DNA from: a virus
Lineage: Duplodnaviria > Heunggongvirae > Uroviricota > Caudoviricetes
Strand: one strand, 5' to 3'
Length of the DNA: 10,263 nucleotides
Virus record (IMG/VR): IMGVR_UViG_2713897055_000015
Location: 1 to 10,263 of that record
Shown here: one piece after another, positions 1 to 10,263 of the stretch
Layout of the letters: every line of letters starts with the position of its first letter
Numbering within the stretch: position 1 is the stretch's first letter
Notes under the pieces: model-generated
What the model saw: only the letters and a program-made list of their open reading frames with translations
Told to the model about the DNA's origin: nothing
The model's database searches: none
Position numbers and translations under genes: made by a program

Positions 1-25
1 AGGCGAATTTCCGCCTTCGGTCATT

Positions 26-106
26 CCTTAATCATCTGCGTAATCATAATGATTATTCAGCCAGCGCAATTTTGCGCTTTGCTTTAAGTTCAACCAGTTA
101 CCGCCA
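26..106. repeat. Copy 1 of an ~80-bp imperfect direct repeat
   Basis: Read directly: 26-106 aligns with 149-238 (CCTTAATCATCTGCGTAA...CATTCAGCCAGCGCAATTTTG(C/A)GCTTTGCTTTAA...GTTACCGCC). Contains near-palindrome AATCATAATGATTA and a short hairpin AGCGC-AATTTT-GCGCT. Confidence 0.7.
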
Positions 107-148
107 GCTTCCCCCAATGGGGGATTGTGGAATAATCAACGGTTTAGG

Positions 149-238
149 CCTTAATCATCTGCGTAAACATAAGTAATCATAATGATCATTCAGCCAGCGC
201 AATTTTGAGCTTTGCTTTAATCTCAGTGAGTTACCGCC
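149..238. repeat. Copy 2 of the ~80-bp direct repeat, with a ~9-bp internal insertion; its end overlaps the stop codon of the 93-aa ORF
   Basis: Read directly; the hairpin present in copy 1 is disrupted here (GCGC to GAGC). Confidence 0.7.
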
Positions 239-512
239 GCAACCGTTCCGGCTTCTTCCAGTGGTACGTGATTTTCTCCTTCTCCCGATACATCTCCACG
301 CGGCGACGGTATGCCAGCAACTCAAGGACTCTGGTTCGTATGTTGCGCATATCCACGCCGTTAAGCTCAATACCATCACGGCGCATCACCTCAGCAACAA
401 CACGCACATAATTTTCAGCGGTCACGCTGTCCGGATGTGTGGCCTGTTCGTCATGCTGCTGGCTGATTCCGGTAACGCGGCGGATTAATCCCAGTAGTTC
501 GGCTTCTGTCAT
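231..512 (-). CDS. Hypothetical protein (93 aa), basic C-terminus, function unknown
   Basis: ORF from the six-frame track; G-rich Shine-Dalgarno-like GGGGG about 5 nt upstream of the ATG at 510-512; protein-like composition. No family recognised by eye. Confidence 0.5.
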   Translation of the reverse strand: MTEAELLGLIRRVTGISQQHDEQATHPDSVTAENYVRVVAEVMRRDGIELNGVDMRNIRTRVLELLAYRRRVEMYREKEKITYHWKKPERLRR

Positions 513-544
513 TGTGCCCCCATCGCTCTGATAGCCTGGTGTCG

Positions 545-612
545 TCGGGTCCTTCCTGGAATTATGGCCCGTTACGGGGCGGCGACCTCACGGTTTTTCG
601 CTATTTATGAGC
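545..612 (+). other. Lambda-type cos site copy 1 (cosQ-like flank, cosN, I2-like), plus-strand orientation
   Basis: 568-589 CCCGTTACGGGGCGGCGACCTC followed by TTTTTCGCTATTTATGA. From memory this is nearly identical to the lambda cosN region, with the 12-nt cohesive-end sequence GGGCGGCGACCT at 577-588. Confidence 0.75.
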
Positions 613-626
613 TTTTTTTAGAGGGA

Positions 627-777
627 GGTTGTTGTTTAATTGTTTGTCATATCCATTTGATAACTAAGTAAAAATAAAGAGCAATACAACAACCTGATAG
701 TGTTTTTTTGATGCTAAAAATAAAAAAATGCTAATTGAATCAAATAGTTTTAAAAAAATACGTGGTTGTTGTATTGC
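627..777. promoter_or_regulatory. AT-rich region with three GGTTGTTGT-type repeats in direct-inverted-direct arrangement (candidate cosB-like terminase-binding R sites)
   Basis: GGTTGTTGTTT at 627-637; GCAATACAACAACC at 681-694, which is the exact reverse complement of GGTTGTTGTATTGC at 764-777. Spacing after cosN resembles the lambda R3-R2-R1 layout but the repeat sequence differs from the lambda R sites as I recall them. Confidence 0.45.
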
Positions 778-806
778 GTATTTGATGGCGTAACAGAAAG
801 TGATTT

Positions 807-1247
807 TTAACTTTGCTGTTCTGTAACGACTGATTGTTCCATGCTGGCACGGCGAACGCTTACGGCATGACGCCACCCAGCCAGAAAGCCGGCCATTTTA
901 TTTCGCGCTTTGCTCACTTCTTCCGGTGAGTAGCCGTAAATCTGTAAACCTTCATCAAATCTATGTTCTGTTTCTTCACTGGAGTACTCGTCACGCTCAG
1001 ATGAAAGCAGCCTGGCAACCATAATTTTTTCCAGCGCACTGGTTTCTACGTGATATCCAATGGCCTCAAGATGGCTTTTACCTGAAGACCAAAGCAATGT
1101 ATGCCCGATGTGATAACCGCCGGACTTTCCGCGATCCGCATTAAGATACGGCATCCCTTGTTTGGTCCATGCGCGAATAGTGGTTCTGTTTACCTTGAAA
1201 TGTTCAGCTATTTCCTGCTGACTTACAAAACAAGCCTTATTAATCAT
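807..1247 (-). CDS. Nu1-like small-terminase-family protein: N-terminal winged-HTH cos-binding domain with a divergent C-terminal region (146 aa)
   Basis: N-terminus MINKACFVSQQEIAEHFKVNRTTIRAWTKQGMPYLNADRGKSGG resembles lambda gpNu1 N-terminus (VNKKQLADIFGASIRTIQNWQEQGMPVLRGGGKG, recalled from memory). SD GAGGT 8 nt upstream of the ATG at 1245-1247. A cos site lies about 90 bp upstream. Confidence 0.7.
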   Translation of the reverse strand: MINKACFVSQQEIAEHFKVNRTTIRAWTKQGMPYLNADRGKSGGYHIGHTLLWSSGKSHLEAIGYHVETSALEKIMVARLLSSERDEYSSEETEHRFDEGLQIYGYSPEEVSKARNKMAGFLAGWRHAVSVRRASMEQSVVTEQQS

Positions 1248-1304
1248 AATGTTACCTCAATTGACTGATTAAATGTTAATCAAGTGGTGGTGGTGTCACC
1301 TTCA

Positions 1305-1390
1305 CGGAAAAACGTCATAAATAGCGAAAACGCGCGAGGTCGCCGCCCCGTAACGGGTCCATATGCCGGAAAGGACCCGTAAAAAAAAGC
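1305..1390 (-). other. Lambda-type cos site copy 2 (cosQ-like flank, cosN, I2-like), minus-strand orientation, directly upstream of the Nu1-like gene
   Basis: Reverse complement of 1305-1390 reads ACGGGTCCTTTCCGG..CCCGTTACGGGGCGGCGACCTCGCGCGTTTTCGCTATTTATGACG. The 12-mer is at 1337-1348 on the complement. About 85% identical to copy 1 over ~70 bp, in inverted orientation. Confidence 0.8.
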
Positions 1391-1404
1391 CGGATTTCTC
1401 CGGC
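1381..1404 (-). terminator. Intrinsic terminator (hairpin GCCGGA-TTTC-TCCGGC followed by U8 on the minus strand) ending the capsid operon
   Basis: Read directly: A8 at 1381-1388 and hairpin at 1389-1404 on the plus strand, giving hairpin plus T-run on the minus strand, 7 bp past the stop of the 137-aa ORF. Confidence 0.75.
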
Positions 1405-1410
1405 CTTGTC

Positions 1411-1824
1411 TCAGATGGTTTTCAGTATGCGCTCGATGTCGCCATCATCGCCCGGGTTTCTGCCGTCGTATGCCATGCCAGCTGAAACGGCTTGCGGGCT
1501 GTGCATGTCCATAAAGTTTTCAAAGGCTGCGGTAAGCTCCGGCGCAACCTTCTGGCGTTCCTGCTCTATGGTCATGCTAAGGATGCTTTTAGCCGTACCA
1601 ACATCGATACAAGGCACGTTTGCCATTGCACGTAACAGCGGCTGATAGTCGTTATGCTCATGAAGCGCCATAATCGCATCAGCGCGCGGCTTGTCCTGCT
1701 CTTCCAGTTTGTTGAGTTGATATACGGCCTCGTAGGTTGATAAACCTCTGTCAGCCATTGCTCGCGCTTCGGCTTTAAATTTACTCGCCAGCGGTAGCGT
1801 CATGATGCTTTCATTCGTTGCCAT
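1411..1824 (-). CDS. Hypothetical protein (137 aa), last gene of the capsid operon; function unknown
   Basis: ORF with protein-like composition, 12 nt downstream of the decoration-protein gene. No confident homology by eye. Confidence 0.65.
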   Translation of the reverse strand: MATNESIMTLPLASKFKAEARAMADRGLSTYEAVYQLNKLEEQDKPRADAIMALHEHNDYQPLLRAMANVPCIDVGTAKSILSMTIEQERQKVAPELTAAFENFMDMHSPQAVSAGMAYDGRNPGDDGDIERILKTI

Positions 1825-1836
1825 CGTTCCCCCTGC

Positions 1837-2172
1837 TTATCGGGCCAGCGGCTGAACGGATACGCCAGAACCCGCAAAGGCGGCGCATTTTTTCGCATCG
1901 GTGTCGACGCTCTCGGGCCAGTTCACGGCGGCGATATTAAAGATCCCCGTCTTGTAGCACTGTGCTGATTTCTGCTTTGACGTGTCCACGGGGTACGAAG
2001 TCAGATAAACAGCCTTTCCGGACGCCTGACCATCCCACGGCTTAAACTCGCCATTGTCCGCCAGCATCAGCGGGGTAAATTCCTGAATGACGCCAGCATC
2101 AGCGGCAAAATGTACCAGCGTCGTGGATACCTGCTGACTGCCTGCAAATAACTCAATGTATGGAGTGTTCAT
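1837..2172 (-). CDS. Head decoration protein, lambda gpD-like (111 aa)
   Basis: Translation shares TPLML, WDG, YK(S/T)G(T/I)F, WPE and AFAG motifs in the same order as lambda gpD (recalled from memory); size matches (~110 aa). Confidence 0.8.
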   Translation of the reverse strand: MNTPYIELFAGSQQVSTTLVHFAADAGVIQEFTPLMLADNGEFKPWDGQASGKAVYLTSYPVDTSKQKSAQCYKTGIFNIAAVNWPESVDTDAKKCAAFAGSGVSVQPLAR

Positions 2173-2183
2173 AGAATCCCCCG

Positions 2184-3239
2184 TTAACCAATTTTGACGG
2201 TAACAAATTTGCGAATGTCTGCCGGCACCGGCTGCGGTGCGCTGTGCGTCTGCACGTACTCAATCGCCGGATCGCCGTCCTCAATCCAGTTTTTCGGGTA
2301 GTACATGTTTTGCGTTGCGCCCGTTCTTACCGCTTCCTGATCCATAATCGCACCATAAGCAACCAGCCCTTTATTGTTGGTGTTGCCCAAGACCAGCAAA
2401 TCAGGCTCAAGGAAATGTTTTTCGGTGCCGTCGCTGTCGGCGTATTTGCCGGAATAGACGATAAGGGCAATATCGCCCAGATAGCCTTTAAAGCTCACCA
2501 CTTCGCCTAGGTTTTTACAGGCCAGTTCTGCGGCGGATTCTGAACCACGGGAAAGATCGTACAGTTCGCGGAATTTTTTAAAGCTGCGTAACGTGCGCCA
2601 TACCTCAGCGCCCATAATCATGACGTTTGCGGGGCAATTGCCCTGATCCGCATAAAGCTCGATATCATAGATTGGATCGTGGGTTTCTTTGTCCTGCTCG
2701 GACCATTTACGGCCTTTGGCCTGCTCTATGATGTTGTTTTCCGGCATCTTCCAGTCGATTTCATAGCGTTCTATGCCTTCGCCCTCAATGATGTTTTTTC
2801 CGGTCGTTACCGCATTTACCGCCAGCCATTCAACACGCGCTTTAATAGCGTTTACCTGGCGGCGCATGTTGCCAGTAATCAGGCGCATACGGCGATAGGT
2901 TGGGTCGTTAAGCTGTGCCGGATCTTCTCCAGCCATGCGCATGATGGTTTTTGTTGGATCGATTTCGTGCTTTGGCTTCATGTAGCCAGGTTTAATCGTG
3001 CTGGTTTCGTACCCTTTATCGCGCTGTACCTGGCTACCAACCATAGGCGAGCAAAACGCTGACATAGTGACTTCTTCGGTGTCCAGGTTATCCAGCATGA
3101 TGTTTTGGGTGTTGAATGTCGCTACTTTCGGGAAAAACAGCGTGGTAAACAGCGGACTAAATTTAAATTCCGCAATATCCCCGCGATTCAGGTACGCAAA
3201 AAGCTGGTTAGTGTTAAGTGCCGTTGCTTTGCCTGCCAT
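2184..3239 (-). CDS. Major capsid protein, lambda gpE family (351 aa)
   Basis: Extended blocks match lambda gpE as recalled: EFKFSPLF..LFF, PGYMKPKHEI, GEDPAQLNDPTYRRMRLI, VSFKGYLGDIALIVYSGKY, YPKNWIEDGDPA. Confidence 0.92.
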   Translation of the reverse strand: MAGKATALNTNQLFAYLNRGDIAEFKFSPLFTTLFFPKVATFNTQNIMLDNLDTEEVTMSAFCSPMVGSQVQRDKGYETSTIKPGYMKPKHEIDPTKTIMRMAGEDPAQLNDPTYRRMRLITGNMRRQVNAIKARVEWLAVNAVTTGKNIIEGEGIERYEIDWKMPENNIIEQAKGRKWSEQDKETHDPIYDIELYADQGNCPANVMIMGAEVWRTLRSFKKFRELYDLSRGSESAAELACKNLGEVVSFKGYLGDIALIVYSGKYADSDGTEKHFLEPDLLVLGNTNNKGLVAYGAIMDQEAVRTGATQNMYYPKNWIEDGDPAIEYVQTHSAPQPVPADIRKFVTVKIG

Positions 3240-3445
3240 TATTCACCCCCATAATTTTTATGCATCCCAAGCGCCGCAAGTAAATAAGAGCGCACAAGTG
3301 AACCTATCGACGGCTCCGGCGTCATCAGCGGATCCAGTCCAGCCGCTACGCCAGCCTCATAGTTTTTTTTGTGGCGCTGCTTGAGCACCTCCACGATTTC
3401 GGGGCTTATGTACACCGAAACACCGCCTTTTTTCTCTTCTGCCAT
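3239..3445 (-). CDS. Hypothetical small protein (68 aa), first gene of the capsid operon, translationally coupled to the capsid gene (TAATG overlap)
   Basis: SD AGAGGA ~11 nt upstream of the ATG at 3443-3445; stop overlaps the capsid gene start by 1 nt. Confidence 0.6.
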   Translation of the reverse strand: MAEEKKGGVSVYISPEIVEVLKQRHKKNYEAGVAAGLDPLMTPEPSIGSLVRSYLLAALGMHKNYGGE

Positions 3446-3484
3446 AGTCAGAAATTCCTCTTTGACTTAAAAAAATCACAACTG

Positions 3485-3512
3485 GATGTTCATCCAGTTA
3501 TGATTATAATCA
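3485..3512. promoter_or_regulatory. Promoter/operator region upstream of the capsid operon: imperfect inverted repeat GGATG-TT-CATCC (3485-3496) and perfect 12-bp palindrome TGATTATAATCA (3501-3512) containing TATAAT on both strands
   Basis: Read directly; lies 40-70 bp upstream of the first capsid-operon ATG. Confidence 0.5.
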
Positions 3513-3608
3513 TGATTGCATTTTGCGCAATAAAATTGAGTTGTGTTGCAAATTATGAAATGATTTACAGCAACAGTAGTCACCATGCTGTTAACCTCGT
3601 AAGCAAAA

Positions 3609-3647
3609 GCCCGATAAGCTTCCTCCTGTACTTATCGGGCTTTTTTT
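3609..3647 (+). terminator. Hairpin (GCCCGATAAG...CTTATCGGGC) followed by T7 on the plus strand; intrinsic terminator for a plus-strand transcript or bidirectional element
   Basis: 10-bp stem, 12-nt loop, seven T at 3641-3647. No annotated plus-strand gene ends here. Confidence 0.5.
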
Positions 3648-3653
3648 GGGTAC

Positions 3654-3676
3654 AAAAAGCCGGATTTTCTCCGGCC
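3654..3676 (-). terminator. Intrinsic terminator of the SSB operon (hairpin GCCGGATTTTCTCCGGC, U5 on the minus strand); near-identical to the terminator at 1381-1404
   Basis: Read directly; lies 8 bp past the SSB stop codon. Confidence 0.7.
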
Positions 3677-3683
3677 TGTGCGT

Positions 3684-4094
3684 TCAGAACGGAATATCAT
3701 CACCGTAGGGGTCATCGTCTCCCGCTGGTGGCTGATTACCCTGTGCGCCTGTGGTTTTGCGTCTGTTCCCGCCAGGACGTGCCGCACGGGCACTGATTAC
3801 GCTGTCTGCAATAACCTGATAACCCTGCCGCGTTTCCCCGTTCTGTCCGGTCCACTGGCTTATCTGCATCACGCCAGATATGCTGGCAACGTCGCCTTTT
3901 TGATGTTTAGCCAGGAAGTCGGCCTGCTTACCAAATGCCATCACCGATAGCCATAACGTAGCCGTTCCGTCATCTGCCTGGCTGCACGGAAGGGGGACCG
4001 CCATACGCGCCAGCGTCATCGGTGTGCCCTTGCTGGTCTGTTTTACCTGCGGGTCGTCCACCAGCCGCCCGTAAGCGGCTATCTGTGCTGTCAT
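3684..4094 (-). CDS. ssb: Single-stranded DNA-binding protein (SSB family, 136 aa)
   Basis: OB-fold-like N-terminal region resembling E. coli SSB, Gly/Gln-rich linker, and the characteristic acidic C-terminal tail ending DDIPF. Confidence 0.88.
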   Translation of the reverse strand: MTAQIAAYGRLVDDPQVKQTSKGTPMTLARMAVPLPCSQADDGTATLWLSVMAFGKQADFLAKHQKGDVASISGVMQISQWTGQNGETRQGYQVIADSVISARAARPGGNRRKTTGAQGNQPPAGDDDPYGDDIPF

Positions 4095-4405
4095 GATTCC
4101 ACCTCTCCGGTTTTAACGTTGATGGTTGTTACCTGTTCCGCTTCGGCAATCTCCCGTTCTGTCAGCGTGGCAAAGTTTGCCGCCGCTGTGGTCATGAATG
4201 CGCTTATCAGGTCGGGATGTTCCTTCGCGTATCCTTCCCGCGTGTGGCGGTCTATCGTTCTGATTGCCACCTTTAAGGTATGCTCAGTCATGTCTAACGC
4301 TTTATATTTTGGCTCTGTTCTGTCTCTGCGAATTTTGGTCATTTGTCGCCCCTGGTTCATGTTTTCGGCTGGCATGTTTGTTAAGTGATTTTGATGTATG
4401 CGCAT
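4091..4405 (-). CDS. Hypothetical protein (104 aa) translationally coupled to ssb (ATGA overlap)
   Basis: SD GAGGGGGTGA upstream of the ATG at 4403-4405; stop overlaps the ssb start. Function not recognised. Confidence 0.6.
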   Translation of the reverse strand: MRIHQNHLTNMPAENMNQGRQMTKIRRDRTEPKYKALDMTEHTLKVAIRTIDRHTREGYAKEHPDLISAFMTTAAANFATLTEREIAEAEQVTTINVKTGEVES

Positions 4406-4452
4406 TTATTTTCACCCCCTCGTTTAAAAAGTTTTTAGTTGTGCCTCCCCCC

Positions 4453-4675
4453 CTCTACCCATCTACCCGAATGCTCATCATGTCAGTAATGGCGCGGCTT
4501 TCAGCGGGTAGATAGCTTTTTGGGCTCCTCTACCTGCCGTCTACCCTGCTACCTGAAACTGATAAAATCAGGTAGAAGAGGTAGAGAGCTTTTATTAGCC
4601 TTCTACCTAGCCCTCTACCCACTTATCATGTTGAATAATATGCGTTTATTTCATTCAGGTAGATGGGGTAGAGGG
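4453..4675. repeat. Iteron array (about 12 copies of a TCTACC-core octamer in both orientations) with AT-rich stretches; putative origin of replication
   Basis: CTCTACCC 4453-4460, ATCTACCC 4461-4468, GGGTAGATA 4506-4514, CTCTACCT 4528-4535, TCTACCCT 4540-4547, CAGGTAGAAG 4569-4578, GGTAGAGA 4580-4587, TTCTACCT 4601-4608, CTCTACCC 4613-4620, GGTAGAT 4658-4664, GGGTAGAGGG 4666-4675. Lies immediately 3' of, and overlapping, the primase gene end. Confidence 0.7.
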
Positions 4676-6438
4676 CTTTTACAAAAAATTATAAAAAACG
4701 CGTCGCAATCGTCTGTTGTAATTGCGTTGGTCTGCGTTACTCCCTTAACTTTTCGCGTAATATATTCATGCCCGTAAACTTTCGCCGCTGGCTTCATGGC
4801 CTTGCTGAACTCAGCCACGTTTAGCGGTTTGCTCCTGCCTGCGTATGCCATAAACGCCAGATAGACGCGGTAAAGGCTGTTCCTGGTCGTGTACTTCACT
4901 GAATCGCCACCGCCGCCCATCATCAGGCCGCGTGCTTCCTCCAGAAAATTCAGGAACTGGCAAAACTCAATAACCGGATCCGTCTGTTGCTTTATTGCCA
5001 GAGCTTCATCACCGTCACGCTGTTCCAGTAGTAAAGCCCGTGCCTTCTCAGGGTCGGTAAAGTTCGCCAGCAATCGGCGGATAATGACAGGGATTTCAGC
5101 CGCAATCTTTTCCGGTAGCTCCCTGTCTTTTTCGGCCTCACTGACGATATTGTCGAAACGGAAAATTACGCGACGACGTGACACACCTCCGGCCCGTTCG
5201 GTGAATATCATCGGGTTATTGTTGGTAGCCAGCACCACCGCCCTGATTACCGCCGTAAAACGCTTCTCATATTTCGGGTTAATTTCCACGGGGTCGCCGC
5301 CCGTGATTTTCTTGATGCCCGTTCCTTCGCCTGTATATTTCGGCTGGTCAGCCAGGACGATAAGACGACTCCCGACAACCTGCGCACGTCCACCAGCATC
5401 ATCAAGCGATGTCATTTCAGCGCTTACCGTGTTCTGTTTCCCTGCCAGAAGGCTGGCTATGTGTGTGAATGTACTTTTACCGCTCCCGCCGTCTCCGGTG
5501 GCCTCAATAAACATCTGCCAGTCGTACCGGTTCGCCATAATCATGTACAGCGCGGCACATATACGCATCATCTTGCGCGGGTCTTTTCCGGCTGCGTGCT
5601 CAAGCCATTTATGAAAGTTTGGCGCGTTGTCGCGGATATTCTCCCCTGGTGCTGGTGGCGTGTACTCAATGCCGTTGTGCGTGGTGATCCAGTTCTCCGG
5701 CGTGTGCGGGGAAAATTCCCCCGTTTTCAGGTCAAGCGCACCATTGGCGAACGGCAGCAAATCGCCGGACGGCTCGCCCATTGGTTCGGCAATAACTTTT
5801 AACGCTTCCACGGCGTTATTGATTACGCGCTTGCTGAAAGTGGCCCTGTGCTCTGAATAGATCGCCACCATTTCGCGGCTAAGTTCCATTGTGCTGACCG
5901 GACACCATACCCCGCCGCGCCATACGTGAACGATTTCACTTTCCGGATGCACACAAACGCCATCAAATCGACCAGCAAGCATCTGTGCGCGCTCACTGTC
6001 TGCCATTTGTGCCAGTTGCGTATTTTTCTGCTCCGGCATGGTAAGCCCTGCGGCAATATTTTCACGCTCAGCATTCAGATAGCGCCGCCAGTTTTCACAC
6101 TTCTGGACGTGCATTCCTTCGTGGTAAAAATTTGCGTCCTGAATATCTGCCGCCGCCAGCTTCTGACCAATCTTTTTGGTCTCCACTAAATCCAGTTCTC
6201 CGGCCTGGTACAGCCTTACGCGCTTTTTCCCATCCGGAACAATTTTCAGCGCATCAAGTTCGGCAAGCTGCTTTGGCCCAAGCCACACAGGCGGCACATT
6301 ATCGCCGGATGCGGGGCCATCCTGCTCCTGCCATTGTTTCGCGTGCGACCAGGCATCACTACCCGCAAAGATAATTACCTCTGTGTCTTTGTGTTTTATT
6401 CCGCGTGGCTGTTTTTTTACGTTCGGTGCCAGTTTCAT
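4651..6438 (-). CDS. Primase-helicase of the P4 alpha / D5 family (595 aa) with a P-loop NTPase domain
   Basis: Walker A motif GDGGSGKST within a region typical of phage/plasmid primase P4-family C-terminal domains; position (upstream of iterons, downstream of immunity-type genes) matches satellite replication genes. The final ~17 codons are encoded by iteron sequence. Confidence 0.88.
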   Translation of the reverse strand: MKLAPNVKKQPRGIKHKDTEVIIFAGSDAWSHAKQWQEQDGPASGDNVPPVWLGPKQLAELDALKIVPDGKKRVRLYQAGELDLVETKKIGQKLAAADIQDANFYHEGMHVQKCENWRRYLNAERENIAAGLTMPEQKNTQLAQMADSERAQMLAGRFDGVCVHPESEIVHVWRGGVWCPVSTMELSREMVAIYSEHRATFSKRVINNAVEALKVIAEPMGEPSGDLLPFANGALDLKTGEFSPHTPENWITTHNGIEYTPPAPGENIRDNAPNFHKWLEHAAGKDPRKMMRICAALYMIMANRYDWQMFIEATGDGGSGKSTFTHIASLLAGKQNTVSAEMTSLDDAGGRAQVVGSRLIVLADQPKYTGEGTGIKKITGGDPVEINPKYEKRFTAVIRAVVLATNNNPMIFTERAGGVSRRRVIFRFDNIVSEAEKDRELPEKIAAEIPVIIRRLLANFTDPEKARALLLEQRDGDEALAIKQQTDPVIEFCQFLNFLEEARGLMMGGGGDSVKYTTRNSLYRVYLAFMAYAGRSKPLNVAEFSKAMKPAAKVYGHEYITRKVKGVTQTNAITTDDCDAFFIIFCKSPLPHLPE

Positions 6439-6734
6439 TTTTTACCCCTGAATACGTTAAGCATCTTTTTTATTTCCTGAATATTGGCGCGTGCTTTCTC
6501 CCTGCTGGTTGGTTTACTGCGGGGCGCTGCCTGTACCAGAGAAAAATCACGATCGAACTGATAAACAGGCATAACGCAGTCATATTCGTAGCCTTCACGG
6601 CGGTAAGTTACGCGCCGTTCCTCCACGCCTTTAATCGTTACCGTGCCGCCGTACTGGTCGCGGTAAATATCCCCGCGCATGAATTTAGTGCGAGTTTTGC
6701 CACTGGCAGTTAAGCCAGAATATTTAAGTTTCAT
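6435..6734 (-). CDS. Small protein (99 aa), possibly DUF4222-like, translationally coupled to the primase gene (ATGA overlap)
   Basis: Motif RRVTYRREGYEYDCV recalls DUF4222-type proteins from P4-like elements (from memory, unverified); SD GGAG upstream. Confidence 0.55.
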   Translation of the reverse strand: MKLKYSGLTASGKTRTKFMRGDIYRDQYGGTVTIKGVEERRVTYRREGYEYDCVMPVYQFDRDFSLVQAAPRSKPTSREKARANIQEIKKMLNVFRGKK

Positions 6735-6739
6735 TATTT

Positions 6740-6967
6740 TTATTCTCCGGTGTGGGGCGCGTTATTATTTTCGTGAATTGCCATCGCCTTATCCAGTTCA
6801 TCAATTACAGGCGATAGTAATGTCTGAACGGCGGCAAGCATTAATGACGAAGATTCTTCTCCAGCTTCCGTTGCTTCAATTAATTTAATTAACAACGCAT
6901 TCATTTCACGCGCTTTAATTAATGCGTTTTCAGAATGAATAAGAACATCATAGGGTATTTTATTCAT
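6740..6967 (-). CDS. Hypothetical small protein (75 aa), overlapping the upstream Icd-like gene by 8 nt
   Basis: ORF with protein-like composition in operon context. Function unknown. Confidence 0.55.
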   Translation of the reverse strand: MNKIPYDVLIHSENALIKAREMNALLIKLIEATEAGEESSSLMLAAVQTLLSPVIDELDKAMAIHENNNAPHTGE

Positions 6968-7130
6968 GACTCACCCCCTGACGAATACGGGCGACAAAAA
7001 TCAGATGTGCGTGCGGCAGCTGGGCGCGTGCTTCGCGTTCAGTGGCAGCGGTAACGGTGTAAATATCAATGCTGCTGTGGTGGCACTGCATAAAGCGCCA
7101 GACAAAGTAAGGGCGTGCGGATACAGCCAT
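6960..7130 (-). CDS. Icd-like small protein, copy 2 (56 aa; MAVSARPYFVWRF...ARIRQGVSHE)
   Basis: Start chosen at the internal ATG (7128-7130), preceded by AGGAG at 8-nt spacing. The C-terminal 50 aa are paralogous to copy 1. The long N-terminal extension in the ORF track (168 aa) is not supported. Confidence 0.6.
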   Translation of the reverse strand: MAVSARPYFVWRFMQCHHSSIDIYTVTAATEREARAQLPHAHLIFVARIRQGVSHE

Positions 7131-7194
7131 GTGAAAGGCTCCTACAGTAATTTTAAGGAGTCTCGCTACTACGCTGCTAAACGGGGTGGCGAGA

Positions 7195-7256
7195 CGTAAC
7201 AGGGTTAGCAGACTGGCACTGTAGGAACCAGCGAGCGCAAAGGCTCCCCCGTTACG
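7195..7256 (-). ncRNA. Candidate CI/C4-like immunity RNA carrying a seqB-like element
   Basis: On the minus strand CGUAACGGG (from plus 7248-7256) can pair with CCCUGUUACG (from plus 7195-7204), closing a ~60-nt element that contains GGUUCCUACAGUGCCAGUCUGCUAACC. That inner sequence is complementary to an upstream stretch (7321-7360) and to the SD region of Icd-like copy 2 (7138-7150). Confidence 0.4.
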
Positions 7257-7416
7257 CCCCGCCATAATGCGGGTATGGGTAGGCTTACGGACACAAAAAA
7301 ACCGCATATCGGAATATAAGCGGCTGTCCGCTACAGTATTCAGGCTGCTAAACCCGGTCGCCATGTGGGCGACGGGGGAAGCATACAGCCCCGTTATAAT
7401 TTTTTGCAAGCGGTTT

Positions 7417-7614
7417 TTACGCATGATGTGACCCCTGACGAATACGGGCGGCGAATACAGCAACACAACCGGACGGGCAACGGCTACGCGCTTCGCGTTC
7501 CGTCCAGGCGGTTACGTGGATGATTTGATGGTCTGACGCGCCAAAGGCAATAAAACGCCACACAAAGGCGGTTTGTGTGTGCGCTAGTCGTGGGGTATGC
7601 TGTCTTACAGCCAT
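7417..7614 (-). CDS. Icd-like small protein, copy 1 (65 aa; MAVRQHTPRLAHTQTAFVWRF...ARIRQGSHHA)
   Basis: Start chosen at the ATG (7612-7614) preceded by AGGAG at 8-nt spacing, same start context as copy 2 (AGGAG-N8-ATGGCTGTA). The ORF-track extension to 7737 is unsupported. Confidence 0.55.
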   Translation of the reverse strand: MAVRQHTPRLAHTQTAFVWRFIAFGASDHQIIHVTAWTEREARSRCPSGCVAVFAARIRQGSHHA

Positions 7615-7689
7615 AATCGTTACTCCTGTTAACGGTTTGGTTAGACGCCCTGCATGTGTGCCACCACTGCGGGGCGTTGTCGTTTGGTG

Positions 7690-7799
7690 CATCGCACCAC
7701 TCATTTTTAACCTATCAGTAAGTGAATCGCACTTCAAGCCTTTCTCTGAAATTTTTTTTTGTGTATACTGAATCGCACCAACTTAGAGAGGATTCAGTA
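7690..7799. promoter_or_regulatory. Divergent promoter/operator region with repeated (TG)AATCGCAC motifs and a T9 tract
   Basis: ATCGCAC at 7692-7698, GTGAATCGCAC at 7722-7732, TGAATCGCACC at 7770-7780; TATACT -10-like hexamer at 7764-7769 preceded by TG, upstream of the RHH gene; the minus-strand immunity-type operon starts in the opposite direction. Confidence 0.5.
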
Positions 7800-7979
7800 A
7801 TGGCAACAGGTTCAACAAATAATAAGTCGCAACAGTTAAATGCCAGATTCCCGCATGATGTTGTTGCAGACTTAGAAAAAAATTTAGATGAAGGTGAAAG
7901 CAAGGCGCAATTTATAGTTACTGCCGTTAAAGGCGAGATCAAACGCCGCCAGCGCCGCAAGGCCAAAGAATCAGAATAA
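7800..7979 (+). CDS. Small ribbon-helix-helix-like DNA-binding protein (59 aa)
   Basis: Start at the ATG (7800-7802) with SD GAGAGGA. Sequence pattern QLNARFPHDVVADLEKNLDE..FIVTAVKGEI fits a beta-strand/helix/helix (CopG/Arc-like) layout; basic C-terminus. The upstream extension in the ORF track depends on a GTG and crosses the promoter. Confidence 0.6.
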   Translation: MATGSTNNKSQQLNARFPHDVVADLEKNLDEGESKAQFIVTAVKGEIKRRQRRKAKESE

Positions 7980-8036
7980 TCACTATCAGCGCCGTGGTGT
8001 GAGGTACTACGGCGCATTGCTTTACAGGGCAGTATC

Positions 8037-8264
8037 ATGACCAACAACACACTATTACCAATACAAGACACGCAAACCCAAGATGATGAAATCATCCGGC
8101 AAAGGCAGTCAGAAGCCTGCGCCAGAGTTGAGGAAGAACTAACCAGAACAAAAATACCACCACCAGCGCCGCGCTTAATGCCACCAGAAAAATTTGCCCT
8201 TGAAGATTTTGTCGAGAAATACCCACGGCGGTTAAAAGCCACTAAAAACCGACCGCCTGGCTGA
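8037..8264 (+). CDS. Hypothetical small protein (75 aa), acidic N-terminal half and Pro-rich segment
   Basis: ORF downstream of the RHH gene after a hairpin (GCGCCGT..ACGGCGC, 7991-8017); weak SD. Function unknown. Confidence 0.45.
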   Translation: MTNNTLLPIQDTQTQDDEIIRQRQSEACARVEEELTRTKIPPPAPRLMPPEKFALEDFVEKYPRRLKATKNRPPG

Positions 8265-8420
8265 TAGCCTTGTCCACCAGCTACGGCGGTGCTAAGATCG
8301 AAAGCTGCATAAGTCATGAAATAAACTCCTTAGCGGTGCATACGCGCCGCTTCTTTCTTCACGAACAACCGCGAACAACTACAAACAAAAACACGGACGG
8401 AATTTAAAGAATGAATATTC

Positions 8421-8615
8421 TTAATTGACGCGTTCGCGGTTTTTGACCCACGCCACAACCTCAGACTTAACCCAGCCAACCGAACGACCGCCAAGACTGA
8501 TACGGGAGGGAAAGCGGCCTTGTTTTTCCATCTCGTAACGAGTTGTGCGGCAAACGCCTGTTAGCTCTCTGCATTCTTTTTCGCGGATTACACGATCTTC
8601 ATTTATTTCGCGCAT
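8421..8615 (-). CDS. alpA: AlpA-family phage transcriptional regulator / excisionase-like protein (64 aa)
   Basis: Small HTH protein with the typical AlpA-family pattern (..LTGVCRTTRYEMEKQGRFP..I.LG.RSVGW...EV..W...) located next to a P4-type integrase. Confidence 0.85.
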   Translation of the reverse strand: MREINEDRVIREKECRELTGVCRTTRYEMEKQGRFPSRISLGGRSVGWVKSEVVAWVKNRERVN

Positions 8616-9024
8616 AAAAAGCCCTACATAAAATTACGTATAGAAATTTTTGTTTCGCTGTGGATATACGGAAAGAGATTACTTCTTAGCTTTTCTTACC
8701 TCTTAAATTGATGGCGTAACCTTGCCAAAAGCTATGCTCGACAAGGTTCGCAAGGGTTCGTTGTTGTTCATAAAATCGTTGCACACCAGGAAAGACAATT
8801 CAACATTAAAATTCCCTCTACAGTGAGGAATAATAAAAAAAACAAATTAAAACAGTCACATAAAAGCATGCACTTTGAAATAAAGGAAAATATTAAAACT
8901 CAAGTAGACAATCGCTGTTTTCAAATTTTTTCAATACTTGACACATATAAATCGTCGATATTTGCCGATATTCGACGATTTATTTTAGAGGGCCATTTTT
9001 CGCAAGAAAAACAGCCGTAATTTG

Positions 9025-10263
9025 TCAAGAATTTTGAGAGTAAATTCGCGGGGTCATAACAACGATTTTTTCATCATTGTTCTGGAGAAGCTCGAGACGC
9101 TCAACCCATAGATTAAGAGCGTCACGTTTTGCATCGAGATAACGGGAGTGATTATAGACTCGTTGCACTCCTGGCAACTGGTGCGCGGTTAGCTGCTCCA
9201 CTACATGAGGATCCACGCCTAAATCGTTCAGCATCGTTGTAAACGTGTGCCGGATGTCGTGCAACGTCCAGGGGGCTTGATTAATACGTCTGTGTGCCGT
9301 TCTTCCGTACTCTGATACGGATGATTGCCCTTTCAGTTCTCCGAGCAATAATCCCGTGTGCCTGTTCTGCTCCACCAGCTTCGTTACGAACGGCAAGATC
9401 GCTTCCGGTATTGGCCTGAATATTGCTACCTTCGTTTTGCTATGTTCTTTCGGCACGGTCCAGAGCATTTCTTTAAAATCCCATTCCTGGACCTCAGAGC
9501 GTCTTAGCTCAGTGGTACGACATCCGAAGACAATCAGGAGGCGAATCAGGGCGCTGTAGTACGGTGGGTAAATTTTTTCATCCAGGGCGCGGAGTAATTC
9601 CCCAAGCTCCTTGTTTGTTAGTACGCGCTCGCTTATTTCTGCTTTTTTCCCAACATCACCTACAACCATATCATCTAGAACGTTGGTAATTGCGTAGCGT
9701 CGTTTGCGGCAGTACTTAAGCGCCTGCTTGCATACCTGTAACAAAAATCCTGCTGATACCGGATTACGCTTAGCAAGCTGATCAAAACAGGTCAGCCAGT
9801 GGCGTAGCTCGCATTTTTCCAGCGGCATAGCACCAATATGGCTGATTATGTGTGTATTGATCCGGCTTTTCAGAGATTCGTAATCTGTGCGCTTTTCCTT
9901 CGCGTACGATTCAAGCCAGTAAGTGAGCGCTTCCTTAACCGTAACAGGTGATAACGCTTCCTGTACGGTGTGATTAAGCTCATGGCGTGGATTTTTACCC
10001 TCAGCAAGCCAGGCGCGACACTGCGACGCTTTTTCCCTGGCTGCTTTCAGGCTCAAATCTGGATAATTTCCCAGCCTCAGACGTTCAGGGGCTACCTTCC
10101 TGCCTGTTCCGGCCCTGTAAGTGAAATACCAGGTTAACAGGCCATTGGTTGAATGCCTTACGCTAAGGTTGCCACCATCATTAAAAAAGGTGTTTTTTGT
10201 GGTTGGTGATCCGCTTAATTTTCGTAAAAGAGTGTCGCTAAGTCTATGAATTGCCCTGCTCAT
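9025..10263 (-). CDS. int: Tyrosine site-specific integrase, P4-type (412 aa; start codon at the window edge, N-terminus possibly a few residues longer)
   Basis: N-terminal arm-binding-type region (LSD..L..L.....K....DGG.L.V.....G...W.F.Y) and C-terminal catalytic signature HDIRHT ... VYNHSRY, typical of P4/CP4-57-type integrases. Confidence 0.95.
   Translation of the reverse strand: MSRAIHRLSDTLLRKLSGSPTTKNTFFNDGGNLSVRHSTNGLLTWYFTYRAGTGRKVAPERLRLGNYPDLSLKAAREKASQCRAWLAEGKNPRHELNHTVQEALSPVTVKEALTYWLESYAKEKRTDYESLKSRINTHIISHIGAMPLEKCELRHWLTCFDQLAKRNPVSAGFLLQVCKQALKYCRKRRYAITNVLDDMVVGDVGKKAEISERVLTNKELGELLRALDEKIYPPYYSALIRLLIVFGCRTTELRRSEVQEWDFKEMLWTVPKEHSKTKVAIFRPIPEAILPFVTKLVEQNRHTGLLLGELKGQSSVSEYGRTAHRRINQAPWTLHDIRHTFTTMLNDLGVDPHVVEQLTAHQLPGVQRVYNHSRYLDAKRDALNLWVERLELLQNNDEKIVVMTPRIYSQNS

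Follow-up and report, generated by a model that had tools for sequence, protein, structure and literature searches.

Sequence comparison points to an intact but ordinary Escherichia coli PICI that resembles EcCICFT073 gene for gene

Introduction

The well-studied E. coli island EcCICFT073, a phage-inducible chromosomal island (PICI), exploits lambda-like phages by diverting the enzyme that packages their DNA. Its capsid and decoration genes, its pair of cos sites and the role of AlpA were described in 2018, and both cos sites proved functional by experiment (PMC6092414). The same work limits the kinship between PICIs and phage P4 to distant homology of AlpA, Pri-Rep and Int. Matches to the C4 and isrK RNAs in several Gram-negative PICIs, as well as capsid genes in 21 members of a reference set of 29, were reported in 2023 (PMC10111431). 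For packaging, a PICI-type cosB with an R3-PICI element has been proposed (PMC9026076), and residues L51 and F121 of RppA have been probed by mutation (PMC6739421). SatelliteFinder takes as the PICI core an integrase, an AlpA-type regulator, a primase-replicase, a capsid gene and a TerS-like packaging protein (PMC10085698).

Here we analysed a stretch of viral DNA of 10,263 nucleotides (the window). We conclude that it very probably belongs to a 10,932-bp island inserted between cspD and clpS of E. coli, a cos-type Gram-negative PICI in the EcCICFT073 family; the 10,263 bp of the window make up almost the whole of it. Judged by its sequence, the island appears to be an intact but ordinary E. 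coli PICI, like EcCICFT073 gene for gene, and no new kind of satellite.

Results and discussion

The insertion site and the integration and regulatory genes

An E. coli draft contig (JNNK01000035.1) contains the full length of the window at 100% identity, and on it an island of 10.9 kb lies between cspD and clpS, with 21-bp imperfect repeats at its ends. The sequences on either side of the island share 99.4% and 98.5% identity with K-12 cspD/clpS, and the K-12 site is empty, its 21-bp segment 1808-1828 being found duplicated, with one copy at each island end. Comparison with an empty site, the route suggested in the initial annotation for finding the att ends, thus delimits the island by a single repeat pair that spans the whole 10.9 kb. 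The arm-type repeats TGTTCG and GGTGTAGTTAAT occur on both arms. The window lacks 167 bp at one true end of the island and 502 bp at the other, and its edge falls exactly at the int start codon. The following features lie at the integrase side of the window.

9025-10263, minus strand: tyrosine integrase (Int), 412 aa (Pfam Phage_integrase and Arm-DNA-bind_3; 77% identical to EcCICFT073 Int, 23% to P4 Int)
8421-8615, minus strand: AlpA-family regulator, 64 aa (PF05930, 58.9 bits; 59% identical to EcCICFT073 AlpA, 42% to P4 Vis)
8037-8264, plus strand: small hypothetical ORF, 75 aa (annotated as coding in sister islands, with 92% identity in L001 and L002)
7800-7979, plus strand: YlcI/YnfO-family small protein, divergent from the main operon (NCBIfam NF041551, 62.2 bits, cutoff 30; 57% identical to its EcCICFT073 counterpart)

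By homology, AlpA may act as the helper-responsive activator of the island. Scans of Pfam, PHROG and NCBIfam gave no family match for the 75-aa ORF at 8037-8264. This ORF and the one at 7800-7979 lie on the opposite strand, so that the co-orientation first ascribed to all modules is not complete.

Gene content and the wider family

Homologues of 15 of the 17 window ORFs are found in EcCICFT073 in unchanged order, which in that island reads int-alpA-(divergent YlcI)-icd-small ORFs-DUF4222-pri-ori-p85-SSB-p68-MCP-Dec-p137-cos-rpp-cos-p93; protein identities are given with each feature, and the capsid and packaging module is 92% identical at the nucleotide level across 2.9 kb. The window has every one of the five components that SatelliteFinder takes as the PICI core. 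The parts named in the initial annotation (integrase, AlpA, Icd-like ORFs, antisense RNA, helicase/primase, origin, cosN, gpE and gpD) were all recovered with computational tools, and the translational coupling it noted is borne out by overlapping start and stop codons.

The same layout occurs at three chromosomal sites, cspD-clpS, tqsA and roxA-phoQ. The modules are widespread: of 5,426 complete genomes of E. coli, 590 carry the capsid module, and some portion of the window occurs in 1,877. Six fetched contigs have an identical Int at cspD-clpS with differing downstream modules. The EcCICFT073-type family is, more generally, highly mosaic, with one integrase accompanied by varied replication and capsid modules.

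Capsid-type genes

The capsid region contains the following genes.

3239-3445, minus strand: small ORF, 68 aa, first in the operon (phrog_3255; 68% identical to its EcCICFT073 counterpart)
2184-3239, minus strand: gpE-type major capsid protein (MCP), 351 aa, orthologue of c1499 (Pfam Phage_cap_E, 171 bits; 94% identical to EcCICFT073)
1837-2172, minus strand: gpD-type head decoration protein (Dec), 111 aa, orthologue of c1500 (Pfam HDPD, 65.6 bits; 96% identical to EcCICFT073)
1411-1824, minus strand: 137-aa protein (p137), similar in its C-terminal part to the C-terminal end of lambdoid gpC/Nu3 protease-scaffold proteins (96% identical to EcCICFT073)

The MCP is 43% identical to lambda E and 45% to the MCP of a CFT073 helper phage, with a dN/dS of 0.10-0.15, while the decoration protein is 36% identical to lambda D, with a dN/dS of 0.06-0.10. 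The 137-aa protein matches positions 495-567 of the 583 in phrog_53 (E=5.5e-8) and residues 416-498 of the CFT073 phage S49 peptidase (31% identity, E=3e-8), its match to lambda Nu3 being weak (E=0.05); by gene order, it would sit in the position of c1501.

gpE, gpD and cos are head and packaging traits of lambdoid phages, and in this mosaic family a single integrase is found with various replication and capsid modules. Both facts would suit a decayed lambdoid prophage remnant, or an integrase island that happens to adjoin an unrelated head-gene fragment. We consider either origin extremely unlikely, given that one att repeat pair encloses the whole island at a site that is empty in K-12, that the full gene set moves together at three integration sites, and that Pfam and PHROG scans found no gene with a portal, protease, TerL, tail or lysis function. 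The window ORFs are free of frameshifts, and dN/dS values of 0.06-0.37 across all eight genes tested indicate purifying selection. With the intact att repeats and arm-type repeats, these values uphold the earlier view in so far as the element looks functional rather than like decay debris. Moreover, the MCPs of the fetched islands share 93-100% identity, against 43-45% with the MCPs of lambda and the helper phage, so that they belong to an island lineage and are no recent phage fragment.

The genes for the MCP, for the decoration protein and for p137, with its scaffold-like C-terminus, could also be taken to mean a capsid-forming PICI (cf-PICI), an element that makes heads for itself and steals just the tails. 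That the island is of this type is scarcely credible, as the core specific to cf-PICIs (portal, prohead protease, head-tail adaptor/connector and TerL/HNH) had no match in Pfam, PHROG or NCBIfam and an island of 10.9 kb has no spare room for these genes. The same three scans gave no window ORF a match to a portal, protease, TerL, tail or holin family. The gpE-like, gpD-like and Nu3-C-terminus-like genes are instead conserved cargo of the EcCICFT073 family, and the strong purifying selection on the capsid genes (dN/dS about 0.1) is a question for that family as a whole.

Two inverted cos sites and a packaging redirector

The packaging region lies downstream of the capsid genes.

1284-1407, minus strand: a terminator hairpin (1386-1407) followed by cos1, which has a cosQ-like element, cosN (1337-1348) and a PICI-type cosB (R3-PICI at about 1284-1301)
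807-1247, minus strand: Rpp (redirecting phage packaging protein, RppA type), 146 aa (PDB 6HLK/6HN7 RppC, E=5.5e-32)
545-700, plus strand: cos2, inverted, with cosN at 577-588 and a differing cosB/leader
231-512, minus strand: conserved 93-aa ORF (p93) downstream of cos2 (phrog_1561, E=8e-57; 83% identical to EcCICFT073; dN/dS 0.30)

The cosN 12-mer GGGCGGCGACCT is an exact match to lambda, as initially annotated, but it occurs in two inverted copies rather than one, at 1337-1348 (minus) and 577-588 (plus), either side of rpp. Around cosN, cos1 and lambda agree at 22 of 22 nt; identity is 85% from +13 to +45, and beyond +46 the two are unrelated (21%). The cosB part of cos1 equals that of EcCICFT073 cos1 exactly, through the proposed R3-PICI and including ACCACCACC at +55 to +63. 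When reversed, positions 563-697 of the window are 77% identical to the cos and leader preceding the Nu1-type terS of the sister island L001. Every fetched family member that spans the region, EcCICFT073 included, has two inverted cosN around rpp or terS.

The protein between the cos sites had been taken for a Nu1-like protein. It is Rpp and no small terminase, as seen from its match to the RppC structures (PMC6739421): it is 95% identical to the 144-aa gene between the EcCICFT073 cos sites (RppA/c1503), it keeps L51 and F121, and its resemblance to lambda Nu1 is confined to the N-terminal wHTH (33% over 49 aa). Dedicated terminators were another feature noted early on, but promoter and terminator pattern counts in the window were not above chance.

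Replication genes and origin

The replication genes precede the capsid operon.

4651-6438, minus strand: Pri/Rep replication initiator-helicase, 595 aa (D5_N, DUF5906, Pox_D5; TIGR01613; 89% identical to EcCICFT073 Pri)
4454-4672, no strand assigned: iteron-type origin directly 3' of pri (11 GGTAGA hexamers on both strands; repeats D4, I2 and I3)
4091-4405, minus strand: small ORF, 83-104 aa, with a 4-nt overlap with the ssb start (phrog_1231; 84% identical to its EcCICFT073 counterpart)
3684-4094, minus strand: single-stranded DNA-binding protein (SSB), 136 aa (Pfam SSB, 56.4 bits; 94% identical to EcCICFT073 SSB)

All 11 copies of GGTAGA in the window fall within 4454-4672, when 2.4 would be expected by chance window-wide and none of 200 shuffles gave 11. 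This location agrees with that of the mapped PICI origin (PMC6092414).

Icd-like ORFs and a C4-type antisense RNA

Between the YlcI/YnfO-family ORF and pri lies the following set.

7417-7614, minus strand: Icd-like ORF 1, 65 aa (NCBIfam NF033153, 62.8 bits, cutoff 25; Icd-like in the annotation of relatives)
7295-7386, minus strand: antisense-RNA target-type leader (equivalent to P1 a1/b1 and P4 seqA) with an isrK-like terminator hairpin (Rfam)
7182-7269, minus strand: C4/CI-type immunity antisense RNA (Rfam C4 RF01695, 71.5 bits, gathering score 45, full length 1-87)
6960-7133, minus strand: Icd-like ORF 2 (icd2), 57 aa (NCBIfam NF033153, 55.1 bits, cutoff 25)
6740-6967, minus strand: small ORF, 75 aa, overlapping the icd2 stop codon (phrog_2196; 37% identical to its EcCICFT073 counterpart)
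6435-6734, minus strand: DUF4222 protein, 99 aa, with a 4-nt overlap with the pri start (PF13973, 84.3 bits; 84% identical to EcCICFT073)

The leader scores 45.5 bits with the Rfam c4-a1b1 model, just under its gathering score of 46.7 (E=4e-9), and 35.7 bits for isrK. Phage P4 gives the same three Rfam matches (C4, c4-a1b1, isrK) in the same order, its CI RNA scoring 74.9 bits with the C4 model. The leader contains the 10-mer GUUUAGCAGC, of which a second copy lies at 7173-7182, and part of it is complementary to CUGCUAA, an unpaired stretch of the C4 RNA; inspection of the sequence places the icd2 ribosome-binding site just 3' of this second target-type repeat. In a generic test, RNA-RNA duplex energies of C4 with its putative targets were no better than those of shuffled controls, and the predicted pairing draws on the Rfam models and the short shared motif. 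ORF calls of 154-168 aa that span the RNA are probably over-annotation.

A model of the life cycle

Our combined findings suggest a life cycle in which each mechanistic step is carried over by homology from EcCICFT073, P4 or P1. Comparison with the empty K-12 site shows the island at the 21-bp imperfect-repeat att site with its arm-type repeats, where the integrase would keep it. Quiescence would be maintained, by analogy with P4 and P1 biology and the Rfam matches, by a C4/CI-type antisense RNA from the early leader that pairs with the flanking target repeats and silences the downstream icd2-DUF4222-pri operon. As in the EcCICFT073 experiments, a lambdoid helper may induce alpA, whose product would activate the island operon, leading to excision and replication. 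Pri, which belongs by homology with the SF3 helicases in the P4-alpha family, would fire the GGTAGA iteron origin located just 3' of its gene, presumably with the help of the island SSB, and replication would yield concatemers. RppA/RppC genetics and structures suggest that Rpp binds the DNA-binding domain of the helper small terminase, which would block recognition of phage cosB and retarget the terminase to the island cosB beside the lambda-identical cosN of cos1. Island multimers may then fill helper-sized heads, four copies amounting to 43.7 kb, or about 90% of lambda length.

Comparison with P4 and EcCICFT073

The initial annotation had described integrase, AlpA, immunity RNA and alpha-family helicase genes with P4 counterparts joined to lambdoid cos, gpE and gpD genes, and this combination is indeed what the window holds. 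It could be read as a new hybrid satellite family, with a P4-like backbone on which sid-delta-psu hijacking was exchanged for a lambdoid cos and capsid module. P4 and the island both have a CI-type RNA with a leader of the seqA/a1b1 type, and they resemble each other in Vis/AlpA (42% identity), in the C-terminal helicase domain of alpha (40%) and in int (23%); Pri matches TIGR01613 ('primase, P4 family') just at the cutoff. The likeness extends no further: Pri aligns with P4 alpha over residues 326-774 only, the alpha N-terminal primase domain having no counterpart, and sid, delta, psu and epsilon, 4 of the 7 P4-like core components, had no match in six-frame searches. This reading is very improbable, since just this combination already defines the layout of a characterised family, the EcCICFT073-type PICIs. 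The member-by-member match to EcCICFT073 effectively refutes a new P4-like family, and equally overturns the statement that the element suits neither the P4-like nor the classical PICI gene set.

Within the EcCICFT073 family, the island differs from the model island in two respects. It has the C4 RNA module, shared with sister island L001, and the 75-aa ORF at 8037-8264, whereas EcCICFT073 has neither, and because of this its regulation may differ from that of EcCICFT073.

Origin, boundaries and gene layout of the island

The whole window is 100% identical to L007, a related E. coli contig (GCA_000749525.1, JNNK01000035.1), and its integrase sequence is also recorded in E. coli-type contigs. 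When the cspD-clpS region of K-12 was aligned to this contig, K-12 positions 1-1828 matched L007 8006-9833 (99.4% identity) and positions 1808-2001 matched L007 20745-20938 (98.5% identity). Since the two matches overlap at K-12 1808-1828, this 21-bp segment (ATAGATGATAGTTATCTATCA) recurs imperfectly at either end of an insertion of 10,932 bp, as repeats at L007 9813-9833 and at 20745-20765; K-12 itself has an empty site. Comparison with an empty site, as proposed in the initial annotation, thus delivered both attachment (att) sites. The window falls short of the island ends by 167 bp on the integrase side and by 502 bp on the far side. TGTTCG and GGTGTAGTTAAT repeats occur on both arms of the island, as would be expected for integrase arm sites.

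Across the 10,263 bp we called 17 credible ORFs, 15 of them on the minus strand. Small ORFs are named by their length in amino acids.

Features of the window (coordinates, strand, description)
9025-10263, minus: tyrosine integrase (Pfam Phage_integrase and Arm-DNA-bind_3)
8421-8615, minus: AlpA, downstream of int (PF05930, 58.9 bits)
8037-8264, plus: small ORF of 75 aa
7800-7979, plus: small ORF of the YlcI/YnfO family
7417-7614, minus: Icd-like ORF 1 (NF033153)
6960-7133, minus: Icd-like ORF 2 (NF033153), followed by a 75-aa ORF (p75) and then a DUF4222 protein
4651-6438, minus: 595-aa replication protein, Pri (D5_N/DUF5906/Pox_D5)
4454-4672: GGTAGA iteron cluster (11 copies), followed by a small ORF (p85/p104) and SSB
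2184-3239, minus: gpE-type MCP, preceded in the capsid operon by a 68-aa ORF (p68)
1837-2172, minus: gpD-type Dec, capsid operon
1411-1824, minus: 137-aa protein (p137), capsid operon, followed by a terminator hairpin
1337-1348, minus: cosN 12-mer of cos1
807-1247, minus: 146-aa HTH protein (Rpp)
577-588, plus: cosN of cos2, in inverted orientation
231-512, minus: conserved 93-aa ORF (p93)

All parts listed in the initial annotation were recovered by profile, ORF and motif searches, with three corrections. A single cos site had been described, and there are two in inverted orientation, at 1337-1348(-) and 577-588(+). The modules are not all co-oriented, as two ORFs (7800-7979 and 8037-8264) lie on the opposite strand. 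The proposed promoter and terminator pattern did not rise above chance in a generic scan, with consensus counts in the window of 14 versus 11.8 and 14 versus 13.4 in shuffled sequence, respectively; the only individual hairpins worth noting were those after p137 and after SSB. As for translational coupling, four gene pairs (icd2/p75, DUF4222/pri, p104/ssb and p68/MCP) have a stop codon and a start codon with an overlap of 1-8 nt, an arrangement that fits such coupling.

We considered whether this stretch could be a decayed prophage or two adjacent elements, the latter a reading that the initial annotation had set against its own. Both are excluded. One att pair encloses the island, at a site that is empty in K-12; Pfam, PHROG and NCBIfam scans of all 17 ORFs gave no match to tail, lysis, portal or large terminase families; the genes show purifying selection; and the full gene set is repeated at three integration sites. 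The island is a single element.

Several smaller features were seen along the island. Between the 93-aa ORF and attR, a 60-aa ORF with no family match (L007 20240-20422) is cut by the left edge of the window, which holds part of it at 1-24, and the further 340 bp before attR contains palindromic hairpins (e.g., CCCGATATGGGAATCCCCATATCGGGG) and arm-type repeats. Downstream of the 93-aa ORF, and including its last codons, positions 26-238 form an imperfect tandem duplication of about 133 bp, within which lie the repeats D1 (66 nt, 89% identity) and D6. A small GC hairpin (AGCGCAAAATTGCGCT) lies in each copy, as does a palindrome (AATCATAATGATT) that occurs twice where 0.03 occurrences would be expected; the duplication had no Rfam match and its RNA fold z-score was weak (-2.2). 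By eye, p68 (3239-3445) and the YlcI/YnfO-family ORF have sequence patterns of the ribbon-helix-helix type, which suggest DNA-binding proteins of that fold that could be candidate regulators of the late and early operons.

Replication module

The replication protein (D5_N and DUF5906) is 89% identical to Pri of EcCICFT073, the experimentally characterized phage-inducible chromosomal island (PICI) of E. coli CFT073. Its resemblance to P4 alpha (40% identity) is confined to alpha residues 326-774, the C-terminal helicase/D5 part, and its NCBIfam TIGR01613 score of 109.1 lies just above the cutoff of 108.7. All 11 copies of GGTAGA fall within 4454-4672, versus 2.4 expected in the window, a number reached in 0 of 200 shuffles. 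This iteron cluster is directly 3' of pri, matching the PICI feature of an origin 3' of the primase-replicase gene.

A P4-like RNA in the early region

A full-length C4 antisense RNA was found at 7182-7269 (Rfam RF01695, 71.5 bits, gathering score 45). The leader at 7295-7386 scored 45.5 bits with the Rfam c4-a1b1 model, 1.2 bits under its gathering score, and 35.7 bits as isrK-like. With the same models P4 gave the same order, at 74.9 (C4), 60.8 (isrK) and 44.1 bits (a1b1). A GUUUAGCAGC motif is present on both sides of the C4 RNA. One copy belongs to the a1b1 leader; the other directly follows the 3' end of the RNA and comes shortly before the icd2 ribosome-binding site. Part of the motif is complementary to CUGCUAA in a predicted unpaired segment of the RNA. 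An Icd-like ORF comes after the C4 RNA, and the module, with its predicted regulatory role, has the features of a P4 CI or P1 C4 module. Judged by these profiles, the putative immunity RNA of the window is genuinely P4-like. In several Gram-negative PICIs the Rfam C4 and isrK profiles give matches, which are related to P4 CI and seqA (PMC10111431).

The RNA would probably add P4-style immunity over the icd2-pri operon. Duplex energies between the C4 RNA and its targets did not differ from shuffled controls (z = -0.02 and -1.2), as any GC-rich sequence pairs similarly. Because this test was uninformative, the target assignment rests on the Rfam c4-a1b1 and isrK matches together with the shared GUUUAGCAGC, and the immunity step is one that we infer. 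At the level of the family, the question is whether those Gram-negative PICIs with a P4-type antisense RNA have in it their missing master repressor.

The C4 module is present among the sister islands (strain W24; L001) and absent from EcCICFT073. The early region can thus hold different, interchangeable cassettes, of which this module is one; a further island that has the integrase of the window carries a Phage_ASH gene there. A long Icd-like ORF at 6960-7466 (168 aa in our ORF list, 154 aa in databases) runs across the C4 RNA gene. The Icd-like model match is limited to its last 57 codons, from an ATG at 7133 after AGGAG, and the longer form annotated in RefSeq relatives probably extends too far.

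Rpp and the two cos sites

The 146-aa protein, initially annotated as Nu1-like, turned out to be Rpp. It matched the structures of RppC (PDB 6HLK/6HN7) with E = 5.5e-32, and fragments of lambda Nu1 with only about 0.1-0.2; its likeness to Nu1 is confined to the N-terminal winged helix-turn-helix (wHTH), the DNA-binding domain (33% over 49 aa). It is 95% identical to RppA, the product of the EcCICFT073 gene between the two cos sites of that island, which at 144 aa equals the published length of RppA (c1503). Residues L51 and F121, mutated in structure-function work on RppA, are kept in the window protein. EcCICFT073 has been reported to have two cos sites that both function, and to encode c1499, a putative capsid protein, and c1500, a head decoration protein (Fillol-Salom et al. 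2018 ISME J, PMC6092414). Rpp binds the helper TerS and blocks phage packaging, and is needed for packaging of the island (Fillol-Salom et al. 2019 Mol Cell, PMC6739421).

Up to and including the proposed Rpp-binding site R3-PICI (ACCACCACC, +55 to +63), cos1 has the same sequence as the cos that lies upstream of rppA in EcCICFT073. Compared with lambda, its cosN matches at 22/22 nt and the cosQ/I2 region also matches, and its cosB, at 21% identity, does not. Two inverted cosN sites flank rpp or terS in every fetched family member that covers the region.

The cosB of cos1 is of the RppA type, and cos2, inverted relative to it, has a different cosB and leader. The latter site with its leader of about 110 bp (545-700) is 77% identical, reversed, to L001 7323-7458, a cos with leader of the kind found ahead of a true Nu1-family terS in sister islands; those islands carry an almost perfect lambda R3 at the second of their cos sites. 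L001 matches the window at 1-610 and 1309-7685 and not in the stretch between. The inter-cos segment looks like a swappable or invertible cassette with putative breakpoints in the conserved cosQ-cosN sequence. Possibly, cos2 could allow packaging by a second terminase specificity, e.g., the Nu1-type TerS of sister islands.

Conserved capsid genes

MCP (Phage_cap_E, Pfam 171 bits) and Dec (HDPD) are 94-96% identical to c1499 and c1500. More distantly, lambda E and the MCP of the CFT073 helper share 43-45% identity with the island MCP, and lambda D shares 36% with Dec. The C-terminus of p137 resembles the extreme C-terminus of the S49 protease/scaffold protein of the CFT073 helper (31%, E = 3e-8) and matches PHROG 53 at positions 495-567 of 583. 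Since its BLASTP match to lambda Nu3 was marginal (E = 0.05), the link of p137 to scaffold C-termini comes from PHROG 53 and the S49 peptidase of the CFT073 phage.

Pairwise dN/dS against four sister islands was 0.10-0.15 for MCP, 0.06-0.10 for Dec and 0.21-0.37 for p137, and the 2-kb capsid module was present at no less than 80% coverage in 590 of 5,426 complete E. coli genomes (~11%). These genes are clearly kept by selection. Of 29 reference Gram-negative PICIs, 21 have a major capsid gene according to a 2023 paper on helper-embedded satellites (NAR Genomics and Bioinformatics, PMC10111431), and deletion of the capsid, decoration and scaffold-like genes from the model island had no phenotype. 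The trio might be a working capsid-shell module that co-assembles with the portal and protease of a lambdoid helper to give island-specific, possibly smaller, or poisoned helper heads, a reading that we consider unlikely and that might concern lambdoid helpers other than those tested on EcCICFT073. If it were true, the family would sit between classical PICIs and cf-PICIs. The role of these strongly conserved genes is the only real question here, and it is one for the whole family rather than for the window.

Classification and proposed life cycle

Our combined findings show that the island is a new, uncharacterized member of the EcCICFT073-type cos PICIs. It has an integrase at one end and att sites with direct repeats, AlpA downstream of int, a gene of the capsid-morphogenesis type, Rpp with a helper-type cos, and a size of 10,932 bp (range about 10-20 kb). 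Two of the five core components of PICIs are capsid morphogenesis and TerS, 97% of the PICIs that have all five come from E. coli, and a gene of the capsid-morphogenesis type is typical of enterobacterial PICIs (De Sousa et al. 2023, PMC10085698). Its own capsid-type genes raise the question of membership in the cf-PICIs. This assignment fails, as these genes are limited to MCP, Dec and the protein with a scaffold-like C-terminus, and no portal, prohead protease, head-tail adaptor/connector or TerL/HNH was detected in Pfam, PHROG and NCBIfam scans.

The interpretation in the initial annotation is supported in part: what stands is an apparently functional satellite that combines lambdoid packaging with several parts resembling those of P4. 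Its central claim, that the element fits no known family, is refuted by the criterion set there, a member-by-member match to a characterized satellite, since EcCICFT073 has homologs of 15 of the 17 ORFs in shared order. As the literature records capsid genes, a double cos and C4/isrK for PICIs, every module that had seemed surprising is already documented for the EcCICFT073-type family. The classification value is small, namely one more member of a family that a large share of E. coli genomes carries; existing satellite finders would detect the element.

The most likely mechanism for the island would be the life cycle of EcCICFT073. A lambdoid helper would induce alpA, and AlpA would turn on the island operon. 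Int would excise the island, and Pri and SSB would replicate it from the iteron origin. Rpp would then capture the helper TerS and steer the terminase to cos1, and island multimers would be packaged into helper heads. Under the lambda packaging rule of 75-105%, the packaging window would take four copies (43.7 kb), whereas three (32.8 kb) would be too short and five (54.7 kb) too long. P4-style immunity conferred by the C4/CI-type RNA would be added to this cycle in the window island.

Comparison with known systems

The island shares with lambda an identical cosN and a similar cosQ/I2, gpE (43%) and gpD (36%) homologs, the wHTH of Rpp (33% to the Nu1 DNA-binding domain) and a p137 C-terminus resembling that of gpC/Nu3. 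However, it lacks the lambda cosB R sites at cos1, and Rpp lacks the TerL-binding C-terminus of Nu1 (PMC9026076). It also lacks the lambda TerL, portal, protease, FI/FII and tail genes, and its capsid genes are ordered E-D-scaffold-like rather than C/Nu3-D-E.

Membership in the P4-like satellites was weighed in the same way. In common with P4 are a CI-type immunity RNA with an upstream target leader (three Rfam models in shared order), a Vis/AlpA homolog (42%, E = 5e-17), the C-terminal helicase domain of alpha (40%), a tyrosine integrase (23%, E = 6e-16), an iteron-type origin and a size of ~11 kb. Only three P4 proteins matched the window, namely int, Vis/AlpA and alpha residues 326-774. Integrase and AlpA/Vis are common to PICIs and P4-like satellites and therefore do not discriminate between them, and since int, AlpA and primase occur in both, a P4-like element comes out as an incomplete PICI (PMC10085698); PICI-P4 homology is only distant, in AlpA, Pri-Rep and Int (PMC6092414). 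The assignment fails on the missing sid, delta, psu and epsilon. Sid, Delta and Psu had no tblastn match at E < 0.5 in the six-frame window and no Pfam or PHROG match, and Epsilon (Ash) had no significant tblastn match there (best E 0.42 over 10 aa). In direct comparison with P4, gop, beta and cII were absent and the N-terminal primase domain of alpha had no counterpart. Unlike P4, the window has a lambda-type rather than a P2/P4-type cos, rpp and gpE/gpD-type genes, and an expected helper that is lambdoid rather than P2-like.

EcCICFT073 resembles the window in gene order, with 15 of 17 ORFs homologous. Identities in tblastn were 77% for int, 59% for AlpA, 57% for YlcI/YnfO, 38-41% for Icd-like, 37% for p75, 84% for DUF4222, 89% for Pri, 84% for p104, 94% for SSB, 68% for p68, 94% for MCP, 96% for Dec, 96% for p137, 95% for Rpp and 83% for p93. 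Nucleotide identity in the capsid/packaging block is 92% across 2.9 kb. Both islands have an RppA-type Rpp between two inverted cos sites with an identical cos1 cosB, pri and its origin followed by p85 and SSB, alpA, and a divergent YlcI/YnfO gene. They differ in att site, which is cspD-clpS in the window and next to roxA/phoQ in EcCICFT073, with integrases 77% identical. The early region of the window has a C4/CI RNA between two Icd-like ORFs, whereas that of EcCICFT073 has one Icd-like ORF and four small ORFs with no C4 match. The window lacks the PerC-family gene of EcCICFT073, has another type of cos2 cosB/leader, and has an extra 75-aa ORF (8037-8264), its only ORF without an EcCICFT073 counterpart. 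Helper-dependent induction, packaging, high-frequency transfer and helper interference have been shown for EcCICFT073 only (PMC6092414, PMC6739421).

Sister islands at tqsA and cspD-clpS (e.g., that of W24, NZ_CP141591.1, and the fetched relatives L001 and L005-L010) share backbone blocks of 96-100% nucleotide identity with the window. Some carry a true Nu1-family TerS (180 aa) in place of Rpp and others DUF927 or AAA_25 replicases in place of the D5_N Pri. In one, a ClpP-capsid fusion replaces gpE/gpD, and in one Phage_ASH replaces the C4 module. At cspD-clpS, L005-L010 have int and alpA 100% identical and very different modules downstream: D5_N/DUF5906, DUF927 (710 aa) or AAA_25 (469 aa) replicases; Rpp (146 aa) or Phage_Nu1 TerS (180 aa); gpE/gpD or a 629-aa ClpP-protease/Phage_capsid_4 fusion; a C4/Icd cassette or a Phage_ASH gene; and a PerC gene in some only. 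These differing modules behind identical int and alpA show rapid modular exchange within one att-site lineage. The window is a useful example of the mosaic nature of the family: one and the same integrase occurs alongside three or more kinds of replicase, two kinds of capsid module, either Rpp or a true TerS, and an early region of the C4-RNA or the Ash type.

Follow-up and report, generated by a model that had tools for sequence, protein, structure and literature searches.

An inverted pair of cos sites with a phage-type second cosB in a phage-inducible chromosomal island of the EcCICFT073 family

Here, we analyse a stretch of 10,263 nucleotides (hereafter the window), which is a phage-inducible chromosomal island (PICI) of the EcCICFT073 family with its packaging module at 546-1379. 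In this module, two cos copies face each other around a gene for an Rpp protein. The copy on the 3' side of rpp carries a cosB homologous to that of a class of lambdoid prophages, and comparison with phages and sister islands suggests, at the level of sequence, that this second site is a copied phage cos with an exchangeable, phage-type cosB. We consider it probable (roughly 0.6) that the site upstream of rpp serves those helpers which Rpp can hijack, that the copied phage cos serves another helper class directly, and that the inversion of the segment between the two sites, which is found in several islands, is incidental. The two-cos structure itself is known biology; what the window contributes is a new allele in which the second cosB differs. 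Within the literature searched, the phage-type cosB of the second site, the existence of several cosB specificity classes and the occurrence of both orientations appear to be new.

The island and its two cos copies

Close relatives of the window in E. coli chromosomes are located between phoQ and roxA, which is the site of EcCICFT073 in strain CFT073, and the gene order is that of EcCICFT073 (Table 1). Most related islands match from about position 229/230 of the window onward. This marks the island boundary, and thus both cos copies lie inside the island. The arrangement recurs in 44 complete genomes (at least 80% coverage), in CFT073 and in one O157-type island. It had been considered that the left copy might belong to a separate adjacent element, or that the arrangement might be an assembly artefact. 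Nothing was found that speaks for such a view, and the repeats at 1-240 show only that the island end is complex; the boundary lies outside copy 1, the same layout is seen in dozens of complete genomes, and the CFT073 sites were cloned and deleted experimentally, so that we regard this explanation as practically negligible.

The repeats just outside the island end at about 229/230 comprise a unit of approximately 66 nt that occurs twice (40-105 and 173-238, 89% identical, 133 nt apart), together with a shorter pair at 26-49 and 149-172. Each of the 66-nt units ends with TTACCGCC, the stop-codon end of the 93-aa open reading frame. These repeats may be leftovers of duplicated island termini or att sites. 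On the other side of the module, the minus strand at 1411-3239 has genes for a decoration protein (D-like), for a major capsid protein (lambda E-like) and for a protein of 137 aa, the latter weakly similar to the C-terminal part of a head maturation protease (scaffold-like). EcCICFT073 was described in 2018 as an island without capsid morphogenesis genes that is packaged in full-size heads (PMC6092414). A Pfam search gave no match for the 93-aa and 137-aa proteins which flank the module, and no terL was found in the 10.3-kb window.

Table 1. Features of the island and its packaging module, in window coordinates
Feature	Position	Strand	Evidence or remark
93-aa conserved gene (phrog_1561)	231-512	-	left flank, fixed when the cassette flips
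cos copy 1 (EcCICFT073 cos2 by position)	546-617	+	inverted-repeat arm; alignment to published cos2, lambda and phage 21
cosQ-like part of copy 1	~546-560	+	
cosN of copy 1	577-588	+	
I2-like part of copy 1	589-617	+	
Phage-type cosB of copy 1	618-806	+	74-79% identity to the cos-cosB of prophages L004 and L005
R3-like element of copy 1 (GGTTGTTGT)	627-635	+	
R2-like element of copy 1	686-694	-	inverted
R1-like element of copy 1	764-772	+	
rpp (RppA-like, 146 aa)	807-1247	-	PDB 6HLK; 95% identity to the EcCICFT073 protein
Rpp-type cosB of cos1	1248-1307	-	three substitutions relative to the EcCICFT073 cos1 cosB
cos copy 2 (EcCICFT073 cos1): cosQ, cosN, I2	1308-1379	-	repeat arm; alignments
cosN of copy 2	1337-1348	-	
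Terminator-like hairpin with T-run	1386-1407	-	after the 137-aa gene, directly outside the copy 2 cosQ; kept in all aligned islands
137-aa gene (phrog_1999)	1411-1824	-	right flank, fixed when the cassette flips
D-like decoration protein	1837-2172	-	
lambda E-like capsid protein	2184-3239	-	
SSB	3684-4094	-	
D5-type primase	4651-6438	-	
Integrase	9025-10263	-	

The first-pass annotation had placed two inverted cos copies at 545-612 and 1305-1390, with about 85% identity. A repeat search of the window confirms that the copies are real and corrects their extent: the arms, at 546-617 (+) and 1308-1379 (-), form an inverted repeat of 72 nt with 83% complementarity and a distance of 690 nt. Both arms contain cosQ, cosN and I2, the cosN being in each case the exact lambda sequence GGGCGGCGACCT (577-588 on the plus and 1337-1348 on the minus strand). 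As had been proposed, both copies were aligned to lambdoid cos sites, and they share cosQ-cosN-I2 with lambda (DE3 record) and with the annotated phage 21. The two sites face inward around rpp. Copy 2 indeed occupies the canonical position, 90 nt upstream of the rpp start codon (1247), and copy 1 lies past the rpp stop codon (807). A terS-terL pair follows neither of them; copy 1 leads to the 3' end of rpp, which is encoded on the other strand, and copy 2 leads into rpp.

The gene between the two copies, which had been taken as Nu1-like, is an rpp gene and thus encodes a mimic of the TerS DNA-binding domain rather than Nu1 or another TerS. Its product, a helix-turn-helix protein of 146 aa, matches the RppC structure (PDB 6HLK) with E=5.5e-32 and is 95% identical to RppA of EcCICFT073, the last residues being different. 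The match to the TerS family is limited to the DNA-binding domain, aa 6-46. This is in agreement with the features of an Rpp protein, namely a TerS-like winged helix-turn-helix, a dimerisation domain of its own and no TerL-binding C-terminus. A promoter scan for rpp gave no convincing candidate on the minus strand, and the sole plus-strand match was at chance level.

Copy 2 has a single R3-like element ahead of the rpp start, ACCACCACC, at bp 55-63 from the nick (1286-1294, where the plus strand reads GGTGGTGGT). It corresponds to the R3-PICI proposed by Murialdo and Feiss in 2022 for bp 48-65 with an invariant part at bp 55-63 (PMC9026076). That study analysed only the cos1 type and does not mention a second cos site. 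In EcCICFT073, the functional cosB of cos1 was reported to extend into the rpp coding sequence.

A different array comes after copy 1. The motif GGTTGTTGT has exactly three exact copies in the 10.3-kb window, in the order direct-inverted-direct, at bp 51-59, 110-118 and 188-196 from the nick; the first of these compares with the R3 of phage 21, annotated at bp 51-66. When one mismatch is allowed, the count in the whole window (6 found, 2.5 expected) is not significant. We give weight to the array because the three exact copies are clustered and are conserved in prophage cosB regions. One-mismatch sites for the IHF consensus WATCAANNNNTTR are found at 650-662 and 738-750, with a window count at chance level. 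At position 590, adjacent to cosN, copy 1 has an A at bp 14 after the nick (CTCACGG), where all other cos copies examined, from phages as well as islands, have a G (CTCGCGG).

Two opposed cos sites had at first seemed to be a new oddity of this element, but such a pair was described and tested in EcCICFT073 in 2018 and 2019. The published cos1 is the site upstream of rpp, i.e., copy 2 of the window, and cos2 is the site beyond the rpp 3' end, i.e., copy 1; both sequences are printed in Supplementary Figure S1A of the 2019 paper (PMC6739421). Each site is functional when cloned on plasmids (Fillol-Salom et al. 2018 ISME J, PMC6092414). Deletion of cos1 lowered island transfer by lambda and phi80, deletion of cos2 raised it, significantly for lambda, and deletion of both together abolished it (PMC6092414). 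RppA binds the helper TerS and blocks the use of the phage cos (Fillol-Salom et al. 2019 Mol Cell, PMC6739421). Of the two island cosB sites, it promotes the use of that in cos1 only, and it raises the transfer of cos1 plasmids (PMC6739421). The reason for having two sites was left open by the authors. When we searched the literature on PICIs for inversion, for cos2 or for paired cos sites, nothing came up beyond the 2018 and 2019 papers.

Phage-type cosB classes of the second cos site

The rpp gene of the window and its cos1 cosB are near-identical to those of CFT073; the stretch that extends from the rpp stop codon to the I2 of copy 1 has no relationship to CFT073. Its relatives are found in prophages instead. 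Copy 1 together with the GGTTGTTGT array shows 74-79% identity over approximately 225 nt to the cos-cosB of two lambdoid prophages (L004 and L005), in which the matching region is located immediately upstream of the TerS gene. All three GTTGTTGT elements (R3, R2 and R1) keep their position and orientation in both prophages, and prophages of O111:H- 11128 and VR50 likewise have this array ahead of TerS. The earlier suggestion that the array is a cosB of different specificity is well supported by this homology.

The cosB type of copy 1 was detected in 299 of 5426 E. coli genomes. In 35 of these the match has at least 95% identity, and the one case inspected (H142) lies in an island; the remaining 264 matches have 60-90% identity and include five inspected prophages as well as at least one island. 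Among the seven listed genomes with a 100% identical cosB, a second place is present in one. A BLAST search of positions 540-800 against the deposited phages of INPHARED returned only matches to cosQ, cosN and I2, and the GGTTGTTGT cosB in none of them; this phage class is so far seen only as prophages in E. coli genomes. A precedent for the acquisition of a helper cos is given in a preprint, where a satellite shares a cos region of 258 bp with its helper prophage at 90% identity.

Sister islands carry second cos sites that match three prophage cosB classes other than that of the window. The cos2 of EcCICFT073 aligns with the cos-cosB of O157-type prophages, which has ATGTCCGG-type elements upstream of TerS WP_000235436. 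In an O157-type island at the same att site, the second cos aligns with a third prophage class, with TCAGATCC elements upstream of TerS WP_001102145, and a further island (L011) has a cosB of the phage 21 type. The resident prophage of CFT073, which has a 21-type cos, was considered as a match for the EcCICFT073 cos2 and rejected: I2 and an R3-like element are shared, the rest of the cosB cannot be aligned, and the different prophage class in O157 strains is the better match.

The cosB class tracks the N-terminal DNA-binding domain of TerS, while the C-terminal domain can stay near-constant, as in the comparison of prophage L007 with L004. Such a pattern is expected if the arrays are TerS-specific binding sites. 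The earlier proposal of alternative cosB specificities for different helpers thus receives strong comparative support, from the prophage cosB classes as well as from the TerS domains.

Several details of these loci are worth recording in their own right. The two prophage TerS genes (L004:6261-6740 and L007:3154-3663) encode a near-identical C-terminal, TerL-side domain joined to unrelated N-terminal domains, and each type adjoins a different cosB class. In E. coli 95-3192, at the same att site as the window, a full-length TerS of 180 aa replaces rpp (L002:9250-9792); its DNA-binding domain and the R-like elements upstream of it, GGTTGGTGT and AATACACCAACC, resemble the TerS and cosB of the GGTTGTTGT-class prophages. 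At the yejO site of E. coli strain 135 (L014:2400-3062), rpp is mostly deleted and two phage-type cos sites, one of the GTTGTTGT class and one of the ATGTCCGG class, face each other. A rare G>T change (GGGCGTCGACCT) is common to the two cosN copies of this locus and suggests that the inverted copies have exchanged sequence by gene conversion.

The second cos could also be an evolutionary relic of a phage cos-terS region, or of recombination with a helper, that is cheap to keep and has no adaptive role. This would be in line with the higher transfer by lambda and phi80 after deletion of cos2, with the divergence of the EcCICFT073 R1 from the phage sequence, and with the unusual A beside the cosN of copy 1. 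A second cos with intact cosQ, cosN, I2 and R3/R2/R1 is nevertheless retained in islands at three att sites, at least four phage specificity classes occur on otherwise near-identical islands, which indicates repeated replacement and not decay, and cos2 is functional on plasmids. We therefore judge the relic explanation unlikely. Another explanation is that cos2 acts as a decoy, which titrates the cognate terminase or breaks concatemers and so lowers the helper yield, rather than as a productive origin of packaging. A phage-type cosB should, from its sequence, bind the native TerS of the matching class, and PICIs are known to interfere with helper packaging (PMC6739421). A complete cosQ-cosN-I2-cosB is, however, sufficient for the packaging of plasmids, so that binding should package the island, and cuts in its own concatemer would hurt the island as well; a mere decoy is improbable on these grounds. 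We prefer to understand the second site as a copied phage cos that is probably maintained for a further class of helpers.

Orientation of the cassette

The segment between the two cos copies was also searched for inversions. As query we used the left flank followed by the cosB of cos1 and the first part of rpp, a combination which only a flipped cassette contains in this order. The CFT073-type cassette is flipped in 15 complete genomes (match over 100% of the query length), and the unflipped junction is found in 41 genomes, among them four independent CFT073 assemblies. Five more genomes, whose islands occupy two other att sites (yejO and tqsA), carry a flipped TerS-type cassette. There, I2 and cosB have moved and each flank has kept its cosQ half, which places the exchange within the cosN core common to both copies. 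Altogether, at least 20 complete genomes, which represent three island lineages, have the segment between the cosN sites in the flipped state, and in two of the lineages the breakpoints fall cleanly in the cosN core. The window-type genomes are unflipped throughout (44 of 44).

Strain 23AR0303 (L006) is a more complex case. Its rpp is opposite in strand to the two flanking genes and encodes a protein identical to RppA. A simple reciprocal exchange was rejected here, as a cos2-type cosQ is present on both sides, which implies gene conversion or a different ancestor. Such a conversion fits homologous recombination better than a cut-and-religate route by the terminase, although the latter is geometrically possible, since the excised fragment would have identical cohesive ends. 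The 15 flipped CFT073-type genomes may derive from one event.

No recombinase or invertase gene was found in or beside the cassette; rpp is the only gene inside, and the neighbouring 93-aa and 137-aa proteins have no recombinase signature. A flipped cassette has two complete cos sites, in which every cosB is again paired with a cosQ-cosN, and rpp keeps its own upstream region. In the absence of a recombinase, and with the cos sites and the rpp upstream region left intact, we take short-homology recombination at cosN to be the source of the inversion, which would then be a by-product and probably not a regulated switch. A programmed invertible switch, which would regulate the polarity of packaging or the expression of rpp, has in its favour that natural islands show either orientation, in two cassette types and three island lineages. 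Besides the missing invertase, it is opposed by the lack of an obvious on or off state after the flip, given that the cosB partners and the rpp upstream region are kept, and by the uniform orientation within the four CFT073 assemblies and within the whole set of 44 window-type genomes; we hold it to be highly improbable. The four CFT073 assemblies with one orientation also argue that flipping is not frequent. Hence, the idea of an invertible segment in the first-pass annotation is borne out as far as natural variants in both orientations are concerned, but not as a rapid switch.

Helper range and comparison with known systems

The reading that we favour can be laid out as follows. The partner of Rpp in a heterodimer is the small terminase of helpers of the Nu1 type (lambda, phi80 and 21-type), and via the Rpp-specific R3 element at bp 55-63 the terminase is retargeted to cos1 and away from the phage cosB. 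For EcCICFT073, the retargeting to cos1 by Rpp-TerS was shown experimentally (PMC6739421). The cosB of cos2, in turn, is homologous to that of a lambdoid prophage class whose TerS has a different DNA-binding domain. The terminase of this class presumably packages the island directly from cos2 and does not need Rpp for it, so that the range of helpers would be wider. For helpers that are not cognate, cos2 may be a weak competing cut site, which is consistent with the published gain in lambda transfer when cos2 is deleted. Recombination between the identical inverted cosN cores would flip the segment I2-cosB-rpp-cosB-I2, with the cosQ halves staying at the flanks. The functional data on cos2, obtained with lambda and phi80 only, speak against this reading, as they describe a site which is dispensable and mildly harmful.

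A comparison of island types is informative at this point. In the Rpp islands (the window and CFT073), Rpp acts on a Nu1-like TerS, and the second cos is of prophage classes with another, not Nu1-like TerS domain, represented by L004/L005 and L007, respectively. The islands with a full-length TerS (L002/L010 and L011, with phrog_57 matched over residues 1-174) have a second cos of classes with a Nu1-like TerS, namely that of L008 and the 21 type. This complementarity is what an extension of the helper range would predict; we infer it from just four island types.

A further-reaching version would see the module as a cassette with two keys, one being the protein, Rpp or TerS, with its own cosB and the other a swappable copy of a helper cosB, combined with flipping that is driven by the terminase and needs no recombinase. 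The keys would be complementary, such that Rpp islands gain access to phages with a TerS that is not Nu1-like and TerS islands gain access to Nu1-like phages. The terminase would cut both inward-facing cosN sites, and the released fragment, with its identical cohesive ends, could re-anneal either way. If true, a DNA inversion driven by terminase would be a mechanism without earlier description. We consider this combined proposal quite doubtful as a whole and retain the more modest reading, in which cos1 and cos2 serve different helpers and the flip is incidental.

Several consequences follow from the comparison. As the second cos matches definable cosB/TerS classes of prophages, candidate cognate helpers can be named; for the window, these include the prophages with a GGTTGTTGT-type cosB in strain Z1323CEC0018, O111:H- 11128 and VR50. 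If our reading is true, the helper range of widespread E. coli satellites is set by an exchangeable DNA cassette in addition to Rpp, and this bears on the prediction of which phages mobilise islands that carry virulence genes. The natural inversions show that inverted cosN cores are active points of recombination, which is relevant to the evolution of the islands as well as to the engineering of PICI- and cosmid-based delivery vectors. Thus, the analysis adds a testable answer to the question of the two cos sites and documents the inversion of the cassette.

Among known systems, the closest is EcCICFT073 itself. It shares with the window the integration site, the gene order, an Rpp with 95% identity, a near-identical cos1 cosB and an inverted second cos past the rpp 3' end, and it differs in the elements of this second cos, which are ATGTCCGG in CFT073 and GGTTGTTGT in the window. 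In comparison with the cos sites of lambda and phage 21 (cosQ-cosN-I2-R3-I1-R2-R1 upstream of terS), copy 1 of the window has every element in the same order and with the same spacing. It is, however, not followed by terS, as the array runs directly up to the 3' end of rpp, a gene of the other strand, and the R sequence differs from that of lambda (CGTTTCC) as well as that of phage 21 (CATGTCGG). Copy 2 resembles the N15-like sites and the R3-only cos-PICI proposed by Murialdo and Feiss in 2022 (PMC9026076) in having a single R3 equivalent; in the published model it is recognised by the Rpp-TerS heterodimer and not by a phage TerS.

With switches of the Hin/Gin or fim type, the module has in common the inverted repeats and the two orientations across genomes. 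Those systems have a dedicated invertase gene, which the window cassette lacks, and variation within the same strain is not seen in the four CFT073 assemblies. Finally, SaPIbov5, SaPIbov4 with its two putative cos sites, and the helper-embedded 11capE are instances in which a satellite copies the cos of its helper and is packaged by the native terminase. The island described here would differ from these in that the copied cos coexists, in inverted orientation, with a protein-based retargeting of the terminase.

Follow-up and report, generated by a model that had tools for sequence, protein, structure and literature searches.

A probable rppA allele beside an island-type cos site in an EcCICFT073-type PICI

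What is known about the Rpp (redirecting phage packaging) proteins of Gram-negative cos-type phage-inducible chromosomal islands (PICIs)? RppA, RppB and RppC each block lambda and phi80, but not HK97, when expressed alone, and the phage mutations that escape this block map to TerS (E65K, Y50N and others) (PMC6739421). RppA and RppC bind the TerS of lambda and phi80 in two-hybrid and pull-down assays, and the combination of TerS binding, phage block and island packaging has been shown for RppA, RppB, RppC and a Pluralibacter homologue (PMC6739421). In structure 6HN7, an Rpp dimer is flanked by two TerS N-terminal domains, with the winged helix-turn-helix (wHTH) of Rpp sitting where the second TerS DNA-binding domain would be; RppC dimerises with itself through its C-terminal domain, which also packs onto TerS helix alpha3 (PMC6739421). 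Transfer of the island is lowered by deletion of rppA, by the substitutions L51D or F121R, or by TerS escape alleles (PMC6739421). In the presence of RppA, plasmids and a chimeric phi80 are transduced better when they have the cosB of the island site cos1 and less well when they have a phage cos. The double mutant R21A/T22A loses the stimulation at cos1 and keeps the interference. Roles have been assigned to these residues: R21 and T22 in cos1 recognition, L51 in heterodimerisation with TerS, and F121 in homodimerisation (PMC6739421). For the island EcCICFT073, a helper terS mutation abolishes transfer, and cos1 is required for transfer by lambda and phi80; deletion of a second site, cos2, raises transfer slightly, and deletion of both sites abolishes it (PMC6092414). 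The TerL-binding domain that is missing from Rpp is proposed to come from TerS (PMC9026076).

Here, we describe an ORF in a stretch of DNA of 10,263 nt (“the window”; IMG/VR record IMGVR_UViG_2713897055_000015, Caudoviricetes), together with the sites that surround it. Pfam and PHROG annotation and synteny identify the window as an EcCICFT073-type PICI with its genes on the minus strand (Table 1). The reference island was located in the CFT073 genome at L002:27931-38655, where the gene for RppA (c1503, WP_000565609.1; 144 aa) occupies L002:37660-38094. The gene order (integrase, alpA, DUF4222, primase, SSB, E, D, 137-aa gene, rpp, 93-aa gene) is the same in the two islands, and their DNA identity is 92% in 811-3680, 87% in the replication module and 79% in the integrase.

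Several features of the island lie apart from rpp. The capsid set (1411-3239) consists of an E-type capsid protein and a gpD-type decoration protein, without a portal or protease, and the neighboring 137-aa protein is similar, at residues 46-119, to the C-terminal part of head maturation protease/scaffold proteins (phrog_53). The EcCICFT073 homologues of genes in the capsid region, c1499 and c1500, were reported to cause no interference, and EcCICFT073 was reported to be packaged in full-size capsids. Two overlapping minus-strand ORFs, at 6960-7466 and 7417-7737, have no Pfam match and share the terminal motif ARIRQG; in related islands, the corresponding ORFs carry the annotation Icd-like cell-division inhibitor. 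A direct repeat of ~80-90 nt (26-105 and 149-238) lies at the island end; its copies are 89-96% identical and 123-133 nt apart, and the second overlaps the 3' end of the 93-aa gene. This repeat may represent a duplication of the island end or be related to att.

Table 1. Features of the window, with positions counted from its first nucleotide
Feature	Position	Strand	Basis or remark
cosQ-like sequence and cosN (577-588) of cos2	542..588	+	exact cosN match; inverted relative to cos1
phage-type cosB of cos2	589..790	+	three R-like GGTTGTTGT elements
GGTTGTTGT elements of cos2	627-635, 686-694, 764-772	+, inverted, +	bp 51-59, 110-118, 188-196
93-aa protein, phrog_1561, function not assigned	231-512	-	next gene downstream of rpp
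rpp gene (probable rppA allele)	807..1247	-	ORF list; ATG start, 146 aa and stop
wHTH DNA-binding domain, predicted mimic of the TerS DNA-binding domain	codons 1-64, 1056..1247	-	phrog_57, hhalign to Nu1; limits from RppC structure
helical C-terminal domain (alpha4-alpha6)	codons 65-146, 810..1055	-	RppC alignment to residue 125; F121 present
island-specific cosB block of cos1, bp 42-73 (CCGTGAAGGTGACACCACCACCACTTGATTAA)	1276..1307	-	invariant in 15 cos1 copies
R3-PICI, proposed Rpp site (AGGTGACACCACCACCAC)	bp 48-65 = 1284-1301	-	position proposed in PMC9026076
cosN cohesive end of cos1 (GGGCGGCGACCT)	1337..1348	-	exact match; bp 1 = window 1348
cosQ of cos1 (TTTACGGGTCCTTTCC)	1368..1383	-	matches lambda and EcCICFT073 cos1 cosQ, Fig. 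S1 of PMC6739421
terminator-like hairpin and T-run, predicted	1386..1407	-	consensus scan; abuts cosQ of cos1, after the 137-aa gene
137-aa protein	1411-1824	-	phrog_1999
gpD-type decoration protein, 111 aa	1837-2172	-	Pfam/PHROG annotation
lambda-E-type major capsid protein, 351 aa	2184-3239	-	Pfam/PHROG annotation
SSB	3684-4094	-	Pfam/PHROG annotation
D5-type primase	4651-6438	-	Pfam/PHROG annotation
DUF4222 protein	6435-6734	-	Pfam/PHROG annotation
AlpA	8421-8615	-	Pfam/PHROG annotation
integrase	9025-10263	-	Pfam/PHROG annotation

The ORF at 807-1247, which ends with TAA at 807-809, is a real coding gene, as a first-pass annotation of the same DNA had it. Its product is 95.1% identical to RppA of EcCICFT073 across all 144 residues, a match consistent with Fig. 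S1 of PMC6739421, where the RppA sequence is printed. The two proteins are separated by seven substitutions (N3D, H59R, G64R, V77F, E110D, V140A and V141D, from RppA to the window protein) and by a C-terminus that is 2 residues longer in the window protein (146 aa versus 144 aa). Identity to RppC is 45.5%, and the crystal sequence of RppC (6hlk_A) is matched by phmmer among PDB sequences with an E-value of 5.5e-32, aligned over residues 3-125. All of the residues mutagenised in RppA (R21, T22, L51 and F121) are kept. In an alignment of 17 Rpp homologues from Escherichia, Shigella, Klebsiella, Phytobacter and Salmonella, the proposed DNA contacts R21, T22, T23, R25, W27, K29 and K41 are invariant, and L51 is conserved in at least 90% of the family. 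Judged by its sequence, then, the ORF encodes an RppA allele and not a new kind of factor. The first-pass annotation had proposed a factor that binds DNA next to cos without being able to recruit terminase alone, and had offered, as one of its options, a heterocomplex with helper TerS analogous to those of Rpp-type proteins. This reading is supported, and the protein is an Rpp itself, not an analogue. The seven substitutions and the C-terminal extension could shift affinity or helper range relative to RppA.

Could the protein instead be a regulator of the MerR or excisionase type, acting on the late genes of the island and having no part in packaging? There are weak, sub-threshold matches to HTH_17, MerR_1 and other HTH families, and the authors of the RppC structure also remarked on MerR-like folds (PMC6739421). 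An AlphaFold2 model built from a shallow alignment places helices at 71-84, 91-103 and 108-145, at low confidence (mean pLDDT 52), with the helices in the same order as in RppC. The only significant PDB neighbors of this low-confidence model in a Foldseek search are 6hlk and 6hn7_A, with a poor superposition (TM ~0.35); MerR proteins come next and are not significant (E >0.3). Because of the pLDDT of 52 and the TM of ~0.35, the fold comparison is not counted as independent evidence. However, none of the HTH matches reaches its Pfam cut-off, the full-length homology is to Rpp proteins with demonstrated function, and the position of rpp right after cosN mirrors the cos-terS layout of phages. A regulatory role in place of packaging is therefore extremely improbable.

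The N-terminus is also similar to small terminase subunits. Residues 6-46 fall in a match to the PHROG family phrog_57, “terminase small subunit” (E 3e-8), and PDB chains of the lambda TerS N-terminal domain match residues 8-53 (E ~0.1-0.2). The match to Pfam Phage_Nu1 is confined to residues 8-38, on profile positions 3-33 of 164, with 14.4 bits against a cut-off of 30; a whole-profile match above the PF07471 threshold is not reached. With hhalign, a profile of the 17 homologues aligns Rpp residues 8-58 to residues 3-54 of full-length lambda Nu1 (27% identity, hhalign probability 90%) and leaves the C-terminal 90 residues of Rpp unaligned. Over its first 54 residues, the Nu1 sequence used is borne out by the PDB alignments. 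The first-pass annotation had recognised the gpNu1-like wHTH, which is indeed present, but had ended it at about residue 45, and the similarity extends to about residue 55. Its observation that the remaining ~100 aa are unlike the assembly and gpA-binding regions of Nu1 agrees with the hhalign result. It had also remarked that no large-terminase gene follows; tblastn with lambdoid TerL and two full-length TerS detected neither a TerL nor a full-length TerS in the whole window (best E 0.5), and the next gene encodes the 93-aa protein.

This likeness bears on whether the ORF might be a conventional, self-sufficient island TerS that recruits helper TerL directly, as in pac-type SaPIs. In addition to the TerS-like wHTH, PGAP annotates a sister-island gene at this position as “terminase small subunit”. 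However, the short, sub-threshold Nu1 match argues against such a protein, as do the absence at rpp of any similarity to the Nu1 oligomerisation or TerL-binding regions and of an adjacent terL. Moreover, the sister-island gene, that of E. coli W24, encodes a full-length Nu1-family protein of another kind (180 aa), to which the ORF has no detectable similarity, and EcCICFT073 needs helper terS for its transfer (PMC6092414). A self-sufficient TerS consequently has next to no probability. A complete conventional TerS in a profile-profile search is what the first-pass annotation had named as contrary to its reading, and the search found none.

The site cos1 lies directly upstream of rpp. Its cosN is identical to the lambda cohesive-end sequence GGGCGGCGACCT, and the site has the layout of a helper-identical cosQ and cosN followed by a non-phage cosB directly before rpp. 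In all 15 cos1 copies collected, the rpp ATG is at bp 102, with the first cohesive-end base as bp 1, and Murialdo and Feiss likewise give bp 102 for the rpp ATG of PICI-C. The cosB of the window cos1 is identical over bp 19-74 to that of EcCICFT073 cos1, which confers RppA-dependent packaging (PMC6739421), and R3-PICI (AGGTGACACCACCACCAC) occurs as a single copy within the window. Promoter scanning of the minus strand gave no sigma-70-like promoter for rpp.

The cosB of cos1 is invariant beside rpp in 15 loci, which argues for a functional protein-site pair. It also speaks against a pure interference factor, that is, a decoy or competitor at the helper cos or a sink for TerS, with no role in packaging the island. 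Such a factor would fit the block of lambda and phi80 by RppA, RppB or RppC alone, and a competitor at the helper cos was the second option of the first-pass annotation. Against it, island transfer falls when rppA is deleted and is poor with TerS escape mutants that do not bind Rpp, RppA boosts the transfer of plasmids that have a cos1 cosB, and the two functions come apart in R21A/T22A (PMC6739421). The same mutant argues against competition at the helper cos as the cause of the block: since RppA defective in DNA binding still blocks phage, interference stems from capturing TerS. Interference as the sole function is thus very unlikely, if slightly less so than a regulator or a self-sufficient TerS.

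The window ORF is instead very probably an RppA allele that acts by capture of TerS and redirection to cos1. For this allele, we infer TerS binding, interference and packaging from its near-identity to RppA. When a helper of the lambda, phi80 or 21 type is active, an Rpp homodimer, held together by its C-terminal helices, would capture monomers of helper TerS. Capture would occur by mimicry of the dimer interface of the TerS DNA-binding domain, with extra contacts to TerS helix alpha3. The resulting heterocomplex would no longer recognise the phage cosB, so phage packaging would stop. The heterocomplex would bind the island-specific cosB of cos1 through the recognition helix of Rpp (R21, T22 and others). 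Finally, the captured TerS, with its C-terminus free, would recruit helper TerL, which would cut the lambda-identical cosN and package island DNA. Because Rpp has no terminase-binding domain of its own, it would depend on helper TerS for this last step.

How does the locus compare with the closest known systems? The residues for DNA contact, TerS contact and dimerisation, the bp-102 position, the cos1 cosB and the gene order are all alike in EcCICFT073 with its RppA, whereas the window integrase is only 79% identical and the cos2 cosB is of the GGTTGTTGT type in the window and of the CATGTCCGG type in EcCICFT073. RppC of EcCIEC2733.1 (6HLK; with lambda TerS 1-98, 6HN7) has the same N-terminal wHTH and helical dimerisation domain, and has R21, T22, T23, R25, W27, K29, K41 and L51 in common with the window protein. 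It differs at R30, K39 and R43, which are Q30, R39 and G43 in the window protein, and the two proteins diverge in the alpha6 dimer interface. Between RppA and RppC, no cross-dimerisation is seen (PMC6739421). Lambda gpNu1 (PF07471) resembles the window Rpp in its wHTH and in the position of its gene immediately after cosB, but the window Rpp is without the Nu1 oligomerisation and TerL-binding regions, has other DNA-recognition residues and is not followed by terL. The SaPI proteins Ppi and TerS likewise neutralise helper TerS and turn packaging to the satellite (PMC6739421). They do so, however, with two proteins and headful packaging, whereas Rpp does both jobs as a single protein, acts at a cos site and retains helper TerS as an adaptor.

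On the other side of rpp, a 72-nt inverted repeat (546-617 and 1308-1379, 83% complementary) puts a second cosQ-cosN downstream of the gene and facing it. The cosQ-cosN half of this site matches that of EcCICFT073 cos2; on the cosB side (window 619-810), EcCICFT073 gives no match. The window cosB contains three copies of GGTTGTTGT against 0.14 expected, and three were reached in none of 200 shuffles. The orientation pattern of these elements matches that of lambda R3/R2/R1, and the positions match for the first two; the lambda positions used agree with Fig. S1 of PMC6739421. An inverted repeat at 681-706/752-777 was considered as a terminator or regulatory hairpin and rejected, as it corresponds to the inverted R2 and direct R1 of the cos2 cosB.

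Which phages carry a cosB of this type? BLAST of cos2 against deposited phage genomes returned the cosQ-cosN core only, plus one Enterobacter phage to about bp 64, and phage counterparts of the cosB were found only by scanning IMG/VR for cosN followed by GGTTGTTGT at the same spacing. This pattern scan gave 88 loci. A full-length Nu1-family terS points away from cos in 67 of these, with terL after terS in 60; 17 loci have a convergent rpp, as in the window. The cosB of the window cos2 is 76-79% identical to that of lambdoid phage contigs over ~200 bp, with all three R cores exact, and the matching phage contigs run on into terS and terL (e.g., L015, which is IMGVR_UViG_2541047935_000008, L008 and L034). 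Identity to unrelated types (lambda, a 21-type prophage, EcCICFT073 cos2 and the window cos1) is 51-56%. EcCICFT073 cos2 (L002:38095-38320) has the R elements CATGTCCGG/CCGGACATG, and a second group of phages (L094-L097 and others) has a cosB collinear with it; terS and terL follow in 93 of the 124 matches to a scan for this type. The TerS of this second group matches Nu1 only beyond about residue 62, and its N-terminal DNA-binding domain is of another type. A 2018 paper described phage cosB as not recognisable in EcCICFT073, and cos2 goes undiscussed in Murialdo and Feiss.

The TerS proteins of these phages were compared at V3, I11, F12, A44, I47, Y50, A51, E65, L69 and R70, which are Rpp-interface or escape positions of lambda TerS. 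A 21-type TerS, a TerL and a cos for comparison were taken from a lambdoid prophage of CFT073, and in the TerS alignment the TerS of this prophage keeps the lambda residue at each of these positions. The TerS of both phage groups that match cos2 differ at nearly all of them, in an alignment that is uncertain at about 48-60. Phages of the cos2 class would thus have TerS without the residues that contact Rpp, so that they could package the island directly, without Rpp; plausibly, they also escape capture by Rpp. On this basis, it is possible, though short of probable, that rpp is flanked by two functionally different packaging sites. One, cos1, would be used through Rpp by helpers of the lambda, phi80 and 21 types, and the other, a complete borrowed cos2 (cosQ-cosN-R3-spacer-R2-R1), would be used directly and without Rpp by another class of lambdoid phages, widening the helper range. 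Alternatively, cos2 could be a recombination relic or a decoy. The higher transfer by lambda and phi80 after deletion of cos2 fits a non-cognate site and a competing site alike.

There is a parallel for a borrowed cos2 in SaPIbov5 and SaPIbov4. As proposed here for cos2 only, these satellites carry a helper-type cos so that helper terminase packages them directly, and SaPIbov4 also has two putative cos sites. The difference is that the borrowed cos in the window coexists with an Rpp-dependent cos, to which it is inverted, and that we infer its use by a cognate helper.

Islands differ in their cos2 cassette, which is of the GGTTGTTGT type in the window, of the CATGTCCGG type in EcCICFT073 and of a third type in W24. 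The third type is lambda-like (CAGATCCGTTCT). In the W24 island (L003:6565-7443), the rpp slot holds the 180-aa Nu1-family terS behind a cos1-type cosQ-cosN and a phage-like cosB, and the R3 of this island (GGTGGTGGTGG) is the reverse complement of CCACCACCACC, the core of the proposed Rpp site in cos1. In eight island variants (L006, L009, L011, L020, L027, L028, L052 and L090), only about 22 codons of the rpp 3' end are left between two converging phage-type cos sites. One of these sites is of the GGTTGTTGT type behind a cos1-type cosQ and the other of the CATGTCCGG type, which suggests that cos cassettes are often exchanged or inverted across the cosQ-cosN repeat that they share.

A scan of genome contigs with the single protein as query gave no confirmed locus, and complete E. 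coli genomes and viral contigs were used instead. Of 5,426 complete E. coli genomes, 44 (NCTC86 among them) contain the 861-bp cos2-rpp-cos1 module, at ~98% identity. The exact window Rpp sequence is found on 30 public contigs, where it is labelled “hypothetical protein”. In the 229-member cluster at 90% identity, as for the exact protein, the labels are “hypothetical protein” or “helix-turn-helix domain-containing protein” and never Rpp; Pfam has no family for Rpp.

Publication of the Rpp family, with structure and mechanism, dates from 2019, and the window gene, as an allele of the founding member, is already known; for this reason, the novelty implied by the first-pass annotation was overrated. 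One side result may be new, namely cos2 as a phage-type cos with a possible packaging route for other helpers that is independent of Rpp. What do these findings mean? First, they give the correct name to a protein of a structurally solved family with a role in satellite spread and phage interference. Second, they expose an annotation gap, in that a characterised family goes unnamed in public databases. Third, and of greater weight, if the proposed reading of cos2 is true, the second, inverted cos becomes a testable statement on helper range, and it would become possible to predict from sequence which prophages mobilise which islands.

Follow-up and report, generated by a model that had tools for sequence, protein, structure and literature searches.

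Organisation of the capsid gene block

The window analysed here is the whole 10,263 nt stretch of viral DNA. At nt 1411–3445 its minus strand carries a tight unit of four genes, consisting of orf68, a lambda gpE-type capsid gene, a gpD-type decoration gene and an ORF of 137 aa (Table 1). The stop codon of orf68 and the ATG of the capsid gene overlap by one base (TAATG), 11 and 12 nt separate the remaining genes, and every gene of the block has a GGGGG(A/T) ribosome-binding site ahead of it. Upstream of orf68 there is a perfect TATAAT on the minus strand (nt 3508–3503), an ATTGC-N7-GCAAT dyad (nt 3515–3531) and a palindrome with 15-nt arms (nt 3474–3505), and this upstream region, which probably contains the promoter, is conserved in eight islands. 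A consensus scan called no sigma-70 site in nt 3474–3531 because the -35 hexamer is weak. Two hairpins (arms 3605–3644 and 3654–3679) follow ssb, also upstream of the block. The ORFs, gaps, ribosome-binding sites, promoter-like palindromes and terminator all agree with the four-gene minus-strand operon given in a preliminary description of this DNA.

Table 1. Features of the window and their coordinates
Feature	Position (nt)	Strand	Remarks
Second cos site	546–617	+	inverted relative to the first; cosN at 577–588
Rpp (RppA-type), 146 aa	807–1247	-	matches PDB 6HLK (RppC), E = 5.5e-32
Lambda-type cos site	1308–1379	-	cosN 12-mer GGGCGGCGACCT at 1337–1348; directly downstream of the block, upstream of rpp
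Intrinsic terminator closing the block	1386–1407	-	9-bp hairpin followed by a T-run, just past the last stop codon
gpC/Nu3 C-terminal scaffold domain homologue, 137 aa	1411–1824	-	orthologue of c1501
Head decoration (cement) protein, lambda gpD / phage 21 SHP type, 111 aa	1837–2172	-	orthologue of c1500
Major capsid protein, lambda gpE type, 351 aa	2184–3239	-	orthologue of c1499 and PDB 3BQW
orf68, first gene of the block, 68 aa	3239–3445	-	PHROG 3255; translationally coupled to the capsid gene
Promoter-like palindromic region	3474–3531	-	upstream of orf68; putative promoter
Iteron-type predicted origin	4443–4680		at least 10 CTCTACC-type iterons; downstream of pri-rep
AlpA-type regulator	8421–8615		beside the integrase; Phage_AlpA, E = 4.7e-16
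Integrase, 412 aa	9025–10263		Phage_integrase and Arm-DNA-bind_3 matches (Pfam)
pri-rep / primase, 595 aa			D5_N, DUF5906 and Pox_D5 matches (Pfam)

A cos site of the island and then rppA lie directly downstream of the block. Both cosN 12-mers are exact, each inside 72-nt inverted arms, and the arrangement beside the block is the same in EcCICFT073, which has two functional cos sites (PMC6092414). The Rpp protein is 93.8% identical to c1503/RppA of that island; Rpp redirects the small terminase subunit of the helper to the PICI cos site (PMC6739421).

Proteins encoded by the block

The 351-aa protein matches Pfam Phage_cap_E (PF03864) with E = 3.5e-50 over profile positions 14–328 of 329, lambda gpE (7VI9) with E = 8e-84, and PDB 3BQW, a 'putative capsid protein of prophage' from CFT073, with E = 4.5e-228. 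These full-length profile and solved-structure matches place it in the lambda gpE family, PF03864. It is 94.3% identical to c1499 and 43% identical to lambda gpE; its best phage relative is 46–47% identical, and among 50,697 phage records no capsid protein exceeds 47%. The 111-aa protein, by its matches to Pfam HDPD (PF02924, E = 5.6e-18), phage 21 SHP (1TD0, E = 2.9e-13) and lambda gpD (1C5E, E = 2.4e-9), is a member of the gpD / phage 21 SHP decoration family, PF02924, with 96.4% identity to c1500 and 36% to lambda gpD across 76 residues. Profile searches (PF03864, PF02924) thus uphold both homologies put forward in the preliminary description, and with the structure matches they bear out its account of full-length gpE-like and gpD-like genes that stand in the order E then D, reversed relative to lambda. 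None of the four block proteins has a match in NCBIfam.

The 137-aa protein matches phrog_1999 (E = 6e-65), which is also matched by lambda Nu3 (E = 2.7e-26), and the C-terminal end of phrog_53, a head maturation protease (E = 5.5e-8). By BLASTP it aligns with residues 416–498 of a 501-aa S49 peptidase from the CFT073 helper prophage (E = 4.8e-8). Because of the PHROG cross-hits and the match to the tail of the helper gpC, it is regarded as a homologue of the gpC/Nu3 C-terminal scaffold domain, with a predicted scaffold activity. Direct comparison with lambda gave a weak hhalign match of the shallow family alignment to Nu3 (E = 0.005, probability 7%) and a BLASTP E-value of 0.13 to gpC. The protein is 95.6% identical to c1501. 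The family is a narrow one, since a profile search of the whole library found just 12 relatives, and tblastn against the 50,697 phage records gave no match. Its AF2 model is all-helical and of low confidence (pLDDT 61.5), so that structure adds no support beyond the sequence; Foldseek against the PDB returned nothing at E <1 for this model or that of the 68-aa protein. The name 'phage head-tail connector protein', given by NCBI to some orthologues, is backed by no Pfam, NCBIfam or fold match and was rejected.

The first gene, orf68, is 68% identical to an unnumbered 68-aa ORF of EcCICFT073, and is found at the same place in diverged islands of E. coli and Salmonella. Its product is modelled as two helices (AF2, pLDDT 72.0). 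A strand-helix-helix pattern had suggested a ribbon-helix-helix regulator, which is unsupported, as Pfam is empty even at E = 10.

The preliminary description had reported the absence of portal, protease, scaffold and large terminase genes. The 137-aa gene, as a Nu3/gpC C-terminal-domain homologue, makes this wrong for the scaffold; for the others it stands in the window and in relatives. In Pfam and PHROG scans of the candidate coding ORFs of the window, none matched a portal, protease, connector or large terminase family, and no product apart from the primase (595 aa) and integrase (412 aa) has the length that a portal, protease or large terminase would need. Such head genes next to the window would have pointed to a capsid-forming island or a degraded prophage; they were looked for past the island ends in relatives, and none was found.

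Identity and limits of the island

The window almost certainly represents close to the whole of a Gram-negative PICI of the EcCICFT073 type, with nt 1411–3445 as its late (capsid) module. This rests on orthology to c1499, c1500, c1501 and c1503 at 94–96% identity, on the matches of the capsid protein and Rpp to PDB 3BQW and 6HLK, on the two inverted lambda cosN sites that flank rpp as in EcCICFT073, on the presence of AlpA, pri-rep, integrase and iterons, and on the island limits visible in relatives. In relatives at 93% identity the island is about 11.7 kb long and is flanked by the two halves of an interrupted tqsA gene, one limit falling about 460 bp to the left of window position 1 and the other directly after int; these limits and the att site are those of the relatives rather than of the window's own flanks. 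Judged on the same relatives, the element is of PICI size (10–15 kb), occupies a chromosomal att site and has no tail or lysis genes. The window itself has a tyrosine integrase at one end with an adjoining AlpA, a pri-rep gene followed by a predicted iteron-type origin and, for packaging, lambda-type cos sites with Rpp, where PICIs have Rpp or TerS. A C4-family antisense RNA is also present in the window; this RNA family occurs in P1 and P7 too.

The earlier view of the element as a satellite is accordingly confirmed by orthology, cos sites, Rpp, AlpA, pri-rep and integrase, and a search among described satellite families identified the block as c1499–c1501 of EcCICFT073. Classification as a cf-PICI, a P4-like satellite or a degraded prophage was rejected, since the genes that define these groups are missing and relatives show where the island ends. 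Capsid and decoration genes are already known from PICIs of this type (Fillol-Salom et al., 2018); being a published feature of the model island, they do not define a new kind of satellite. The capsid gene is reported as the most common phage late gene of Gram-negative PICIs, and 21 of 29 reference islands carry one (PMC10111431). Helper-dependent induction, packaging and high-frequency transfer are known from experiments on EcCICFT073 alone (PMC6092414).

Distribution and conservation of the module

Of 5426 complete E. coli genomes, 592, or about one in nine, carry the block intact over 80% or more of its length; O157:H7, Nissle 1917 and CFT073 are among them. In nine diverged islands all four genes are open, with no stop codons, and at dS values reaching about 0.9 they are under purifying selection (dN/dS 0.09–0.30): the decoration gene has 0.085, the capsid gene 0.11, orf68 0.26 and the 137-aa gene 0.30. 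The module is found on backbones with different integrases, att sites and replicases, and with either Rpp or TerS. The order orf68-E-D is retained in Salmonella, and also in a variant with just 39% identity in the scaffold gene. A module that is so widespread, occurs on varied backbones and retains open frames, low dN/dS and gene order is functional.

The natural helper of CFT073 differs from the satellite to a similar degree in each component, with identities of 44% for capsid/E, 34.5% for decoration/D and 31–37% for the scaffold domain against the gpC tail. Since the divergence from the helper is similar throughout, and the phage records hold neither a closer capsid protein nor a tblastn match to the 137-aa protein, the satellite capsid, decoration and scaffold proteins appear to be a cognate set and not to have been captured recently.

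Comparison with known systems

EcCICFT073 has the same gene order: int, alpA, an Icd-like region, DUF4222, pri-rep, ori, ssb, orf68, capsid, decoration, the 137-aa gene, cos, rppA, cos and orf93. The capsid, decoration, 137-aa and RppA proteins are 94–96% identical between the two islands, and both have two inverted lambda-type cosN sites. They differ in that EcCICFT073 is inserted at roxA/phoQ, whereas the closest overall relatives of the window are in tqsA; in addition, orf68 of the window is a different allele (68% identity), there is no PerC-like gene between ssb and orf68, and the primase is 88% identical.

Lambda C/Nu3, D and E belong to the same three families (capsid, decoration and Nu3 C-terminal domain), but the order in lambda is C/Nu3-D-E and that in the window E, D, Nu3-like. 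Moreover, the scaffold of the window is cut to 137 aa and lacks a protease domain, a 68-aa leader gene is added, and the genes belong to a lineage particular to satellites, to which no phage relative exceeds 47% identity. The cf-PICIs (e.g. EcCIEDL933) share the PICI backbone of int, alpA and rep and have a capsid protein of their own; by contrast, portal, protease, connectors and large terminase are all missing from the island of the window, whose capsid protein is of the gpE family, PF03864. P4, likewise an enterobacterial satellite of similar size, encodes capsid-directed proteins, Sid and Psu, which decorate the outside of helper-made shells. These have no homology to the genes of the window, which are homologues of shell, cement and internal scaffold proteins. 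No Sid, Psu or Delta families were found in Pfam and PHROG scans of the window ORFs, which agrees with the distinction from Sid/Psu drawn in the preliminary description. SaPIbov5, like the island of the window, is a cos-packaged satellite with a homologue of the HK97-fold capsid protein of its helper. Its Ccm is a single gene with a demonstrated role, occupying pentamers and giving T=4 isometric shells (PMC8569155), whereas in the window genes for a decoration protein and a scaffold domain accompany the capsid gene, and no change of capsid size has been observed.

Published experiments on EcCICFT073

Deletion of c1499 or c1500 left transfer and interference unchanged, and with lambda as helper the DNA taken into particles was of phage size only (PMC6092414). 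Transfer with prophage 4, lambda and phi80 still amounted to 10^3 to 10^6 per ml for islands that lacked c1499 or had an interrupted c1501 (PMC6092414), and the module is therefore dispensable for transfer in the laboratory. Among the cloned genes downstream of the origin, rppA (c1503) alone blocked lambda, and deletion of rppA by itself almost fully regained lambda plaquing (PMC6739421).

The marked islands used were c1501::tetA and c1499::cat (PMC6092414), c1501 being the 137-aa gene (PMC6092414 supplement), and the deletions of c1499 and c1500 were built on the c1501::tetA background (PMC6092414, Table 1). As the block is disrupted in both marked islands, these negative results cannot decide what it does. 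The preliminary description had proposed that the satellite capsid protein co-assembles with, or replaces, that of the helper and so redirects capsid size or identity. Published evidence leans against redirection of capsid size; because the tests were made in block-marked islands, co-assembly or replacement is still plausible. In the open-access literature no later study on the function of these genes was found.

Proposed role and alternatives

Tentatively, and at somewhat less than an even chance, we propose that the satellite makes shells from its own capsid, scaffold and cement proteins on the portal of the helper. Polymerisation of the satellite capsid protein would take place around the satellite scaffold domain, on a portal contributed by the helper. 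Rpp would retarget the helper terminase to the adjoining cos site, so that satellite shells are filled, and trimers of the satellite gpD-like protein would cement the expanded lattice, while portal, protease, terminase, head-completion proteins and tail would come from the helper. We infer the assembly of shells, the involvement of the helper portal and any difference in the size of satellite particles. In lambda, gpD binds only at three-fold sites on the expanded gpE lattice, and Nu3 acts in procapsid assembly only. Given these roles, there would be little reason to keep private copies of gpD and Nu3 unless real lattices are formed by the satellite capsid protein. Against the shell model stand the continued transfer of islands with a damaged block, the phage-sized DNA obtained with lambda, the failure of cloned genes other than rppA to inhibit lambda and the low confidence of the 137-aa model. 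In addition, the 137-aa scaffold is without the N-terminal two thirds of Nu3, and it is unclear how the helper portal and protease would enter. Shell formation would have escaped notice in the published work, as both marked islands have the selection marker inside the module. Scaled roughly by volume from the T=7 head of lambda, with its 48.5 kb, the capacity of a T=3-like shell is estimated at about 11–14 kb, near the size of the island.

A less extensive use of the capsid protein, as with Ccm of SaPIbov5 and phi12, would be its entry into helper shells at particular sites such as the pentamers, which with some helpers would alter how large or stable the shells are, or their shape. A precedent is the satellite capsid homologue that occupies pentamers and redirects capsid shape (PMC8569155), PmCI172 has a capsid homologue and makes small capsids (PMC6092414; PMC6893505), and the island is roughly a quarter the size of a lambda-type genome. 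We consider this unlikely, since a few subunits inserted in a helper lattice need no private decoration protein or scaffold, the 44% identity to the helper E makes mixed capsomers uncertain, and DNA packaged with lambda was phage-sized, albeit from a marked island with a disrupted module. The module might instead substitute for capsid proteins that a helper cannot give, as when its E gene is interrupted by a helper-embedded PICI or in defective lambdoid prophages, and so increase the number of usable helpers. Mageeney et al. propose such a backup copy, E being the most frequent insertion target (PMC10111431); one helper-embedded relative (L005) sits between lambda-type head and myovirus tail genes, and another (L015) adjoins a gpJ-like tail gene. 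However, most islands with the module are at chromosomal sites away from prophages (tqsA, roxA/phoQ, near clpS), identities of 31–44% to helper counterparts are unlike those of a recently captured backup, and the redundancy is not essential according to the same authors (PMC10111431), which makes this explanation quite unlikely.

It is very unlikely that the proteins build no particles and act on other phages as dominant-negative subunits or decoys, or in another non-structural role. Several interference mechanisms are common in PICIs (PMC6739421) and the module is dispensable for transfer (PMC6092414), but the near-complete recovery of lambda on loss of rppA, and the failure of other genes cloned from downstream of the origin to block it (PMC6739421), speak against this, and the decoration protein is the most conserved of the four, which is hard to fit with a poison subunit. 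That deletion gave no phenotype (PMC6092414), and that the capsid gene is split into two ORFs in one relative (L011), might suggest a decaying remnant of captured phage late genes without current function. This is barely credible for a block that is intact in full in so many genomes, with its four genes open and constrained in nine diverged islands and its order kept across genera, and the relic reading was rejected on dN/dS.

As a practical point, the knock-out data came from islands in which the block was already disrupted. EcCICFT073-type PICIs may possibly, if doubtfully, be 'shell-forming' satellites that stand between classical PICIs and cf-PICIs, with a shell of their own, possibly small, and portal, protease, terminase and tail stolen from the helper. 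If the block does build satellite-specific shells, PICI and helper particles could differ in antigenicity, stability and capacity, with consequences for gene transfer and for PICIs engineered as delivery vehicles.

Organization of the island

Every substantial gene of the window was placed on the minus strand by ORF, Pfam and PHROG scans (see table). A C4 antisense RNA (71.5 bits, gathering score 45, E 9.5e-13) falls within the region annotated in relatives as 'Icd-like cell division inhibitor', and its position there suggests that the early region of this PICI has a c4-icd immunity cassette in P1/P7 style. Just downstream of the primase gene is a dense array of CTCTACC/GGTAGAG iterons in both orientations, presumably the replication origin of the island. 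There is a direct repeat of 66-80 nt, with copies 89-96% identical at a spacing of 123-133 nt, toward the left edge of the window; part of it overlaps the end of the region holding the 93-aa ORF.

Features of the window, with identities to EcCICFT073, the model PICI of E. coli CFT073 (dN/dS: pairwise Nei-Gojobori estimates among nine islands with different backbones)
Feature	Position (nt)	Strand	Support	EcCICFT073 protein (identity)	Median dN/dS
Integrase	9025-10263	-	ORF/Pfam/PHROG scans		
AlpA	8421-8615	-	ORF/Pfam/PHROG scans		
Icd-like region	between AlpA and DUF4222 protein	-			
C4 antisense RNA	7182-7269	-	Rfam RF01695		
DUF4222 protein	6435-6734	-			
D5_N/DUF5906 primase-replicase	4651-6438	-			
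Iteron array	4443-4680	both			
104-aa ORF	between primase-replicase and SSB	-			
SSB	3684-4094	-			
Hairpin, T-run	3654-3679				
orf68	3239-3445	-	PHROG 3255	orf68 (67.6%)	0.26
Capsid (351 aa)	2184-3239	-	Pfam, E 3.5e-50	c1499 (94.3%)	0.11
Decoration (111 aa)	1837-2172	-	Pfam, structure matches	c1500 (96.4%)	0.085
137-aa protein	1411-1824	-	phrog_1999, E 6e-65	c1501 (95.6%)	0.30
Hairpin, T-run	1407-1386				
Lambda-type cos	1308-1379 (cosN 1337-1348)	-	exact cosN inside 72-nt inverted arm		
Rpp (146-aa helix-turn-helix)	807-1247	-	RppC structure 6HLK, E 5.5e-32	c1503, RppA (93.8%)	
Lambda-type cos	546-617 (cosN 577-588)	+	exact cosN inside 72-nt inverted arm		
93-aa ORF	231-512	-			
Direct repeat	26-105, 149-238				

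The four-gene capsid block

The four ORFs of the preliminary description were all recovered at their coordinates. The capsid protein belongs to the gpE family as claimed (43% identical to lambda gpE), and a structural-genomics entry named 'putative capsid protein of prophage' (PDB 3BQW) is nearly identical to it; the gpD-like protein is likewise a gpD/SHP-family decoration protein. The genes are translationally coupled or spaced 11-12 nt, each preceded by a GGGGG-type ribosome-binding site, and the order E then D is indeed the reverse of Nu3-D-E in lambda. The proposed borders were also borne out: a hairpin with T-run closes the block, and upstream, past two hairpins that follow ssb, is a conserved promoter-like region that combines a perfect TATAAT with an ATTGC-N7-GCAAT dyad and a palindrome whose arms measure 15 nt. 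One of the hairpins behind ssb (3654-3679) is nearly the same as the one that closes the block: both have GGCCGGAGAAA(A)TCCGGC and then a T-run.

Orf68 always heads the block and is retained in Salmonella, and gave no Pfam, NCBIfam or fold match. It exists as two alleles (window 3239-3445 compared with 5463-5669 of L010, the EcCICFT073 locus), about 68% identical in protein and 77-78% in DNA, adjoining a 94% identical capsid gene, which indicates a recombination boundary or, alternatively, more rapid evolution at the operon head.

The 137-aa ORF is, by homology, a scaffold-domain protein of the gpC/Nu3 C-terminal type. Its match to phrog_1999 runs end to end, residues 117-200 of lambda Nu3 match the same family (E 2.7e-26), and it also matches the extreme C-terminus of phrog_53, a head-maturation-protease family (E 5.5e-8). 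In BLASTP, residues 49-134 align to residues 416-498 of the 501-aa S49 peptidase of CFT073 prophage 4, which lies beside icd and is the natural helper of EcCICFT073 (E 4.8e-8, 31-37% identity), across a repeat motif (D.IMAL.E...) and a tail motif (TA.FE.FM..HSP.AV); distant relatives are stand-alone proteins built of three such repeats. Direct comparison with lambda gpC alone is weak, and structure prediction gave no added support. Given this homology, the island has genes for a capsid protein, a cement protein and a scaffold domain, and lacks a protease domain. The earlier interpretation holds for a satellite with E and D genes and without portal, protease or large terminase, but not for the absence of a scaffold. 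Some RefSeq orthologs are named 'phage head-tail connector protein', a name for which no Pfam, NCBIfam or fold evidence was found; the sequence points to the gpC/Nu3 scaffold domain. In a Salmonella relative (L014) a 79-aa ORF with no family match occupies the place of this gene.

Cos sites and rpp

The exact lambda cosN 12-mer, GGGCGGCGACCT, occurs in two copies, in cos sites that flank rpp and are inverted relative to each other; the sequence around the first copy resembles the lambda cos region. EcCICFT073 has the same two inverted sites (L010 positions 7559 and 8298), and is reported to carry two functional cos sites (PMC6092414); no discussion of their inverted orientation was found in the publications reporting them. 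RppA is the interference and packaging factor; of the genes cloned from downstream of the origin, it alone blocked lambda (Fillol-Salom et al. 2019, PMC6739421). In L014 the capsid block is followed by a tandem pair of helix-turn-helix genes of Rpp/TerS-like type (141 and 146 aa; nt 11157-12025).

Relatives, conservation and recombination

The islands most similar to the window (93% identity over 83% of it) measure about 11.7 kb and lie between the two halves of tqsA; they end about 460 bp past window position 1 and, at the other side, directly after int. Their neighbours are ordinary chromosomal genes, and the head genes that might have lain outside the window were not found beyond the island ends in relatives. 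Other islands with the same four genes are located at roxA/phoQ, near clpS or beside an autotransporter pseudogene; portal, protease and large terminase are absent from all those examined.

Of 5426 complete E. coli genomes, 598 match a 2.1-kb query spanning the block, and in 592 the match covers 80% or more of the query; identity is 91-99%. All four genes are open in the nine islands compared. Identities to the natural helper are 44% for E, 34.5% for D and 31-37% for the gpC tail, and no phage record yields a capsid protein above 47% identity to that of the satellite. Judged from these sequences, the block is kept by selection, and is an old, satellite-specific, co-diverged set, neither a recent capture nor a relic. 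In one E. coli assembly (L011, nt 7589-8641) the capsid gene is split into ORFs of 177 and 145 aa, so inactivation happens occasionally.

The capsid block (window nt 1380-3520) is 99.4% identical to that of an island at roxA/phoQ (L004, NZ_CP048337.1) that has a different integrase and a RepA-type helicase in place of the primase. The remainder of the window is closest to the tqsA islands, whose capsid blocks are about 95% identical. Recombination appears to carry the block from one PICI backbone to another.

Function of the block

EcCICFT073, which carries orthologs of the four block genes, was located in the CFT073 chromosome. Given this orthology and the published accounts, the finding of the preliminary description is real, but has already been described. 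The capsid and decoration genes were reported by Fillol-Salom et al. 2018 (PMC6092414). In that study deletion of c1499 or c1500 left both lambda interference and transfer unchanged, and with lambda the packaged DNA was solely phage-sized; the capsid-homolog point is restated in a review by Dokland 2019 (PMC6893505), and 21 of 29 reference Gram-negative PICIs carry a capsid gene (Mageeney et al. 2023, PMC10111431). The 2018 supplement identifies c1501 as the 137-aa protein and c1502 as a 60-aa ORF. Two marked islands were used, 'c1501::tetA' and 'c1499::cat', with c1499 and c1500 deleted in the former background (PMC6092414), so that every assay had either the scaffold-domain gene interrupted or the capsid gene replaced. 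The published knock-outs show that transfer can proceed without the block; they cannot reveal what an intact one does.

Lambda gpD binds the expanded gpE lattice and is not known to bind elsewhere, and Nu3 acts in procapsid assembly and is not known to act at any other stage. Having its own strongly conserved versions of both, the satellite most likely builds real lattices of its own capsid protein. The reading tentatively favoured is that satellite-specified shells would be built upon the helper portal and filled by the helper terminase, which Rpp would steer to the cos immediately downstream of the block. Shells of mixed composition, as with Ccm, are rather unlikely. Somewhat less likely again is that the genes are spare parts for helper-embedded or defective-helper situations. 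Two relatives sit inside prophage late regions, in keeping with the helper-embedded kind of PICI already published: L005 (NZ_CM143727.1) has lambda-type head genes (capsid, FI, head-tail joining) on one side and P2-like myovirus tail genes on the other, and L015 adjoins a gpJ-like tail gene. A non-structural or anti-phage role is improbable, and decay of a block that bears the marks of selection is very improbable indeed. What lifts the block above the trivial is a readily testable functional question, together with knock-outs that were confounded.

Follow-up and report, generated by a model that had tools for sequence, protein, structure and literature searches.

A predicted EcCICFT073-type replication origin and its apparent overlap with the initiator gene in an Escherichia coli island

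In the viral DNA analysed here (10,263 nucleotides, hereafter the window), the reading frame of a putative replication initiator continues, as the sequence reads, into a cluster of short repeats, and we were interested whether gene and repeats indeed share the same DNA and what the repeats are for. A first-pass annotation had placed an iteron origin beside this gene and partly within it, with about 17 codons at the 3' end being encoded by iterons, and had suggested that the protein's own binding sites constrain its C-terminus.

The island and its initiator gene

Every gene of the window lies on the minus strand, and Pfam identified int and AlpA genes among them. Two exact copies of a lambda-type cosN, matching the cosN consensus, were found at 577-588 and 1337-1348, in agreement with the cos1 and cos2 sites of EcCICFT073 given in the supplement of the 2018 paper (PMC6092414); the cos sequence of that supplement had no match in the window, the consensus cosN being matched instead. 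The element shows the features of a phage-inducible chromosomal island (PICI), namely int and alpA, genes that run in one direction, a length of about 11 kb and a helper cos site, and unidirectional transcription has been described for PICIs of Gram-negative bacteria (PMC6092414). Judged from its sequence, the window is an E. coli PICI of the EcCICFT073 type, as the gene order common to both (int, alpA, DUF4222, initiator, ori, small gene, ssb and capsid genes) also suggests. Integration sites vary among the relatives: one of them (L001) is an 11.5-kb insert splitting tqsA, and EcCICFT073 is located at ycfD-phoQ. A contig scan for relatives returned three loci and yielded two distant comparators, from Serratia and Morganella.

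The initiator reading frame (4651..6438, minus strand; 595 aa as the window reads) is annotated as a 'DNA primase family protein' and matched Pfam D5_N, DUF5906 and Pox_D5 as well as TIGR01613. It is 90% identical to the initiator of EcCICFT073, which ends DAFL*, and 40% identical to residues 326-756 of P4 alpha, which comprise the helicase and origin-binding parts. Residues 193-430 matched SaPI5 PriRep (PDB 7ola), and residues 486-574 (4717..4983, minus strand) matched the origin-binding domain of P4 alpha (PDB 1ka8, chain residues 2-89; phmmer E 1e-6 to 8e-6), suggesting a winged-helix domain that presumably reads the iterons. A counterpart of the P4 alpha primase part (residues 1-325) was not found in the initiator, and a relaxed Pfam scan of its N-terminal 160 residues gave no family match. 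The protein is hence predicted to be an SF3 helicase with a C-terminal winged-helix DNA-binding domain. The homologues listed for the initiator were at least 98% identical throughout; single-sequence AlphaFold2 modelling of the 582-aa form reached a pLDDT of 39, and the domain assignment rests on sequence instead. The N-terminal 140 residues are without a family match.

Downstream of the initiator follow a small gene (phrog_1231; 4091..4405, minus strand), which overlaps the start of the next gene, and ssb for a single-stranded DNA-binding protein (3684..4094, minus strand; Pfam SSB, E 3.5e-15). NCBI PGAP starts the small gene of the relatives at the equivalent of window position 4342 (83 aa), and by this choice of start codon the intergenic region is about 60 nt longer in the window than in EcCICFT073.

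The iteron cluster

Exact TCTACC or GGTAGA occurs 11 times in the 10.3-kb window, always inside 4454-4672, compared to 2.2 copies expected and a maximum of 7 in shuffled sequences (0 of 200 shuffles reached 11). A twelfth, degenerate copy, GCTACC, is found at 4548, so that the earlier count of about 12 TCTACC cores in both orientations, with AT-rich stretches between them, was accurate; three AT-rich spacers could be assigned. Seven iterons lie on the plus strand (4454, 4462, 4529, 4540, 4548, 4602 and 4614) and five on the minus strand (4507, 4571, 4580, 4658 and 4667), with an oriented consensus of about SCCN-TCTACC-Y.

At the edge distal to the initiator gene, shortly before the ribosome-binding site of the gene that follows, an A/T-tract palindrome, GTTTAAAAAGTTTT (4422..4436), is invariant in our alignment (A2), and akin AAAA(C/G)TTTT motifs occur at the matching relative position in the Serratia and Morganella loci. 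The iteron pair 4454 and 4462 (4454..4467, plus strand), invariant in 8 of 8 aligned relatives, is separated from a single inverted iteron (4507..4512, minus strand; GGTAGA on the plus strand) by the GC-rich block CAGTAATGGCGCGG(C/G)TTTCA (4485..4505), which is invariant in the same alignment. Its 14-nt core was present in 13 of the 15 PICI loci retrieved from E. coli and Shigella, EcCICFT073 included; no exact match was found in L006 and L016, and it is absent from the Serratia and Morganella relatives. Iterons 4529 and 4540, followed by the degenerate GCTACC (4529..4553, plus strand), oppose the pair 4571 and 4580 (4571..4585, minus strand) across a short AT-rich spacer of 17 nt and 24% GC (4554..4570). 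In the same manner the pair 4602 and 4614 (4602..4619, plus strand) opposes the pair 4658 and 4667 (4658..4672, minus strand), which is invariant in all aligned relatives, across an AT-rich spacer of 38 nt and 26% GC (4620..4657). This longer spacer is a candidate DNA melting site: its duplex stability is low (top 2-3% of the window's 25-mers), and its architecture agrees with published SaPI and PICI origins (PMC6092414, PMC9371898). The tract nearest to the initiator gene (4673..4698, 19% GC) exceeds the rest of the region in AT content and is its least stable part; in the relatives it holds the natural stop codon TAA of the initiator. Folded as a single strand, the origin is strongly structured (z = -5.5), which is explained by the inverted iterons and is no evidence for a structured RNA or DNA element; a Rfam scan of the origin detected no RNA family.

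Scanning of the CFT073 sequence in this analysis, not a published iteron listing, established that the EcCICFT073 origin also has 11 copies of the core TCTACC, lying immediately 3' to the initiator gene; the full element contains 12 copies, the remaining one being a lone site in int. EcCICFT073 shares the invariant CAGTAATGGCGCGG block with the window, whereas the sequence between is diverged and megablast aligns just part of it. One iteron differs in position and orientation: in EcCICFT073-type origins, an inverted copy about 9 nt away takes the place of one of the 4602/4614 pair, leaving the total at 11, and origins beyond megablast divergence still show the 11-site layout. Among eight aligned origins with a mean column identity of 82%, invariant columns made up 82% of the core but 26% of the non-core positions, an excess reached by 0 of 10,000 permutations. 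A pri-ori segment of EcCICFT073 maintains a plasmid, and deletion of ori or pri impairs its maintenance (Fillol-Salom et al. 2018, ISME J, PMC6092414). With this ortholog published as a PICI ori and with residues 486-574 matching 1ka8, the earlier assignment of an iteron origin beside the initiator gene holds; the replication origin of the window is, by this homology, real but already described.

In the relatives from Serratia and Morganella, of 52-53% identity, the iterons at the same place are TGTTCAC and TGTTCAT, and in these two as well as in P4 the iterons lie 25-50 nt past the stop codon. Their origin-binding domains are closer to that of P4 than to that of the window, and in sequence this domain differs between TCTACC-type and TGTTCA-type relatives, whereas capsid and integrase modules differ among relatives with identical iteron type. 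Iteron type thus appears to go with the class of origin-binding domain, TCTACC versus TGTTCA(C/T), which would fit specific binding of the initiator to the iterons.

One extra base and the readings of the locus

The reach of the gene into the iterons results from one extra base in a homopolymer. At 4693..4698 the window has a run of six A (T6 on the coding strand), which puts the last codon out of frame and lengthens the protein from 582 to 595 aa, the terminal Leu being replaced by a read-through tail of 14 residues (net +13) into the origin, with PLPHLPE encoded by 4654-4674. The run is A5 in 14 of 14 relatives with matching flanks and A6 in the window only, and the +1 frameshift likewise sets the window apart from EcCICFT073. 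Read with A5, the protein ends ...DCDAFL* with the stop at the equivalent of 4689-4691, and 16 nt separate the consensus stop from the nearest iteron core, which ends at 4672. All 17 annotated or called relatives (L001-L014, L020-L022) end ...DAFL* before the first iteron, a 582-aa protein (P0007) found on 13 contigs is identical to the window protein up to ...DCDAF, and each of the 120 best-matching homologues in the database has a length of 582 aa. Megablast with a 96-nt query across the A-run gave no 100% match, and none of the 148 complete E. coli genomes with a match had A6; the exact 595-aa protein was not found in a collection of 15 billion proteins. A search of 5.8 billion protein clusters with the tail included gave 0 matches covering the tail, with just 6 candidates scored, and taken alone is negative evidence of limited weight. 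Three further sites, at 1381-1388, 3469-3475 and 7752-7760, show window-specific +1 expansions of A/T runs, and compared to relatives of 99.5-99.8% identity the homopolymer indels of the window are all +1 and all in A/T runs, so that A6 looks like a homopolymer sequencing error. The extra A is most likely such an error and otherwise a private recent mutation; homopolymer slippage also arises in living cells, as in mismatch-repair mutators. The iteron-encoded C-terminal tail is an artefact or a private mutation. What is left of the described overlap is that the window as read includes 2 of 12 iterons (4658 and 4667) in the extended frame, which does not apply to the A5 relatives, and that two iterons do contribute to the codons in question, the other approximately 10 codons belonging to the AT-rich tract in which the stop normally lies. 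The suggested constraint of the C-terminus by iterons finds no support in the 17 relatives, and as the overlap comes from one window-only base, the finding becomes ordinary.

A genuine overlap, in which binding sites and C-terminal peptide constrain each other, could be read from the window's frame 4651-6438 (minus strand) as given, which crosses iterons 4658 and 4667. However, it depends on the window-only A6 and is opposed by the earlier stop in all 17 relatives and the best 120 homologues, by the tail being covered by none of the 6 candidates scored from the 5.8 billion clusters, by the three other +1 homopolymer differences, and by the position of the iterons outside the gene in distant relatives and P4; it is largely refuted, and we consider it highly improbable. 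It is just as improbable that A6 is real and that slippage in an A5/A6 tract switches the 14-residue tail on; in such a case the first iteron pair would encode a hydrophobic tail rich in proline, joined to the origin-binding domain, and altered origin binding or initiator turnover might tune the replication of the island.

The repeats might instead, or in addition, act mainly as operators controlling the small-gene/ssb operon or the initiator itself, since initiators of iteron replicons often repress transcription too, and the cluster is located directly upstream of the next co-oriented genes. Neither an intrinsic terminator nor a sigma-70-like promoter was predicted in 4250-4800. The missing terminator between initiator gene and cluster suits such a role, and with the origin sitting between co-oriented genes it makes it plausible that replication and the transcription of the downstream genes use this DNA in common, whereas the promoter result argues against operators and lends no support to the ssb-operon promoter region of the earlier description. 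In addition, Gram-negative PICIs are described as unidirectionally transcribed, deletion of the orthologous EcCICFT073 region impaired replicon function (PMC6092414), and inverted pairs around AT-rich DNA fit helicase-loading origins (PMC9371898), all of which renders a mainly regulatory function unlikely. Short repeats in two orientations are also known from cosB and attP arms, but a packaging site (cosB or pac repeats bound by terminase) or arm-type integrase sites can hardly be expected here, as the exact cosN copies are elsewhere (577-588 and 1337-1348), the cluster is mid-element and about 4.4 kb from int with att sites at the element ends, and the iteron type follows the DNA-binding domain of the initiator and not the capsid or integrase modules.

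Very probably, 4406-4698 is the ori of an EcCICFT073-type PICI with a self-loading initiator, a design that does not include a run of the gene into the iterons. The upstream gene would encode an initiator-helicase composed of D5_N, an SF3 ATPase and the C-terminal winged-helix origin-binding domain, with the latter reading TCTACC(Y) iterons. By analogy to SaPI Rep and P4 alpha, the initiator may assemble at the opposed iteron pairs, open the AT-rich stretch and load as a helicase. The extra A in the run holding the natural stop would shift the frame at the last codon and lead the tail into the iterons. This has little meaning beyond annotation, in which the region should be labelled as PICI ori and the initiator given as 582 aa, or the last-codon frameshift flagged. 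Nevertheless, it is a caution that a lone homopolymer miscall beside a stop codon can fake a meaningful overlap of gene and cis-element.

Comparison with plasmid, P4 and SaPI origins

Classical plasmid iteron origins (pSC101, F, P1 and R6K type) are made of direct repeats of 17-22 bp, contain DnaA boxes and frequently IHF sites, and are served by a Rep protein without helicase activity. The origin of the window resembles them in its repeated, predicted initiator-binding sites beside AT-rich DNA but differs in its cores of 6-7 bp, its inverted sets and its helicase initiator. With no DnaA box (up to 2 mismatches) or GATC in 4400-4700 and no IHF consensus in 4300-4800, it does not correspond to a classical Rep/DnaA-dependent plasmid origin.

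Phage P4, whose ori/crr repeats the first-pass annotation had proposed for comparison, uses different iterons: TGTTCACC in P4 compared to TCTACC in the window, although both end ACC-Y. Exact TGTTCACC was not found in the window, and one-mismatch matches were scattered. Immediately after the alpha gene, the crr of P4 carries 10 copies of the octamer TGTTCACC, some in each orientation. In P4, ori and crr are two cis sites 4.5 kb apart, whereas all 11 sites of the window form one cluster; P4 has t-alpha between gene and repeats, where the window is without a predicted terminator; and P4 alpha carries an N-terminal primase domain, which the window initiator does not. The octamer, the two-site layout and the combined primase-helicase-origin-binding protein all set the window apart from the P4 ori/crr system, and P4-like TGTTCA(C/T) iterons accompany the relatives of the window protein in Serratia and Morganella.

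In SaPIs, Rep binds 6-12 iterons of five or six nucleotides directly 3' of rep via a C-terminal winged-helix domain, and SaPI origins have at least two iterons per side of an AT-rich region, in opposite directions (PMC9371898). The window has the same layout, with the cluster directly downstream of the initiator, a number of iterons within 6-12 and at least two opposed iterons per AT-rich side, and in both systems the adjacent reading frame encodes a (here predicted) SF3 helicase with C-terminal winged helix. Sequence similarity to SaPI is only distant and the iteron sequence is different; the island of the window is Gram-negative and, unlike SaPI, transcribed unidirectionally, and its iterons form three modules accompanied by two or three AT-rich tracts, compared to the one central tract of SaPI. 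The replicon family thus seems to be built from a P4-alpha-type helicase with an origin-binding domain, followed directly by its own inverted short iterons, whose sequence changes with the binding domain from TCTACC in E. coli PICIs to TGTTCA(C/T) in P4 and the Serratia and Morganella relatives.

Iteron cluster and its conservation

The 10,263-base window contains 11 copies of the hexamer TCTACC (GGTAGA on the opposite strand), all of them within 4454-4672. In dinucleotide-preserving shuffles of the window, 2.2 TCTACC copies were expected and the maximum was 7, and 11 were never attained. With a degenerate twelfth iteron, GCTACC at 4548, the core-oriented consensus is approximately SCCN-TCTACC-Y. 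Seven iterons lie on the plus and five on the minus strand, arranged in three modules in which plus sites stand opposite minus sites with a spacer between them. AT-rich spacers were detected at 4554-4570 (24% GC), 4620-4657 (26% GC) and 4673-4698 (19% GC), the latter two belonging to the 25-mers of lowest stability in the window. The first-pass annotation of TCTACC repeats in both orientations with AT-rich stretches was borne out, with 11 exact copies and one degenerate copy.

When eight origins of E. coli islands were aligned (mean column identity 82%), 82% of the 66 iteron-core columns were invariant compared to 26% among the 183 remaining columns of the intergenic region. This core invariance was not attained in 10,000 trials in which eleven hexamers were placed at random, which at the sequence level is evidence for selection on the TCTACC repeats. 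In two islands (L011 and L012) the intergenic DNA is beyond megablast alignment, yet the 11-site layout is kept. Origins of the CFT073 type differ by one site that is shifted by about 9 nt and inverted, the total still being 11.

Between iterons within the origin, an invariant GC-rich block of 21 nt, CAGTAATGGCGCGG(C/G)TTTCA, was observed at 4485-4505. Among 15 fetched E. coli and Shigella PICI loci, 13, with EcCICFT073 one of them, share the 14-nt core of this block despite diverged flanks; the exact core was not found in L006 or L016, nor the block in the Serratia or Morganella relatives. The block may serve in priming, or be bound by a host factor or accessory protein. An A/T-tract palindrome, AAAA-C/G-TTTT, lies at the distal end of the origin (4422-4436), directly upstream of the ribosome-binding site of the next gene. 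It has equivalents in the Serratia and Morganella loci (L017, about 4018-4030, and L018, about 3596-3606) and is kept across genera though the iterons differ. The start codon of the small gene that follows (minus strand) is ambiguous: the NCBI PGAP start in close relatives is equivalent to 4342 (83 aa), whereas a strong ribosome-binding site, GAGGGGG, precedes the ATG at 4403-4405, which matches the start annotated in EcCICFT073.

The 3' end of the initiator gene

As read from the window, the initiator ORF (4651-6438, minus strand) encodes 595 aa with the C-terminus ...DCDAFFIIFCKSPLPHLPE*, and the iterons at 4658 and 4667 form the codons of PLPHLPE. Compared with a 99.6% identical relative, one A is the sole difference in 361 columns, giving the window A6 (4693-4698) where the relative has A5. 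The A5 version reads GCG TTT TTA TAA on the coding strand and leads to a protein end ...DCDAFL*, 16 nt short of the nearest iteron core. This ...AFL* end is at the same place in all 17 annotated or called relatives (L001-L013, EcCICFT073 and L020-L022; 77-99.8% DNA identity), and the run was A5 in 14/14 relatives with matchable flanks. A 96-base query over the A-run matched 148 complete genomes, none of them identically (best 95/96, with a 95-base subject span). All of the best 120 database homologues of the initiator have 582 aa; one of this length on 13 contigs (P0007) agrees with the window protein in every residue up to ...DCDAF, which is followed by a terminal L. The exact 595-aa sequence was not found among about 15 billion proteins, and with the 51 C-terminal residues as query, no hit extended over the tail.

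In a comparison with two islands of 99.8% and 99.5% identity, the window had one additional base at four A/T homopolymers, 4693-4698, 3469-3475, 1381-1388 and 7752-7760. In the same four runs it is one base longer than every relative with a matchable site. Only one indel was found outside homopolymers, and about 7 substitutions in 5.9 kb separate the window from its closest relative. This one-directional pattern suggests systematic over-calling of homopolymers in the source sequence, by sequencing or assembly error, or a mutator lineage; as the indels are +1 only and substitutions are few, it looks like sequencing or assembly error.

The claim that iterons overlap the 3' end of the gene and encode the C-terminus of the initiator therefore depends on the A6 of the window, as the relatives stop earlier, and the iteron-encoded tail, being private to the window sequence, is no evidence for the proposed constraint of the C-terminus by the binding sites. 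The natural stop codon, as predicted from the relatives, is within the outer AT-rich tract of the origin, and gene and origin abut.

The island and other readings of the repeats

All long ORFs of the window are on the minus strand and include a tyrosine integrase, an AlpA regulator, a DUF4222 protein, the D5_N/DUF5906/Pox_D5 'primase', a small protein, SSB, and a lambda-E-type major capsid protein with neighbouring head genes, which is the Gram-negative PICI organisation of Fillol-Salom et al. 2018 (PMC6092414). When a 501-base segment with the iterons was searched against 5,426 complete E. coli genomes, 622 had a match, nearly always on the chromosome. In strain SMBL, tqsA is split by the element, which measures about 11.5 kb there. 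Five loci (L003, L007, L009, L010 and L019) share the initiator-origin module with the window and have different head modules. The types observed were lambda E/D-type capsid and decoration genes (the type of the window), HK97-type capsid with small terminase, a ClpP-capsid fusion, and a full set of capsid, protease, portal, HNH and terminase; islands carrying this module are strongly mosaic. A C4 antisense RNA (Rfam RF01695, 71.5 bits), from the family of the P4 CI immunity RNA, was detected at 7182-7269 (minus strand), and the long ORF overlapping it (6960-7466) is probably spurious.

Other functions of the repeats were considered. A packaging site is rejected since two exact lambda cosN sequences (GGGCGGCGACCT) are located elsewhere, at 577-588 (plus) and 1337-1348 (minus), in opposite orientation on either side of ORF 807-1247, the product of which is similar at its N-terminus to the helix-turn-helix of a small terminase (phrog_57); this agrees with the two cos sites of EcCICFT073 (PMC6092414). 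The repeats might conceivably act as an operator, but no sigma-70-like promoter or terminator was predicted in 4250-4800. The 'ssb-operon promoter' of the first-pass annotation is therefore an assumption, and the downstream genes may be transcribed by read-through of the origin. Features of a classical plasmid-type origin are missing, with no DnaA box, IHF consensus, GATC or P4 octamer in the scanned origin interval.

Comparison with P4, SaPI and EcCICFT073 origins

The initiator is 40% identical to residues 326-756 of P4 alpha, which comprise the helicase and the origin-binding domain of alpha. Its residues 486-574 match the winged-helix domain by which P4 alpha binds its origin (crystal structure 1ka8), and residues 193-430 match SaPI5 PriRep (7ola). 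The N-terminal ~140 residues (6019-6438, minus strand) gave no Pfam or PDB sequence match, and the annotated 'DNA primase', which differs from P4 alpha by lacking its primase domain, is a putative primase. A single-sequence structure model was unusable (pLDDT 39).

In two distant relatives from other genera the architecture is kept and the iteron sequence changed: in the Serratia relative (53% identity), copies of ACTGTTCAC on both strands begin 35 nt past the stop codon, and in the Morganella relative (52% identity), copies of (A/G)TGTTCAT begin 25 nt past it. In the P4 record, crr is annotated as following immediately on the 3' side of the alpha gene, and its ten type-1 octamers (TGTTCACC) are distributed over both strands. 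The comparison with P4 repeats proposed earlier showed a different iteron, the window core being TCTACC and the P4 octamer TGTTCACC. In one stretch of the origin-binding domain, P4, Serratia and Morganella are alike and the E. coli PICI proteins deviate from them; as a two-class correlation only, this agrees with the domain setting the iteron specificity.

SaPI Reps are self-loading helicases whose C-terminal winged-helix domain reads 6-12 penta- or hexanucleotide iterons directly downstream of rep, with at least two iterons in opposite directions on each side of an AT-rich region (PMC9371898). The window agrees in all of this, in the predicted helicase and winged-helix domain, in number and place of the iterons, and in their opposed arrangement around AT-rich DNA. 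By analogy, the initiator would bind the TCTACC iterons, an AT-rich spacer would then melt, and the initiator would be loaded as helicase.

The PICI origin has been located directly 3' of the replication initiation gene, and the pri-ori segment of EcCICFT073 maintains a temperature-sensitive plasmid, whereas ori or pri deletions do not (PMC6092414). In the EcCICFT073 sequence, taken by the coordinates of Table S1 of that study, the gene order is that of the window, the initiator (584 aa) is 90% identical, and 11 TCTACC/GGTAGA sites are within 288 bases directly 3' of its gene, with one other copy in the entire 13-kb stretch. Therefore, the cluster of the window is the ortholog of an already described and tested origin. 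The predicted origin has the position and architecture of the published one, and likewise its iteron core, as judged from our scan of the CFT073 sequence. The repeat cluster is real but already known, and the overlap with the coding sequence was the sole new claim, arising from one extra base.

Follow-up and report, generated by a model that had tools for sequence, protein, structure and literature searches.

Why does a small phage satellite carry two Icd-like genes, one on each side of a C4 antisense RNA, and which of the two is under the control of this RNA? The window, i.e., the whole stretch of DNA that was analysed (10,263 nt), is a PICI-type phage satellite of E. coli that carries capsid genes. 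The minus strand of 6960-7780 is an early or immunity control region, built like the immI region of P1/P7 (c4-icd-ant) and the RNA immunity module of P4, which has the promoters PLL and PLE and in which seqA-CI-seqC is placed within the nested eta/kil genes. Its neighbours are the following.

2184-3239: 351-aa ORF (ORF list)
4651-6438, minus strand: primase (PHROG DNA primase)
6435-6734, minus strand: DUF4222 gene (Pfam)
6740-6967, minus strand: 75-aa ORF, matched by PHROG 2196 (unknown function) only
7800-7979, plus strand: divergent small gene of the YlcI/YnfO family (NF041551, 63.3 bits)
8421-8615: AlpA (PF05930)
9025-10263: int (ORF list)

Integrase, AlpA, primase/replication and capsid genes of its own are found in one small island, and the order int - alpA - small regulatory genes - DUF4222 - primase - SSB - capsid genes is that of PICIs and capsid-forming PICIs (EcCIEDL933, EcCICFT073). 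The ends of the island lie outside the window. In the sister island L001, inserted within tqsA, the collinear ORFs are annotated as major capsid protein, head decoration protein and small terminase, and the annotation also agrees for the downstream genes (4651-6967). Most satellites are reported to encode an Icd-like protein (PMC13612085), and matches to C4 and isrK in Gram-negative PICIs have already been noted (PMC10111431).

The two Icd-like genes and their ribosome-binding sites are positioned as follows.

7627-7623, minus strand: Shine-Dalgarno AGGAG of copy 1, 8-nt spacer to the ATG at 7614
7614-7417, minus strand: icd-like copy 1 (proximal), P4-Kil/Icd family, 65 aa; ATG 7614-7612, stop 7419-7417
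7143-7139, minus strand: Shine-Dalgarno AGGAG of copy 2, 8-nt spacer to the ATG at 7130
7130-6960, minus strand: icd-like copy 2 (distal), counterpart of kil in P4 and of icd in P1, 56 aa; ATG 7130-7128, stop 6962-6960

The tandem paralogy proposed in the initial annotation is confirmed: both copies begin with AGGAG-N8-ATGGCTGTA (MAV), both contain the FVWRF, VTA-TEREAR and ARIRQG blocks, and 25 of 48 residues are identical (BLASTP, E = 1e-12). The Icd-type family suspected there is recovered with the NCBIfam model NF033153 ("host cell division inhibitor Icd-like"; domain of 48 residues, curated cutoff of 25 bits), which gives 62.8 bits for copy 1 and 55.1 bits for copy 2. The same model is passed by the references P4 Kil (76.1 bits) and P7 Icd (52.7 bits). 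A Pfam search returns no family for copy 1, copy 2 or the long ORF that contains copy 2. Copy 1 has 107 database homologues, the named ones being almost all Icd-like, and in E. coli relatives PGAP calls an identical CDS of 198 nt. For the 56-aa copy 2, tblastn against phage genomes (E <= 0.01) finds nothing, such a query being too short; a DNA search and HMM membership were used instead. The AlphaFold2 model of copy 1 (pLDDT 73.2) is beta-beta-alpha-beta; its best match in the PDB by Foldseek has E = 1.8, and there are no sequence matches in the PDB. Inhibition of cell division may be assigned to either copy by analogy with P1 Icd (cited in PMC8201110) and P4 Kil (PMC10111431), the only members for which division inhibition (filamentation) or killing upon expression is known.

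Both genes are under coding constraint, as had also been claimed. When the variable sites of 10 icd-C4-icd loci are sorted by codon position, copy 1 gives 10/10/19 and copy 2 gives 11/11/24, i.e., an excess at third positions, vs. 30/32/33 in the RNA region read in the frame of copy 2. The ratios of synonymous to nonsynonymous changes in the two icd ORFs are 220:262 and 254:311.

The immunity RNA and its target sites occupy the interval between the two genes.

7386-7331, minus strand: a1/b1 upstream target element, equivalent of P4 seqA; a1 GGGTTTAGCAG at 7355-7345, b1 ACTGTAG at 7337-7331
7269-7182, minus strand: C4 antisense (immunity) RNA (RF01695, 71.5 bits); b' loop UUCCUACAGUG, a' linker CUGCUAACCC
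7181-7139, minus strand: a2 and b2 target sites; a2 TTTAGCAG at 7181-7174, b2 ACTGTAGGAG at 7148-7139

The match to RF01695 is full length (model positions 1-87 of 87) with a gathering score of 45 bits, and the placement of one icd copy on each side of an immunity RNA thus holds. The stretch 7172-7361 has about 80% DNA identity to the c4 region of P1/P7. The a1/b1 region gives 45.5 bits with RF03163 (c4-a1b1), just short of the gathering score of 46.7, and 35.7 bits with isrK, also below the gathering score. The b2 site includes the Shine-Dalgarno of copy 2. The duplex of the b' loop with b2 (−22.4 kcal/mol) is the strongest in the whole operon in a scan restricted to the C4 loop and linker; the values for b1 and a1 are −18.1 and −19.0 kcal/mol, respectively. 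A scan with the whole RNA was discarded, since it is dominated by C4's own stems and is uninformative. Among 89 unique C4 loci the variable loop changes jointly with b1 and b2, and at least 15 specificities are found.

These results bear on which copy is gated. For the C4 loop of the window, the pairing energy is −22.4 kcal/mol with the start region of copy 2 and −7.3 kcal/mol with that of copy 1, the latter being non-cognate background. Across loci, the cognate loop gives −15.6 to −23.9 kcal/mol with the start region of copy 2 and −7.3 to −15.2 kcal/mol with that of copy 1, again the non-cognate background. Moreover, the start region of copy 1 shows no covariation with the loop, and an identical region is found with three different loops. 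Because the loop covaries with b1/b2, b2 covers the Shine-Dalgarno of copy 2 and the start of copy 1 does not follow the loop, it is predicted from the sequences that the distal copy is the only one here with an RNA target on its ribosome-binding site, and the only RNA-gated one, in agreement with the initial annotation. A differential dosage of a division inhibitor or anti-helper factor, also raised there, would be a hypothetical consequence.

The start context of copy 1 was also considered as a second C4 target, and rejected: there is no strong duplex and no covariation, and the context is not conserved. Among the nine sister loci fetched, copy 1 begins with MVAVNH... or MATIPT..., with another spacer; the start MAVRQHTP is present in some database proteins (P0001, P0078). 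AGGAG plus ATGG are the only features of the start context that are general across loci. The start of copy 2 (CAC-ATG-GCT-GTA) is kept in 10/10 loci. The identical start contexts of the two copies, to which the initial annotation drew attention, are not conserved in the sister loci and are therefore without regulatory meaning.

Copy 2 and the RNA region are moreover contained in a single reading frame, comparable to the eta frame of P4.

7424-6960, minus strand: eta-like long ORF of 154 codons, in frame with copy 2, spanning a candidate internal promoter, a1/b1, C4 and a2/b2
7424-7417, minus strand: coupling junction ATGCGTAA, an overlap of the long-frame ATG with the copy 1 stop codon
6967-6960, minus strand: coupling junction ATGAATAA, an overlap of the copy 2 stop codon with the ATG of the ORF that follows

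PGAP annotates this frame as a 465-nt CDS in E. coli relatives, and automatic annotation leaves the C4 RNA without annotation and names the nested long frame a 154-aa "Icd-like protein". Together with PHROG 29966, a profile of 188 residues with the Icd part at its C-terminus, this could mean that the distal gene is a single 154-aa protein, that there is no RNA gene, and that the paralogy is only that of a domain of a longer protein. Against this stand the full-length match of the C4 covariance model, the DNA identity of about 80% to the c4 gene of P7 (annotated as misc_RNA), the extensive loop/target covariation, the Shine-Dalgarno and ATG of the short form kept in every locus, and the upstream 98 codons without protein-level constraint. 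The single-protein reading is thus extremely improbable. A longer ORF had been named beforehand as an observation that would refute the paralogy; it exists, with copy 2 nested in frame within it, and the paralogy stands. It must be noted that Pfam "Ash" matches the translated RNA region of sister islands.

Is the long frame translated at all? Its RNA part has a ratio of synonymous to nonsynonymous changes of 125:992, i.e., it is without amino-acid constraint. This ratio, the absence of codon periodicity (30/32/33) and the N-terminal 98 residues without any protein family match are what is expected if the two icd genes are independent, the upstream one free and the downstream one C4-gated, with a long frame that is meaningless and a copy 1 that has no role in overriding the lock. 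The same C4-icd gate is also found with a closed frame in P1-like phages and in some satellite lineages (first-gene types MARSAH, MAKSTC and MAKSIC), so translation through the RNA is not universally required. On the contrary, the long frame has no in-frame stop in these 98 codons, whereas the other frames have 7 and 6 (P = 0.004, shuffles). It is open over 120-127 codons in 17 satellite loci, belonging to two or three lineages with differing sequence upstream of a1, and its ATG always overlaps the stop of the upstream ORF. The ATGNNTAA overlap is kept in 10/10 icd-C4-icd loci despite differing last codons of copy 1; as these 10 loci are close relatives whose RNA region has no indels, the open frame could be inherited rather than selected. 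Finally, P4 has the same nested arrangement, with a published function. We consider the reading with a meaningless long frame unlikely, though a serious competitor; the long frame probably has a function by being translated.

P4 is the precedent on this point. In both elements an RNA of the C4/CI family and an upstream element of the isrK/a1b1 type lie inside a long ORF that ends in an Icd/Kil-family gene (56-65 aa) with its own Shine-Dalgarno, and replication genes (primase) are located downstream. P4 eta (214 codons, 8168-8812) includes C4/CI, and its 3' end is the 65-aa Kil. As in the window, the long ORF of P4 begins at an ATG overlapping the stop of the upstream gene (ORF88/eta, ATGA overlap), and the kil/epsilon overlap of 8 nt, GTGCGTAA, has the same geometry as the junction between copy 1 and the long frame and as that between copy 2 and the ORF after it. 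Translation of the long frame of P4 eta/kil makes induced transcripts RNA-insensitive (PMC10111431); by analogy, the same effect may be inferred for the window. At the level of sequence geometry the junction is like that of P4, and ribosomes may re-initiate at ATG 7424. The differences are: (i) the upstream gene coupled to the long frame is ORF88, the alpA homologue, in P4, and a second Icd/Kil paralogue here; (ii) alpA adjoins the long frame in P4, whereas here it lies 800 nt upstream of copy 1, with two genes of the opposite (plus) strand in between; (iii) the isrK match is above threshold in P4 and below it in the window; (iv) a' of the window's C4 is of P1/P7 type; (v) the window's element carries capsid genes.

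Two candidate promoters and a set of repeats suggest how transcription across this region may be organized.

7409-7380, minus strand: candidate internal constitutive promoter, TTGCAA (7409-7404), 18 nt, TATGCT (7385-7380)
7687-7697, 7722-7732 and 7768-7778, divergent promoter region: three operator-like repeats GTGCGAT(T/G)CA(C/G)
7737-7709, minus strand: candidate regulated promoter of copy 1, TTGAAG (7737-7732), 17 nt, TAGGTT (7714-7709)

Both putative promoters are weak consensus matches, and neither was flagged by a promoter consensus scan. The layout of the regulated one, TTGA(A/C)G-N17-TAnnnT, recurs in 4/5 other single-C4 sister loci (L001, L017, L051 and L097). The internal one, which matches only 8/12 of the consensus and lies downstream of the eta-like ATG 7424, aligns with a P7 candidate (TTGACC-N17-TATAGT) and is conserved in sister loci. 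The operator-like repeat has 3 matches vs. 0.34 expected by chance, and at corresponding places the sister loci have a repeated GTG-N5-CA motif of their own. The product of the divergent YlcI/YnfO-family gene has a weak match to an Arc-like repressor PHROG and is a candidate for the cognate repressor of these repeats.

The whole is probably best explained by an RNA lock of the P1/P4 type with an eta-like bypass and an extra, ungated icd copy upstream; the dynamic steps are proposed by analogy. The weak internal promoter (7409-7380) would constitutively yield a transcript from which C4 is processed, as a stable RNA of about 77 nt if it behaves like other members of its family. C4 would pair with a2/b2 (and a1/b1) and block translation of the distal copy; the untranslated RNA would be terminated ahead of the replication genes, leaving the island quiescent. 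Upon induction, the operator-controlled promoter (7737-7709) upstream of the proximal copy would fire. Ribosomes would translate the proximal copy, stop at TAA 7419-7417, re-initiate at ATG 7424 and then traverse a1/b1, C4 and a2/b2 in the eta-like frame. With this frame translated across the RNA and its targets, the induced transcript would therefore ignore the lock and read into the 75-aa ORF, DUF4222 and the primase, which are presumably under the control of the gate. In an arrangement of P4 type, translation of the long ORF would act by preventing Rho-dependent termination. The proximal copy would have two roles, as an Icd/Kil-type protein produced upon induction only and as a ribosome-delivery ORF; in P4 the latter role falls to the alpA homologue.

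The sister loci give indications on the origin of the proximal copy. Two complete C4-icd modules are present in 4/9 of them (L002, L015, L034 and L076), which keep an upstream module isrK/a1b1-C4A-icd; isrK is above threshold in sister loci. In these islands the two C4 locks have different a' and b' and are serially linked by the same coupling junctions. Since 4/9 sister loci carry two complete modules, the upstream RNA has probably been lost from the window, and a second C4-icd module, located upstream, is the probable ancestor of copy 1. No degenerate second C4 was found upstream of copy 1 in the window down to E = 10. Chimeric database proteins, with the N-terminal part of copy 1 and the C-terminal part of copy 2, indicate that the pair recombines. 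These three observations, i.e., the modules retained elsewhere, the absence of a C4-like RNA upstream of copy 1 and the recombination, would also suit a copy 1 that is only the decaying remnant of the lost module, functionless now and a pseudogene in the making. However, copy 1 is intact, with Shine-Dalgarno and ATG, in 6/6 single-C4 loci; its variable sites have the third-position excess given above, its family-model score is above that of copy 2, it retains the overlapping ATG junction, and the promoter/operator layout before it is conserved in most single-C4 loci. Decay of copy 1 is thus quite improbable.

More may be asked of copy 1 than the favoured explanation (a lock with a bypass and an ungated extra copy) attributes to it. 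The proximal paralogue might be a dedicated "key", delivering ribosomes to the eta-like frame so that only repressor-controlled upstream transcripts escape C4, and two serial locks might form a two-factor RNA immunity cascade; we regard this as a tentative idea, less likely right than wrong. The two paralogous proteins could also interact, e.g., copy 1 modulating the toxicity of copy 2.

The icd-C4-icd form is found in only 68/5426 complete E. coli genomes (coverage >= 80%). Genome contigs (596 Gb) were also searched with a 16-mer, which is not specific enough for such a volume; about 42 of the 99 matches, those with a TTAGCAG target motif close by, were retained as likely C4 loci. They contain no additional icd-C4-icd locus, and an Icd-like first ORF is seen in only three of them (two P1-type and one MARSAH-type). 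On the O157:H7-type island L222, unlike in the window, a copy-1-type gene is present with no Rfam C4 match.

The lock itself resembles the immI region of P1/P7. The DNA identity of about 80% extends over a1/b1-c4-a2; a', a1 and a2 are identical, and b', b1 and b2 differ compensatorily, as they do between P1 and P7. In these phages b2 also lies on the icd Shine-Dalgarno, and in P7 the stop of icd overlaps the start of ant1. Two tiers of control would be common to both systems, i.e., an upstream protein-controlled operator (Op(c4) of P7, bound by C1) and the RNA. On the other hand, c4 of P1/P7 is not preceded by an Icd-like gene, and the icd frame of these phages does not stay open through the RNA region. 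Their icd is followed by the antirepressor Ant, whereas here a 75-aa ORF and then replication genes follow; no Ant or KilA match was found for the 75-aa ORF in Pfam and PHROG, so that the ant gene which is part of immI has no counterpart recognized by these searches. The isrK family, which matches the a1/b1 region of the window below threshold (35.7 bits), also links it to isrK-orf45-anrP of Salmonella Gifsy-1, which Hershko-Shalev and colleagues reportedly described in 2016 as activating antirepressor translation, not blocking it.

The system is largely ordinary, i.e., a known P1/P4 RNA lock preceded by an additional gene copy that is unlocked. All its components are precedented in P1/P7/P4, and C4/isrK and Icd-like genes in PICIs have been noted before, so the gain is incremental. 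The region is misread by automatic annotation. The locus shows how a capsid-forming PICI satellite probably silences its replication genes, by means of an RNA lock of the P1/P4 type with many interchangeable specificities, and it also points to a possible bypass of this lock by induced transcripts.

The interval 6960-7614 is filled exactly by two small minus-strand ORFs, in agreement with the pair of paralogous genes proposed in the initial annotation:

7614-7417 (-): copy 1 (proximal), 65 aa, AGGAG 8 nt ahead of the start ATGGCTGTA
7130-6960 (-): copy 2 (distal), 56 aa, AGGAG 8 nt ahead of the start ATGGCTGTA

The two proteins share 25 identical residues out of 48 (E = 1e-12), including the blocks already pointed out in that annotation. 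No Pfam model matches either copy; NCBIfam NF033153 («host cell division inhibitor Icd-like protein», cutoff 25) matches copy 1 with 62.8 bits and copy 2 with 55.1 bits. Both also match PHROGs 1743 and 6196, which carry the misleading label «transcriptional repressor». It must be noted that the reference record of phage P4 (L224) still has a 137-aa CDS, «cI gene product / transcriptional repressor», at 8168-8584(-), i.e., over the CI RNA and kil; this old annotation probably accounts for the label. The database search for copy 1 gave 107 homologues; those named by their source are all Icd-like except one («ash family protein») and come from E. coli or near relatives (Shigella, E. fergusonii). 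The AlphaFold2 model of copy 1 (43-sequence alignment, pLDDT 73) is beta-beta-alpha-beta; neither a fold comparison with the PDB (best E = 1.8) nor a sequence comparison gave a meaningful match.

Across ten icd-C4-icd loci (the window and nine sister loci), variable sites at the three codon positions number 10/10/19 in the copy 1 core and 11/11/24 in copy 2, and pairwise synonymous:non-synonymous codon differences amount to 220:262 and 254:311, respectively. The corresponding values for the RNA region, read in the frame of copy 2, are 30/32/33 and 125:992. Judged by these substitution patterns, both copies behave like genes, as the postulated coding constraint implied, and the RNA region is unlike protein-coding sequence. 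The FVWRF codons of copy 1 coincide with a terminator-like hairpin at 7559-7579(-) (8 bp, then GCGTTTTATT); the hairpin is not kept in the sister loci and is probably fortuitous.

The immunity RNA assumed between the two genes proved genuine:

7269-7182 (-): C4 antisense RNA, RF01695 full length, 71.5 bits (gathering score 45)

At the DNA level, 7361-7172 shares about 80% identity with the c4 region of P1, P7 and their relatives; the P7 annotation has a c4 misc_RNA here, with icd (73 aa) and ant1/2 after it. In a pairwise alignment, the a' linker CUGCUAACCC, a1 GGGUUUAGCAG (7355-7345) and a2 UUUAGCAG (7181-7174) are the same in the window and P7. The b' loop is not the same (UUCCUACAGUG vs. 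UUUCACAAUCG in P7), with compensating changes in b1 and b2 (ACUGUAG and ACUGUAGGAG vs. GAUUGUG and GAUUGUGAGG in P7). At the sequence level the RNA module is homologous to immI of P1/P7. The upstream element scores 45.5 bits with the Rfam c4-a1b1 model, just below the 46.7 threshold, and its isrK match is weak.

A scan of viral contigs with the a' 16-mer gave 89 unique loci; their b' loops are of at least 15 kinds, each matched by its own b1 and b2, and the end of b2 is always the GGAG/GAGG of the first gene downstream. This is strong comparative evidence for pairing between the RNA and the ribosome-binding site of the distal copy. The identical a' 16-mer and a matching a1 are also present in C4 modules far beyond Enterobacteriaceae (L124-L216, contigs of Acinetobacter, Pseudomonas, Paraburkholderia, Xenorhabdus and Neisseriaceae), where the first ORF past the RNA is not Icd-like according to a small 3-sequence HMM. 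Among those having an a2 site (Pseudomonas and some of the Acinetobacter and Neisseriaceae loci), b2 overlaps the SD of the first ORF in most; L167 contains two copies of the C4 module, 355 nt apart.

Over the whole operon, the strongest duplex predicted for the loop, −22.4 kcal/mol, falls on the copy 2 start region, that of copy 1 being unremarkable. In the ten loci, the cognate loop gives −15.6 to −23.9 kcal/mol with the copy 2 start region and −7.3 to −15.2 kcal/mol with that of copy 1, i.e., the level of non-cognate loops. Moreover, one and the same copy 1 start region (CTAGGAGCCGTT-ATGGTTGC) is found with three different loops. The copy 1 start region was therefore rejected as a C4 target, and the initial proposal of RNA control for the distal copy alone is supported for this element. 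The «identical start contexts» stressed in the same proposal have no regulatory meaning: ATGGCTGTA is absent from copy 1 of the nine sister loci, which opens with MVAVNH or MATIPT, although it recurs in some database proteins.

Copy 2 is also the end of a longer frame:

7424-6960 (-): eta-like frame, 154 codons, in frame with copy 2

This frame is stop-free for 127 codons upstream of copy 2 in 10/10 loci and open for 120-127 codons in two more satellite lineages with a different sequence upstream of a1; it is closed in P1-like phages and three other satellite lineages. The other two frames have 4-9 stops per 100 codons. In the window, the lack of stops in the 98 codons 7424-7131 is found in 0.4% of dinucleotide-preserving shuffles. 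The first ATG overlaps the copy 1 stop (ATGCGTAA, 7424-7417). The ATGNNTAA junction is kept in 10/10 loci, also in those with other final codons in copy 1, and in a lineage devoid of copy 1 the ATG of the long frame lies across the stop of a different upstream ORF in 3/6 loci examined. The copy 2 stop overlaps the ATG of the next ORF in its turn (ATGAATAA, 6967-6960). A histidine is near-constant two residues before the stop of Icd-like proteins (SHHA*, VSHE*, VCHA*, VAHV*; window 7417-7424 and 6960-6967, and sister loci); the overlap with the ATG of the next coupled ORF (C-ATG-NN-TAA) explains it, no protein requirement being needed.

The anatomy is the same, in sequence terms, as that of P4. 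There, isrK/a1b1 (8705-8615) and C4/CI (8507-8420) lie within a 214-codon ORF (eta, 8812-8168), the last 65 aa of which have an SD of their own and are Kil (NF033153, 76.1 bits); the start of eta, ATGATGATG, overlaps the stop of ORF88, the alpA homologue, and the Kil stop and the epsilon start share the same 8-nt overlap, GTGCGTAA. In P4, a constitutive promoter within eta gives a transcript which is terminated via CI/seqA interactions and processed into CI; Kil is Eta in truncated form; the full-length protein is made only from an upstream late promoter, its translation being coupled to the alpA homologue and preventing termination (PMC10111431). Pfam PF10554 («Ash protein family», PGAP «ash family protein») matches translated DNA which Rfam assigns to isrK plus C4 RNA (L002:4672-4920(-), L223:3545-3883(+)) and may largely describe a reading frame over an RNA gene, i.e., the eta-like frame.

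Upstream of the icd-C4-icd region the window contains:

9025-10263: integrase
8421-8615: AlpA
7800-7979: YlcI/YnfO-family gene, divergent from the icd-C4-icd region

Beyond that region come a 75-aa ORF, DUF4222, primase, SSB and capsid-type ORFs, the last being collinear with genes that the L001 annotation names head decoration and major capsid. Close relatives in E. coli chromosomes are inserted in tqsA and also have the small terminase. The island is a capsid-forming PICI-type satellite; C4 and isrK models match Gram-negative PICIs (PMC10111431). In the E. coli relatives PGAP calls copy 1 with the start initially chosen, and copy 2 as a 465-nt CDS straight across the un-annotated C4 RNA. Of 5426 complete E. 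coli genomes, 1569 have at least a part of the region and 68 the full icd-C4-icd stretch (at least 80% coverage). A 314-codon open frame, just past alpA and leading to a copy-1-type Icd gene, occurs in L222 (2798-3742(+), an E. coli O157:H7 island adjoining roxA), without C4 or isrK match in Rfam; an un-annotated RHH-like 57-aa ORF lies on its opposite strand (3241-3414).

Rfam scans revealed two C4 RNAs in four loci, in the order isrK/a1b1-C4A-copy 1-a1/b1-C4B-copy 2. The tandem C4-icd modules are:

L002, 4218-4884
L015, 2958-3621
L034, 7631-8294
L076, 2642-3308

C4A and C4B have different a' and b', each matched by its own targets, the SD of copy 1 among them. Copy 1 also ends an open frame there (205-299 codons), and in L002 its start region hardly differs from that of P4 kil. 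The arrangement amounts to two RNA locks in series in these sister islands, with the same ATGNNTAA coupling junction linking them. C4B is the only C4 RNA of the window and five other loci, the C4A segment being replaced in most single-C4 loci by an operator/promoter region and a divergent YlcI/YnfO-like gene. From this distribution, the most likely origin of the pair is that two complete modules were joined in tandem and the upstream RNA was lost afterwards. Three chimeric Icd-like proteins (P0081, P0083, P0091) have the N-terminal two-thirds of copy-1 type and the C-terminus of copy-2 type (...EREARAQLPHAHLIFVARIRQG); they are the expected product of recombination between the paralogues, an event which would delete the C4 RNA.

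Candidate control elements are:

7737-7732 (-): TTGAAG, 17 nt, TAGGTT 7714-7709, candidate promoter upstream of copy 1
7409-7404 (-): TTGCAA, 18 nt, TATGCT 7385-7380, candidate weak internal promoter downstream of ATG 7424
7687-7697, 7722-7732, 7768-7778: operator-like repeats GTGCGAT(T/G)CA(C/G), in the divergent promoter region that separates copy 1 from the YlcI/YnfO-like gene

The internal candidate aligns with a candidate P7 promoter, TTGACC-N17-TATAGT. The upstream layout recurs in 4/5 other single-C4 sister loci, and the candidate is embedded among the repeats (3 matches vs. 0.34 expected). At aligned positions four other islands (L001, L017, L051, L097) each have their own repeated GTG-N5-CA motif, which suggests a cognate repressor family with switched specificities; the RHH-like YlcI/YnfO protein is possibly that repressor.

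The internal promoter would give the C4 precursor, and C4 would block copy 2 and, via polarity, the replication genes. Transcripts from the upstream promoter would include copy 1, and ribosomes having finished copy 1 would start again at ATG 7424 and read through a1/b1, C4 and a2/b2, so that the RNA lock would be overridden; the copy 2 stop/ATG overlap (6967-6960) would prolong this coupling chain.

All the parts have precedents, Icd-like genes (PMC13612085) and C4/isrK RNAs (PMC10111431) in satellites being already published, and the novelty is limited to a modest architectural twist. The region is a P1/P4-type RNA immunity module within a PICI-type satellite, in which the extra, ungated Icd/Kil paralogue is probably the coupling partner for the eta-like bypass frame.

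Follow-up and report, generated by a model that had tools for sequence, protein, structure and literature searches.

A predicted C4-family antisense RNA with complementary cis targets ahead of the primase operon of an EcCICFT073-like island

C4-type antisense RNAs are stable RNAs of about 77 nt that come from a longer precursor, with the 5' end made by RNase P in both P1 and P4, and Rho-dependent polarity is a part of immunity in these two elements. In P1 and P7, translation is blocked by c4 RNA bound around the ribosome binding site, and this RNA is the basis of the heteroimmunity between the two phages (PMC12197685, PMC8198154). In P4, the CI RNA pairs with seqA and seqC, preventing expression of the replication genes (PMC4825925, PMC3632133). 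The paper that defined the phage-inducible chromosomal islands (PICIs) of Gram-negative bacteria does not speak of antisense RNA and describes it as unclear whether a global repressor exists (PMC6092414), and a literature search returned no paper naming both "C4 antisense" and "PICI".

The window analysed here, a 10,263-nt stretch of viral DNA (IMG/VR record IMGVR_UViG_2713897055_000015), is predicted to encode on its minus strand an RNA of the same family as P1/P7 c4 and P4 CI (Table 1). The segment matches the full length (1-87) of the Rfam C4 antisense RNA model RF01695 with 71.5 bits and E = 9.5e-13, above the gathering score of 45 bits, and the same model gives 70.8 bits for P1, 69.6 bits for P7 and 74.9 bits for the P4 CI RNA. 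The minimum free energy (MFE) of the RNA is -45.4 kcal/mol compared with -29.2 +/- 3.3 kcal/mol for shuffled sequences (z = -4.86), none of 200 shuffles folded as well, and both the MFE and centroid structures display the C4 layout, in which a long closing stem surrounds two hairpins, the loop of the second one containing a' and the single-stranded linker containing b'. The closing stem consists of 18 pairs (7264..7247 with 7204..7187), and the C4 helices are all 95-100% paired in 19 sequences, with compensatory changes. The alignment with the annotated P7 c4 includes an acceptor-like stem rich in G-C and, after it, an ACC tail, features that would fit a processed RNA. The first-pass annotation had drawn a structured RNA at 7195-7256 closed by a stem of 9-10 bp; the structure is real, but this span is too small and takes in only the inner ~10 bp of the stem. 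The sequences quoted there were all found on the minus strand, and the covariance-model search and RNA folding that it had proposed as checks both gave the positive results described above.

Table 1. Features of the c4-icd cassette and its surroundings in the window, in the order of minus-strand transcription.
Feature	Position	Strand	Basis or remark
icd-like1, 65 aa, upstream of cassette	7417..7614	-	NF033153, 62.8 bits
Candidate constitutive promoter	7380..7409	-	-35 TTGCAA 7409..7404, 18-nt spacer, -10 TATGCT 7385..7380
a1b1 leader (P4 seqA equivalent)	7337..7386	-	7337 is the final leader base and first base of a1
Leader hairpin GUCGCC/GGCGAC	7373..7357	-	
Leader hairpin CGGG/CCUG, loop carries b1	7356..7341	-	Helix 100% paired in 19 sequences
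b1, UUAGCAG	7351..7345	-	Exact complement of b'
a1, ACUGUAG, upstream specificity target	7331..7337	-	Exact complement of C4 loop CUACAGU
Competing hairpins and U-run	7288..7332	-	isrK-model terminator aligns here
H3 hairpin AGCGG-ACAG-CCGCU	7332..7319	-	First 2 bases common to a1
Bridging helix CGGACA : UGUCCG	7330..7325 : 7293..7288	-	Spans U-run
Terminator-like hairpin GCCGC...GCGGU	7324..7301	-	Adjoins U7
U7 run	7301..7295	-	
C4 antisense RNA gene	7182..7269	-	RF01695 match, fold z-score, helix covariation
Predicted mature C4 RNA, ~79 nt	7263..7185	-	Ends inferred by alignment to annotated 77-nt P7 c4
a', UCCUACAGU, specificity determinant	7218..7226	-	Exact complements and covariation
b', CUGCUAA, single-stranded linker	7205..7211	-	Exact complements; same in P1 and P7
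b2, UUAGCAG, downstream target of b'	7174..7180	-	Exact complement and comparative data
b2-a2 spacer segment, UAGCGAGAC	7160..7168	-	Complementary to 3' arm of C4 closing stem (7195..7187)
a2, ACUGUAGGAGCC, downstream specificity target, spans Shine-Dalgarno	7137..7148	-	Complementarity and covariation
icd-like2, 56 aa, translation start is the C4 target	6960..7130	-	NCBIfam NF033153 phage_ICD_like, 55.1 bits
orf75	6967..6740	-	Start overlapped by last 8 nt of icd-like2
DUF4222 gene	6734..6435	-	Pfam
D5_N-type primase/helicase	6438..4651	-	Pfam; overlaps DUF4222 gene by 4 nt

The segments upstream and downstream of the RNA are each complementary to it in two blocks, as had been pointed out in the first-pass annotation, and these blocks proved to be exact complements on both flanks that covary. 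On the downstream side, the C4 loop pairs exactly with ACUGUAGGA (7148..7140), and over the whole of a2 the match comprises 11 Watson-Crick pairs and one G-U pair, which agrees with the 11 of 12 nt previously noted over the AGGAG of the second Icd-like gene. This Shine-Dalgarno sequence (7143..7139) lies inside the a2 match, 8 nt upstream of the ATG at 7130. When each flank was shuffled 400,000 times, two blocks of at least 7 nt appeared in the correct order in 453 shuffles upstream and in 112 downstream; assuming independent flanks, this corresponds to a joint probability of about 3e-7. A separate observation concerns the spacer segment between b2 and a2, the pairing of which with the 3' arm of the closing stem is conserved with compensatory changes; its duplexes average -11.3 kcal/mol within the own locus versus -8.0 kcal/mol across loci.

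For comparison, c4 loci were collected by a 16-mer scan of genome contigs, in which most matches were due to chance and only those with the hairpin-plus-linker pattern were kept; b' formed part of the search pattern, which makes it invariant in these loci by design. Among 146 c4 loci, the loop came in more than 30 types, nearly all with exact a1 and a2 complements, and that of the window was shared only by E. coli EH41, whose DNA is 100% identical to the window over 7131-7390. In the alignment of 19 representatives, 100% of the cells were paired between a1 and the C4 loop (21-47% in the slid controls for a1) and 98.1% between a2 and the loop, with 6/7 pairs changing on both sides in each case, while the slid controls for a1 and a2 overall gave 21-59%. 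The three blocks a1, a' and a2, as aligned, thus change in step across the 19 related loci, and this covariation shows that the complementarity is under selection. The b blocks are identical among P1, P7 and the window, whose a1, a' and a2 blocks likewise differ in step. The 7-nt a block would set the specificity, and the window element has its own allele. A search of viral contigs for targets of this specificity (TTAGCAG-N10-36-ACTGTAGGAG) gave 119 matches, which were an unrelated coding repeat and chance occurrences, none of them near a' and b'. Co-resident c4 copies had different loops in 5/6 pairs, a figure that is uninformative on heteroimmunity because most random pairs would differ too.

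Upstream of the RNA, the candidate promoter aligns with TTGACC-17-TATAGT of P1/P7, its TATnnT box is present in 19/19 representatives, and it lies directly 5' of where the Rfam c4-a1b1 model starts; these features suggest that it may function as the promoter of the locus. A consensus scan did not report it because only 8/12 consensus positions match. The leader aligns with c4-a1b1 (RF03163) over its full length, including both hairpins, with 45.5 bits (E = 3.2e-10), 1.2 bits short of the cut-off of 46.7, and end to end, including the terminator, with the isrK model (RF01394) with 35.7 bits (E = 5.5e-6), below the cut-off of 50, in contrast to 60.8 bits for the seqA leader of P4. The bridging helix has the form CGGGUA:UGCCCG in other satellites and GCGACA:UGUCGC in P4, and the H3 base pair formed by columns 77 and 90 shows covariation, with 4 pair types. 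The stem of the terminator does not vary among the representatives, so covariation speaks neither for nor against a terminator, and a consensus terminator scan passed over the hairpin and U7 because the loop is too long for its rule.

The gene that follows a2, icd-like2, carries its NF033153 domain at residues 9-51 of 56, and the Icd proteins of P1/P7 as well as the P4 ORF after cI belong to the same family and align with it; a Pfam search of the Icd-like ORFs gave nothing, whereas NCBIfam NF033153 did match. The start of icd-like1 carries no C4 target, and this gene corresponds to the single Icd-like gene of EcCICFT073, itself without c4. The tightly packed minus-strand genes at 4651..6967 are presumably the output regulated by C4. 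Among 5,426 complete E. coli genomes, the cassette was found in 140, where the annotation shows an "Icd-like" CDS that extends too far and lists no RNA, so that both the RNA gene and the true 56-aa ORF are missed.

From its gene content, the host element is assigned to the EcCICFT073-type PICIs rather than to the P4-family satellites. It matches such islands of ~11 kb in the synteny of int, alpA, pri-rep with origin repeats 3' of pri-rep, and capsid-E and decoration homologues; the iteron-like repeats are located at the 3' end of the primase gene (4440-4680), the C4 cassette lies just upstream of the primase operon, and the EH41 island sits between cspD/yljB and clpS. A tblastn search of the window with P4 Sid, Delta and Psu gave no match (Epsilon was left out, and P4 alpha, pooled with the window's own primase, was uninformative), which argues against a P4-family satellite. 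P7 Ant1 likewise found nothing in the window by tblastn, while 73 P1-like loci were positive in the same search, and the immI order of P1/P7, in which c4-icd is followed by ant1/ant2 under a C1 operator, is replaced by orf75, DUF4222 and primase. In prototype EcCICFT073, no C4 RNA was found at E <= 0.01, so the idea that all such PICIs use C4 was rejected; because this island works without any c4, the cassette would be an add-on brake and not the core regulator of the island. Over-expression of AlpA in EcCICFT073 is reported to bring about autonomous island replication or toxicity in the absence of a helper (PMC6092414).

With a probability of about 0.85, the best explanation is that the window carries a C4-family antisense RNA together with its complete cis targets, most likely keeping the replication genes of the island off. 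A transcript starting at the candidate promoter would contain the leader with b1 and a1, followed by C4, b2, a2 and icd-like2, and C4 may be excised from it as the ~79-nt RNA. The loop a' and linker b' of C4 could then pair with a2 and b2 on the same kind of transcript, masking the Shine-Dalgarno sequence of icd-like2 and blocking its translation. As icd-like2 overlaps the next ORF, and DUF4222 and primase are tightly packed, the loss of translation would be expected to shut the replication operon by uncoupling the translation of its genes and by Rho-dependent polarity, as happens in P1 and P4, leaving the island quiescent. At the a1/b1 site beside the hairpin and U-run, C4-dependent early termination would probably provide feedback on C4 itself.

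Termination in the leader, as at the immunity sites of P4, could be the main control point rather than the ribosome site, a view that complements the best explanation and has somewhat less than an even chance of being right. Pairing of C4 with a1 would melt the base of H3, freeing CCGC for the hairpin at U7, and transcription would stop before c4, icd-like2 and primase. The last two bases of a1 do lie within H3, at the pair that covaries with 4 pair types, CCGC is able to pair with either GCGG with the U-run following, and the isrK model places its terminator at this very hairpin. The same three-part design is present in P4, and pairing of the CI RNA with seqA and seqC gives termination, and IsrK itself stops at a Rho-independent terminator that is partly read through (PMC4825925). 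Folding of the nascent leader predicts the terminator hairpin only with a1 occupied in P1 and in the satellite locus L111, but in both a1 states in P4 and in the window, so energy alone does not reveal the switch in the window sequence, and a clean thermodynamic terminator switch was rejected here. The stem is also short (4-5 G-C pairs) with a 14-nt loop, and termination leaves unexplained why a2 lies exactly on the Shine-Dalgarno sequence in every lineage. The U7-terminated a1b1 leader may also be released as a small RNA of the IsrK type, which would act in trans as a decoy or anti-antisense RNA by titrating C4 or remodelling the long transcript, turning the downstream genes on at induction. 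The end-to-end isrK alignment of the window leader, terminator included, and the P4 seqA score above the isrK threshold are consistent with such a decoy. In Gifsy-1, the 77-nt IsrK activates translation of a downstream ORF and an antirepressor in trans and has sequences complementary to a processed ~80-nt downstream RNA (PMC4825925), and a requirement for the IsrK-like elements of P4-like prophages has been described in S. Typhi (PMC3632133). However, the window leader scores below the isrK cut-off, and co-expression of the C4-like RNA left the IsrK effect unrelieved in Gifsy-1 (PMC4825925), so that the model is unproven even there; we regard it as rather unlikely for the window.

Two further explanations deny the RNA a function. 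According to the RefSeq annotation, the region encodes a long "Icd-like" protein of 168 aa (7466..6960, GTG start), which would make the RNA features incidental. Upstream of the icd-like2 ATG, the reading frame stays open throughout in the window and in 10/19 representatives, PGAP calls such a CDS in all the E. coli genomes listed, and the Gifsy-1 ORF overlapping the C4-like RNA is translated (PMC4825925). Against this, in-frame stops occur in 9/19 representatives, P1 and P7 among them, indels of 1-2 nt are found inside the region, and on the basis of these stops and indels in relatives the long ORF was rejected. In addition, the NF033153 domain lies entirely downstream of the internal ATG at 7130 with its own AGGAG, the variation tracks base pairing at three separated sites and not codons, and c4 is annotated as an RNA in the P7 record, where icd begins only after it, all of which makes the coding explanation extremely improbable. 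Alternatively, the cassette might be a decaying capture from a P1-like phage, inactive in the island, as could be imagined from its absence in the prototype island and from its presence in only 140 of the ~1,100 E. coli genomes that have a related icd-like region. Such a remnant is only slightly more credible, and still very improbable: none of the C4 helices is broken, the same cassette design is kept by ~25 satellite loci of many different specificities, and the a blocks have a specificity not seen in P1-like phages yet are perfectly complementary, which requires selection after divergence.

Beyond the repression of the replication genes by a C4-family RNA, it may tentatively be proposed, at rather less than even odds, that the c4-icd cassette moves between P1-like phage-plasmids and EcCICFT073-type PICIs as a portable module of RNA immunity, repressing the replication operon at the a1 terminator switch and the a2 ribosome site, with the 7-nt a block (>30 alleles) as the address code. 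If this is true, the module supplies the replication-operon repressor of Gram-negative PICIs in the islands carrying the cassette, and the address code allows several of these elements to coexist in one cell without repressing each other. A C4-type brake directly before the primase operon is a testable candidate for the quiescence of some PICIs, and more than 30 covarying specificities are a clean natural data set on the diversification of short RNA-RNA "address" sequences.

Among the known systems, Gifsy-1 IsrK/STnc1160 resembles the locus in its terminated leader (a structural homologue of seqA), its processed ~80-nt RNA sharing complementarity and its short ORF coupled to the next gene, but differs in that the leader RNA is an activator in trans, the C4-like region is translated as orf45 and the output is an antirepressor (PMC4825925). 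EcCICFT073 shares the gene order int, alpA, YlcI/YnfO (on the opposite strand), Icd-like, DUF4222, primase, SSB, a lambda-E-type capsid and head decoration with the window, which adds the c4-icd-like2 cassette to the single Icd-like gene of the prototype. With P4, the locus has in common the Rfam family, the seqA/cI/seqC layout with a hairpin and U7 after seqA, the position of seqC on the AGGAGG of an Icd-like ORF, corresponding to a2 on AGGAG, a replication operon with primase as the output, and an integrated satellite with integrase and an AlpA/Vis-type gene as the host. The gene context is P4-like in function because the RNA precedes a primase operon and not an antirepressor. In contrast, blastn detected no DNA similarity between the window and P4, both the b block (UUCUCAC in P4) and the a block are different, and sid, delta and psu are absent from the window.

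The P1/P7 c4 region, on the other hand, is ~80% identical to the cassette at the DNA level over 190 nt, with the same fold, identical b blocks and the same immI order of promoter, a1b1, hairpin and U-run, c4, b2, a2 with the Shine-Dalgarno sequence, and an Icd-family gene. As in the heteroimmunity of P1 and P7 (PMC12197685), the 7-nt a block would determine specificity, the allele being CUACAGU in the window, CGUAAGU in P1 and CACAAUC in P7. Unlike P1/P7, which are phage-plasmids, the window is an integrated satellite island with an extra Icd-like gene upstream, without the C1 operator context and without ant downstream, where the DUF4222-primase operon is found instead. The P4 CI RNA type proposed in the first-pass annotation thus holds, because the P4 CI RNA has the same Rfam family and layout, with the refinement that the aligned cassette is nearer to P1/P7 c4 than to P4 and that the element is assigned to the PICIs. 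The C4 RNA of the window is genuine but of a kind already well known as the "RNA immunity" repressor of P1, P7 and P4; it has a new target specificity here and sits in a PICI, and the understanding of the family itself is unchanged.

The minus strand of the window encodes a C4 antisense RNA, and the corresponding Rfam family, RF01695, matches 7269..7182 (-) over the full model with 71.5 bits (E = 9.5e-13; gathering score, 45) and is the sole family reaching threshold in the 10.3-kb window. The fold consists of an 18-bp closing stem around two hairpins, with a minimum free energy of -45.4 kcal/mol; 200 dinucleotide-shuffled sequences gave -29.2 +/- 3.3 (z = -4.86), and none of them (0/200) folded as well. 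The first-pass annotation, whose reading of the minus-strand sequence agrees with the window, had proposed a structured RNA of the P4 immunity type and named a covariance-model search with the C4 family as a check; the structured element is confirmed, but the limits assigned to it, 7195-7256, take in no more than the inner portion of the closing stem. The two-block complementarity claimed for both flanks was also recovered in the form of exact complements of the loop (a') and the linker (b') of the C4 RNA. When each flank was shuffled 400,000 times, two blocks of at least 7 nt in the correct order occurred in 453 shuffles for the upstream side and in 112 for the downstream side. As had been noted for the second Icd-like gene, the downstream target overlaps its AGGAG (7143..7139), which lies 8 nt 5' of the icd-like2 ATG at 7130, and the a':a2 pairing reaches 12 pairs including one G-U (7148..7137).

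Features of the island and of its c4 cassette (a1/b1, upstream targets; a2/b2, downstream targets)
Feature	Position	Strand	Remark
integrase	10263..9025	(-)	
AlpA	8615..8421	(-)	
YlcI/YnfO-family gene	7800-7979	(+)	
icd-like1	7614..7417	(-)	NF033153
c4 cassette	7409..7137	(-)	
b1, UUAGCAG	7351..7345	(-)	exact complement of b'
a1, ACUGUAG	7337..7331	(-)	exact complement of CUACAGU in a' loop
first hairpin, AGCGG/CCGCU	7332..7319	(-)	contains last two bases of a1
a' loop, UCCUACAGU	7226..7218	(-)	exact complement of ACUGUAGGA, 7148..7140
b' linker, CUGCUAA	7211..7205	(-)	
b2, UUAGCAG	7180..7174	(-)	exact complement of b'
icd-like2	7130..6960	(-)	NF033153
75-aa ORF (orf75)	6967..6740	(-)	
DUF4222	6734..6435	(-)	
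D5_N primase/helicase	6438..4651	(-)	
SSB	4094..3684	(-)	
lambda-E-type major capsid protein	3239..2184	(-)	
head decoration-type ORF	2172..1837	(-)	named by synteny (EH41, CFT073)
HTH protein	1247..807	(-)	located where EH41 has an annotated terminase small subunit; weak Pfam HTH matches only

The pairings were examined comparatively in 146 c4 loci, among which more than 30 loop sequences occur; the loci were collected from genome and viral contigs with the conserved 16-mer GCCAGTCTGCTAACCC and filtered for the hairpin pattern. Because b' is part of this pattern, it is invariant by construction, and the E-values of the collected loci depend on a pattern with fixed b'; a1/a2 complementarity, on the other hand, played no part in their choice, and in nearly all of them what follows b1 and what follows b2 is exactly complementary to the loop of the same locus. 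In an alignment of 19 representatives, one per loop type, a choice that enriches for a' variation, b1:b' and a1:a' were paired in 100% of cells (slid controls, 21-47%) and a':a2 and b':b2 in 98.1% (slid controls, 25-59%). In both sets, six of the seven 'a' pairs were changed on both sides, with 3-5 pair types each for the upstream set, and the covariation score was reached by 0/500 shuffles. The C4 helices were 95-100% paired, with compensatory changes. A further complementarity on the minus strand involves the 3' arm of the closing stem, GUCUCGCCA (7195..7187), and the b2-a2 spacer, UAGCGAGAC (7168..7160); it is kept in distant loci with compensatory changes (own-locus duplexes, mean -11.3 kcal/mol versus -8.0 cross-locus) and would give an alternative hairpin with b2 in the loop, mutually exclusive with the C4 fold. 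A third ACTGTAG, upstream of alpA at 8824..8818 (-) and with no b block near, is probably a chance match, since about one copy of any given 7-mer is estimated over both strands of a 10-kb window. Six genomes or contigs carry two c4 copies (L110/L167, L137/L166, L143/L177, L041/L044, L072 and L049), with differing loops in five of the six and, in L049, two identical copies 355 nt apart; such differences are consistent with heteroimmunity, but with more than 30 loop types chance alone would be expected to produce them too.

The cassette of 260 nt is found in 140 of 5,426 complete E. coli genomes at 165 places, all chromosomal, and the wider icd-like region is matched in about 1,100 E. coli genomes. 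PGAP/RefSeq draws an over-long "host cell division inhibitor Icd-like protein" CDS through c4, with no RNA feature, in the E. coli RefSeq genome L003 (9061-9525; window counterpart, 6960-7466) and in all listed E. coli cassette carriers. Such a coding sequence across the RNA has an open frame in the window and 10 of the 19 representatives, but it was rejected on the basis of in-frame stops in the other nine, including P1 and P7, indels of 1-2 nt inside the region, an Icd domain lying wholly 3' of the internal ATG at 7130, and variation governed by base pairing rather than codons. The loop type of the window is shared only with E. coli EH41 among the 146 loci, and a private specificity perfectly matched at three sites makes it unlikely that the cassette is a decaying relic.

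All tabulated genes lie on the minus strand, the YlcI/YnfO-family gene excepted, and those downstream of the RNA form a tightly packed operon in which icd-like2 and orf75 overlap by 8 nt and the DUF4222 and primase genes by 4 nt. The window has no identical counterpart among complete E. coli genomes (best matches, ~93% identity over ~83% of its length); EH41 carries a closely related island of ~11 kb between cspD/yljB and clpS. In gene order the island agrees with EcCICFT073, the prototype of the Gram-negative phage-inducible chromosomal islands (PICIs), which lies in E. coli CFT073 (L224, 22931-33655) and for which capsid and decoration homologues have been described (PMC6092414). Since the window contains no homologue of P7 Ant1 or of P4 Sid, Delta or Psu, the element qualifies neither as a P1 immI operon nor as a P4-family satellite. 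EcCICFT073 possesses one Icd-like gene versus two in the window and gives no C4 match even at E <= 0.01, which identifies the c4-icd-like2 cassette as a variable module or insertion in this island family. Across the 146 loci, a P1-type ant gene is present at 73, and satellite genes (primase, integrase, AlpA, DUF4222, capsid) at about 25 with many different loop types. Repeats of the CTCTACCC/GGGTAGAG type, at least eight in number and in both orientations, lie across the primase gene 3' end (4440-4680) and probably constitute the replication origin, for which a position directly 3' of pri-rep has been given (PMC6092414). No portal, protease or large terminase gene was seen in the window, in which the island encodes its own major capsid protein within the segment 807-3445; in EcCICFT073, deletion of the capsid or decoration homologue neither restored normal lambda plaques nor affected island transfer (PMC6092414). 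In addition, a 75-aa ORF (8037-8264, +) and the YlcI/YnfO-family gene, both situated between alpA and icd-like1, run counter to the other island genes, and terminator-like hairpins lie at 7989-8015 and 7685-7699, so the alpA and icd-c4-primase units may be transcribed separately.

By homology, the cassette would be transcribed from the candidate promoter TTGCAA-18-TATGCT (7409..7380), which aligns with TTGACC-17-TATAGT of P1/P7 and whose TATnnT box is kept in 19/19 representatives. An RNA of ~79 nt (7263..7185), judging from the alignment to the 77-nt P7 c4, would be released and, as in its homologues, most likely pairs with b2/a2, so that translation of icd-like2 is blocked. The primase operon would then no longer be expressed, owing to lost coupling and to Rho-dependent polarity, a step familiar from P1 and P4, and the RNA would in effect hold back replication of the island. 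The c4 RNA acts around the ribosome binding site to block translation (PMC12197685), and P4 CI RNA pairs with seqA and seqC and prevents replication-gene expression (PMC4825925, PMC3632133).

The upstream site may provide additional control. Between a1 and C4, the leader reads GCGG-ACAG-CCGC-N14-GCGG-U7-G-UGUCCG, and because the final two a1 bases form part of the first hairpin, this hairpin cannot coexist with C4:a1 pairing; its A-U pair covaries (AU 12, UA 4, CG 1, GC 1), although the same a1 position also covaries with the C4 loop. The CCGC arm can alternatively pair with the second GCGG, adjoining U7 at 7301..7295, where the isrK model places its Rho-independent terminator. Covariation is uninformative for this invariant stem; the more distant locus L114 has GGCGC/GCGCC/GGCGC followed by U8. 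The U-run is bridged by the helix CGGACA:UGUCCG in the window, CGGGUA:UGCCCG in other satellites and GCGACA:UGUCGC in P4. C4-dependent termination in the leader would constitute feedback on C4 and a second brake. In nascent-leader folding of P1 and of the satellite locus L111, the terminator hairpin is predicted solely with a1 occupied, but in the window and P4 it is predicted in either state; termination of this kind is therefore plausible, at somewhat less than even odds. That the terminated leader serves as a free IsrK-like RNA, either decoy or activator, has an experimental precedent in Gifsy-1 (PMC4825925) and is given somewhat lower odds here. The ribosome-site block is compatible with both.

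For P4, P1, P7, N15 and some lambdoid prophages, IsrK-C4 immunity is established as a concept (PMC3632133); the RNA of the window, recognized by Rfam above threshold, belongs to this known kind; its specificity allele is new. Modestly new is its context in a PICI-type island: in the literature collection searched, no paper mentions both "C4 antisense" and "PICI", and the founding Gram-negative PICI paper reported no antisense RNA and called the repressor unclear (PMC6092414). Positions 7172-7361 match P1, P7, D6, SJ46, RCS47 and other P1-like phages with 78-81% identity (blastn, phage collection), overlying the P7 feature annotated c4, "antisense RNA acting on targets icd and ant". In a three-way alignment of P1, P7 and the window, the b blocks are identical, whereas the 'a' block differs by the same change at all three sites of each element: a1 and a2 are ACUUACG in P1 (C4 loop, CGUAAGU), GAUUGUG in P7 (CACAAUC) and ACUGUAG in the window (CUACAGU). 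Heteroimmunity between P1 and P7 is known to rest on such an in-step difference (PMC12197685). By blastn, P4 has no match to the window, but the P4-type arrangement suggested by the first-pass annotation holds, as P4 CI RNA scores 74.9 bits on the same RF01695 model and shares the layout: an upstream site with one block in a hairpin loop and one single-stranded (its seqA region is a match for isrK), then a hairpin with U7, the RNA and two downstream blocks, the second on AGGAGG before an ATG. NCBIfam NF033153 ("Icd-like") likewise matches the P4 ORF that starts at this ATG, P7 Icd and both window ORFs. From this shared layout, RNA model and ORF family, seqA is equated with b1 + a1, seqB with a' + b' and seqC with b2 + a2, and "P4-type" and "P1-type" are a single design with a single RNA family.

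Follow-up and report, generated by a model that had tools for sequence, protein, structure and literature searches.

What keeps the replication operon of a Gram-negative PICI silent is the question raised by the divergent control region described here. In the study that defined these elements a global repressor was unclear, the activator AlpA being the one regulator known; AlpA activates ORF3, and overexpression of AlpA alone induces EcCICFT073 (PMC6092414). No later paper naming a Gram-negative PICI repressor was found in the literature searched. The window, by which we mean the whole stretch of 10,263 nt that was analysed, is by its sequence an EcCICFT073-type Gram-negative PICI, an E. coli phage satellite, in which ORFs and Pfam matches reveal the co-oriented order int, alpA, primase/DUF4222, SSB, capsid and decoration genes, an order also observed in H1 and in EcCICFT073 itself. 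Rightward transcription of a gene for a 59-aa protein, predicted to be of the ribbon-helix-helix (RHH) type, diverges here from the leftward operon encoding an Icd-like protein, the C4 RNA and the primase. Sequence comparison makes this protein a strong candidate for the maintenance repressor of Gram-negative PICIs, and we consider it likely that it is an Arc/Mnt-like, autoregulated repressor of the icd/C4/primase operon which is exchanged as a cassette and bypassed by AlpA-driven read-through. The features on which this proposal is built are collected in Table 1.

Table 1. Features of the control region and its surroundings, in positions of the window.
Feature	Position	Strand	Evidence or remark
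RNA immunity layer: C4 antisense RNA (7182-7269) and a1b1 targets (7337-7386)	7182..7386	-	
First Icd-like (kil-like) gene, first under the predicted early promoter	7417..7614	-	NF033153, E = 8.3e-17
Leader of the leftward operon	7617..7677	-	Hairpin 7645-7677; invariant UCUAACCA 7638-7645; small hairpin 7618-7634
Exchangeable specificity cassette: operators and RHH residues 1 to ~53	7687..7958	.	Window compared with L001
Candidate operator O1, GTGCATCGCAC	7687..7697	+	~+6 to +16 relative to the predicted leftward start site
Predicted leftward early promoter (P4 PLE analogue)	7709..7737	-	Read from the sequence
200-codon antisense ORF, eta-like, downstream of alpA	7715..8317	-	SD AAGGAG, 8 nt, ATG
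Candidate operator O2, GTGAATCGCAC, consensus copy	7722..7732	+	Occupies the first 11 nt past the leftward -35
RHH promoter -10, TATACT	7764..7769	+	GTATACTG invariant in the ten-locus alignment
Candidate operator O3, CTGAATCGCAC	7768..7778	+	Overlaps the predicted start site and the final 2 bp of the RHH -10
59-aa YlcI/YnfO-family protein, predicted Arc-like RHH repressor	7800..7979	+	NF041551, phrog_949, pN/pS, AF2, hhalign
Hairpin between the two small genes	7989..8015	+	Terminator-like, conserved, weak T tract
75-aa small protein	8037..8264	+	Long helix, Pro-rich linker, conserved FALEDFVEKYPRRLKATKNRPPG tail
Terminator-like hairpin ending the rightward operon, convergent with alpA	8332..8351	+	
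alpA, activator	8421..8615	-	PF05930, E = 4.7e-16; role from PMC6092414

The core ATCGCAC occurs at 7691, 7726 and 7772, as a sequence-only reading of this DNA had noticed, with one further copy elsewhere in the whole window. Each core lies within an 11-mer, and the three 11-mers are isolated sites with spacings of 35 and 46 bp. When ten loci from six genera are aligned, the three blocks stand out as invariant islands separated by variable spacers, O2 being invariant in all ten. The intergenic region that contains them had been estimated at ~110 bp and is in fact 185 bp between start codons (icd-like ATG at 7614, RHH ATG at 7800); at least three copies with at most one mismatch were obtained in this region in 4 of 3000 dinucleotide shuffles. 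Position is also maintained: relative to the RHH ATG, O1 is found at -112 or -101 in all loci, O2 always at -77 or -78 and O3 at -32 in each locus with a three-site set.

Both promoters of the region are associated with these sites. The predicted leftward promoter consists of a -35 TTGAAG (7737-7732), a 17-nt spacer and a -10 TAGGTT (7714-7709), the TTGA and TA...T portions being conserved in the ten-locus alignment; a stringent consensus promoter scan made no call for it. The RHH promoter has a T-rich tract upstream and no recognisable -35, and its TATACT has the equivalents TATTCT, CATAAT and TATAAT in other classes of loci. That one repeat overlaps this -10 had been proposed and is correct, the third repeat covering the last two bases of the hexamer; wherever O3 overlaps TATACT, its first base is C, not G. 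The leftward promoter of a second class is built like the RHH promoter, TATACT being followed directly by an operator. The operators are most likely bound by the RHH protein as 11-bp sites of the form GTG-N5-CAC. A search of the window revealed no further operator copies, att, int and the replication region included, and none were present in viral contigs away from RHH loci; nothing therefore indicates that helper-phage DNA is a target of the RHH protein.

The 59-aa gene is preceded by GAGG 9 nt upstream of its ATG, and across genera its length stays at 59–61 aa, its stop is fixed and it has an SD and a -10 of its own. Its reading frame is under purifying selection, with a pN/pS of 0.15 (pS 0.70) compared with 0.24 for the antisense frame across the same gene. 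Residues 9-50 match positions 1-42 of the 42-position NCBIfam profile NF041551 (YlcI/YnfO N-terminal) with 63.3 bits and E = 1.5e-17, the curated cutoff being 30 bits, and RefSeq gives homologues the YlcI/YnfO-family name. Among PHROGs the protein matches phrog_949, with an Arc-like PHROG at E = 0.064. Profile searches lead to the uncharacterised YlcI/YnfO family; at default thresholds Pfam returned no family for either protein and no RHH family passed. Querying 50,697 phage genomes with the protein by tblastn yielded nothing at E <= 1e-3, indicating that it is absent at this threshold from P4 and the other deposited phages.

Assignment of the RHH fold draws on several lines. Weak sub-threshold matches to two RHH-fold Pfam families are detected in 8 and 7 of 37 members, with best E values, both below threshold, of 0.0011 for PSK_trans_fac and 0.013 for CB_ParB_C; for this fold neither Foldseek nor a PDB profile search returned anything. 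The AF2 monomer model (pLDDT 68) consists of an extended N-terminus, residues 1-18, followed by helices 19-30 and 35-58, after which only a basic tail remains; the strand would form sheets only in the dimer. A Gly-x-Ser/Thr/Asn turn starting helix B is a hallmark of the RHH superfamily, and the turn here is G32-E33-S34, with an invariant E33, a nearly invariant G32 and S, T or N at position 34. In an hhalign comparison with Arc (E = 7.8e-4, probability 25%), Q12, N14 and R16 align to Arc Q9, N11 and R13, residues which contact bases in the Arc-operator structure. Combined, these results support an RHH fold moderately to weakly.

Specificity of the predicted interaction is indicated by covariation. 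The architecture is fixed across Enterobacterales, and the site sequence and the N-terminal strand vary jointly: about 12 variants of the recognition strand (positions 11-17) are observed, each with its own three-site set. Elements with 95–100% identical AlpA carry differing RHH proteins and differing sites, and in one pair with 98% identical RHH the sites are the same. By this dissociation, in which the sites track RHH and not AlpA, AlpA was ruled out as the reader of the repeats. Between the window and locus L001 from SCU-106, AlpA is 100% identical, the flanks are near-identical and divergence is confined to the cassette of operators and most of the RHH gene. In IMG/VR the operator pair TGAATCGCAC-N20-40-TGAATCGCAC is present in 40 contigs and only beside its cognate gene, an adjacent KSQQLNARFP gene being intact in 36 and frameshifted in 3, and the locus being truncated in 1. 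Up to 6 matching places are found per E. coli genome. The sites overlap DNA that also codes for an antisense ORF, so covariation alone does not assign which strand's product reads them. The prototype EcCICFT073 carries the same module (corresponding stretch in CFT073, NC_004431.1 1,380,242-1,381,052), which identifies the RHH/operator unit as a core part of the element and speaks against one of the two earlier options, insertion of a two-gene unit next to alpA and the immunity region.

In the leftward operon, the H1 homologue of the first Icd-like gene carries an Icd-like annotation, and a second ORF of the window, 6960-7466, nests icd-like gene 2 together with C4. An Rfam search of the window detected C4 (RF01695) on the minus strand with 71.5 bits and RF03163 with 45.5 bits; C4 and P4 CI belong to the same Rfam clan. 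The SD of the leader sits in the loop of its small hairpin. Pairing partners for the leader motif UCUAACCA were sought and discarded, a 5-nt match in C4 and one TGGTTAG (8139-8145, minus) being at chance level. The earlier suggestion of a protein-based switch layered on RNA immunity is retained in part: a putative switch of this kind fits the comparative data, whereas the layering is not general, as C4, a1b1 and isrK gave no match in the RHH loci of eight other genera even at E <= 0.1. C4 RNA as an obligatory partner of RHH was ruled out on this basis.

The antisense setting of the locus was missing from the sequence-only reading: both plus-strand genes, together with O2 and O3, lie inside the long minus-strand ORF downstream of alpA, and alpA transcripts would run leftward, antisense across the RHH operon. 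Each plus-strand small ORF occupies the wobble-matched antisense register of one long minus frame. This frame is open for 99–508 codons in 21 of 22 loci, 433 codons in EcCICFT073; in Yersinia similis (L022) it is closed and RHH is intact. Compared with synonymous resampling, the antisense frame is open in 19 of 20 RHH genes (7.9 expected) and in all 11 small ORFs (3.95 expected), and thus appears to be kept open by selection. Its translation is Ser/Cys/Arg-rich and looks like antisense junk, and no Pfam domain was found in the long antisense ORFs of EcCICFT073, L024, L002 and L017. The nesting of kil in eta, a frame that we checked in the P4 sequence, is not reproduced in the window, in which the ORF ends at 7715-7717, out of frame with icd-like gene 1; the analogy with eta is therefore imperfect here. 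In EcCICFT073 the 433-codon frame runs into Icd, and in most other loci it is open through the icd-like gene position. Location of the rightward operon antisense inside an eta-like ORF changes how the switch probably works.

The second rightward gene encodes a protein described earlier as acidic and Pro-rich. Proline richness holds (10/75), overall acidity does not (pI 7.9), the N-terminal half being acidic and the C-terminal tail basic. It is modelled as one long helix plus a tail and shows no enzymatic fold. Its frame has a pN/pS of 0.48–0.52, compared with 0.60–0.64 for the antisense frame. The gene is confined to E. coli and was absent beside RHH in Citrobacter, Xenorhabdus, Morganella and Pectobacterium. 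Searches of Pfam, NCBIfam, PHROGs and PADLOC detected no toxin or defence family for it apart from a match at chance level (E = 0.042), and PADLOC gave nothing for either small protein. The hairpin that precedes this gene, predicted earlier, is real: it is conserved with compensatory changes at 4 of 10 pairs, and it is also present upstream of the 57-aa ORF in EcCICFT073 and of 3 of the 4 paralogous small ORFs that L025 contains. Being terminator-like with a weak T tract, it is probably an attenuator.

These properties bear on whether the two genes form a regulator-effector or antitoxin-like module, as had been suggested. A type II toxin-antitoxin-like pair, with RHH as antitoxin and autorepressor and either the 75-aa protein or the divergent Icd/Kil-like inhibitor as toxin, would be consistent with the weak matches to the antitoxin family PSK_trans_fac, with palindrome-like sites over the RHH gene's own promoter and with annotation of Icd-like proteins as cell-division inhibitors. 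However, the candidate partner is restricted to E. coli, RHH standing alone in other genera, and has neither a toxin or defence family match nor an enzymatic fold; 2 of 3 sites are on the divergent promoter and not on that of RHH itself; and nothing in RHH resembles a toxin-neutralising C-terminal extension. Transcriptional control of icd/kil is already contained in the repressor explanation. The pair was rejected, the partner not being conserved, and we regard it as very unlikely. It is unlikely, by a slightly smaller measure, that the plus-strand ORFs are shadows of a real long leftward ORF, the repeats being read by AlpA, a Bro/eta-like protein or a helper-phage protein. The wobble-matched register is where shadow ORFs arise, pN/pS is also below 1 in the antisense frame across both genes, and some genome annotations, that of L024 among them, call the long ORF in place of the small ones. 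Nevertheless, pN/pS is lower in the plus frame for both genes, and RHH retains its length, SD, -10 and stop across genera whose antisense ORFs range from 99 to 508 codons; the RHH product, with its Arc-like motif, belongs to a curated NCBIfam family, and the antisense translation matches none. The repeats do not follow AlpA, and RHH persists in Y. similis with the antisense frame closed. Of the two ORFs, the 75-aa one is the more plausible shadow.

RHH could also bind the repeats and act otherwise, as an activator, a ParG/omega-like centromere binder or an excision-directionality protein. RHH proteins include activators and partition proteins, the weak CB_ParB_C matches are of this kind, an RHH promoter lacking a -35 might need help, and the sites are isolated 11-mers instead of adjacent repeats. 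We nonetheless consider such roles improbable, as all three sites are on core promoter elements or start sites, which are positions of repression, the window has no ParA-like partner and no site copies near att, int or the replication region, and alpA already supplies an excisionase-like function.

We thus favour the reading in which the 59-aa protein is an autoregulated repressor. RHH dimers would bind the three operators. Occupation of O2, in the spacer of the leftward promoter, and of O1, just past the predicted start, would turn off the operon for the icd-like gene, C4 RNA and primase, holding the integrated satellite in quiescence and giving it immunity to incoming relatives, and O3, on the RHH -10 and start site, would provide negative autoregulation. 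Exchange of the operators and the recognition half as one cassette would generate many orthogonal immunity types. When a helper phage switches alpA on, we infer that translated read-through similar to that of P4 PLL/eta would cross the region, bypass the repressed early promoter and meet RHH expression head-on. A role in this scheme for the 75-aa protein would be conjectural. Induction of EcCICFT073 by AlpA overexpression alone (PMC6092414) indicates that RHH is not the helper-sensing step, and RHH may be dispensable for induction. An extension that we advance tentatively, and hold to be somewhat less probable than not, is that YlcI/YnfO-type RHH proteins are the missing Gram-negative PICI repressor, in at least 12 swapped orthogonal types, and that placement of the gene antisense in an AlpA-driven ORF maintained for translation creates a bistable two-strand switch. 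In one state RHH would be expressed, the early promoter off and rightward transcription opposed to read-through; in the other, with AlpA on, translated leftward read-through would silence RHH and bypass the operators. Selection would then maintain translation of the ORF3/eta-like late ORF, not its protein product.

A close parallel in design is P22 immI, a secondary immunity region in which the small RHH proteins Arc and Mnt act on back-to-back divergent promoters. The P22 operon begins with Arc, which is autoregulated and is followed by the effector ant, and Mnt is divergent from the operon that it represses. The 59-aa protein has no significant sequence relationship to Arc, as the hhalign probability indicates; an Arc tetramer occupies one operator of 21 bp, compared with three separate 11-bp sites here, and the operon controlled here contains icd, C4 RNA and replication genes and no antirepressor. 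The RHH gene, unlike its P22 counterparts, is antisense inside another ORF.

The order of elements is shared with P4: alpA/vis comes first and is followed by a long ORF whose start precedes the early promoter, then by a kil/icd-like gene, an RNA of the C4/CI clan and the primase. Read-through of late transcripts in P4 is made possible by translation of eta, according to PMC10111431, which cites Forti et al. 1999, and the long leftward frame is likewise kept open here. In contrast, P4 has only ~180 bp between vis and the eta/kil ORF, with no RHH gene or plus-strand ORF, whereas here the eta-like ORF has an operon of two genes running antisense within it. P4 PLE is described as constitutive, with RNA-mediated termination as sole control; here two conserved candidate operators overlap the early promoter. 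A protein repressor with operators on the early promoter would thus be the main difference from P4.

In immI of P1 and P7 (C4 RNA, icd, ant), C4 RNA with a1b1 targets is likewise followed by an icd-like gene. The present operon differs in an extra icd-like gene before C4 and in replication genes instead of ant, and we know of no divergent protein repressor at the P1 immI promoter. Stl/Rpr regulators of Gram-positive PICIs (SaPIs) resemble RHH in being divergent, in heading a replication operon near int and in having many allelic specificities; they are larger helix-turn-helix proteins inactivated by helper-phage proteins, whereas induction here occurs via AlpA (PMC6092414). RHH is probably bypassed rather than inactivated, no antirepressor being evident. 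YlcI and YnfO of E. coli K-12 (DUF3950; prophages DLP12 and Qin) share the same NCBIfam N-terminal family, and YlcI has RNIRFP, then a helix, then GSGNFSAWV; in K-12 the two genes are found next to cos/nohD of lambdoid prophages instead of at a divergent control region of a satellite.

Presence of the module in the prototype EcCICFT073 makes the proposal directly testable with existing strains and reporters. If true, it would explain the silence of these satellites and the co-residence of several of them, give a function to the YlcI/YnfO family of the y-ome and supply a natural set of about 12 small repressor-operator pairs that are mutually orthogonal. It would also clearly exemplify a functional gene lying antisense within an ORF apparently kept open for translation-coupled read-through.

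Its sequence identifies the 10.3-kb window as a phage-inducible chromosomal island (PICI) of the Gram-negative type. A 95%-identical element is carried by E. coli SCU-106 (L001), inserted between cspD and clpS, and the gene order is matched by the prototype PICI EcCICFT073 (NC_004431.1, 1,377,930-1,388,654). The Icd/CI-like immunity operon named in the sequence-only reading was essentially right, because Icd-like genes, including a second one also downstream on the minus strand, a1b1 targets and a C4 RNA are present. A 168-codon ORF at 6960-7466 (-) covers the a1b1 targets and C4 RNA and terminates in the second Icd-like domain, so that the window has two tandem kil-like units; it is this ORF that corresponds more closely to P4 eta/kil. 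Several related loci carry the Rfam int-alpA RNA motif (L002 7057-7125, L005 1847-1913, L017 7113-7181); a search of the window gave no match at E <= 1.

Features of the window
Feature	Position	Strand	Basis or remark
int	9025-10263	-	ORF + Pfam search
alpA	8421-8615	-	ORF + Pfam search
Terminator-like hairpin	8332-8351		second hairpin
75-aa ORF	8037-8264	+	ORF search
Hairpin	7989-8015		12-bp stem
59-aa ORF (RHH)	7800-7979	+	GAGG Shine-Dalgarno
Antisense ORF	7715-8317	-	about 200 codons
O3 (candidate)	7768-7778		CTGAATCGCAC
O2 (candidate)	7722-7732		GTGAATCGCAC
O1 (candidate)	7687-7697		GTGCATCGCAC
Leader of leftward operon	7617-7677	-	three conserved parts
First Icd-like gene	7417-7614	-	downstream of control region
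a1b1 targets	7337-7386	-	downstream of control region
C4 antisense RNA	7182-7269	-	downstream of control region; 71.5 bits
D5-type primase	4651-6438	-	ORF + Pfam search
DUF4222 gene, SSB, lambda-E-type major capsid gene, decoration gene		-	ORF + Pfam search

The 59-aa protein belongs to the curated, uncharacterised YlcI/YnfO family (NF041551, 63.3 bits; phrog_949), with relatives of 59-61 aa in >130 clusters across Enterobacterales. In pooled pairwise substitution counts, pN/pS of its own frame is 0.15 among close relatives (pS 0.70) and 0.30 over all 18 sequences, below that of every other frame; the gene is therefore real, and purifying selection on it is strong. The ribbon-helix-helix (RHH) fold proposed earlier appears likely on moderate evidence: in the AF2 monomer (pLDDT 68) two helices follow an extended N-terminus, a G-E-S/T turn preceding helix B is nearly invariant in the family, and hhalign against P22 Arc (E = 7.8e-4, probability only 25%) pairs NKSQQLNARFPHDVV with Arc SKMPQFNLRWPREVL, although neither Foldseek nor a profile search of the PDB was informative. 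This alignment places Q12, N14 and R16 on Arc Q9, N11 and R13, residues that contact bases. Sub-threshold matches to RHH-fold Pfam families were also observed (PSK_trans_fac, 8/37 family members; CB_ParB_C, 7/37). E. coli K-12 ylcI (L034 6252-6446, -), which adjoins the DLP12 cos site and nohD, has the same strand-helix-turn-helix sequence pattern (RNIRFP...GSGNFSAWV), so that both ylcI and ynfO, two genes of the y-ome, may code for RHH DNA-binding proteins. A second, unrelated small RHH-like protein (e.g. ...PPFQFRLDPDLREKMEK...WIKRIIRKELQQRGIEPKG), encoded in L031 at 940-1119 (+) and in L027 at 3492-3668 (+), has its own TGTAAT/ATTACA repeats upstream and lies near the first module in some E. 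coli elements.

The ATCGCAC repeats reported upstream of this gene are real, three lying in the control region and one elsewhere in the window, and the repeat said to overlap the RHH -10/start was borne out, O3 covering the last two -10 bases and the expected start site. The shared intergenic region is not ~110 bp, however, but 185 bp from start codon to start codon. Three such copies within 185 bp were reached in 4 of 3000 dinucleotide-preserving shuffles, and scanning the window for further 11-mer copies with <=2 mismatches gave only two matches, both at chance level and located in the primase and int genes. Conserved promoter positions were read from an alignment of the ten loci with recognition strand KSQQLNARFP, in which the 11-mers form invariant blocks at -112 (or about -100), -77 and -32 from the ATG, separated by variable DNA. 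Invariant GTATACTG sets the TATACT -10 of the rightward promoter at 7764-7769. For the predicted leftward promoter, conserved CTTCAA adjoining O2 gives, as TTGAAG, the minus-strand -35 (7737-7732); a TAGGTT -10 (7714-7709; conserved positions TA...T) follows after a spacer of exactly 17 nt, which O2 would therefore fill, with O1 at about +6 to +16. The leftward promoter of L027, a locus of a second class, consists of TTGAAG, 18 nt with O2, TATACT and then O1 directly, mirroring the rightward layout. All three candidate operators lie at positions typical of repression. The first base of O3 is always C, not G, suggesting a weaker site that would be the last occupied.

A genome scan provided 22 loci, from Morganella, Citrobacter, Proteus, Pectobacterium, Dickeya, Xenorhabdus, Cedecea, Yersinia and other genera. 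Where residues 11-17 of RHH differ, all three sites change in concert; R16 is invariant and positions 12 and 14 are variable.

Recognition strands of RHH and their candidate sites (L numbers denote compared loci)
Recognition strand	Site	Locus
KSQQLNARFP	GTGAATCGCAC	window and others
KSQKLQ(A/T)RAP	(G/C)TGGAWTCCA(C/G)	L027, L016
KSQKIQARAP	CTGGATTCCAG or GTGGAGTACAC	L020, L021
KSRQKTARVP	GTGACTCCCAC	L017
KSQFMTARVP	GTGTGTATCAC	L019
KSKALKARVP	GTGGGGTCCAC	L022
KSQALKARVP	GTGTGGCCCAC	EcCICFT073
KSKQISIRIP	CTGAATCACA	L001
KSAKKNIRFP	TGTGCGCACA	L030
KSQSVTARIA	GTGTAAGACAC	L033
KSQMTTVRIP	GTGAAATACAC	L031

AlpA was rejected as the partner of the sites, since near-identical AlpA proteins occur with different sites and the sites track RHH. 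Between the window and L001, AlpA is 100% identical, RHH 50% identical and the sites different; L027, L033 and L031 have 97-100% identical AlpA, yet three distinct site sets; and L030 and EcCICFT073 differ in their sites with AlpA 95% identical. Conversely, L001 and L032, whose RHH proteins are 98% identical, have the same sites. Alignment of the window with L001 reveals near-identity in both flanks, the two diverging only between O1 and approximately RHH residue 53 (about 7687-7958). This stretch is a cassette of exchangeable specificity and can be compared with lambdoid phage immunity regions. In an IMG/VR scan, paired TGAATCGCAC copies with 20-40 nt between them were detected in 40 satellite-sized contigs; a KSQQLNARFP gene immediately adjoins the sites, intact in 36 and frameshifted in 3, and in 1 the locus is cut off. 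A seven-A run lies within the RHH gene of the window (7876-7882), and RHH is frameshifted at this run in three IMG/VR loci with the same operators (L046, L063, L075), which could reflect sequencing error, decay or on/off variation. In Pectobacterium and Dickeya, the RHH/operator/icd-like module is found near dusB-fis, adjacent in L006 and L012 and with int between in L005; variable cargo follows the module in these three loci, including a protein-kinase-like gene and a possible phosphatase partner, read from ORFs alone. The region downstream of RHH behaves as a cargo hotspot.

Conservation of the leftward-operon leader extends to all genera, C4-less loci included, and the leader had no Rfam match. 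Its three parts are a hairpin showing compensatory changes (7645-7677), the invariant UCUAACCA at 7638-7645 and, at 7618-7634, a small hairpin whose loop contains the Shine-Dalgarno.

The hairpin noted after the RHH gene is present between the 59-aa and 75-aa ORFs. The 75-aa protein, described as acidic and Pro-rich, is Pro-rich but not acidic (pI 7.9), and gave no match to any family or defence system searched. E. coli is the sole source of homologues, which form 52 clusters, each annotated as hypothetical, and have a variable N-terminal half and a conserved tail, (K/R)FALEDF(V/L)xKYPRRLKATKNRPPG; AF2 (pLDDT 76) predicts a single long helix at 9-39, a Pro-rich linker, a short helix at 54-61 and a tail of basic residues. 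The EcCICFT073 version is 57 aa long, with the same hairpin before it. In L025, an E. coli locus with a different 67-aa gene in place of RHH, four tandem paralogues of 67, 62, 69 and 82 aa (2758-3747, +) end in a FALEDF-like motif and basic tail, three being preceded by the same hairpin and ATTGCTTTACAGG. The own-frame pN/pS of 0.48-0.52 vs 0.60-0.64 in the antisense frame indicates that the ORF is probably a real gene, though the margin is small. For the RHH/75-aa pair, the Arc-then-effector layout of P22 arc-ant is no more than a possible analogy.

The antisense ORF of the window overlaps these plus-strand genes; an AAGGAG Shine-Dalgarno lies 8 nt ahead of its ATG, and its stop falls inside the early-promoter spacer. 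An antisense frame wobble-matched to RHH is stop-free across the whole RHH gene in 21 of the 22 loci, usually also spans the operators and is 99-508 codons long. In EcCICFT073 (L036 8752-10050, +) the ORF has 433 codons, starting just after alpA and ending in frame with the Icd-like protein, and in L025 (2067-3935, -) it has 623 codons over the four small plus-strand ORFs. These long ORFs are co-oriented with alpA and icd and always in the wobble-matched register. Their middle is Ser/Cys/Arg-rich with no family match, and its amino-acid sequence thus does not look selected. Openness of the frame does look selected: it is open in 19/20 RHH genes (7.9 expected from synonymous resampling) and 11/11 small ORFs (3.95 expected). 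These counts come from related sequences and hence are not independent, although synonymous sites are near saturation. The 204 non-coding nt inside the window ORF stay open in just 1.9% of shuffles.

The arrangement agrees with the eta/kil organisation described for P4. According to the summary in PMC10111431, kil is nested in eta, which begins upstream of PLE, a constitutive promoter, and translation of eta allows late transcripts from PLL to evade immunity-specific termination. The P4 eta frame is open for 217 codons and ends in Kil/Icd-like sequence; no RHH gene and no plausible plus-strand ORF were found in the eta region. In contrast to P4, a protein repressor would act here on the early promoter, with the RHH gene embedded antisense in an eta-like ORF.

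In the quiescent state, the RHH promoter would be on. From the anatomy and precedent we infer that RHH dimers would occupy O2 and O1, shutting the early promoter, that C4 RNA would form a second block farther downstream in E. coli elements and that O3 would limit RHH synthesis. Upon induction, helper phage activates alpA, as published, and leftward transcripts from the alpA promoter, shielded by translation of the long ORF, would run antisense through the RHH operon and continue beyond the operators into icd, C4 and primase. Such read-through would bypass the repressed promoter and counter RHH expression. In EcCICFT073, AlpA activates an ORF3 reporter and its overexpression alone induces the island (Fillol-Salom et al., PMC6092414).

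By analogy, the unit would work like an Arc/Mnt-type repressor grafted on a region of P4/P1-type RNA immunity and read-through, without being a demonstrated member of any repressor family characterised so far. No paper describing the unit was found in a literature search that covered few subscription journals. Occurrence of the module without C4 in other genera suggests that the layer with the wider distribution is RHH, to which C4 is an addition. The global repressor of Gram-negative PICIs was stated to be unclear by Fillol-Salom et al. (PMC6092414), and the main value of the candidate described here is that this open repressor question would be testable in an established model satellite.
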